A DNA stretch of 63,482 nucleotides, filler included, from Reticulomyxa filosa (lineage: Eukaryota > Protista > Foraminifera), in assembly GCA_000512085.1 (NCBI GenBank). It is 21 parts of 21 records of this genome, joined end to end, with 100 filler letters (N's around TTAATTAATTAA, not from the genome) between each part and the next. Parts side by side here need not be neighbours in the genome. Positions count along the whole stretch, not along the records: positions 7,566 to 8,889 come from ASPP01045181.1; 20 more parts are not named here. One strand, written 5' to 3'. Position 1 is the first letter of the stretch; each line of letters begins with the position of its first letter. Shown here one piece after another: positions 1 to 63,482 of this stretch. The notes under the pieces were generated by a model. That model was not told the origin of the DNA, made no database searches, and worked only from the letters and a program-made list of their open reading frames with translations. The position numbers and the translations under genes were made by a program.

Positions 1-560
1 AAGGTTGCATGTTGGACAATTCCATGAAATTGTTTCCAGTGAATGATTTGCCATTTAAATCTTCATGCATACCAAATAATACAATTTTGCAACACACTTC
101 TTTAGCTGTTTTCTTATTGTCTCCAGTGATGACAATCACGAATACAAGCAGCTTTGCAAATGCGAATGGCGTCCTTGAGTTCAGGTTGATGTGGATCCAA
201 TGGTCAAATTGCTTTCCACTTGACTCGGGAGCCCTTTTACAAACAATCATCCTTTGATTGTTGATTGTTGTCTCATAAACACACGCATACTCTTGTAAAC
301 TCCAATACGTGTTCTCTGGTCACTTAAGAGTTCCAATACGAATGCAATGCATTATTAGTGTGAGTTAAGTCTCTGTCTCGAGCTGCTTCTGCATCAGGCA
401 AGTGCAAATCATCCGCTAATACTTTCAACACACATTCCGTTGGCTCTTCGGTTACGTGCACGCTGTCTTTTTTCAACGTGCTGTCGATAGACACCGCGCA
501 CATCATTCCTGCATCCGTGCTGTTTGTCATTCTGTCGCTTTGCTGTTTCCTCAGTGATTG
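1..560 (-). pseudogene. Degenerate P-type IIA (SERCA-like) Ca2+-ATPase fragment
   Basis: Manual translation across frames gives MCAVSIDSTLK, EEPTECVLKVLA, VLEFTR, CKRAPES, DPHQPELKDAIRICKAACIR and VIVITGDNKKTA. These match the SERCA motifs LCNDS, GEATETAL, LEFSR, KGAPE, DPPR and ITGDNK. There are stops, frameshifts and a large deletion between the KGAPE and DPPR motifs. Confidence 0.8.
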
Positions 561-1000
561 CTGCGAATGTTATCCATTCGTATTTGCGCTTGTGTGCTAG
601 TAGTTGTGATGTCAGCGTGGTTCTGATACGTTCTTGTCCAATTCATGTCTGATCTTTCTGTTTAACATACACACATATCATTTGTTTGGACTCATTCCAT
701 TGTCTTTTTTCAATACAAAAAAAAAATTTCTTACAAATTCGATATAGATTAATTCACACATTTCAAAATCAACTTCAATTTCTCACGCAATCGCACAGAG
801 GTTTTCATTTTTTTTATTTCAACTTTTGCGCTAAAACAATAATTTTTGATAACTTTGTGGAAATCCTGCTATAAGGCATCTGGTATCTTGACAAAGAGTA
901 TTTGGCCAATGATTGATTCAAATTCAGCAAATGATCCTTCGTAACAAAACGCATTTGATAATAAGTACTCAATGCCTCTAATAATGGTCGAAAGATTTTC

Positions 1001-1100
1001 NNNNNNNNNNNNNNNNNNNNNNNNNNNNNNNNNNNNNNNNNNNNTTAATTAATTAANNNNNNNNNNNNNNNNNNNNNNNNNNNNNNNNNNNNNNNNNNNN
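1001..1100. other. Artificial contig-joining linker (N44-TTAATTAATTAA-N44); first of 20
   Basis: The same 100-nt linker, with a six-frame stop core, starts at 1001, 2820, 7466, 8890, 11805, 13158, 14672, 17570, 20628, 26078, 27942, 35032, 36396, 46641, 47841, 49617, 55926, 59919, 61155 and 62271. Confidence 0.99.
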
Positions 1101-1474
1101 ATGGGTTCCTCGCACAGTCGGTGTTTTGTCTTTGGTTGGCGCATTTTTCCGCTATAAAGTTAGTCTTTCATTTTTTTATTTTTTTTTATTTTCATGCATG
1201 AACCAAAAAATATGAAAATGTTAGTACTTCATTTTTTTTTTTTAAAATGAATTTTAATACATTGTTTTTTTTTTGGTGTGATTGTTTCTCTTTTGAATTC
1301 GAAAAGTTTGTGAAAGGATATATTGAGGACGCGGACAAACGAGTGAAACCATTCAAATTGAATATACTGCTTTCGGTGAGACCAGTTGCTCTTTTGGCAG
1401 TAGTATCCTGTGGATATTTGGCTGGTCGTGAGTTGTACAACTCTATCAAGTCAAAAAGAAAAAATGAAAGCTAA
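1101..1474 (+). CDS. MAPEG family protein (microsomal GST/LTC4 synthase-like), 3' part
   Basis: Exon WVPRTVGVLSLVGAFFRYK, a GT-AG intron at 1159-1306, then FVKGYIEDADKRVKPFKL...*. This fits the MAPEG R-x-x-Y/F-x-x-GY...KR pattern followed by a final TM helix. The 5' end is cut off by the contig edge. Confidence 0.65.
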
Positions 1475-1911
1475 ACAATAAGTAAATTTGTTGTAAGTGC
1501 AATGGCTTTTATTGATTTTTTTTTGTTGCTGTTGGAAAACCATTGTGTTTTTGTCACTGTCAGTTGAACATTTCAAAATGTTTAAAAAAAAAACTCGTAA
1601 AAAAAAAAGTTCCAATTATGAGAAGACTCTGTTTGCTGCCTTTACTTTTGAAGGGTCACTTTTTTTTGGATGCATGGTCGTCGGGGCACATCAAAAGAAA
1701 AAACTTTTGCTCTTTATTTATTTCCTCAAAATTGGACTGCATATTTTTGTTAAAAAAAAGTGATTGGTTTATCAGTCCTTGTTTCAAGCTTTTTCACGTT
1801 CCGTAATTTCTTGACGACATTGGTCGTGATTACATTTTGTAACACTTTGAATTTAAAAAGAATGAAAAGAAAAAATGAAATATTAATGAATTTTCCAAAT
1901 AACAACTAGTT

Positions 1912-2819
1912 CTACATCAGAAAATTCAATACATTTCTATCCTTTTCAACAAACGGTAGACCGTCACTGACGGTAACACTCTTTGCAAAATCAACAGCAT
2001 TCAAAATTGGTTTCTTTTCAGAAAGAAACATACAAAATAAATTGATATTGTAATTACAACAACGCTCCTCCACAAATTCCTTCATTCTCTCTTTGTATTT
2101 TTTGTCATTACCATTCCTTCTCCATTTTTCAAATGCATGCAACATTAAACGTGTATGTATGATGTTCTTTTTATTACATTTTAACACGAAATAAATAAGA
2201 TTGAAATCAATTGAATAATTAAACATTTCATTAACACGTACAATTTGTTGGATATGTTCGTCATATTCTGTCCATGTCAATAATATCATTTGTGTATATT
2301 CATCTTCATTTTCTACGTTTGCATTCCATGCCATTGTTTTTTTATGTGTATTCTCATCATTGATAAAATTTAGCAAAGATTTTGCGAACAAAATTTCGCG
2401 TTCGTGTTTGAATGGAGATATCCATGATACATCGCAACTAAATATTCCAAGTGCTCGCCTCATAGAAGAATGAAAATGTAAAATACATCCTTGATCACCT
2501 CTGAACATCTTTGCAACTTGAATATCATCAGAAGTACTTACATGACTAATAAAATATCCAAATTTTATTTCTTTTTCAATATTCTCAAATCTCACTCCTT
2601 TCAGTCCACAATAAAATTCCATTTCACTTTCCTCTCTTCTTTCATGAAAATGCAGAATTCGAATAGCCACATGCAAAAAAAAATCCAAATAATGCCATTT
2701 ATCGTGTCTAAATTTTATTTGATCATAACTGAATTCATTGGTACATGATTTACCACAATATAATAAAACTGCACAAATATGATATAATTGAAGTGGATAT
2801 CCCATTTGTTTATGAATAT
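1912..2819 (-). CDS. ADP-ribosyltransferase-fold (R-S-E clade-like) protein, 5'-truncated
   Basis: Uninterrupted ORF of about 300 codons containing FYCGL (YRG-like position), SHVSTS and SPFKHEREILF (ExE motif). Confidence 0.6.
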
Positions 2820-3003
2820 NNNNNNNNNNNNNNNNNNNNNNNNNNNNNNNNNNNNNNNNNNNNTTAATTAATTAANNNNNNNNNNNNNNNNNNNNNNNNN
2901 NNNNNNNNNNNNNNNNNNNTAACTAAACTATTTTTTTTTTTTTTTTTTTTTTCCTTAATTAAATGCATACGATTTGGATCAATAGTGTTTTAAAATTGGT
3001 TAG

Positions 3004-4855
3004 GCCTATCAAATACGACTTCAAGACACTCAACCAATGATCGCCTTGTTGAAGGAAACCTACAAGTACTTTGACATGCTTCAAGACAAAAAAACAATGG
3101 CCGAAATCGACACCACGAGACTGTCTTTGATATACACACAATATCAGAGAAAATTTGACGCTCTGAGCAAACAGGTCCAAGAGGAGGAGAAAATGTTGTT
3201 GGTCGCAAAGCCGACCAAAACCTTGTTCAAGTTTGGCGGGGAAGATATTCTACAGCTGCCGAACACTGATGTGACCAAATATGCCAGGTTTGTATTTGAA
3301 AATGGAGATACTCGATTGCAGACTGAGGCGATGCTATATTTGATCTTCAACATGGCCTTGCATAATCGCTTTGAGTTGTGTCGGGATTTGCTGCTGATGA
3401 GCCATTTGGGAAGTCAGTCCAGAATTGGTACCGCCAATGTTGATCTCCAAATTTTGTACAATCGTGCTTTGGTGCAATTCGCTTTGTCTGCCTTTATTCA
3501 GGGCAAATGGCATCCCTGCATGCTAATCTTGCAAGAATTTTATCAGTCTTCCAAAATTCGCATTTTGTTGGCTCAAGTTACGAAATTGAAAATAAACAAG
3601 AGAACTGATCATTATTGATTTTTTTGTCTTTGTGTGTGTTATTAAATGAGTGGGCAAATATTCCACTTTTTTTTTTTTTTTTTGTTTTTTTGCATCGTTT
3701 GGGGGCAATTGGCTCAAAGGCAATACCACCGACGCGTGATAGGGAGGTATTGACAAGTGAACAAATCAAACAAGAAGCACTTGCCATGCAAAGATTACTC
3801 CCACCTCATTTGTACTTTCGACCAGATACACTGGAGGCTGTACATTTGATTTCTTCCATTTTGCTAGAAATACCGTCGATGGTCACCGGTTCACGAAAGG
3901 CAATCAAAAACAAATTCTTCCGAAATCGAGTTTGGGATCCCTATCTTAAACGAGATTTGCGAGTGCCCCCTGAGGGAACGCAGTCCTCAATTCTCACTGC
4001 TGGTTTGTTCTGGTCTTTACATATGTGTTGTATTTATATATTGTACACGTGCATAATATAATAATATATTGGACGGAAATCGTGTCAATTGATAATATCA
4101 TAATTATACGCACTTTAGGTATCCATTTGCAGGATGGAAATTGGCAAGAGTGTGCAGCTCTGCTGAAGTCATTGCGTTTGTGGAGCGATATCGAACATGC
4201 AGATTTTGTTCAAGGCAAAGTTTTGAACTCGGTCAAACACGAGTGCATGCGCTGTTACTTGCACCGCTTTGGTACCGTGTATGAAAGCATTTCTCTTAGC
4301 AAATTGGCTGCCATGTTTGAATTAAGTGAAGCGGAGACGAAGCAATATGTCTGTCGAATGATCATTTCAAACAGCGAAGATCGATTCCGTGCATCTATGG
4401 ATGAGCTAACCAATTGCCTCATCATTCACCAAAAACCAGCCACGGCTTTGCAGAGAATCGCTTTGGAGTACACAAACAAAGTTTTGCTTTTTTTCCTTCA
4501 AACAATAACGATTTTTATCACAACAATATACGATCAATTTTCTTGCAACAGTAAATTGTAATATTATTATGTTGAACAGTTGGCATTTTTAATCGAACAA
4601 AACGAAAAATCGATTGGTATTCGAAGATTTGATCATTTGAACGTTGGAACCGGCGCAAATGCACAACGCTTCAAGAGAACAGGATATTCTGGGCCACGAA
4701 CCGACCGCAGAGGGCCTGAAGGGCAAGAGAGACAAGGACAACCAGGACAAGAAAGACAAGCCGGGCAAACACAAGGCCAGGGCCAAAGAGGGCAGTTTCT
4801 TCGAAAATCCGGAGGTCAAGCCCCCCAAAGACGACCAATATTTATGCGAGCATGA
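3004..4855 (+). CDS. EIF3C: Eukaryotic translation initiation factor 3 subunit C, 3' part, multi-exon
   Basis: Contains RDLLLMSHL and QILYNRALVQFALSAF, a PCI domain (YESISLSKLAAMFELS) and an R/G/Q-rich tail. Introns fall at about 3577-3700, 4003-4119 and 4481-4580. Confidence 0.92.
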
Positions 4856-5161
4856 ATGCTTAAATCGATTTACTCCTTGTGTTTTTAATTCTCTTGTCTT
4901 CTCTTTATTGCATTATTTTTTGCGCATTGAGTAGCGCCGTCATTTGATGACAAAACTGAAAACTTCAAGCTCAAAACTTGACATATTACAATGTCTTAAT
5001 GTTTTTAAAAATTATTGAGCTTGGAATAACAGAAAAAAGTATATTCTCATTAAGGGATCGTGAGACTAAGAGTTTTTTGCAAACTTATCGCATTTTCCTT
5101 CACGATTCAAAAACTGAATATTTTTCAAAAATTAGATTACTCTATTGCCTTTTGATAGAAC

Positions 5162-6819
5162 TCAAAGAGCCTTGTCTCCACTCAATTGCGGCCCCAAATC
5201 GTTATCAACTTTAACTTTTGGTGTAGCAGATCTAGCAAGACGACGAGAGGATTTTTTCTTTTTCTTTTTTTTTGACAGTGTGGTGGTAGAGCTTGTATAT
5301 CCAACTTGCTCATTTGCTGTTAGTTGATTTGGATGAAGTGTGCGTTGAAAAGAAGCGAGGCTATCATAATTTGGGAAATAGGCGAGAGATTGTAAGTTCG
5401 GAGAAGAAGAAATTCTTCGTGGAATGATTTTAGAGCCCTTATTTGTCTTATTTTTGTTTCCCAACAACATGTCGTTAGCACTACTTCGCAAAGTCTTGCG
5501 TGCATCTCCAACAATGTCTGCTACATTTGCAACATCGATCATGATACGATGTGGTGCCATCACTTGTTCATATTCACACTGTTGAAAGTCATCAATTTCA
5601 AATGCGAAAATATGAGCAATAGCAGCGAGGCACATCTCAATACAGATTATGAAATTTTGTAACCCTACTGCAATTTCATCTTCACTCCATTGGCCTTTTG
5701 CTCTGATCCAACCTTCGTTTATTCACGTGTTTATTTTTCCCCCCCTTCCTTCTTTCGCTTGGTTACACAACTTTTTTTTTTTTAAAATCAACCAATTACA
5801 AAAGAAAAAGGGACGAATATTTTACCTAGCCACACAAAAGCAGCAATCAAAACTGATTGCCAATAAGTAAAAAATACCACTCCTTTCACGCATAAAAACT
5901 TGTTTACCGGTTTTAACCGCGTAAATTTTTTATATCCATCACTTTCATGATTCTGTCCTTTTAAGGCTACATAAAACAGTACCAGGCAATAAATGGCCCA
6001 TGTTTGTGATAATGAACGAAGTATTGCAACATACGGATATCCGACATTATAGCGAAACGCTCCTTCTTTATATATTCCATTTAATTGCATCACAAATGTA
6101 GCCAATGCACAAATGGGCTGAACAAAACAATATTGCAAAATGCCTTTCTTATGTCCCATCCAATCACCAATGTCACCATATTATCATTCACACATGCACA
6201 AACACACAGTAGATTTCAATCAACGTATCATTATTCATAGAGTTATTTAATCAAAGATATGTAATTGTTTTGTTTTTATTTTCTATTTGTGATATTGACC
6301 TAAGCTACAGTTATTTAAGAAAGTTCCACGTTCTGATGTACCTTGAACTCTTTTGAACACCCATGGCTTACAACAGTAATTCATTGGCCACACATGCATT
6401 TGCTCACTTTTTGCAATGCCTTCAAGGTAGTGCTGTACTTGTTTGTAGCCTCCCAAAGCTTGAATTAGCAATTGATAGAAACTGTAAATTACCATTGCTT
6501 CATAGGTTTCACGTATTGCGTCCAAATATAATGCAAAACGCGGAGTGTACAACCCCAGCCAAGCTTCTACACTGTACACGATTACCATTAATAAAATGCG
6601 AATTATGTACCTTTTGTTTATTTTATTGTATCCCGTGTTTCTTTTTTTAATATATCTTTAAATCTTTTGGTATTTGATTAACCTTCGTGTCTGTGGAAGG
6701 TGGTTGTGGTAAATGTGATGGTGAATTTGCATGCTGCATAGTATAATCGCACTCAATGCAAATATAAATGCAACTCCATCTGCCCAAATGTGAAACTCTA
6801 CGCCCAAGAATAATGGCAT
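5162..6819 (-). CDS. TMEM184/OSTalpha (Solute_trans_a) family membrane protein, multi-exon
   Basis: Contains VIVYSVEAWLGL, IRETYEAMVIYSF, KGILQY, KFLCVKGVVFFTYWQ and LQNFIICIEMCLAAIAHIFAF. Confidence 0.9.
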
Positions 6820-7565
6820 GTGATGTTTTGCGTTATGATATAAAAAATCACTGATTTTACAAAAAAACCCCTTCAAGCTGGACGAACGACAAAAACATTA
6901 AAAAATTTGCTTTTTTCTAAAATATGTTATTGTTAATGACAATTTATTCAGTTTAAACTTAACTACATGAATTCTGAAATGAATTAAAATGTGCTCTTTA
7001 TTAAAAACCTACAAGTCAGGAATCCTCTATTTGTAACAAATTTTAATGAGAGTGTAAATTTACAGACAAATGCAAACATTTTTGTCAAAAGTCTTTTGGA
7101 ATAGGAACTAAGTTATAATATTCACGTATTCAATTTCGAACAAATTCCACTTTGAAATTTTAAACTTTTTTTGATTGCATATAAAGCATAATCTCATATC
7201 TTTTCGCTGTTAATTAGTAAAACTTGTGCTTTTTCAAGTGACAATATTTTTTAAATAGGCTTTTGAGTATTGTGGGACGTCTGCTGATAGTATTGGTACA
7301 CTAACTGTAATACGAGAGGTGTTTACTAAGAAGAGAATAAGTGTTTCGTAAAACGAAAGAAATTTAAATAATAAAACAAGATAACAAAAGAAAAGTAAAG
7401 AAAAGCAAGAAAGTAAGAAGTAGTTTAACATACTGGGGATTCCTCCGTTCCCTTGACGTTCAGATNNNNNNNNNNNNNNNNNNNNNNNNNNNNNNNNNNN
7501 NNNNNNNNNTTAATTAATTAANNNNNNNNNNNNNNNNNNNNNNNNNNNNNNNNNNNNNNNNNNNN

Positions 7566-8322
7566 TTTTTTTTAATTAGAGCACGAGATATTGAACATTG
7601 CTGCTGCTCCATATATTATTGATAATCATATTCGGCATTTGCATCAACGTGGTACTGGAATAATTGTTCACAAACAATCCGCCAAATGTTTTATTCGCCC
7701 CAGTTTGTCCAATCCACTTGCATACTCCATTTGATAGTGGTATGCCTGCCATCACGATTACAACCGCACTGTGTTTTTGTTTGTTAAAAAAAATGTATTT
7801 TAATTCAAATCCATCATATATACAATCTATCTTTATTCTTACTATTTCTTGATATACGTATATCTCTTTTTTTTTTTTTTAATGAACTTTTTTTTTTTTA
7901 TTAGATCTTTATATAACTGTATGATGCTGATTTGTATGTAAATAATTGTGATGTTGATGATTTCTAGATGTATATGTAATATCCATTGCAAATATTCTGG
8001 TATACATATTCTCATTGGACAGCATTTGATGAATACGTATATCTTTGTGCACATTATTGAACATTTGCACTGACAATATTTTTACATTGCCATGGTCACG
8101 TAAATATTGCACACATGTCCACATTTGACTGAAAGAGAGTAGTTGGCCAACATATTCCATGATATTATTGATATATTCATATCGTCTTGAATTATTGAAA
8201 TATGTTTGGCCGTTTTCGTTTGAGTCGTCTCTTGCCACGTTATTTGCACTTGTTACCACGTAAAACGTGTTTAATACGTGCAGTGCTCTCAATATAATTT
8301 CATACACTGACGATGGCTTCAT
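7566..8322 (-). pseudogene. Unknown divergent multigene family, member A (3'-truncated, frameshifted)
   Basis: The first ORF (MKPSSVYEII...WTCVQYLRDHGNVKILSVQMFNN) aligns with the ORF at 18436-19008. A downstream IVCEQLF segment lies among stops. It shares an upstream leader with members B and C. Confidence 0.5.
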
Positions 8323-8425
8323 GTTGCCGCAAAACGACAGTGTTCTTCACGTAAGCTTTTCTTTTCCGTTTGCCCCCCCCCCCCCTCTCTTTCAGGGCAC
8401 TCTGAAACGGAAAGACGTCAGATGA
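8318..8425 (-). promoter_or_regulatory. Conserved upstream leader, copy A
   Basis: Reads TTCCGTTTCAGAGTGCC...G-run...CAAACGGAAAA...GCGGCAACATGAA. It matches 19004-19106 and partly matches 27464-27551. Confidence 0.6.
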
Positions 8426-8989
8426 TTAAAAAAAGTTTTAATTTTCTTTATTTTTTTTGAAAAGGCTGAAGATACTTGTACAAATTCAAAATAATAAGTT
8501 TGGAATAGTCCTCCAACCTTTTTTCAAAGCTAAAAAGAAAAATCAAAAACAAGATTGTAGCAAATTGCTTCGTCAATTTAGCCTCTTGATTTGTGTAAGC
8601 TACAAACTACAAAAAACAAGAGGCAATTAGGGTTAGTGAGAATCAAACTTATTATGAATGATTCTTAAAATCTATCTGCGTCATTGCATCCCTCTAATGG
8701 AAGACTTGCTAATGAACAGTTTCTTGATCTGTTAAATTTTTCAAATAGTCCTGCACTTTGGATACCTTAGATGACAACAAGTCCTTATCCAATTCAAAAT
8801 CCAAAAGAGTGTCTTTTCTGTTTTTGTTTTCACACGAGCGATGTACTTTTGTAAACTGATGCAATCACTTTATCGATCAATTTTTTTTTNNNNNNNNNNN
8901 NNNNNNNNNNNNNNNNNNNNNNNNNNNNNNNNNTTAATTAATTAANNNNNNNNNNNNNNNNNNNNNNNNNNNNNNNNNNNNNNNNNNNN

Positions 8990-9067
8990 GTTGATTTTTC
9001 ATTGATAAAATCAATTATCATCATAAGATATGTTTTATGCGTTCAGTTTTCTTTGCAACCTACTGTA
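8990..9067 (-). mobile_element. Tc1/mariner terminal inverted repeat (type A)
   Basis: The reverse complement reads TA-CAGTAGGTTGCAAAGAAAACTGAACGCATAAAAC. Near-identical copies lie at 14800-14878, 49578-49616 and 55874-55925. A CAGT terminus with a flanking TA is typical of Tc1. Confidence 0.85.
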
Positions 9068-9662
9068 TTTAAAAACTACAAGATTAGTATATATTTTTTA
9101 AAAAAATTATGTTTAAATCTTTATTTTTCATGGAGAAAATCGTTTCTCTTCATATAGTGCCATTTAGGTATGTGTAAATCAAGCAACATGAAGAAATTGT
9201 CTAATAAAAGAGTATTTTCAAGACTGGATATTCGATCTGGCTAACTGTGTGGCCTTGCGAATGCACTAGCGATCTTTCAGCACATAATGAATGACATTAA
9301 TGTTTTGCGACTTGGAAGACTTGGGCTTGTAAATCGACGATATATTAATAGAAACAGAAACAATACAACATTTAAAAATATTAAAAACTACAAGATTTAC
9401 AAAACATAACATGAAACTTGCAATGTAGAATCGTTAATTTTTATAAACCATGTCATAAAAAAAGTGTTTGTCGGCACATAAAACAGACAATAAAAAGAAA
9501 CTGTAGTAATTTCTATGAATTGTTCAATGAATCGCCAGATTCACACTAAAAGCCGCTGGGTTGATAGATTTTCTCAATGAAGAAATAACATTCAGACCGA
9601 ATTTTTTTTAAAAAGATATACAAATGTTAAAGTTTTTAAATATGATATTTTTTCAAATTTTT

Positions 9663-10330
9663 TTATCACTTTGTTGACTTTCCTTTAGTGTCAATAATGG
9701 CTTGTATTTGTTTTGACATTGATTATGTTAAGCTTTTGCATAGTATCTTTATACTTTTTCACATTATTGTTCAAATTTTTTGCATAGTTGTTGTGATGTT
9801 TCTATTTAGTCACTTTGTAAAGTATTGCTTTTAATATTGCAAAAAGATTTTCGATTGGATTAAGAACATGTGAATTTGGAGGTAACTCAATTAAGTTTAT
9901 TTTGTTATGTTTAAGCCAATTATTTACTGCTTTGCATTTATGACATTTTGTATTATCTTGTAAAAACCACTAGTTTCTGTTATTGTATAAGCAATACAGG
10001 ATGCTTTTTAGTATTTCATCAGATAATATTTTTTTGTAAATTGTGCAATTAACGCACATTAATTTTGCAAGCATGTCCAACGCATTTAGTACCAAAGCAA
10101 TATAATATGTAATATCATCACCAAATATTAGCCTTTATATAATTTCTATGTTACCAATATTTTCTTCTTTTTTCCACATATAGTAAATCAAATTAATTCA
10201 ATAATGTTAATTTTTGTTTTATCTGAAAATATAACTTTTTTACAATTATACAGTACAATTTTTAATTCATTAGCAAAACTAAGTCGCTTTAATATATCAT
10301 TTAGTGAGTTTTGTCTTTATTTTGTGATTG
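9663..10330 (-). mobile_element. Decayed Tc1-like transposase (not in the ORF track)
   Basis: Across frames: KRLSFANELK, KKVIFSDKTKIN, WFLQDNTKCHK, LIELPPNSHVLNPIENLFAILK and SMSKQIQAIIDTKGKSTK. Multiple stops and frameshifts. Confidence 0.85.
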
Positions 10331-10439
10331 TATAAAGATCATTTGGTTTTAATATATTGTCATTGTCGAATAAAAAACTTTAATTTCATTTTCAGAATAT
10401 AATAATTTTTTCAGAGTATTTTCATTATTGTTTCAGATT

Positions 10440-10770
10440 TTACATCATATATTTGCATTGTTCTATTAGGTGGACTTGATATGATAAATTTGTCATCAGG
10501 AGAGATAAGGTATCACATAATGTTTGTCATATTGCATATCTTCCATTGACTTCCCGAAGTTATATCACATAATAGTATCGAATAATCACCTGAATATGAA
10601 ATAACAATACGTCCATCTGTCGCAAATATTACAGTATAGATCACGGAAAGGTGTCCTTTGAAAATTTGAATCTGTTTTCCTGTCCATCCCAATTGTATAT
10701 CTAAAACGCGAATCCAATTTTGAATAATATTTTTGTTTCTTTTTCTAACTTTTATTATTTTAATCATTCA
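10440..10770 (-). pseudogene. WD40-repeat gene remnant
   Basis: IIQNWIRVLDIQLGW is joined directly to QIFKGHLSVIYTVIF...YSILLCDI, followed by a degenerate repeat with stops. Confidence 0.65.
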
Positions 10771-11220
10771 AAGCAAGCATTTATTTTACAAAAGTGAGTG
10801 AAAAGCTTACCATTAAGTTATTATCTTTTTGTTGATAATGGTATTCATTATCTTTACTTTTTTAATGTTAAACTCTTAAAAAAATTAACTTTGCACTTTT
10901 GAGCCCCTTAGCCTTTTCTTTACAAAGCAAAATCAAATAAATGGAAGAAAACAATTAGAAAATTCAATGTCATTAAAAGTTGAAAAAGACTCAAGCATGC
11001 CACTGAAACTTTTGCAGAAGTTGATATTTAATTTCAAACCTTTCTATGTTTAACGAGTGAAGGAAACCTAAGTTTTGTAATCACTCAAGTGTCTTAAATT
11101 CTACATTCCACAAAAAATGAACGTAGAGCTTCTTTTCCTTTTTACAAATTTACATAAACTTGATCCAAAAACAAAACAAAAAATATGTTAAAATATCAAG
11201 TTTTAGTATAATTTTATTTT

Positions 11221-11804
11221 TTATCCCCAAGTTATAATTGTCTTATCCCAAGAACATGATACAATTGTACTATCATCTGGCGAAATATCAACTCCTTTAA
11301 TCCAATGAGAATGCCCTTTTAATGTTTGTATTTCATATCCTGTTTTAATATCCCATAACCGAATTGTATGATCAGCTGAAGAAGAAACAAGAGTTTTACC
11401 GTCTGAAAAATATTTTAAATGTAATGCACAACTAGAGTGTCCTTCTAAAGTTTTGAATAATTTTCCTGTGTTTACTTCCCATATTCGAATTGTGTGATCA
11501 TTAGAATATGAAGAAGATGCAATAAATTGACCACATGGAGAAAATACTACACATGTTATAGCTTTATCATGTCCTGATAGCTGTCCTATCATTTCATTTG
11601 ATTGTATATTAGATATAGTAATCATACGATCACGTGATCCTGATACAACCAGTTGATTATCTGGTGAGTAATTTATACTTTCTACTTCATCAGCATGGCC
11701 AATCAATCTTTTTATTGTCTTTCCAGAACTTACATTCCATAATCGTATTGTTCTATCAGTTGAACCTGATATAAGATTTTTGCCATTTGAAGAAAAATTT
11801 AAAC
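11221..11804 (-). CDS. WD40-repeat protein, 3' part
   Basis: At least four canonical GH...SxDxTIRxW(D/E) repeats, ending in ITWG*. The ORF is open to the contig edge. Confidence 0.92.
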
Positions 11805-11995
11805 NNNNNNNNNNNNNNNNNNNNNNNNNNNNNNNNNNNNNNNNNNNNTTAATTAATTAANNNNNNNNNNNNNNNNNNNNNNNNNNNNNNNNNNNNNNNN
11901 NNNNCAAGTCAAGGCAAAGTGAACCTCCCTTTTTTTTTTTTTTTTTTTGTGTGTGCTCCTTTTGTTTAAAACATTGTATTGAATGTGCAATTCAA

Positions 11996-13157
11996 AGGAA
12001 TGCATTAGCGGATGGATTGTTTTATACAGTGGGCTTTACACTCTATTTTATCGTGTTATGGCTATGGTATTTCTTGGTTTGGGTACGCGAAAAGTCACGC
12101 GCTTCGGCGACGTCATTTGAACAAAAACAAATACCGCCTAAGGATGCTTACAACTTCCTTGTCCTTTTTGCTTTGACTGCTGGGTCACTCGGCGTCGTCG
12201 ATTTTGTAATATGGGTTTCACGTAAATGGTGTTCCAGGAATTGGGCTCGTCAATCGTATTATCATATTGCTTACAAAATTGGTTTACGTGTTCAAAATGA
12301 TCACAAAAACGATGATGTATATTTTCGTTTTTTTTCTTTTTTCCACACGCATACGTTCAAATTAAAAAAAAATAAAAAAAATCGTAATTTAAAAAAAAAA
12401 AAAACAAATGTAAAGAATATCGAATCAAAACTCACTAACACTATTTTGCAAGGATCTCTAAATGTAAATGTGAATGATGTAAATGTGAATGATGTAAATG
12501 TGAATGAAAATGAGAACAATGCAAGCTCAAGACGACTGAAAAGTCCATCCACTGAAGAAAAGAAAGCGTTGCCAAGACATCCACCAAAGCCAGGACAACT
12601 CTCACCCAACCATGAGAAAAAAAAATCGATATTGAAAAAGTTACAAATGTAATGAGAGACAAAAGGCAACACGTCGACATGTCGACACACAACATAAACA
12701 AACAAACAAATGCAAATGTGCTTGCACGTGTATGTGTGTGTATACAATTTGTGTGAAAATGGCAACAAATCGACAAAATGCGAATATCGAAATACCAACC
12801 AAAACATGATCAATCCAAAAGCATTTCTATGAAACAAGCGAAAGATGACACTGGTACAATCAATAGAGCATTACGACGAGAAGTTCTTGCATTTTTCACT
12901 GATGGCATCGCACAATCAGTAGAAAAGGCTAAACAATTAGCAAGAAGCACTGGCATTACTGCCAGCACCGTTCCAAGTCAGGACTTGTATCCTCAATCTC
13001 TTCACGACATGTCCGACTTGGCCATCCAACGGTATGTATTTCTATTTCTTCCTTTTTGCGACTCTTTGTGTCTCGTCTATGTCTCAACAACAACAACAAT
13101 AACATGATTAAAGCTTTGGACTACGAATCAAGTACAATATTGAGTTGATATCGAAGG
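11996..13157 (+). CDS. Hypothetical membrane protein fragment, multi-exon
   Basis: Two hydrophobic TM-like segments, an NV-repeat linker and further exons with GT-AG introns. No family recognised. Confidence 0.5.
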
Positions 13158-13257
13158 NNNNNNNNNNNNNNNNNNNNNNNNNNNNNNNNNNNNNNNNNNN
13201 NTTAATTAATTAANNNNNNNNNNNNNNNNNNNNNNNNNNNNNNNNNNNNNNNNNNNN

Positions 13258-14671
13258 CATGTCAATCCAAACATGATCTTTTTCATTGAAATCCCTTCCA
13301 AACTCGATATGTTTCCGGACACATTACACAATTTTTTTTATACCTTATGTTACAAAACGTCCTTTTCAAACGAAACAAAGCCCCCCCCATTTCGTATTGG
13401 AGACAAAGGTCACTTCAGCATCAAATGGATGGAAGAATTCTATTCCGGAAAATTAAAGTTTTGGGAAAGTTAAAAAAAAAAGACAAAAACAATGAGTTAC
13501 TAATCTTTTTTATTCAATAAAAATAAATAGACAACGTAATTTTGTAATAAATATTTTCAAAAATCTTAAACAAACCATCACAATGCCACTGGATATTGAT
13601 GTTGAAAACAAACCCAAATTGAGTCCCACGGCAATAAAAGAATTTATGCGAAAACATTTTTCGCGTTTGACACCCTCGAGTCCTTGGCATTATGTAATGT
13701 TCTTTAATTTTTTTTTGTGCAGTTTAATGTTTTGGCCAATTCGCAATTCCTTTTGGATAACTGCATTCCATTTCGACATGACGTGACCAAGTGTGCCATT
13801 GCACTCGCTACAGATTTGTGCTTGGAGTGTTATAATGAAAGTGATTCCAAAACGGTGTACAGACCGCAATTTAATTGGTGTGAAAAAGTGGAAACAATCA
13901 AAAGAAATACTGTTTCTTGCCAATCAAGATGGTATCCTATGTCTGCGTTTATGTACTGTGTACACGTTATTTGAAAGTACTTTTATTTTGTTTTTTTAAT
14001 TGATCGAAAAACAGGGAGCATTTCCTTGCTTGCTGCGACAACGGAGCAGCTGAAAGATAAGAGATTGGACCCTTTGAAACGAATTGATTGCCCCGTTATC
14101 GCGTGGGAGGAAGTAAATAATGTATGGAGTGATCAACAGAAAAAAGAAAGAATCAATTTTTTGTTTCGTGCCGTTGATGTTCCAAAGGAAAAGAGAAGTG
14201 AAATTCAAAAGCTGTGTGACAAAAATTTCGAACACTATGTGTTAACCTATGATAACATTTTGAAAATGCTGGCTATTCTTCTCAAAATTCGGTCCAATCT
14301 TCCGGTATATGTTTACTCTATCGATACAATAGCTTTGACAACAACAATAAAAAAGAATGTATATTTTCGAATATGTATTGTTTGTCTGATTGTCGATTGA
14401 TTGGATTGTGTATTTTATTGACAGGTTGTTTTGATGGGAGAAACGTTATGTTGTATACTTTTTTTGCGTGAAGTCAGACGCAAACTGTTTGAAACAAATT
14501 GACAAACAATACAACACAAAAAATAGAGGATGTGGAAAAACAGCATTGATAAAATATCTTGCATGTGCAGTAGATGTTCATTTGGAAGCAGTAGATATCC
14601 ATGGAGGTATTGAAAGAACTCACATCCGTGACATTGTTCAAAGATGCAAAGAGTTGCAAAGAATGGATAAC
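13258..14671 (+). CDS. RNF213 (mysterin)-like dynein-related AAA+ ATPase fragment, with two apparent frameshifts
   Basis: YVLTYDNILKMLAILLKIRSNLP|VVLMGET|GCGKTALIKYLA...DIHGG closely parallels RNF213 YELTxDNMLKILAI...PVIIMGETGCGKT. The Walker A motif is split by an intron. Confidence 0.85.
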
Positions 14672-14771
14672 NNNNNNNNNNNNNNNNNNNNNNNNNNNNN
14701 NNNNNNNNNNNNNNNTTAATTAATTAANNNNNNNNNNNNNNNNNNNNNNNNNNNNNNNNNNNNNNNNNNNN

Positions 14772-14878
14772 TTTTAAATAAAAAAATTATGTCTAAATGT
14801 TGATTTTTCTATGGAGAAAATCAATTATCATCATATGATATCGTTTTATGCGTTCAGTTTTATTTGCAACCTACTGTA
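14772..14878 (-). mobile_element. Tc1/mariner TIR (type A)
   Basis: Reads ...GCGTTCAGTTTTATTTGCAACCTACTG-TA, matching 8990-9067. Confidence 0.85.
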
Positions 14879-14879
14879 G

Positions 14880-15940
14880 TTATTGAAGTCGTCATAGTTG
14901 GAAGAGACCAGGAGCACCACTTACCGAAAATGCAATCATAAAAATCATCAAAATTTAGTATTTGAGCATAATCTTGTGGCCTTGCTTTGGAGTATTAGTA
15001 CATGGCTATGCATGTAAAATTGATTGATTTGTCAATGCATATATTTACAAAGAAATTCTATTTGATGAAATGCTAAAAACATTAACTTATGTTTTAAGAT
15101 AATGAATATTTGATATTTCAGCAAGATAATGCCAACAGCCAAACAGCAATTACAGTAAAAGAATATTTTGAACAAAATTTTATCAAAGTATTGGATTTCA
15201 CTCCAAATTCTCCAGACCTGGACACAATCGAAAATCTGCTGTATATAGTAAAAAAAATATACAAAAATGGACCATTCAGATCAAAAGAAGAACTATGTAA
15301 ACAACTTGAATTAGAATGTGAAAAAATTGACAAAGAAACATGAACAAACTTAACAAAATCAACACCACAGCGAATACAAGCATTATAAGTCAAATATGAC
15401 TTAATAAAGTGGTAATTTTCACTAAAAAAATCTTACTACAAAAAAAATTTTTAGTTATTATGCTTTTGAATTAACTTGATTTGTTGGTATTGGACAAAAA
15501 AAAGGCAAAAAAACAATAATGAGCGTAGACAAAACAAATTGTAGTTAAAAACAATCATGCCTTTGTATCTACGAACTTTGAAAATAACATTAAATTTTCA
15601 ATAACAAAAAATTTAGCTTTCTCAAAAACTACTCAACGTAGAATACTAATGTTAAAAAATATCTACGTATCGAGCACTTTCTGAAAATACTTTTAAAAAA
15701 GTTGGCAATTCATTATTACTATTGTCAATTTTTTCTCGAAAATTCTCAAAAATCAATAAAATATTCCAATTTTTTAAACAATTAGTAAATATATAATAAA
15801 AACCAAAATGATATTTAAAAACTACACTATTCGTATATATTTTTAAAAATTAGATCTGGATATTGTTTTTTCATGAAGAAAATCAATCATCTATATAAAG
15901 TACCGTTTTATGTATCAACTTTACTTTGCATTCTAATGTA
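14880..15940 (+). mobile_element. Decayed Tc1 (DD34E) element: 3' transposase part plus right TIR (type B)
   Basis: FQQDNA...PNSPDLDTIENL has 34 residues between the D and the E, and there is an in-frame TGA at about 15341. The right end (15860-15940) is the reverse complement of the TIR at 55618-55702. Confidence 0.88.
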
Positions 15941-16949
15941 GTTTCTGTTGATTTTATAATATTGAATTAACGACGATCAATATAGTTTTTTGCATTTGTC
16001 GTTGCAGGAATTATTAAACAAAAATTTACAAACAAAAAGATGATTCAAAGAATGGAAACAATCGGTAAAATAACTGTTTATTGGCAATGTTCTTTGCTTC
16101 GATGTTCTTCTTCAGTCATTGTTTTTTTATTTTGCAAAGGAAAGTCATGTTGCAAGTGTATTCATTTGCAGATGGATTCTTATCACTTTCTTTTAGAAAA
16201 AGAAAATTGTGCACATACTTTTTTGCTATGTTGAAAGACACATGGATTGAAAATAGTTAGCTGGTGCATTATCTTCAGTTAAAATGTTTTAGTTTTAGTA
16301 TTTTTTTGTTTTGTTTTTATTGGAAGTTGTATCGAAAATGTTAGTTGTTTCTTTTGTGTCTACCACTCCGAAGATTTAAACATCTTGGACTGAGTATAAC
16401 TTTTTTTTCTGAAACAATCAACACGTCTGATGTCATAATATGTATATTTCTTATGATCCTGTTTGCCGTTTATGTCAACAAAAAATATTTTCCGAACTGC
16501 TTTTGTTAATGAAACTACACCTTATTTAGATAGTCTTTCAAAGTATTAGTTTTCTGCTTTTGCAAATTTGAACGCTGACAATTGTTAGTTTTTTTTATTC
16601 AAGAAAAAAGAGTTTGTGTGCTGTACAACAGAAAAAAAAACAAAAACAAAATGATCTTTTCCTTCCGGTTTATTTTATTTTATTTTGAATTGAAAAGGTT
16701 TATTCTTTTCACTTATACTTGTATATTGAAAACAAAACCGTCATTCGTTCGACAAAAATAATTGTTGTCAAATTTTATTTTGTAATTTAAAACATGTAAG
16801 AAGAGCTAATACCCGGACCATCAGCAGACAAAAATGATGAGATAATGCAACGACAAAAAGTAGTTGACGGGTACGTAAATGTTCGTGTTTTAAAAATTTT
16901 CCGAATATTTTTTCCTTTTTAATCTCTTACAGTATAAATTGATTAAAAA

Positions 16950-17569
16950 ATGGATTTATATCAAGCACAACGCAGGCCGTTCAATCCTGCAGACCGATCA
17001 GGGGAAAATGTGTCGTTTGTAAATGGAGCGACGTCGGCAGGCTACAACATGCCTCCGCTTCAAAACCTACAATCGCCAATTCACAATCTGCAATCTCCTA
17101 TAAAATCGTCCCCCAGTATGAGCATGACGAAAAGTTCGCGGGTGACACCAGTACCAAATCAGTTACTATTCAATGCAGAGCACCCACAGTCATTGCCAGT
17201 GTCAGGACTGTCAATACCAATGCCAAGCGCAATGTCACCGGGAGTGAGCAGGAACCAAGCAGCGACAGTTGGGAACAATGGAATGGCAAGTATCACACTA
17301 TTTTCTCCAGGGTCAATTCAAGTGGGAGGAGGAGACATTGATACCAATGTCTACAATTCCTACCATTTGCCCGCCAAAGCCATGTCACCCAATCCCGTTT
17401 CCGCCGCGGCCTCCACACCTGCATCGGCAATAGCGACAGCCAACCTTCAAGTACCTTCCAGTGCAAATGCAAATATGGGTTCTACTTTGCAAAACCAAAG
17501 TCAAAGTCTAAATTCAAATTCAAATTCAAATTCAAATTCAAATTCAAATCCAAATTCAAATTCAAATTC
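16950..17569 (+). CDS. Low-complexity S/P/N-rich hypothetical protein, 5' part
   Basis: Open ORF of more than 200 codons with raised GC, running into an (AATTCA)n NS-repeat at the contig edge. Confidence 0.6.
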
Positions 17570-17669
17570 NNNNNNNNNNNNNNNNNNNNNNNNNNNNNNN
17601 NNNNNNNNNNNNNTTAATTAATTAANNNNNNNNNNNNNNNNNNNNNNNNNNNNNNNNNNNNNNNNNNNN

Positions 17670-19008
17670 GGACATAGTATGCATATCATTGTTGCCCACA
17701 AATGTTTGCATTTGAGTTGGAGTAATTTGTGGATGAATATAATATTACAATGATAGCCAGTTTGGACGAATGTTATATTGAAGGCTAAGCGCCTGTTGAG
17801 ATCATGCATGTGGTAATATAGTGCTATTTGCACAAGAGGATAGGCACCACGATCAACTTGTTCGTCGGCTGCGTTGTCACATATTTTTCCTCATTTGCGC
17901 TAACAGCGACTCTATCACATCAAAAGCATTTATGTGCCATGAAATGATAACGACGGACTTGCCGTCACAGTTTGCTCCAGCAATTGCAGCTAGTTGGACA
18001 TCCATTCCAAGTATACGTTGTTCTTCCATTTTCCATTTATCAACAGCAGTCGCAATATCTATTTTTTTTTATTTGTTTGTTCTTAAACAAAAAAGAAAGT
18101 AAAAAAAAAAAAAAGACTTAACATTGCAACATTGAACAATGCTTTCAAAATTGCGGCAAAGTTGTGGGTGACATGCTTTGGACGAGTTGAGCTTTGCGCA
18201 AGTTTGTACTTGATACTTGCTTGGATGGTGCAGCGAGACTTGGAGAAAAAAAATCTTCTGCTGTTGCAGATAATGCTGGCAGTTGGATTTGCGCTTGTGC
18301 CCGTGTTGTACCCGAAACAATTGATCACAGCCAACGTCCACAATCGATACTTGCTCCTGGCTGTTGTACGTTCTTTTCGACCGTGGCGTACTTATTATTG
18401 CATCCACTTTGCTATTTTTCAACACGCTGTTATTATTAATTTTTTAAAAAAAAATCATTTCTAAATAAGATCAATAACATACACAATTCATCATCTCCAC
18501 TTCCTATCTCTTGATCTACGTACACCTCCCCTTTTTTATTTTTTAATGACCATTTTTTTTCATTTAGACTTTGTGTCACTGTTATATACCTGAATGTCGC
18601 TGATGTGAATGTCAATTTGCATGTTGTCAATTGTATGGTTGAAATAGATATGAGTATATTCATTGTCGACGTTTTGGATTCCAAGTTCTTTTTGAAATGC
18701 TTTATGTTGGCACTCAGAGCGCTTTGGAAAATACGTATAATTTTGTTTGTTGATTGCATCGACTCATTGTTGAAAATTTGCAATGCTGATGCGCTTGTCA
18801 TATTGTTGTAGAATTGTAAATATTGCTCGCACTTCCACGTTTCCAATTTCCACAAGTGGTTGAGCAACATATCGCGTGATATTGCCAGTATGCTTATGTT
18901 ACTGTGTTGAGTGAAGCGTTTTTGTCTGTTCGCCCAGCTGCAATTGCTTGTATTTATCTCACTTGCACTTGATACATGCAGCACCACCAACACCAGCGAC
19001 GATTTCAT
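17670..19008 (-). pseudogene. Unknown divergent multigene family, member B (signal-peptide-like start, frameshifted)
   Basis: Starts MKSSLVLVVLHVSSA and contains WKCEQYLQFYNNMTSASALQIFNN. The downstream exon-like blocks (GCDQLF and others) change frame. There is an intron-like GT...T-run...A-run-AG at about 18059-18117. Confidence 0.5.
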
Positions 19009-19106
19009 GTTGCCGCTTAACTAACCAAAGGACTTACTCAAGATTTTTCCTCTGTTTGTCCCCTCCACTTCTACTAGGCACACCGAAACGGAAGGATATT
19101 CAATGA
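19004..19106 (-). promoter_or_regulatory. Conserved upstream leader, copy B
   Basis: Reads TTCCGTTTCGGTGTGCC...GGAGGGGACAAAC...GGAAAAA...GCGGCAACATGAA. Confidence 0.6.
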
Positions 19107-19749
19107 GCAATAAAACTACTTTAAGATAAAAATAAGAAAAAATTTGTGGCAAACGAGTGTATTTGTAAAACTTTAAATGGATTGCAAAAGATTTATGGAA
19201 ATATCAAGTTGATTGAAAAATGAATTTGTTTTGTTACATTCACTATAGCTCAAGGCGAAAACAGTTGATCCTTTTCTATTTAAAAATTCTTTTCACTTAG
19301 AAGATGAATATAAGTAGATTAAAAAAAAACATAGTCTTCAATCAAAGAAAAAAAAATGTAAATGGAAAAAGCTTTAGTAAATATTTCAACCATTTCCAAA
19401 AAAAAAATAAGGCAAGCATGTCGGAGCATCCACGCGTGCAGAAATTTTCTCTTAATATTTCTTCTATCTTTAATATAATCAAATTTATATCTGTGTATGT
19501 GTTTGTGTATATCACAATCGTTTTACACTTTATTCTTTTTTTTTTTTGATTGGGTGAGAAAATAGATAATCTAAAAAAAATTGATTAGTTGCATTTTGAC
19601 TTGTGGACAAGTGAACAAGATGAGAAATCCATCCAAAAAAAGATACCTTTGAAGCTTATCGTCGTCTCACACGTTCCATCAAACTGTCATTTGATGTCAT
19701 TCTTTAATAAATCTAATCGGGCTGAGATAAGCTTCGCAAGAGAACGAAT

Positions 19750-20330
19750 GCTCTTTGAATCAAGCAAAAATTTCCCAAACTTTGACACGTTCGTCAAAAT
19801 TTCTCAAAAAAGTGAAAAACTTGATACTCAGCATCTCTCCGAATATCATTATCTAACCAACTCCAATTGTGGCCATGACTTTGATAAAATAAGGGTTCAT
19901 GTGTTTGGGGATCGAAACATCATTTCATTGATCTTTTCAACAATATATTCCGAGTTGCGATCGGTCATTACAATGATCAGTTTGACCAAGTGAGCGAATT
20001 CTTCCTTTGAAAGGTACTTCAATTGGACGTGGTCAATAAGCCAAAGATGTCCATCGGGCATAAGCAAGATGTTGTTAAGGTGAATGTCTTCATTGAACCT
20101 CCCATTTTTGAAAATTTGATACTCGTGTACCAAAATTGTCTTAAGAAAAAGCACCACATTGAGCACCAAGAGCCCACCATACGAGAGACAGGGCACAGAC
20201 GCTGACAGGCTGTCAGGCCACGTTAGCTGGATAAACAGCAAGGTAAGCATACAATTGAATAAAGCGTTAGCACGTTATGAAAATCTCTTAGCTTCTTTAT
20301 TGTATAAGAGGAAAGAAAGATTATCATGCA
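19750..20330 (-). pseudogene. Degenerate ABC1/UbiB (ADCK)-like atypical kinase fragment
   Basis: YQIFKNGRFNEDIHLNNILLMPDGHLWLIDHVQ resembles the ABC1 pattern QIFxxGFFHADPHPGN...LIDFG. The motifs are corrupted and flanked by stops. Confidence 0.6.
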
Positions 20331-21710
20331 ACAAACATGAAGGGGGAGAAAAAAGTTCGTCAAAGCAACAAAAGTGCATGAATGTGGAAACATAAATTAC
20401 AATTTGAAGTTAAAATAATTTTTAAAAATAAATAAGTTAGTAATTTTTGAACAAAAATTGAAAGTTATTTTTTTTTCGGGCTTGATAATGAGAGCGGAAC
20501 GGGTCATGAGATTTAAAAAAAAAATTTTTTGATGTTATAATCGATAATCTTTTAAAGTACAAACAACCAACAAAAAAAAAAATATGCTGAAAAAGATCGT
20601 GTCATTGTGGTGGGTGTTATGGTGTAGNNNNNNNNNNNNNNNNNNNNNNNNNNNNNNNNNNNNNNNNNNNNTTAATTAATTAANNNNNNNNNNNNNNNNN
20701 NNNNNNNNNNNNNNNNNNNNNNNNNNNAAAAAAAAAAAACCTACTTTTGTTTTCTATGAACCCCCCCCCCCTTTTTTTTTTTTTAATGTCACACATGTAT
20801 ACACCACTACTTGTTGGCTTCCCATGTCTGCCATTCGAGCATGCTGCATTTGCTGCACGTTCAAATGTAACCATGGAAATTGAAGTGCCTTTGTGGTTTT
20901 TGAAATGAAGAGACACTCATCTTCTCTCGCGTCATTTGTACCATTTGGTCCATTTGCGCTCTCATTGCCAATTACATATGTCGTATATTGTCGCTGTAGA
21001 GCTACTGGAGCAAACAATGAACATCGAGACCTTGTCAGTTTTGTTGTTATTCCTTACTTTGTTTCTTCCCCTTTCGCTCAAACTGGTTCTTTTTTTTTTT
21101 TTTTTTAAAACAAAAATCATTGGGTTTGATTCATATGTTTAACAAAAAACTGCTGTCTAAGTCGAGCGTCGCAAAAATGTAAATAAGAAAAGTCTTGGCT
21201 CGAAAAGTTATAATGCTCTTTTTCCTCATTTTCCGTTCCAAAAGATTTTTTCGGGCCAATAGGATCTGACATAGAAGAAAAACTCATTCTTGTATGCTCT
21301 GTAATGATTCACAATTTGCTTTTCCCCTGTAACCAAAACCAAATAGTGCAAAAGCGCCAGGGGTTTTTCCTTTTTTTTGGATTTAGTTTCTTCGTTATAC
21401 AGTCAATCTTTTGTTTTTAATGGCAGACGTATATTTTTTACAATAACATTCGTTTTTGTTATTATTTTACGCGTTGCTATTGCCAGACAAATTGTCATTT
21501 ATTGAATGATAAAAGTTACTCGATAATATCAACACCCTTTTGAAAATACTTTTGAAAATAAGTTATAAGATATTTGTTTAATTTATCGTTTGTGTTGTCA
21601 AAGTTTTGACACCTTTTTTATTGGTCTTGGAACAAAAAAAGTTCAAACATTTTTCATCTTACATCATCGAAGATACTACTCAAAACAAGTCGAAAATAAC
21701 TACTCTTAGA

Positions 21711-22650
21711 AATGAAAAACAAAATTCAACGTGGCAAGAATTGTTAAGCTTTAGCTTTCAAAAAGGTCAGTTGTAGTTTCTTGTACATGCTTTGCAATTT
21801 AATCAGTCAAAAGAAAGATTCAAATAATTATCAAACATTGGATTCGAATATTACACATTAAACTTGAATGGACTAATAATTTTGACAAACTTACTGTCAA
21901 CTATGTTAAATTTATTTGAAAGTATTTATTTGATAAATATTGCGTTAATAACACAATTTAACATAGATATTACTGTTTTCAGTCTTAACAAGTTTTGTTC
22001 ATCATCCAAATTACTCAAAACGTTCAATGGAAACAATATTAATGTGATATATTTATTATTCAATATTCAATGATTGTTAACTCATTTGCTCTGAATCAAA
22101 TGATAATACAGTTCGTGTATGGTATATCAAAGATAACTAACAATTGCAAGTATTAATGAACATTCTGTTTGTGTTGGTGTTATTGAATTTTCGCCATTTA
22201 ATGATATTTGTGTTCTGGATCATATGATGCAACCATTCGAATATTAATATTGAAACAAATAAGCAATTGTTTATATCTAAAATACTAATCGTTATATAAG
22301 TTGTGTAAAGCACTGATTAAAATAATATTATTTGGATCATGGGATAATGTGTCAGTTTGTGAGATATTCGATCCAGTCAAGAAATTCAAGTGTTCAGGAC
22401 ATACATGCTATATGGGTGTTGAATATTCTCTATTTGTAGTAAATAATTAAAAAACTGGTGATCGTTCAAATGTAATATGTTCTGGATCAAGTGATAATAC
22501 AATTTGTTTTTGGGATATTCGATCAAATAAGAAGGAATTGCATATTATAAGTGGAGATAATGGAATATTCTGCTTAAAATTTTTAGTATTCAATAAAAAA
22601 AGTCGTTTGTGTTATGGCTCACATAAGGTCCTATTTGTATTTGGGGGTAG
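21711..22650 (+). pseudogene. WD40-repeat pseudogene
   Basis: Contains HWIRILHIKLEWTNNFDKL, FCSSSKLLKTFNG, ICSGSSDNTICFWDIRS and a ...PICIWG end, broken by many stops and frameshifts. Confidence 0.8.
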
Positions 22651-23225
22651 TAGCGTTTTGTTCAATAACAAAAAATTTTTAATTTTTGTTTGAATTCAAT
22701 CAAGTAAATTTTTTCAAACATTTTACTTCTCCACTTGTATATTCTATTTGCAAATATTTCTAACATTTAAAACATTACCGAGACGATGAGATAGTTGAAT
22801 ATAAAACGTCGCAAAAATATTACATATCTGTAACAACGTGCAATATTCTATGTTCAATAAGTGGATGATTTTAACTGTAAAAGAAGTATTTTTATTCGAA
22901 TTTAATATACAAATGAAGTTGTTTTATTTTTTGTGCAGTAATTAAACATGAGCTATAACTCGATTTAATGTAGTTCTTCTTTCGAATGCAAAAAATTATT
23001 TTGATTTGAAACCCTTAATTCCGTCTCGAAAAAGTAGTATCACTTGAAAGAATCTAAAAAATCGTAGACACTCTGTTAGCCTAAACAAAAAATTTGTTCG
23101 TGTTTGTTGCCTTTAAGATGTATTAGAGTATTCAATGAATGTAAGGTATTTGTATCGTCACTTAATGACTTAGTTTTATCTAGCTACAAATTTTTTATAA
23201 AAAAATCTCTCTTTGGTATTGCGTG

Positions 23226-24412
23226 TCATCCCCATAGGTAAACTGTTCCATCATCACAGCCAGATACAATAGTTTGGCCATCGGATGGAACATCTAGTCC
23301 CGACAGCCAAGAGAGATGTCCTTCTAGTATCTGAACTGCTTTTCCTGTTTTTACGTCCCACACTCGAATTGTCATATCATGAGAAGAGGATATAATGGTT
23401 TGGCCTCCTGACAGATATTTTACATTGTTAACGATATTCGAATGTCCTTTTAGTTTTTGTATTTGCATCCCTGATGTAACATCCCATATTCGAATAGTTC
23501 CGTCAACGGAACACGAAACAATGAATCGACCATCTGGAGAAAACTGAGACTTTATTACTTGTCCGGAGTGTCCTTTTAACACCTTCAATTTTTCACCTGA
23601 TCTCACATGCCAAATTTCAATTTTTGAAGTGGTTAAGGATGATACAATCGACTGACCATCCGGTGAAAACTCCACATCATTTACAAATCCAGACCTTTTA
23701 TTCTGTATCTTTTTAATTTCTTTTCCGGATTTCATGCACCACAATCGAATGGTCCCATCCCATGATCCAGACACTATTGAATTTTCATCTGGCGAAAACT
23801 GAACGCTTCGCACTCGGAAAGTGTGTCCTTGAAATTTTCTTAATTCTCTTCCTGATTTCACATCCCAAAGTCGAATTGTTTTATCAGCTGAACATGACAA
23901 CAGTTTTTTACCATTTGATGAAAATTGAAGGTCAGAGATTTTGTCTGAATGATCTTTCAACACTTGAATAGTCCTGAATTTCCTATTAAATATCTCAATT
24001 TTGAAATCATTGAAAGATACGGCGATTCTTGTGCCATCTCCTGAAAATTTCACGTAAGAAACACCTTCGGAATATTTATAAAATTCTGGTAATTTTTTAT
24101 AGTATTTGGCCTATTTTATTTGTTTATTTTATTACAAATCCAATAATTAATCTTGTGCACATAAAGATACTTAGCAGCATATAAGGCGATCATTTTATTG
24201 AAATCATTAATCCATCCGATTCGAATCGAAAGCAAGCGAATCCAATGTTCTAAAATAATTGTAACTTTTTGTTCATCCTGTTATAAAAAAAAGATTACTT
24301 CGATTTACAATTGTTTCACTTTCTGTGGGCAACATTAAAGAATAAATAAAGGCAACTAGTACGTTGAATGCGTGCGTCACCGCCCTAGATTTTGAAGCTG
24401 TGTTTCCCACTG
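23226..24412 (-). CDS. WD40-repeat protein (~7 blades) with an N-terminal helical HWIR motif
   Basis: Large intact exon of GH...WD repeats ending in YLWG*. An upstream exon encodes IILEHWIRLLSIRIGWINDFNKMIALY. The first exon is unresolved. Confidence 0.88.
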
Positions 24413-24858
24413 TTGCAAAATATATTAAATAAAAAAGGAAGATTGAATATATCCATGAGAGTTCCCAAAAGAATAGAAAGCTAAACTTTCATCCAAACCC
24501 AAATTTGAGCGTTTTTCAGTAAAAAAAACTCTTGTGGTATTCTGAGTGCTCACTGAGAAGGAAGTGTTTGATTAATTACAACTAAGCCATGCTAAATGAT
24601 GAAATAAAACAAACATATTGTTAGACTTACTGAAATCTTGATATCAACAATCAAAGCGAATGTTAAAAAAAGCTAAGATAGCGCAAAAAACAAAACTAAT
24701 TCCACTTCTTTTGATGCCACATTTAGCTATGCTTGTTATTATCATTGATCAAGCTAAACAAAAAATTTGGGACCATCCATTCAAACAAAAAACTATCAAA
24801 ATAACGATAATAATTTCATCATAAACTAATACGGCAATCAACATTCATCTATTGTCAA

Positions 24859-38060: not shown

Positions 38061-39670
38061 TACTTTTTAAAAAACTTGACTTCACCCCAAAAAGATTGCA
38101 AAGGGTCAACTGTTTTTCAACACACAAAGATTTGTGGTTCTTTTTTATAAAAAAAAAAATTTAGTTACTAAAATAAATCCAATGTAATCAATTGTTTATC
38201 ATTCACACATTTTAATCTACATTTCAAAAATTACTTTGTCTCCAAGAAATTTTGTAATTGACAATCATAAAGTAATGACTTTTCTCTGTTTTAAGTGAAA
38301 GGCGGTGTAACAATCAGCTGGTCCGAATAAAAAACAGTTTTTTTTAACGATAGGGACAGTCTTAGGTAGAAACATGTATTAAAAAATGTTCATTTGTTCA
38401 TATGTTTTTTTCCTGTTTCGATTTCTTTTAGACTCTAGTTTCATATCATTTAATTTTAAAAACCTTGGGTAAACTTAGCGATATTTGATTTGCAGCTGAC
38501 GAAAAAGGAGTTAGAAACAGTGAAAGCAATGACAGAACTATTGTTTTCTTTCGAAACTCTGGAAATTATGTTAAAATTATATTATATATCAGTCAATGGT
38601 TGAATGCACTGACAGAGATGGAGAAAATCCGTGCAATTCAGTTAGTATTAATTTTTGTGTCTCAATACTCTTTCTTTTTTGATCAAAAAGTAGAATCACA
38701 TGTGCATTTGAGACAAGAAGATACAATTGAAGTAAAGTTGCAAAAGAAAAAGCTTTGCACATTGGACTTTTTTTTTGTGATGTTTTACTGTTTCATTATT
38801 TGGGATCAAATATTTCTTGCTGCTACTGCGAATTTCACAACCTTGGATCTGATGTCATTCTTCCAATGCGCAAGTTTCTCAATTTAAAATCTCTTTAATA
38901 TTTCTGGTACTAGAGACTTGACATTTGGATGCCATATTAGCATAGTCATATCTTGATGATAATATTGAAAATACACTGCAAATTTGTTACAATCAAATGA
39001 TTTAATTATGTTATCATTCTATCATGCAAAATATGTTATCAGAAAACCAAAAATCAATTTTTTTTGAAAAATAAAAAAATAAAGAATTTTGTTAAAAGAA
39101 GTGTTATTCATGTTACATAAATATGGTACAAACAGTTGATCTTTTTCTATTTGAAAATAATTATGATTATTTAAAAATATATACATATATATGAATAAAG
39201 TACCCTTGACTTGGGCAACAATTGTGCGTATTTTTGCCCAATAAATATAGTTTTGAAATTTAATTATATACCTCAACATAATAACATGAAACACACTTTT
39301 TATACTAAAATGAATAAAATTGCTTTTGAAAACATAAGTTTTGTTGACGAAATTTATGTTAAGAAGTGATTTTTCAAATTTGTTGACTGACAGATATTGA
39401 GGACGAAATAAAGTAATGTATACAACTGTGAATTGTCTGATTATAAAAATGGAATCTTCTTTTTTTGTGTTTTACATTGTACAAAAAACATTTAGTCACA
39501 AATGCAATGGATGATATATTTCTAGATATAAAATCTGTGTAGTACATTAGTGCGAAGTGAATAAAGAAATTGTTCAGTTTTAAGAGGAAAAAGAAAAAAA
39601 CAATGACAAGATTTAGCAGTAAAAAAAAAAAACCACTTTTTTTTTTTAAAAAAAGCGCAATCTCACAACT

Positions 39671-40958
39671 TTATGAAAGGAACAGTGAAGACAAGTGGTC
39701 ATAAATTAGTCTTTGCTCTATTTCAGTGAGAGTTAAGATATCTTCAAGAATTTGATCAGTTCCCCTCTGATATTGGTAAACAAAGGCCTTGCGATAATAG
39801 TAAACAAAAGCAGCCATAAGAATTTGGCAGTCCATGCGATCGGTGATGCCCCCATGTCCGGGGATAGAATCTCCAAAGTCTTTAATTTTGAAAGCCCGTT
39901 TGAAGCCCGATGCAAAAAACCCTCCAAAGGGGGCGATAATAGACGCAAACATAGCAAAGAACACAGCATGTATTTGAAAAGGCGCGAGTCGCCACGCCCG
40001 CCACGACTCCAAGTGGAAATGAGAAAGCAGACTGGCAAGGGAGGGTGGGACATCATATTGAATAGGAACAAAGACCGAGTCTGGCGTGCAGCGCGGAACA
40101 CTCCAGGACAAGTCGTGTTTGGGACAGTAAAAGAACTCGTGTTGGGTGAACACATAAGCGAGCAGCACAGACATGAAAATAGTGCAAATACCGCCCCCAA
40201 TGGCACCTTCCCACGTTTTGTTGGGAGACAAATCAATGAGTCGCGTCTGTCCAAATATGGACCCCACGGTATAAGCAAAGATGTCATTTGTGACAATCAA
40301 AAAGCCAGGCAATAGAAACCAGGCCATGCCATCGGACAAATTCCACAGCGTGAGACTACTCAATGCAATTACTACAAATGCAGTGACCAAACACCAAGCC
40401 AATTGTTTGAATTGGTAGCGATAAAACCCAGGCTTCAGCGATATCACAAACATGACGATCCCGATGCACAACCAACAAAAGCAAACAAATGTGTGACTGT
40501 GAATCAAAAATTGAAAGTATGAGGCCAATGGATTTATAAAGTGCTCTGCCATCAATGTGGTCAACAACCATTGACCGTACAGATAGAACAAACACCCAAT
40601 CAATATCACCCAGTGCAACAGGTAAAAGTTGGGCAGCTTGGCGTCGATTCTTGGCTTCGCTCCCAAACTTGCAATCTCTCGGAATGCTAACACTTGCAAT
40701 ATGCCTATCAATGTGGCTGTGCAGATGTGTCCGAGGTATAGAATACCTACAAACGAAAAAATCATTGCCCACGTTGATACAAACCGTATCACAAACTTTT
40801 TTCCAATCACACGTCTTGTTTTTTGAGGGAGGCTTTTTCGCCTCCTTCTCTTCGTCGGTGTCTTCGTCCAGTGATTCTTCCTCACTTGCGTTGCTTTTTT
40901 TGTCATCTCCTTTGCTTGCGTTCATTCCTTTGTTACGCCGACGAAGAGTAGATTCCAT
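39671..40958 (-). CDS. CDS1: Phosphatidate cytidylyltransferase (CDP-DAG synthase); one apparent frameshift near 40800
   Basis: Contains LSPNKTWEG and SGFKRAFKIKDFGDSIPGHGGITDRMDCQ. The typical N-terminus (MESTLRRR...acidic) lies in another frame, joined across the A6 run in TGGAAAAAAGTTT. Confidence 0.93.
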
Positions 40959-41396
40959 GAGGGGTGTTTCCAAAAAATTCTTTCTTTTTTTTTGCAAATT
41001 TTCTTGTTCGCGCTGCAAACCTGCGCTTTTTTTGTTCCCTTTTCACAAAGTTACACACCAATCCACGGAGATTGTTTTAACATATTGGTAATGCTCGTTG
41101 CACAGCCTTTCGGAATATTCTACACGTCCAAAGTTGTTTAAAAATTATGTTTGCTCTTTGATTGAAAAGTGCAATGAATTACTAAGTTTCTAGGAATATT
41201 GCAATGCTGAACATAAATATTCAAAAAAAGAAAAATTAAAGCAAGCTCATCGTTTTAATCAGTTGTTCGAAAAGATGCGTTTTCGAAAGGTGCACAGTGA
41301 GGGGGAAAACTGTGTTTGAACTTTTTTCACAAAAGAAAAAAGTTTTGTTAGAAACGTTGTTGTATTACGGTGATAAAGACAAAAAGAAAAAAAAAC

Positions 41397-42419
41397 ATGG
41401 CGGATTTAGAAAAGAAAGGAGACGAAAAGTTGGCTGAAGAACATGGATCTGAAAAAGGAGGTGGAGAATCGAAAGCAATAACAGGTTTGCGCGAGTATTT
41501 GGTGTCTCGATTGAAGGATTTGCGAATAAGTGAATTAAAGTTGAATCGTAAGCCAATAGTGTTAGACAGTAAGACAGACCCAAAAAAGGCAATAGAAGTA
41601 TTATTGCAAAACAAGGTAATGGCAGCACCAGTGGCAGAAAATAACCAATTTGTGGGTGTATTTGATTTAAGAGATTGCATAAAGTATGCATTGCAAATGT
41701 ATCATAGAGATACAGTCGATAAAATAAAATCGAAAGCAATGGAGTTTTTGACAATATCTCCACATATAGCGACAAACAGTTTGAAATATTTATCAAGAAT
41801 GCGTACATTTGAAATGGTAAAAGAAAGCGAATCAATATTATCAGTGATTCGTGTATTAGCCAAAGGGGCACATATTGTAGGTATAACAAATGAAGATGGA
41901 AAAAAATTGGAAAGTATTTTAACACAAGGTGAAGTATTTCAAATTATAAGCAAATGTTGGGAAATGGAAAAAATTGTACAAATTGAAAAAGATTCCAATA
42001 TCGCTTTATCTGAATTAACAAAAGATCCTTTCAAAATTGTTACAACACCTGTTGTTACCATATCTTGCCAAATCAAAGCATATGAAGCTTTCGAAAAAAT
42101 GAGCACGTCAAATTTGAGTGGCTTGGCTGTTGTTGATAAATCTGGCGCTATTGTACACAATACCAGTGCAACGGATATCAAATTATGGTTGCTTAATAGT
42201 AACAGCTTAGATGATACCATTGAACACTTTTTAATTAATGTCAGAAAATTGTCACTTTTGGAAAAATATCCTGTTACTTCTTGTCATCTGACTGATACCT
42301 TAAGTCGTGTCATTGCCAAATTACAAGCTACTAAATTCCATCGTATATGGATTGTGGATGATCATAGAAGACCAACTGGTGTTTGTGCTATTACTGACAT
42401 TTTCCGCTTTCTTCATTAA
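41397..42419 (+). CDS. Four-CBS-domain protein (AMPK-gamma/Sds23-like)
   Basis: Intronless ORF with AAPV...FVGVFDLRD, LSGLAVVD...SATDI and FHRIWIVD...PTGVCAITDIF. Confidence 0.88.
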   Translation: MADLEKKGDEKLAEEHGSEKGGGESKAITGLREYLVSRLKDLRISELKLNRKPIVLDSKTDPKKAIEVLLQNKVMAAPVAENNQFVGVFDLRDCIKYALQMYHRDTVDKIKSKAMEFLTISPHIATNSLKYLSRMRTFEMVKESESILSVIRVLAKGAHIVGITNEDGKKLESILTQGEVFQIISKCWEMEKIVQIEKDSNIALSELTKDPFKIVTTPVVTISCQIKAYEAFEKMSTSNLSGLAVVDKSGAIVHNTSATDIKLWLLNSNSLDDTIEHFLINVRKLSLLEKYPVTSCHLTDTLSRVIAKLQATKFHRIWIVDDHRRPTGVCAITDIFRFLH

Positions 42420-43666
42420 ACGTTTTCAAATACATACACATAAATCCTTTTTTTTTTTTTTGACTACTTCAACTTTTTTTTTAATACTTGATCGGACTTT
42501 ATTATTGTCTATGTGTATGTTTTTAAATCCTGAAGTTTAGAACATATATATATACATGTCTGTGTGTATATATACTGCGCTTTTTTCCGTCTCAAATGCT
42601 TGTTGGACATTATAAATATTCGCCTCCTTTTTTCATTGTTCAAAAGTGAGGCCATGGGGGTCTATTCGTACAAATATCTTTAAAAAAGACTGTCTTTCAA
42701 CAAAAAAATTGTGAGGAGTATATTTTAAACACATTATATCTCACCTCAAAATGTGATTCAAAAAACAACAAACATTTTCTTATTCTTTCCTAAATTATTT
42801 TTGTGCTACCATATGCTATGGTACTAGTACAGAAAAAGCTGTATATCCATATTTTGCATAGGGGTTAGTGACTGACTTTTGCGTTAATGAAACCCTCGAC
42901 TTTAGACGAGTTTTATGTACTTTTTGATGTTATTCAAAACAAGACGTCTAAAGACATTACAAAAAGAATACAAGTTATAAACACGAATTAAAATCATCAC
43001 AATAATTAATGTTTTGGACAAACACGCGTCTTCATATTTTGTTTTTATTCACCCTTCGTAATTTATTAACGTGGTGGAACTATTGTAGTTGTTTAGTCAA
43101 TGGATGCTATCGTTGTAGTTTGTCAATTATACCCTTATCAAATATCTGAATATTTTTCGTCACCGATTTGTTTATAATGACTGTAGTTTTTGATTTAATT
43201 TTTTTAGAAATATTTTGCTTGTAAAAATTTTCCATAAATTTAGACATTTTTGAAAGTGATATCAAATGCATAAGTACAGTAGCTTAAACTTTTTATTACA
43301 ATGCTTGAGTTTCTCGCAACAATCGTTTCTTCTATAGTATACAAAATCTACACAATATCGTAATCTTGTAGCAGTTATTTAACCTTTTGTACTGTCTATA
43401 TACACTGCAGAAACAAATGTAAAACTTAATGCAATGCTTACATTTTACCTGTTTCTTTTTTTTCACATCGTCCTTGTTTTTTATCAGACGTGTGTGCAAG
43501 GATAAAACATTAATTGATTTCCTTGAAGTAAAAGCAGTGTTTGAAACGACTAAAAGGAGTTTTGTGAGCTTCTTTCTCTGTTTTTTTTTGGAGTTAGTTG
43601 AACCGTACAAATTGAATCAGCATTTTTGAAGCTTAACAACACTTTTTATTTAAAAAAAATTGAAAA

Positions 43667-46201
43667 ATGTTTCGACGTTGTATGGAGAGCGAAGAGTTTC
43701 TGCCCCATTTGAAATCTCGGGTGCAACAAACGCAAAGACAACAACAAAGACAATCACTGTCTGACTGGGTGAAATTGCAGGGCTGGAACGACAAAGACTC
43801 GGAGAGTATATTGAACGCATTGAAAAATGAAGGAATAAAATATTCAAGTCACTTGTTGGAATTGACGGAATCAGACCTGAAAGACATAGCAAAAGAGGGT
43901 AACTTGACGATTTTGACACGACGCAAGTTGATAACAGCGGTGTTTGACTTTCAAGATGCACACGAAGGTGAAAACCAGAGCGAGACATCAATGGAAGGAT
44001 TTGCGGCGAAAGACGAAGACGAAATGGACACGACAGTCCCACAAAGCGGGAGCAAGACAGGCAAAGCGGGGAACAGCGGCATGGTCGGGATAACAAGTGC
44101 GACGCATGAGCGCTCACAATCGCTTCAACAACAGCAACGATCAGCAGCATCGCAAATGAAAGATGGCAAATCAGAAGCTAATCAAAGCGATGGATACGGG
44201 AATAAAAAACATAACAATAGTAATAACAACAATAACGATGCCCCGTCCTCTTTCACCATGTCTGGCACAAACCGATCACACTTCCATACATTCAACGCGG
44301 GCAATACGCATAACAATAGTAATGACAGCCGCAAAACCCTTTTATTCATCTCCTACCCCTCCGACGACAACAACAGCAACGACGGTGATTGCAGGTCCTA
44401 ATTTAATGCTTGCGGACAGTAAGACAAACCACGGCTCAAGCTATCCTGTCATTCATAATAGCAACCACAATCACAGTCACAGTTACAATAACGGTGAAAT
44501 GGCCAAAAAACTGTCGACAAGTGAACACCACTTGAACGCAAGAAAATCCTCATCGTCAAGGTGGAACCCAAAGAAACCAAGATCTTCGACGAGCTGGCGC
44601 AAAAACGAGAGTTTTTTGAAGACACTATCCAACAACTGGAGAAAAAACAGCCTCATCAAACCAAATTCGATGACACGTCATGTCAAGGTATACTTTGATA
44701 ACTTTTTTTTTTTCTTACTTGAACCACAAACTAACAACATACAGACCATAATTGCACCAAAAAAAAAAAAGAAAATGTAGAAAAATAAAAAAATATTACG
44801 ACGAAATGATTGATCATCTTTCAAAACGCAAAGAGGCAGATTTGGAAAAACTCGAACATATGTATACGTACAAAAAAACGTTCCAAACAAAGGTAATCGA
44901 GCAAATGATGATTTTGTCGGAGCAGTGCCAACAAACCATTGATCAATACAACAAAGCTCTGGAATCACCCGAAAGCATTAATGACGCTATGCGGCGACAA
45001 GTTTTGTTTGATTTCTACGACAGTGCCAAATTGGATTGCATTTCCATTCCCATACCCTCAAATCCTCTTCATACACAACAAGATGCTTTGGATGCTGGCG
45101 CCAATAAAGAAAAGGATAGCAAACACACCAATACCAATGTCAATACCAATGTCAATACCAATGCCAATATCAATACCAATGTTAATACCAATACCAATAT
45201 CAATGCCAACGATAATGACAAGAATAAGGAAATAATGATAGAACTGGCAATTAACAATGAACTTATCAATGCCGAATTCGAAGTCAAAGTTGAATACGAA
45301 CTTTCTTGTCATGACTATGTTAAAAATGGTAAGTTTGTGCAGATCAAAGGTGAAAAAAAGCCAAAGCAAGAACCGAGCCGAAATGAAGAAAAAGAAAAGA
45401 AAAGGAAAAGGAAAAGGAAAAAGAAAAAGAAAAAGAAAAAGAAAAAGAAAAAGACAAAGACAAAGACAAAGACAAAGAAAAGGAAAAAAAGATAAATGAA
45501 GAGCCATGCAAAAGCAAAGAGAATGAAAAGATGTCAATGCAAGTGGACGGAGCAATATCGGACAATACAACGCCGCAGACAAAGCACGAAGAGAAAAAGA
45601 AATGGACGCCAAGCGACCCCAACTCGAAACCTTACAAAACAGCAAAGGCCTTGTTGGAGAGCATTGTGACCAAAAGCGAGACACGGAAAAACAGTCGAGA
45701 GCAAATGGTGTACTTGCGCAAGTTCTTTTTAAATCGTGGCGGTGACATTTTATCGCACATGATTCCCATGTTTATCCAAGAATACAACGGACAAGATGTT
45801 CTGATGCAATGGCTGATTGCAAATGACCAGTTCATTGTTGCCAATCTCACGCCCGCGCAAGGACTCAACGAACATGGGGACACCAGCGAGGTCAAGTCTT
45901 GCTCCAAAGCCATTCAATTGATTTTCGACTTCCTACACAAAATCATTGACGACTACCGTCTGGACACGCCCTGGAACCCTTCCTTACTCCAAATCGTGTC
46001 TTTAATCGCCGATCGCGATTACACCGCCGTCGAAACCAGCATTAAGAAAAAAGCTCTCCATGTCATTGATTTGCTTACCAATGGACCCAAGCCAAAGAGT
46101 TTGCCAATTATATATACATATATAAATATATGTATATATGTACGTATATATTATTATTATTATTATTATTATTCAAAATTTCAATCTTCATTTATATATG
46201 G

Positions 46202-46232
<31 letters not shown>

Positions 46233-46640
46233 GTGTGTGTTTGTTTGTTTTTTTTTTTGCGGGTGGGAAAAAAAGATACTTTAGAAAAACCTTCCATCAG
46301 CCCTGCTGAAAAGAGCGTGAGCAAACTTTCGAATGTTGGTCATGGGAGCATCGAGCCCAAAAAACCGGCCCCATTTGTCGATGCCTTTGATCCGTGGACT
46401 GACGTGCCACACGAAAGAAAGTTGATTGCAAAAAAAAAAAAAAAAAAAAAAAAAGACAAGATACAAAAAGCTTCTTTTTTCAAACACTGCTCGTTTGTGT
46501 TGTTTGTTCATCAAAGTATAATCAAAGAAGCACCGGTGCCATGCCAATACTTTGCAGGGGTAGACTGGGAAAAAGTTGTATTTGGAGAAAACCAATCTCG
46601 TAAAAAAGAATTAGAAAACAAATATGATGTGTCCATTAGT
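43667..46640 (+). CDS. SAM domain + coiled coil + possible TFIIS-N-like domain protein (frameshifted model)
   Basis: SAM-like segment LSDWVKLQG...LKNEGI...LLELTESDLKDI...RRKLITAV, a coiled-coil exon, and a helical block with FIQEYNGQDVLMQWL. The frame changes at about 44320, 44520 and 45490. Confidence 0.55.
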
Positions 46641-46828
46641 NNNNNNNNNNNNNNNNNNNNNNNNNNNNNNNNNNNNNNNNNNNNTTAATTAATTAANNNN
46701 NNNNNNNNNNNNNNNNNNNNNNNNNNNNNNNNNNNNNNNNTTTTTTTTTTTTTTTTTTTTTACTATCACAATAAATCAGAGAAAGATCGATAAATGAACA
46801 AGCATGCTCTACTGTCAAACACATGCAT

Positions 46829-47820
46829 TTATATACATATACATATGAACGTAACCGTATCTTTGGTAAACATTTCTTTCAATGTTTGCTGAGGTCCTTT
46901 AATGCAGACTTGCTGCAAATCCCCGTACAAGCGCAGCAAAATCAATTCCAAGTCTAAGCCTGTATTGAACAATGTCTTGACGACCTTTGGCGATGGTGCA
47001 ACCTCTTCTTCCTTCCACCCTGTTTGGTTTGTTTCTTCATTAGGCTCATCATCGTCATCTGCTTCGTCATCCTCATCGTCGATTTCATTGTTTTCCTTCT
47101 CATCTTCATTTCCATTCTTGTTTTCATTTTCATTGATGTTATCATTGTCATTGAGGTTGTCATTGAGGTTGTCATTGAGATTGTCATTGTCGTCATCATT
47201 ATTGTTATCATCATCATTATCATTATCATTATCATTATCGTTATCTATTTCGTTATCGACATCGTCACTATCTCCATTCTCCATTTTCTCCATGCTTTCT
47301 ATTTTTTCTGTTATCTCTGCGTCTTCTTCTTCTTCTTCTTCTGTGGGCTGCTCTTGTTCTGGTGATATTGGCTGTTGTATGTCTGCCTCTTGTTCATTGT
47401 CCGTCTTCTTTGACACAAGCGATTCGCTATGCCCAATAATGTCATGAGCGGTCGGCGCGACAAAGGATCCTTTATCTTCGTCATCGACGTGCATCGGAGA
47501 TACATGCACGGACTGCGCGACCACATTGGACATACTTGTCGGATCGGACGTCGATGAAGAGTGCGTAGCACTTGTAGCCATGTCCGTAGGTTCGTGACCG
47601 GTATGAATCAATCTCTTGTCGATGTGCTGCAGCAAATTCTTCACCATTTTTTCAATCCCGCCGACTGCATTTCTCGCTGACAAGACGTATTCTCTTTTAT
47701 TTCTAACATACTCTTCAATCACTTGTTCCAATTCCAGATATTCCTCCCATTTTATTGTCGGACATCTCTTTTCGACAAACACTTTTTTTCTTCTTCGCAG
47801 TTCTTCTTCACTTATTACCT
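46829..47820 (-). CDS. Hypothetical protein fragment with an acidic D/N/E-rich region
   Basis: 317-aa ORF with raised GC, flanked by intron-like repeats. Confidence 0.6.
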
Positions 47821-47940
47821 TTTTGTGTGTATGTGTGTGTNNNNNNNNNNNNNNNNNNNNNNNNNNNNNNNNNNNNNNNNNNNNTTAATTAATTAANNNN
47901 NNNNNNNNNNNNNNNNNNNNNNNNNNNNNNNNNNNNNNNN

Positions 47941-48717
47941 GTTTCATATCGAAGCAATAATTGTTTTGTTGGTTATTGAACTCTTTTTTGTTACAGTTTC
48001 TTTTGTTTTGAATCCCTTTTTAGTTTCTCCATTTCCAATATTAACTTATTTGAATTATCCTTTGGGGGTTTGGTTTTTTTTTTTTTTTTTGTCTTTATTA
48101 CTATGTTATATACAAAAAAAAGTGCAAACTTGATGCAATTGGATAGTTTGTCTCATAGATTGGAGTAATCGCATAACCATATCAAAATGAGACTTCATAT
48201 CCAAAATCAAGTGATCTTTTAGATTTGTCTGTTACACTTGTGATCACATCCAAAAGGTTTAAACCAACAATCAACCAAAACCAAAGGACAACCATTTTTT
48301 AAATGGTTTTGTACATCTTTTAGTTTTTCCTTAGAATTACATTTAATTTCTCCAGTCAATTTTTTAATATCTTGCTCGAATTGTCCCGGACACATAATTG
48401 TTAAATCACCAGTTAATTTTTGTATTAATTTAGTTTTGGAATATTGGCAATTGTCATGTTTCTCAACTGGGCATAAGTTATTGTTGTTTTTTAGAAAATC
48501 TTTCAAACATTTCTCGCCAATAATTAATACATCATCCGTACTTTCGTGCTGGGGGCAATTCAATTCTATTGGATTGTTGGTAAACGTGACAAATAAAATT
48601 TTGGATGTCTTCAGGCTTGTTTGTTCGCAAAATCCAGTCCTTGTTGTAACATGGTTGGACCGGCAAAGTTGGAGTCAATATGGTTTGCTTTTCGTTAGAT
48701 GTCTTTTCTTCCTGCAT
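47941..48717 (-). pseudogene. TRAF-type RING/zinc-finger + coiled-coil gene, frameshifted
   Basis: CYNKDWIL...FIC, then a frameshift that removes part of the RING, then NPIELNCPQH...GEKCL...CPVEKH and HLKNGCPL...CWFKPFGC. Confidence 0.75.
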
Positions 48718-49309
48718 TTCTCGCTTTCTTTGTTTTGAAGATGTTAAGATGCTTCTTACCAAAGCGATCAAAAGATAATCTAATGAGTTTTTCTTAAAAA
48801 AAAACGGGAGAAAACCTGTCGACACGTTACATTCAGTCAGTTCTTTTGTATCAACAAAAATAGATTTGCGTGCTGTGTTATCGAGACTCCTTTCCTTCTT
48901 TTATCTCTTATACCGTACATTATTTGATGAAATATCAAATTTGCATTAGTTTACAGTCAAAATATTAGATATTAATGATGATCACACAAATTCGTTTATT
49001 ACTTTAAATAAAGCAACCAAGTTGAATTAAGTAAGAAATGTTCTGAAAAATGAATATACAACTTCTCTCTAAAAAAAATGTGGTCCCCAAAATTCTACTC
49101 CAAAAAACTCGAATGTTGTGTTTTTCAACAGTGATTTTTTGAAATGTGACTTGTTGGATAGAAAAATTTTTGATTATACAAAGCATCACTACAAAAAAAC
49201 ATAAAAACGTAAAAGAGATTTTTAAAGTTGGGTTTCCTGTTCATTTTGTTTTTCTTGAAAGAATAATTTTTTATTTAAAATGAGTGTTATTCACATAAGT
49301 AAAAAAAAA

Positions 49310-49560
49310 CCATTAAAATAATCCACCACGTTGTTTTACAAGAATTTTTGTTCATCTTTTAAACCTTTTGCATCCTTCCAAGCGCTGTCTTTCATTGACA
49401 AACCACTTTGAATACCTACTCTCCAAATACAATCCACTACACTGGTCTCAGTTACATCGACAATTTTACAATTATCACAGTCCATAATCGAATCGCTTTG
49501 TCTCTTGAACATGATACTAGTTTTGAATTGTCTGGTGATAATTGAATACAATTAATACGT
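49310..49560 (-). pseudogene. C-terminal remnant resembling a NACHT/WD40 protein tail
   Basis: CIWRVGIQSGLSMKDSAWKDAKGL...Q(K)-ILVKQRGG (frameshifted) resembles the GL...LLxQRG terminal motif. A TIR at 49578 separates it from its 5' part. Confidence 0.4.
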
Positions 49561-49577
49561 GAATTATGTCCTTCTAA

Positions 49578-49616
49578 TACAGTATGTTGCAAAGAAAACT
49601 GAACGCCTAAAACATA
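49578..49616 (+). mobile_element. Tc1/mariner TIR (type A)
   Basis: Reads TA-CAGTATGTTGCAAAGAAAACTGAACGCCTAAAAC and runs into the contig edge. Confidence 0.85.
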
Positions 49617-49765
49617 NNNNNNNNNNNNNNNNNNNNNNNNNNNNNNNNNNNNNNNNNNNNTTAATTAATTAANNNNNNNNNNNNNNNNNNNNNNNNNNNN
49701 NNNNNNNNNNNNNNNNATATATATATATATATATATACATGTATATATATATATATATAAATTAG

Positions 49766-52700
49766 ATATTTCAGAATCCTCTCAATCAATGTCCGCATTG
49801 AGTTCAAAAATGCCTCACTCATGAGTGGTGATTTTGTTCGTCCTGGAGAAAAAATGCTACTCTTTTCATCCGACGCCCATGGCAACACATCGCTGTGGTG
49901 CTTTGATATCGAGGTCCTCAACTTGTATCGCGACCATTCCGCTGGACCAAACGACGAGAAAGCCACCAACAAAACGCGCACTTTGCAAGACAACGAAGGA
50001 AAAGAAGAGTCAGCCGCGCTTGCGGACGTAAATGAATCAAAGGGCACAAAAAACAATCCCACTTCCAAAGAAACGGAAAAGGAAACACAAGAGCCCATTT
50101 CGCTGGAACAACAATCGAACAGTGGTCTTCAGCCCAATGCCGTATTTGTCAACCCCTTTAAAAAACAAATTTCCAGTCATTGTTATATGACCCAACCCAA
50201 ACATGTGTTGTTCATCGGAGATGCACGAGGGTCCATTTGTGTTTACTCTATGAATTTAATGAGAAATCGGACCATTCATAAACCTATACAAGTTTATCTT
50301 ATGTATACATATACATATATATATATATGTATATGTTGTGCCTGTGCAAATGCTATTGTTTGATATGCAAATACAAGATTTTGAAATGTATCCACGGACG
50401 TGAGGCAGTGAGCAGTATCAGGATAATACGAAATCGTAACGATGACGATGATAGCTCTACCAAAGATAACAAAGATAAATATGACGACAATGAAGGACAC
50501 TGTCGCATATTGTCCGCAGGGAAAGATGGCAAAGTGGTCGAGTACCAGTTGGTGGCAGACAAAACGATAATCACCAATCCCCATCTGTGGACAATGGGAA
50601 GCGCGGCGCAAACTCTCAATGCTCTGGAGTCGTCGGCCACGACCACCCCGCAGGAAATCCCCATTGGCTTTGACAAAAGCGGTCACGACATCAATCCGAA
50701 TGTAAGCTCCAGCGAGTGGAACAATCTCGCCGGGGCTAATTCAAAAGCATATCGAACCGAATTCGATTTGATGGCTCTCGGAGAAGAGGGAGATAGCCTC
50801 ACTCCGACGTCGAAAGACGTGATCGAACCCATCCACAAATACACCACGGTCACCATTTCCCAGATTTCGGATATCATTATCAACGAGCAGGGCGAAATCA
50901 TCGTGACTGGCTTCCACTCCACGTACTTTATGGTGTGGAACATTGACCAAGACTATGTCATTTTCCGTTGGAACTGCGGAGGAGGGAAACGTCCCTATGC
51001 ATTTCAATTGCTATCCAACCCACTCACGGCGCAAGTTAAACCCAGTCAACGAGGACTGCCGCCGCTCAAGGGTTGGTTATTTGCCTATACAAATGCGAAT
51101 ATTAACAATGCTGTGGGCATCTATCAACTGAATTTGCCCTCTGATGTTGCAGTTTTGTAAATGAGAGGAATTCTTCCAATATAAATATATAAACATATAT
51201 ATATATATATATACATATTTATGTATTTATTTATCTGCTTGCAAAGCTCGGTAGTTTGGTGCGCTCCTATCATCCAACCGATGTCCATCAAGTGCATTGG
51301 ATATTGTCCCCTTATTATTTAAACTTGGATATCAAACTTGCGTCGGAAGGCCCTCGCGAGTATTACCAGTTTGACAATCGAAACAACGAGTATGTGGAAA
51401 ATGGCATGGGCTTCCCCTCCTTGGACGAAGAAGAGCACATGTTAGTCACCTTGAAAAACCGTAAATTGTTCGAACGAATGCTGTTAGCCAGTTGCGGCGA
51501 GGATGGGCTTATCCATTTGTTGAGCGTTCAAGACGACCAACACGACCAACACGAGGAGAAAAAGGATGAAGATGGGTCAAAGGCGGAAGCAAAACAAGAA
51601 ACAGAGCCCCTTGCGCATGCCTCCCATCGACAAAATCGGTCGAGGAAATCGGTTCCGGATGTTGAAACGCTTACGCAAAAAGACACGCAAGCGCGAGAAA
51701 ACAATCAAGAAACGAGGGAGCTAAGCGATGAAGAGTCCACTCTGGATTCCGAAAGCAAAGTTTGGATGGATTGGCAAGACATGAAATTCGGGCGACCCTT
51801 CCATCAATTGCCAGATCACATTCGTCAATCCTTGAAGAGTGGAGACAATGTTCGCTTGGTCAGTGGAGAGGTGTTGCAACAGCCTGGAGGAAGTCATTTC
51901 CCATTTAAATGTTTTGATGTGGTGAAGAAGCATGACGGTATGAATATCGATTATATTAATACAATATATCCATATAATATGCATGCAATATGCATGCAAT
52001 ATGTATACATATGTATTATTTGTATGGTGGCATATGAAACATGGATATAGGCGAAGGGTACTTGCTATTCGCAGCGGGTGCAAAAGAGTTTTTACAAGCC
52101 TTTGAGATAATTCCGTCGCATGACGATGGACTCAAAAATGTGTATTGGAGGGCTTTATGTTTCACTGGAGGAGACAAAGCGGCGAATAAAAGGCAGCCAA
52201 CGAAAAACTGGACCAAGCCCAGCACCGATCCTTCTTCGACGTCCGATGAACCCACAATCAAAAGTCCATCCAAAACGATGGACGTTCGAATTAAAAGTGT
52301 CGTTGTCATTCCAAGTCCAAGTTGAGTTGTATTTGTGATTTTTGCTATGTGTGTCCTCTCTGTTTGATGTTAATTATGTCATCCCTCCCGTGATTTACAG
52401 AGTTTGAAGGCAAATGGCTTGTGATCACTGGCAACTCGATTGGGACCATTAGAGCATACACATTTGACGAGGAAAAACCGGAAGAGTTCCAATTCGAAGG
52501 CGAAGACTCCACATTGCACAGCGAGTCAAACAACTTCATTCCGATCTTATCTTTGGCTTCGACGTACTCCTGCAATCGCAGATACTATTTCCCGAATATC
52601 GGATTGGTGCTGTCCAACGACGAGGATAAATACTCGAAAGAGGAAGTCGAGGCTGCGAAAATGATCCAACACTTTATCACCAACTTTGGCCGAACGCCGA

Positions 52701-54169
52701 AAGAAGGCCTTGCTCAACAAAGCATGCACTTGGACGCAAGTGAAAGTGACAAAGCAATGACGCCGATTCGCACTTCGGTGTTCGGCTCCAAAGATAGCAA
52801 GAGCAATAGCAATAGCAACAGCAGTGGAGGGGATCATGCCGCCAGCAGCAGTCGAACGCCACGAGTACGACTCCAAAGCAAAAACGTCCATCGCAAAGTG
52901 TCCATGCATCAGTCGTTCCATAGCTCACATCAGACGGAGGACAAAGAATTTGTGCCTTCTTCCAGCGCCGATCCCCGCATTATCACCAATTATCAGGACT
53001 TGCCACCGCACCTTATCTTCAGCGGCAGTACAAATGGATGGATCTATGTCTGGTTTTGGGAAATCGATACCCACTCCATCCAATTCGTCGAAAAGTTCAA
53101 AACGCATTTGTCCGGCCTTAATACCATTTCCGTTTCATGGATTGACCCAACGTTTGTACCATTCACAAACAATCTCAAGACAAAGTCGAATGTCCAAGGA
53201 AAAAATGATACAAGTTTACATATACATATATATATATGTATATATGTATATGTATACATATATGTATATATATATGTATATATATTTTATATGTTTATTT
53301 ATTTATATCCTTTTTTTTTTTTTTAAATGTGCAAACTATAGACCCATTAATGAAACGTCGCTTCATATTAACATCTGGTGGTGACGACCAATCTGTTGGT
53401 TTGATTGTCGCCGATTTCAAGTCAACCATGGCCGCGTCCATTGCAGCCAGGCGTCGTCGTCAAATGACAGTTGTGGACAGTAGTGGTGATGGCGTTCGCT
53501 TGGCGGCCTGCGGGTGGGCCATCGAACTTATCAGAGAGGCTACCATTGTGTGCGCTCACATGAGCAGCGTTCGTGGCGTTTGCGTACTCCCAATTCCCTT
53601 CCTCTTCCACGAGCACACCTACCAACAGCAAGTCCAAACTCATAGCACCAGTCCCACCACAAATTCCGAGCCGTCGTCGCCCAACAAAGAGTCCAAACCA
53701 AACCAATTGGAAATACGCTCGTTGCTCAACAAACCTATGGAAAAGATACTCATTATCACCACCGGAGAAGATCAAAGGGTACGAGTTTGGAATTTTCCAT
53801 TTTCCTCTGGAAAAAAACGCTTTACTATTGATCAATTCAAAAAGTTCATTACTGTTTTTTTTTTTGTTTGTTTGATTATATTGTGCAATTAACACTTTGT
53901 TTTGTTTGCTTGTTTTTTTTTTTTTTAAAAAAAAAAAAAAAAGTGACGAAATCGAGTTAATAGAACAATGCAACGTGGATGTTGGATTAATATCGTCTTT
54001 GTCCGCACAGTACATTCACAACTTTGGTGTCCTCATTGCTGTTGCTGGACAAGGAACGCAAATGCTGCATTTATCCCTAAACAAAACTCTAAAAATATTT
54101 GGATCCAATGCTTCTTCTTCAAAACAATCCTCAAACGAACCTTCTAACAAACCATCTGAGACTCAATGA
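49766..54169 (+). CDS. WDR6: WDR6/Trm734 (Rtt10)-like WD40 protein, 5'-truncated, multi-exon
   Basis: Contains GFHSTYFMVWN...NCGGGKRPYAF, HLSGLNTI, TSGGDDQSV, AHMSSVRGV, TTGEDQRVRVW and VAGQGTQ, all WDR6-type motifs, with long low-complexity insertions. Confidence 0.85.
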
Positions 54170-55617
54170 ATTACATTCAATTCTTGTCTCAAAAACAAAA
54201 TAATAATGGTAATGATCAAACAGAAAATATGTTTATCACAACCGTTTGTGATTTTTGTTGTTTGTAATGAAAGAATATTTGAGTTGTTCCCATTTTCACA
54301 ATTCTGTTTTTTAAGAAAAGAAAAAACAACAATTGTGCAAAGAAGTTGATGTTACAAAATCTACTGAACAAATAGAAAGTCAAATGTCACAACTGAAGTG
54401 TTGATGAAATACTATCATACAAAAGGCCATTAAAAATTTTGAGTATTCTTTTATCGTTTTTAATGCTCTCTTCACTACCAAAAAAGCTTGTGAAGTATTT
54501 TTAAAAGAATGTCAGTCGTATGCATGAAGGCCGTGTTTAATGAAGCAAAACATTTGTTCAATGAAGACTTTAATAGTTGCAAAAGAAATGGAAACTTTCT
54601 CCTTGAGAAAGGTTGAAAAGTAAAGTTAATATTTTTGATATTGATTCAAAATAACTTGGTATTAAAGGCTTAATTCTAAATGTTCAAGAGAACAAAATTT
54701 GTTTACTTCTTTTCTCATTGTTAAATAAAGATTATCAACATGAGTCATGAAAGCAAAGAACCAGGCCAGACATTATGTCGCTGTAATGTGTGCTTGCTGT
54801 ATAATTTTGTGGAAGCGGACAAGTGCAGCGTGTTTACACAGCGTTTCCCGAACGTGTTAACGAAGACACTTGAGCGACTAATAAAAATGTGGTGTTCATC
54901 AAGCATTAAGAAGGCGTCGCATTCGAGTGGCGATACTAATGACGTGATCAACTCCAATGATTTGTTCAAAATCTTGTACCAGTTGATGCATGGCCGAATA
55001 ATAACTTTGGATGTAGCAATGGAAACGATAACACAAAAGCACAATTTGACATATTATCAATTTCGTTGACAACGCTTTCAAGCGAATCAAAGATCTTTGA
55101 AATGAAACATGATTTGTTGAGTTTGACGTATCTGCAGATCATTTAGAACACTTTAACTATTTGAAAAGTAGAATTGATATAATCGAAATAAATACTTCCA
55201 ATGCTGACGAAATATCATTGTCTGATTATAACAAAGCTTGTTTATTATATATTTTTTAATTATCATTATTACTTGAAATTTTTTTTTGTGAAAAAAAAAT
55301 TGTTGTGAATTTTCTTTTTTTAAAAAGCTTGATTAAATTGTTATACTAATAACCAGTTTGTTTATAATCATAAACTGTTTTTTTATAAAATGATTATAAG
55401 GTCAACTTTGATGTGGTGAAAGTCAATACGGAAAAACGCAATCCGAAAGATCCAAGTCGATTGGTTGCTAGCGCTGTTGGCCTAACTAATAATACGATGT
55501 CGATATAACACATTGTTGAAGATCATGTGTTCAGATATTGCAGTTCAAAGAATAAACATACAAACAAATAAAATAATATTGAACATTTAATTTGTGATAT
55601 TTATATATTTAAACACA

Positions 55618-55873
55618 TACAGTATAATGCAAAATAAAGTTGACTCATAAAACTGCAGCTTGTATAGATGATTGATTTTCTACATGAAAAACAACATTCA
55701 GAAAGTGCTAGATGCGTATCATTTTAAAAAAATATAAATGTTTAAACACAAATATCAAACTATACTTAGCTAAAAAAATAAAGAACAAATGTTGAAATAA
55801 TTAGTAAAGATTTAACAAAAACCAAAATTATATTTAAAAACTACACAATTTGTAAATATTTTTAAAAATTATG
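55618..55873 (+). mobile_element. Internally deleted Tc1-type element (type B TIR), interrupted at its right end
   Basis: TA-CAGTATAATGCAAAATAAAGTTGACTCATAAAAC is the inverse of 15860-15940. 55795-55873 resembles the right subterminal sequence at 15780-15852. Confidence 0.75.
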
Positions 55874-55925
55874 TACAGTAATTTGCAAAGAAAACTGAAC
55901 GCCTAAAACGATATCATATGATGAT
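55874..55925 (+). mobile_element. Tc1/mariner TIR (type A), nested insertion
   Basis: Reads TA-CAGTAATTTGCAAAGAAAACTGAACGCCTAAAACGATATCATATGATGAT. Confidence 0.85.
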
Positions 55926-57065
55926 NNNNNNNNNNNNNNNNNNNNNNNNNNNNNNNNNNNNNNNNNNNNTTAATTAATTAANNNNNNNNNNNNNNNNNNN
56001 NNNNNNNNNNNNNNNNNNNNNNNNNAAAAAAAAAAAAAAAAAAAAAAGGGGCATTGGAAAGTTCAGAATGGGGTCACAAATGAACAGCTTTGTGGAATTG
56101 GGAGCGCATGATCAAACAGAAACACACAAAGCACAAACTTACATAGGGTTGCCGCCGATGGATCAACGTGTGATTGCAGCGTCACAAACAATTGATCGAA
56201 AAACGATGCAAAAGAGAGCAGCAAGTGGTGATAGTAATGATAGCTATTTTGAGTGTTTTTCAGCAAGATTTTCACACGATTTATTTCGTCATTCTGTTGT
56301 TTTATTCGAATGCTTTGCTCGTGATTTTGTAATTTCAATAATCCTTTTCCCTGTTTGTTTTTTTTTATTTGTATTTGTATTTTTTTTATTGTATTTGTGC
56401 TTGTATTTCGTCCATCTTCTCTGTACAATATCCACACAATCTCCTTCAAAGAATACTTTTTTTTTTTTGCAAAACTAGAAATAGAACTTTTAAAAAAAAC
56501 TTTGAATTGTTTGGCGTCAAACTGTCAGCTGAGGGTTTTTCAGAATAGGTTGATATCCTTTATCAAGCGCATATCCGATGGTACGCCGACGTTTGTTTGG
56601 AAAATTTTCACTTTTTAGTTTTCTCTTTCGTGATTGACGGCTCATTTGGTCAACAGAGATGAATCATGTTGAGCCAACAAAAATTTTTTCCCAAACTTCG
56701 AAAAAAACAACTGAAGTGCATAATTGCTCACTGACCAGTTTTATATCCGGAAAATTTATTAAGAATCAACAACCACTGTTTAAAATTTCTAAGTAAAAAC
56801 AACTTACACTTGATCTTATGAGCACTACTACAATTTTATTTTTTGTATCACTTTTGCTTCAAGAAGACCTTTTTTTTTTTGATTAAAAAAATAACAATGA
56901 ATAATGATCAAATATGAGTCCTTGGAACGGGCAAATGGTACAAAGATTAGATTCAAAAAGAATGAATATAAGTGAAATTAAACACAGGGCACCTAAGAAA
57001 TAGGCACAATGAATTAATTAAAAAAAGATCAATCAATATGAGGAATATACATTTTTACTTTAAGG

Positions 57066-58205
57066 TTAAGCGTCTTGCCATTTGGCTTCTTTTTTTTGTG
57101 AAAAAGCAGACATTCCTTCTTTTTGATCTTTGGTGCTAAAAGTGCTATGGAAGAGTCTTCGTTCAAAGAGCACTCCTTCTTTCAAGCTGCTTTCAAAGCT
57201 TCGGTTCACAGCCTCTTTGCAAATGATGGCAATAGGCACTGATTTTTTCGCAATTTTTTCGGCCACGTCAATGGCCTCTTGCAAGACTTTTTCGTGTGGA
57301 ACGACACGACTGACTAATCCCCATTCACTGGCCTGTTGTGCAGTGATCAAATCACCAGTTAAGCACAGTTCCATCGCTCGCGACTTGCCAATGGCTCGAG
57401 TCAGTCTTTGCGTGCCACCAATTCCAGGGATAGTTCCCAAATTGATCTCTGGCTGGCCAAACTTGGCTTTGTCGGAGGCGATTATTATATCGCACGTCAT
57501 CGCTAATTCACATCCTCCACCTAATGCAAAGCCGTTCACCGCTGCAATTATCGGCTTTCTCACATTGTATGCTATTTTGTCCGCTATTGTGAACATGTCT
57601 TCTTTGTACACATCCATATAGTTCTTTGGTTCCATTTCTTTGATGTCTGCGCCTGCCGAAAACGCTTTGCTTTCCTTTTTTTTTTTTTTTTTTTTGGATC
57701 CAAATAAACAGAATTTGATACGTACAGCTAAAAAAAAAAAAAAAAGATTTTCAACGTTTTTGTAACCCCTTATTTCAAAGATTACAAAAATAAGCAGAAC
57801 AAGAGGAAAATATATATAAAAAAAAAAAAAAATTCAAATTGAAGTGAAGTAGATTTTTTGGTACTTGCCTGCACCAGTGAGCACAATGGATCGGACAGAG
57901 CTGTCTTTGTCAAGAGTTTGTAACAGGTTCACCAATTCTTCCAACAATCCTAGACAGAGAGCATTCAATGCTTTTGGACGATTCAACTGAATTATCGCCA
58001 CTCCTGATGGCCTTTTCTCCAACAAAAGGTATTCAAACGACGGTGTCGCTGTTGTACTCGTGTATCGGTTTTGGTGACACAAGCTTTGGTTTACTCCTGC
58101 CACTTGTCTCACTCCCAAGAATGGATATGCAGGCTGAAAGCGTCCATAATGGAAAAAAGTTCCCATTCTTGGACGAGGTAAATGTCGAAAACATTTTGAA
58201 GCCAT
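57066..58205 (-). CDS. ECHS1: Mitochondrial enoyl-CoA hydratase (crotonase), 2 exons
   Basis: R-rich presequence, [32 protein letters not shown] and [20 protein letters not shown]. Intron at 57670-57864. Confidence 0.96.
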
Positions 58206-58606
58206 TTATTATCAGCTTTTTTGTTGAAATTTTTTAAGCTCCTTTTTTTTTTTTTTTTTGTGCTACTGTTTCACTTTTAATTTTCTTATTCGATCTCGTT
58301 TTTAAGAAGCATAACGCTTGTACACCATCAGCGGAGGTGATTTCAAAATAAGGTTTCGTTTGTTGCAACAACCACTCTTGAAACATTTTGATTGTTACGT
58401 TCCTTTTCTTGAGAAGAAGCTGTGCAAAAATCACCTTTATTTCCTAAAATCTCTTTTAATTTTACGAATATTTGCACTATCTTTCAGCTATTTGGTGTAG
58501 ATGCTCTTTTTGAAGGACTAAATTTGGCGTGACTGCACAGGTTACGCTTTCTCCTGAAAAAAAACTTTCTTTAGAGGTATACAACAAGTTTGGCTCAAAT
58601 AATCAA

Positions 58607-59900
58607 ATGTCGTCTCCTCGCTGGAGCTGTCCAAGCTGCAAGAACGTAACCTTCAAAGCAGAATGCGCGTTGTGCAAAGAAGTAGCCCCGTCGTTCTGGA
58701 AATGTTCCTCATGGTAAGTTGTGTATTTGAAGTTTTTGAAAGAAAGATCAGTTACGAAATGACCATTTTTTTTTTTTTTTGCAACAATGAAAAAAACAGT
58801 GGTTCAACAAACTCAAAGAATGCACAAGGATTGTGGTATGAAACGGAGACAAAGAATTGCGTACAAAACAAATCAAAACACAACACAGCTCTCAAATCAA
58901 AAAAAAACAAAACAAAACAAATGTTACAGCAAAATCTGTGAGTTTGTTGAGCAAGACCAAAATGAATATGGGAATAATCACCGATACAAAAGCCAAGGGA
59001 CAAAAGTTAAAGCTAACCTTCAAAAGTGCAAAGAAGGGTCCCCTCAACAAATCGAACTTTTTTGTTTTTTTTTGTTTTGAAAAAAGACAAGTCCAAACGA
59101 ATGGAAAAGGTCACAAAAAAGTAAGTATTACTTGGATGAAAGTAAGGACTTGAACATGGGTGTCAGCGAAGACAGTGACATCATAATGGATTTTTTAAGA
59201 GACGATGTATGTAAGATGTGTGATGTGTGTGCATACATTTTCTATGTTTATATAATCATTTTTTTTTTTGGATTGAGTGAACGTACATCACTTGCATGAT
59301 TTGTAACAAATAATGTGTACCTCTATATTAGGCTCAAGTTGCAAACACAGACTTGGGCTCGGAACAATTGAAGGCACAAAAGCAACAAAAAGGAAAGACC
59401 AAGACGCTGCCAAGACGACAGCAAAAAGAAAGAGAACTGAAAATAGGCAATGTCGATGCGGACATGGACATGGATATGAATGAGCCAATGGCAATACAAA
59501 CAAATGAAGAAGAAGAAGAAATAAACATTACAAAAAATAAATGGAATTTCAATTTTTCGCACGAGTTATTTGATGATTCGAACACGATGGGATTGGAAAA
59601 GGACAATGGTAATGATGAGTTTAGCAGTGGCCTTTTCCCTTGGGATTTCAATGCAGTCCATTCGCATCACAAAGCTTCTCGTTATTCGCTTGCACATGAC
59701 AATGCACAAAGACAAAAGCATAAACACAAGCATGGACAGAAACACTCTGTTGATGGCGACACTTCAATGTTCAAAGATGTCAAAGAAATCCTTTTCAAAG
59801 AAGGTTGTTTATTCATTTTCCTTTCTCTCTCTTTCATATACATACATATACATATATAATATATATATTTTATATGTATGTGTGCATAATCTCGACAAGG
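58607..59900 (+). CDS. RanBP2-type zinc-finger protein, 5' part, multi-exon
   Basis: WSCPSC...CALC, and after splicing WKCSSCGSTN...C...C. It is head-to-head with ECHS1, with about 400 nt between the start codons. Confidence 0.6.
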
Positions 59901-60018
59901 TGTACGTAGCTCTTTTTTNNNNNNNNNNNNNNNNNNNNNNNNNNNNNNNNNNNNNNNNNNNNTTAATTAATTAANNNNNNNNNNNNNNNNNNNNNNNNNN
60001 NNNNNNNNNNNNNNNNNN

Positions 60019-60583
60019 TTGTGCACCCTTTGATCATCGTATTGAATGTAATGATATTAGGAATCAACAATTGATTACTAGTTTGATCTTGTTGTTTTTC
60101 AAACCATTGTTGAAAATAATGTTTTTGTAAATCAAATTTATTCCACATTCCCAAATGATGTAAAATTGTGTTATGAAATATGATATTTGGACGAATATGT
60201 TTATTTTGCACAATTTCAATAATTCGAATGATTGAATTAGGACATTTCAATTCTGAACATCTTTTAACTGCTGCAGAATAAATAATAATGTCTTGAGATG
60301 AGCTCTCCTTGAGGTATTGAAGAATTTCTTTACCAGATTTCATGTTTCGAAGTAATGATCGTTCATGTTGTGATTCAGGTGAAGGTGTTGTTTTTGATGA
60401 TGTACCTTGTTGTCCCTGTCGCCTTTTCATGTATTGAGTCGTTTGATACTGTTCCTCCAATGCGGCCTGGTGTGTGTTGGGTTGGCGAAGTTGTCTAATA
60501 AGAACACTAGGTACAAGATTCCAGATTGGTCTTTTGTTCAATACTCTTTGTTTAGGACCAATTCTTCTAAGAGTTGTAATCAT
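60019..60583 (-). CDS. Pentatricopeptide-repeat (PPR) protein, 5' part, probably mitochondrial
   Basis: Basic presequence MITTLRRIG..., then PPR starts DIIIYSAAV, IRPNIIFHNTIL and IPNIITFNTMIKGC. Confidence 0.85.
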
Positions 60584-61320
60584 GATTGTGCTTTGCTTTT
60601 TTATTATCAATTTCAAAAATTGAACCTTGATTTTTTGAACTAACTTTTGGTCTTTTCACAAAAATGTAATATTTTTTTTATGTTTGAAAATACGATAGAA
60701 ATACTTTTTTGATTATGGTAATGACTACTTTATAACAAATACATACTTGAAGATAATAATTTTTAAGATTTATTTTTAAACTTCTGAAAACTGATTGAGA
60801 TTGTCTTTGTTGAGGAGTATGCAATTTTTTATTCAACAAAAAGTAAGCAACTGTCATGTTTTAAATAAAATTTAATTTAATATATTAATACTATACAATT
60901 TGATCCTTGTTATTTATAATCAAGTAAAGCATTTCTAAGATTAAGCCTGACTTGTTATTGTTTTTACTATTGAATGAAGTACAACATAACAAACATCCAT
61001 TCTCAAAGAAAACACTACAATAATTATGACATTTGTAATATCTATTTTCCAAGATAATAACGTATATTCTTTGCAATTATCGGCAAATAAAGAAATGATC
61101 CAAACAAAAGTTTAATTCTTTGCCGAGTTAATGTTCTCTCCAAATTCGAATATGNNNNNNNNNNNNNNNNNNNNNNNNNNNNNNNNNNNNNNNNNNNNTT
61201 AATTAATTAANNNNNNNNNNNNNNNNNNNNNNNNNNNNNNNNNNNNNNNNNNNNTCTCTCTCTCTCTCTTACTCGCTCTTTTTCTTTCTAATTTTCATGG
61301 GTTTTCTTTGTCGTACTTAG

Positions 61321-61536
61321 TCCCCTCGAGCAATAAAGAACTGCTTCAGCAACAAATCAAAGTGTTGAAAACTCAACGCAAAGTGCTCGTCAAAGAGGTA
61401 TGCATTCTCTTTTACAATTCATACCCATCCTCATATTCGATATTCGTTGTCTTTTCTTGCATAGATCAAAGATCTTCGTGAGCAAAATGATTTGTTGAAA
61501 AATATGATAGTCAGCGGAAACAAAAACGGAATGTAG
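61321..61536 (+). CDS. Last two exons of a coiled-coil protein (not in the ORF track)
   Basis: Reads PSSNKELLQQQIKVLKTQRKVLVKE|IKDLREQNDLLKNM...*, with a clean GT-AG intron at 61398-61464. Confidence 0.7.
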
Positions 61537-62233
61537 AAATTTTTTTTTCTTTTTTTTTTTAGTTGTCAATTTTTGAAAGCATGTTTTTTTGTTGTTGTGA
61601 AGAATAATAATGAAAATTTACTTTTTGGGTCTAAAGATATAACATAAAACGAAACTCCTTTCTCTCTCGCATAAACTCCGGCCAGTTTCTTCACTTTCCT
61701 TTTGTACATGACGATTTGTTTTGGCTCACAAAGATCTCTCCAGCCACGGCAGAACTCTACACGTGACATTAATTTTTGTAGTTTTCTCGGCCAACGAAAT
61801 TTCTCTTATGGATAAATTATTGATATGTGATCTTTCATCAAATCATTGTTGGAAAGGACAATAAGTTTCCAAAACACAAAGTCCTAAGATTATCCGTTTT
61901 AGTTTAAAAATAAACAAAAGACAAAGTTGTAAAAAAGTGCGGTGCTGGAAAGAAGCCTCTTGGGCCAAAAGAAGACCCCTTCAAAAACTAAAAAATCTTG
62001 TTTATTTTATTGAAACGCAAATTCAGTTTCAAGGGAATCTTTTTTTTGGTTTTGTTGCTATAGACAATATACAAAATAAAAGCGGTTTCTTAAGTCAAAA
62101 AAAAAAATTATTCCTGGATGCCTTCTCAAACCTCAAGAAGAGCCCAAACACGCAGTTTTTTTTCCTCTCAACACTTCATTTTGAAAACTACACGAAGCAT
62201 CAAAGGCGTACAAGTGAGAAAGAGAGCGAGAGG

Positions 62234-62270
<37 letters not shown>

Positions 62271-62819
62271 NNNNNNNNNNNNNNNNNNNNNNNNNNNNNN
62301 NNNNNNNNNNNNNNTTAATTAATTAANNNNNNNNNNNNNNNNNNNNNNNNNNNNNNNNNNNNNNNNNNNNTATCTGTTAGTGCCACCACACACACACACC
62401 TTTTTTTTTTCTGCGTGAAACATTCATATACCCACACATGCAAAAAAAAAAAAAAAGTTTCCATTGACGGAAAAGCATGCATATGAACCGACGACGACTG
62501 TTGAAAGCATTGTAAGTATGTACATATGTATGTGTGTTTTTTTTTCCATTGATTTGATTAAAATGTTTGAAAGACAAGTAAAGGAGTATGAAACATTTGT
62601 TCGATTTGAATGACAATAGCAAGTGTTTGGACAGCTATTAAAAAAAAAAATAATGTGAAGCATAGCTATTATTCGCTATGAACGAATGCAATGCCAAAAG
62701 ATAATAATTTATGAAATTTTTATATGAATGGGAAATAGTGCTGAATAGAAGAAAGTCATTATTAATAATATTATTTTAAATTCAAAAATAATTATTTATA
62801 AAAAGAAAAACAAAAAAAA

Positions 62820-63440
62820 ATGGAATGCCATAATGATACGATCAGGAATCTTGAATGCATACAAAATACTGGTTCGGCTATTTCACACAAACAAAGATTG
62901 AAAGTATAATCGTGTGACGAAATGAAGGCAACATATAGGAATAAAAATTAAAGTTGGAAAGACACAAACGAAACTGGGATAATTGGAGCAATCTCGCTGT
63001 GACGGCCGTCATTCTTTAGTGTTTGTCATTGGCCACGTTTGAGGATTGCAAGCGATCCCACAATACACAGTGGCTGCTTGCACATCCTCAAATAGTAAAC
63101 AAATTGTAGACCATTTTGGAGGGATGCAATGCATCCCTAAGCGCATCAATACTATTTGGCACAAACCACCATGGCCGGCCAATAGATAAGACGCGTCAAC
63201 CGGAGTCGTCGTTCATTATCGCCTCTATTGTCCACATGAGTGGACAATTTGCCTTGCAGGACCGGTGGCGCTATTACGACTCAACATGATGCAACCTTGC
63301 ATCAAATAACTTGGTCTACGGCGTGCGCAACAACACATAGTAGCCTGGTGTAAACTGGAGACAGGAATAACATTTCATCGACTGCAAAATAACAATAAAA
63401 TGATACCAACGGGAATGCCAATGTCCAATAATCTCATTAA
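62820..63440 (-). pseudogene. Coding-like, GC-elevated segment with no intact ORF
   Basis: Exon-like composition bounded by T/A-tract sequence. It holds hydrophobic fragments (WTLAFPLVSFYCYF, RLIYWPAMVVC) but has stops in all frames. Confidence 0.3.
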
Positions 63441-63482
63441 AAAAAAAAAAAAAAATGTACAAAAAAAAAAAAAAAAAAAAAA

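What the first reader, a model, noticed from the sequence alone, without database searches (positions are those of the whole stretch)
8318..8425. Three unlinked loci share a conserved ~100-nt leader ahead of highly divergent, frame-broken genes
Seen in the sequence: three contigs carry the same minus-strand architecture before an ATG (at 8322, 19008 and 27468). It has three parts: a GTGCC box about 70-80 nt upstream (TTCCGTTTCAGAGTGCC / TTCCGTTTCGGTGTGCC / TTTTATCGGTGCC); a G-run followed by CAAA; and a start context GCGGCAACATGAA in two copies and GCTGCCAACATGA in the third. In copy A, TTTCCGTTT and AAACGGAAA can pair around the G-run. The leader looks better conserved than the downstream coding sequence, the reverse of normal pseudogene decay. 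Three hits in 21 contigs suggests a large genome-wide family. Inference: either a selected cis-element (promoter or structured 5' UTR) driving a diversifying multigene family, or the terminus of an unknown mobile unit.
Basis: partly seen in the sequence, partly recalled or inferred. Interest (0 to 1): 0.8.

Follow-up and report, generated by a model that had tools for sequence, protein, structure and literature searches.

The report
Conserved leader inside a foraminiferal repeat family
The conserved ~100-nt leader is real, but it is one of several conserved blocks inside a multi-kilobase, many-copy, gene-like repeat found only in the foraminifer Reticulomyxa filosa. It is not a folded RNA and not the end of a mobile element.

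Summary
The piece is a whole 1324-nt contig of Reticulomyxa filosa (gene model RFI_38482). The leader is real. Eleven more loci, fetched only through protein similarity of the ORF, all carry the same block directly before the same ATG. That block holds the GTGCC box, a G-run followed by CAAACGGA, and a GCAAC-ATG start. A 13th, most distant locus keeps only its 3' half.

A 78-nt core (window 8422-8346) diverges 0.22 on average against 0.38 for the ORF, and is lower in 66 of 66 pairs.
- Similarity is not confined to the leader. It runs about 200 to 1600 nt upstream within subfamilies and about 2.5 kb downstream. Other blocks are equally or better conserved.
- The proposed stem has no covariation and folds no better than shuffles.
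- The ORF evolves almost neutrally (median dN/dS 0.65, flat codon positions). This is not diversifying selection. The window copy is frame-shifted for 19 codons.

Copies are mosaics. The upstream-leader-signal-peptide module recombines with ORF bodies at about +75 (p <= 0.0005). The family has at least 53 annotated models, all from R. filosa, with no Pfam, Rfam or transposon hallmark.

Most likely reading: the 5' control or untranslated segment of a lineage-specific repeat or gene family that is largely decaying. Interest is modest.

The parts
8346..8422 (-). Conserved leader core (78 alignment columns, A3 cols 22-99). It holds the T-rich/TTTCAG stretch, the GTGCC box, the purine-rich AAGAGA + G-run + CAAACGGA stretch, and GAGAAAAG..TGAGTG.
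   Evidence: Present in all 12 aligned copies. Mean pairwise divergence is 0.22 against 0.38 for ORF1, and lower in 66 of 66 pairs.
8396..8400 (-). GTGCC box, 74-78 nt upstream of the ATG.
   Evidence: G, T and CC are invariant and the third base is G or A in the 12 aligned copies. The box is lost in L013 copy 2.
8373..8385 (-). Run of 13 G (C13 on the + strand). The other copies have only 2-6 G here.
   Evidence: The expansion is private to this contig: either slippage or a homopolymer sequencing error.
8405..8413 (-).
   Evidence: It pairs perfectly with 8371-8363 only in this copy. The two central pairs are broken in 6-7 of 12 copies and there is no covariation.
8363..8371 (-). 3' arm of the inverted repeat (AAACGGAAA).
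   Evidence: In L013:1195-1240 the segment between the two arms is inverted.
8329..8345 (-). Variable spacer between the core and the start context.
   Evidence: Mean divergence 0.54, with indels that are not multiples of three. It is therefore not coding.
8320..8327 (-). Start context GCAAC-ATG.
   Evidence: The ATG is invariant. The preceding (C/G)AGCA(A/G)C is nearly so.
7909..8322 (-). ORF1, 137 codons. It is the first part of gene model RFI_38482 (P0001). The first 26 codons (8322-8245) look like a signal peptide.
   Evidence: This frame is open for 133-299 codons in all 12 copies, while the other frames carry 1-14 stops. Median dN/dS is 0.65. AF2 is confident only for helix 3-27. There is no Pfam hit.
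8133..8190 (-). Stretch of about 19 codons read in a different frame from the rest of the family. It is bounded by a +1 and a +2 indel relative to L001/L002.
7768..7908 (-). A-rich stretch after ORF1. The annotated model places an intron inside it.
   Evidence: 84-89% identical to L001/L002. The block at the ORF1 end and this A-rich stretch is among the best conserved in the family.
7576..7767 (-). Second ORF-like conserved block. It is the homologue of RFI_30283 (P0004).
   Evidence: It is 77-84% identical to L001/L002.
8426..8676 (-). Upstream region shared with subfamily A copies (L002, L010, L007).
   Evidence: 92% identical to L002 up to the end of the L002 contig. This shows the leader is not a repeat terminus.

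Best explanation
The leader is the 5' proximal control or untranslated segment of a gene-like repeat unit found only in Reticulomyxa filosa and present in many copies.

The unit, laid out relative to the ATG:
- A subfamily-specific upstream region (at least 200 nt; at least 1.6 kb in one subfamily).
- The ~78-nt leader core, a ~20-nt variable spacer, and the GCAAC-ATG start.
- ORF1, with a signal-peptide-like start.
- Further conserved blocks out to about +2.5 kb, ending in a (GAAAAA)n-rich tract.

The leader is conserved as primary sequence, not as RNA structure. Most likely the progenitor copies need it for transcription initiation or for use of the 5' UTR. Individual copies, including the window's frame-shifted one, then decay nearly neutrally. 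The upstream-leader-signal-peptide module is exchanged between diverged copies by recombination or gene conversion, with a breakpoint at about +75.

Shown: the family, the extent of the unit, the conservation profile, the lack of structure, the near-neutral ORF and the mosaicism.

Inferred: that the core acts as a promoter or 5' UTR element, and that the unit is transcribed at all.
For: - Organism and family. There are 43 clusters at 50% identity and at least 53 gene models, all from R. filosa.
- The leader sits before the family ATG in 12 of 12 aligned loci that were found without using the leader. A leader profile hits once per locus and never before other genes in about 50 kb.
- Core divergence is 0.22, against 0.38 for the ORF and 0.54 for the spacer.
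- Similarity spans about -130/-200 to +2550 in all copies, and further within subgroups.
- Flanks differ between copies (a WD40 gene in L010, another ORF in L005), so the unit is dispersed.
- Mosaic: L004 follows L007 up to about +75 and L001/L002 afterwards (max-chi2 56, permutation p <= 0.0005).
- Recent pairs diverge uniformly with flat codon positions. Distant pairs have dN/dS of 0.45-0.65. This is the pattern expected when progenitors are weakly selected and copies are neutral.
Against: - There is no transcript evidence. Each protein look-up returned only the genome contig, so the transcription start and the splicing are unknown.
- The leader core is not the best-conserved block. One block at about +1630 reaches 0.87 identity.
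- In the most distant copy (L013) the GTGCC half is missing while the ORF is still open.
- All loci were found through predicted proteins. Open reading frames, and possibly intact leaders, are therefore over-represented.
- The TTTCAG just before the GTGCC box, with a CTGAC about 15 nt upstream, also reads as a 3' splice site.
Confidence: 0.5

Rival explanations
1. The whole unit is a non-autonomous mobile or retroposed repeat, and the leader is an internal segment with no role in any host gene. The uneven conservation would reflect what the progenitor elements need for their own propagation, plus gene-conversion tracts. ORF1 would be a decaying relic.
For: - Copy number is high and contigs break inside the unit.
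- The flanks differ between copies.
- Recent copies evolve neutrally.
- Unannotated degenerate copies exist. L013 copy 1 has an inversion, a 22-nt deletion and a truncation near +100.
- The 3' end is A-rich.
- There is no homologue outside the species and no confident fold.
Against: - There are no terminal inverted repeats, no long terminal repeats, no transposon protein domain and no tRNA-like part.
- No sharp common 5' boundary exists. Upstream homology differs in length by subfamily.
- Distant copies show dN/dS below 1 and keep one frame open.
Confidence: 0.3
2. The conserved TTTCAG marks a 3' splice site. On this reading the leader core is the start of a second exon of the 5' UTR, preceded by a 75-120-nt intron. 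The conservation would then reflect splicing signals (branch point CTGAC, pyrimidine tract, AG) plus exonic UTR sequence.
For: - CTGAC, a pyrimidine tract and CAG lie directly before the GTGCC box. A GTATCT-like donor lies about 75 nt upstream in the window and in L002.
- The average R. filosa intron is 87 bp (PMC13746701, table read).
Against: - The CAG is broken in L003 (CAA) and L008.
- The putative donor is absent in L010, and subfamily B has an unrelated upstream region.
- No transcript data exist.
Confidence: 0.12
3. The leader is a structured RNA element, a stem around the G-run, that regulates translation or stability.
For: The window copy has a perfect 9-bp inverted repeat. Across copies, 84% of cells in that helix can pair.
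Against: - The MFE z-score is +0.71, and 152 of 200 shuffles fold at least as well.
- The two central pairs are broken in 6-7 of 12 copies, and covariation equals the shuffles at 80 of 500.
- The inner hairpin fails as well.
- The consensus fold is -2.3 kcal/mol with no compensatory pair.
- No Rfam family matches.
Confidence: 0.03

Closest known systems
Multigene families with a conserved 5' region and signal peptide and a variable, recombining body. Examples are Trypanosoma cruzi MASP-type surface families (from my own knowledge) and Phytophthora CRN effectors, whose modules are shuffled by fragment recombination (PMC3726527, abstract seen).
   Same: - Dozens of paralogues exist in one genome.
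- The most conserved part is the 5' end (leader plus signal-peptide-like start).
- The body is much more diverged.
- There is a clear recombination breakpoint just after the signal-peptide-like region.
- Many copies are pseudogenes.
   Different: - There is no evidence of positive selection. dN/dS is about 0.65 and codon positions are flat.
- There is no evidence of expression or secretion, and no recognisable domain or confident fold.
- Conservation also covers about 2.5 kb of apparently non-coding sequence downstream.
- The organism is free-living, not a parasite.
Non-autonomous dispersed repeats or retroposed units with an internal 5' promoter region and an A-rich tail (SVA-like or SINE-like elements, processed pseudogene families).
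   Same: - The unit is dispersed, multi-copy and specific to one lineage.
- Copies decay neutrally after insertion.
- The 5' segment is conserved and the 3' end is A-rich.
- Assembly breaks fall inside the unit.
   Different: - No common sharp 5' end exists.
- There is no tRNA-like, 7SL-like or 5S-like part (Rfam).
- No partner element encoding a reverse transcriptase was seen.
- Target-site duplications were not testable.
Reticulomyxa filosa hypothetical proteins RFI_38482, RFI_03059 and RFI_30282 (GenBank annotation of GCA_000512085.1).
   Same: The window encodes RFI_38482 itself. The other two are its closest paralogues.
   Different: The annotation treats each as an isolated hypothetical gene. 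Neither the family, nor its shared leader, nor the multi-kb unit is described in any paper I could find. The genome paper itself was not readable here.

Membership tests
Structured cis-regulatory RNA / 5' UTR element | Conserved secondary structure supported by compensatory changes | tested here: not met
   one pair has double changes, which equals the shuffle mean. The covariation score is reached by 80 of 500 shuffles. The alifold covariation term is -0.08.
Structured cis-regulatory RNA / 5' UTR element | Thermodynamic stability above shuffled controls, or a match to a curated RNA family | tested here: not met
   z = +0.71; no Rfam match apart from a chance hit at E = 0.8 in a poly-A stretch.
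Transposable element terminus | Similarity between copies stops at the element end | tested here: not met
   The window and L002 are 92% identical for a further 250 nt upstream, up to the contig end. Subfamily B copies align to -1289/-1650.
Transposable element terminus | Terminal inverted repeats or long terminal repeats, and a transposase, reverse transcriptase or integrase domain | tested here: not met
   only low-complexity repeats; no Pfam family on any ORF or gene model of the unit.
Transposable element terminus | Target-site duplications and empty sites | not testable with these tools
   The unit ends are not defined, and the assembly cannot be scanned at the DNA level here.
Diversifying secreted/surface multigene family | Many paralogues sharing a conserved 5' end and signal peptide | tested here: met
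   at least 53 models; conserved leader and N-terminus. The signal-peptide call rests on inspection and the AF2 helix 3-27, not on a dedicated predictor.
Diversifying secreted/surface multigene family | Excess of non-synonymous change in the variable region (dN/dS > 1) | tested here: not met
   median 0.65, range 0.43-1.09; divergence by codon position is 0.36 / 0.38 / 0.42.
Diversifying secreted/surface multigene family | Mosaic structure from recombination between members | tested here: met
   max-chi2 39-56 and p <= 0.0005 for three triplets, with breakpoints at +75 to +135.
Diversifying secreted/surface multigene family | Expression and secretion of the products | not testable with these tools
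   No transcriptome or proteome is accessible. The look-ups returned genome contigs only.
tRNA-derived SINE-like repeat | tRNA-like region with A and B boxes | tested here: not met
   ARAGORN finds nothing in 8 loci. A B-box-like GGTTGAAATCC in the 3' block is only a resemblance seen by eye.

The most novel reading that the evidence does not exclude
The upstream-leader-signal-peptide module acts as a portable 5' expression cassette. Recombination at a fixed point, about 75 nt into the ORF, places it onto diverged bodies. This would give a free-living foraminifer a cassette-style system for varying a secreted or surface protein repertoire. The short inverted repeat around the G-run, which has inverted the intervening segment in one copy, could act as a DNA-level switch.
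Probability: 0.1. Interest if true: 0.6.

Novelty: new member of a known kind. Interest (0 to 1): 0.3.

Why it matters
Foraminiferal nuclear genomes are almost unexplored, and nothing is known about their promoters or 5' UTRs. A sequence block kept in dozens of copies directly before a start codon is a ready candidate for mapping a transcription start or a control element in R. filosa.

The result also has a practical use. At least 53 'hypothetical protein' models in the R. filosa proteome belong to one repeat family, and many of them are probably pseudogenes or chimeric predictions. They should be treated as such in gene counts and comparative analyses.

Otherwise this is an ordinary kind of object: a lineage-specific repeat or gene family.

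Tried and rejected
- Rfam on the piece and on four full loci: nothing.
- Pfam on the window ORFs and seven family ORFs: nothing above threshold.
- AF2 with a 44-sequence alignment: pLDDT 48, so uninformative beyond an N-terminal helix. I did not run fold searches on such a model.
- ARAGORN on eight loci: no tRNA-like part.
- Search for long terminal or terminal inverted repeats in two complete units: only A/T-rich low complexity.
- Exact-pattern scan of the metagenome collection for the leader core: one hit (L012). It is a 64% GC contig unrelated to the family, so a chance match.
- The R. filosa genome paper could not be read.
- I could not scan the R. filosa assembly at the DNA level. The genome collection on offer is bacterial and archaeal only. 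Copy number therefore rests on annotated proteins, and the sample of loci is biased toward open ORFs.

Full report
**What the piece is.** Window 7566-8889 is AT-rich (about 34% GC). On the minus strand it carries a 137-codon ORF starting at 8322. A word search found the ORF 99% identical to hypothetical protein RFI_38482 of the foraminifer Reticulomyxa filosa, on a contig of exactly 1324 nt. The piece is therefore a whole contig of assembly GCA_000512085.1. That assembly is highly fragmented: 50,809 scaffolds, N50 3.6 kb, about 30% repeats and a mean intron of 87 bp (PMC13746701).

**Checking the observation.**
- GTGCC at 8400-8396.
- A 13-G run at 8385-8373.
- CAAACGGAAA at 8372-8363.
- The start context GCGGCAACATGAA.
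- The inverted repeat 8413-8405 / 8371-8363.

Instead I took the two paralogues (L001, L002). I then ran an exhaustive profile search with the three proteins. It gave 43 representatives at 50% identity, 24 of them with E <= 1e-10. I fetched the contigs of ten of these (L003-L011, L013). All are R. filosa.

These loci were chosen by protein similarity alone. Even so, all 11 loci in the alignment carry the same leader directly before the homologous ATG. A profile of the leader hits exactly once per locus, and nowhere else in about 50 kb of fetched sequence that includes unrelated genes.

**Is the leader better conserved than the coding sequence?** Partly.
- With only the three closest copies the difference is marginal. 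The leader is 87-94% identical and the ORF 83-85% (Fisher p = 0.005 to 0.44). The region further upstream is equally conserved, at 92% between the window and L002.
- With 12 copies, a 78-column core (window 8422-8346) has mean divergence 0.22 against 0.38 for ORF1. It is lower in all 66 pairs.
- The ~17-nt spacer before the start context is the most variable part (0.54). Its indels are not multiples of three, so this region is not coding.
- In a DNA-level alignment the full 100-nt leader (0.29) is only slightly better than the signal-peptide part (0.31) or the ORF body (0.34). It is worse than the ORF end (0.25).
- Closely related pairs diverge uniformly over upstream, leader and ORF.
- In a profile of the whole unit over eight copies, the leader is one of about four peaks (identity 0.71-0.79). 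It is exceeded by the ORF1 end and A-rich stretch (0.82-0.83) and by a block near +1630 (0.87).
- L013 is the most distant member and was not used to build any model. There the GTGCC half of the leader is gone, while the 3' half and an open ORF remain.

**The leader is not an isolated island or a terminus.**
- The window aligns with L002 from 8673 down to the contig end at 7566. L001 and L002 align over 2025 nt to the contig end.
- Across all loci the shared unit runs from about -130/-200 to about +2550 relative to the ATG.
- Upstream of the leader there are two subfamilies. Subfamily A is the window, L001, L002, L004, L007 and L010. Subfamily B is L003, L005, L006, L008, L009 and L011. They align within but not between groups.
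- In subfamily B, homology continues to -1289 and, for L009/L013, to about -1650.
- Some copies share further colinear blocks beyond +3000.
- Flanking genes differ between copies (WD40 repeats before L010, another ORF before L005), so the unit is dispersed.
- No long terminal repeats, terminal inverted repeats, transposon domains or tRNA-like parts were found.
- The unit ends in a (GAAAAA)n-rich tract.

**No RNA structure.**
- The leader folds no better than shuffles: z = +0.71, and 152 of 200 shuffles fold at least as well.
In 6-7 of 12 copies the two central pairs are broken, and covariation equals the shuffled control.
- The alternative inner hairpin fails too.
- The consensus fold is -2.3 kcal/mol with no compensatory pair.
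- Rfam has nothing.

**The ORF.**
- One frame is open for 133-299 codons in all 12 copies, while the other frames hold 1-14 stops. The loci were, however, selected through predicted proteins.
- Substitutions are almost evenly spread over codon positions. The counts are 20/27/33 for L001-L002, and the family-wide divergences are 0.36/0.38/0.42.
- Median dN/dS is 0.65. It is about 0.6-1.1 for the closest pairs and 0.45-0.65 for distant ones.
- This is the signature of weak purifying selection in the lineages that gave rise to the copies, followed by neutral decay of the copies. It is not diversifying selection.
- The window copy is damaged. A +1 and a +2 indel near 8190 and 8133 put about 19 codons in a different frame from the family, and it carries several deletions.
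- L013 holds an unannotated degenerate copy with a 22-nt deletion in the signal-peptide region and truncation near +100.
- No Pfam family matches.
- AlphaFold2 with 44 sequences gives pLDDT 48, with only an N-terminal helix (residues 3-27) confident. That fits a signal-peptide-like start and says nothing more.

**Mosaicism.** L004 and L007 are 86-96% identical from -153 to +70 but only 61-67% identical from +100 to +400. In triplet tests, L004 follows L007 up to about +75 and L001/L002 afterwards (max-chi2 56, permutation p <= 0.0005). Two further triplets give the same picture. Synonymous and non-synonymous positions are equally affected, so this is exchange between paralogues, not accelerated protein evolution. 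The upstream-leader-signal-peptide part therefore behaves as a module that recombines with ORF bodies.

**Interpretation.** The best-supported reading is that the leader core is the 5' control or untranslated segment of a lineage-specific, multi-copy, gene-like repeat unit. It is retained because the progenitor copies need it for expression, and most copies are decaying (confidence about 0.5).

There are hints of what it might contain, all unverified and seen by eye only:
- A TGACGTC heptamer just upstream of the core in subfamily A.
- A TATAAAT string about 165 nt before the ATG in several subfamily B copies.
- A purine-rich tract around the G-run.

The rivals are:
- A non-autonomous mobile repeat in which the leader serves only the element (about 0.3).
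- A 3' splice site at the conserved TTTCAG, with the core as the start of a UTR exon (about 0.12).
- A structured RNA (about 0.03).

These cannot be separated without transcript data and a DNA-level scan of the assembly. Neither was available here.

**Novelty and interest.** The family appears only as scattered 'hypothetical proteins'. I found no description of it, though the genome paper itself was not readable. In kind it is ordinary: a species-specific repeat or gene family with a conserved 5' region and recombining members. Its main value is as a candidate handle on foraminiferal promoters and UTRs, and as a caution for the R. filosa gene count.

Noticed in passing
L001:1767-1815, L002:2050-2100, L005:2355-2405, L011:1663-1715 (outside the window contig): This is the best-conserved block of the whole unit, nearly invariant in 7 of 8 copies. 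It holds two adjacent hairpins: a 7-bp ACGGGGT/ACCCCGT stem, then CTCC-GAAA-GGAG. A diverged second copy of the same two-hairpin motif lies about 190 nt downstream. There is no Rfam or tRNA match. It could be a small RNA gene or a cis element of the repeat.
   Followed up: partly
L013:1195-1240: This is an unannotated degenerate copy. The segment between the leader's short inverted-repeat arms (TTCCGTTT / AAACGGAA) is inverted relative to all other copies. The same copy has a 22-nt deletion just after the ATG and ends near +100. It lies in tandem orientation about 2.4 kb upstream of a second copy.
   Followed up: partly
window 8373-8385: The run of 13 G (C13 on the + strand) is unique to this contig. 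The other 11 aligned copies have only 2-6 G. It is either slippage or a homopolymer sequencing or assembly error. The +1 and +2 indels in the ORF also sit in T runs.
   Followed up: no
L010:57-2151: Gene model P0041 joins WD40-repeat exons of an upstream gene to the repeat unit's ORF. This is probably a chimeric prediction. Several other family models (300-400 aa) likewise read through A-rich spacers into downstream blocks.
   Followed up: no
window 7566-7580 and 8880-8889: Both contig ends fall in A/T homopolymer runs inside or next to the repeat. Most related contigs (L001, L002, L004, L007, L011) also begin or end inside the unit. These are assembly breaks typical of a high-copy repeat.
   Followed up: no
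L012:1509-1537: This is the only metagenome contig matching the leader-core pattern exactly. It is 64% GC and has no other similarity to the family, so it is a chance match.
   Followed up: yes
L002:1452-1620, L001:1165-1280: Downstream of the window's extent the unit holds a short ORF starting MDD..., with a run resembling an F-box-like 'LP.QILM.I' motif. It is broken by stops in L001. The resemblance was seen by eye only and not tested.
   Followed up: no
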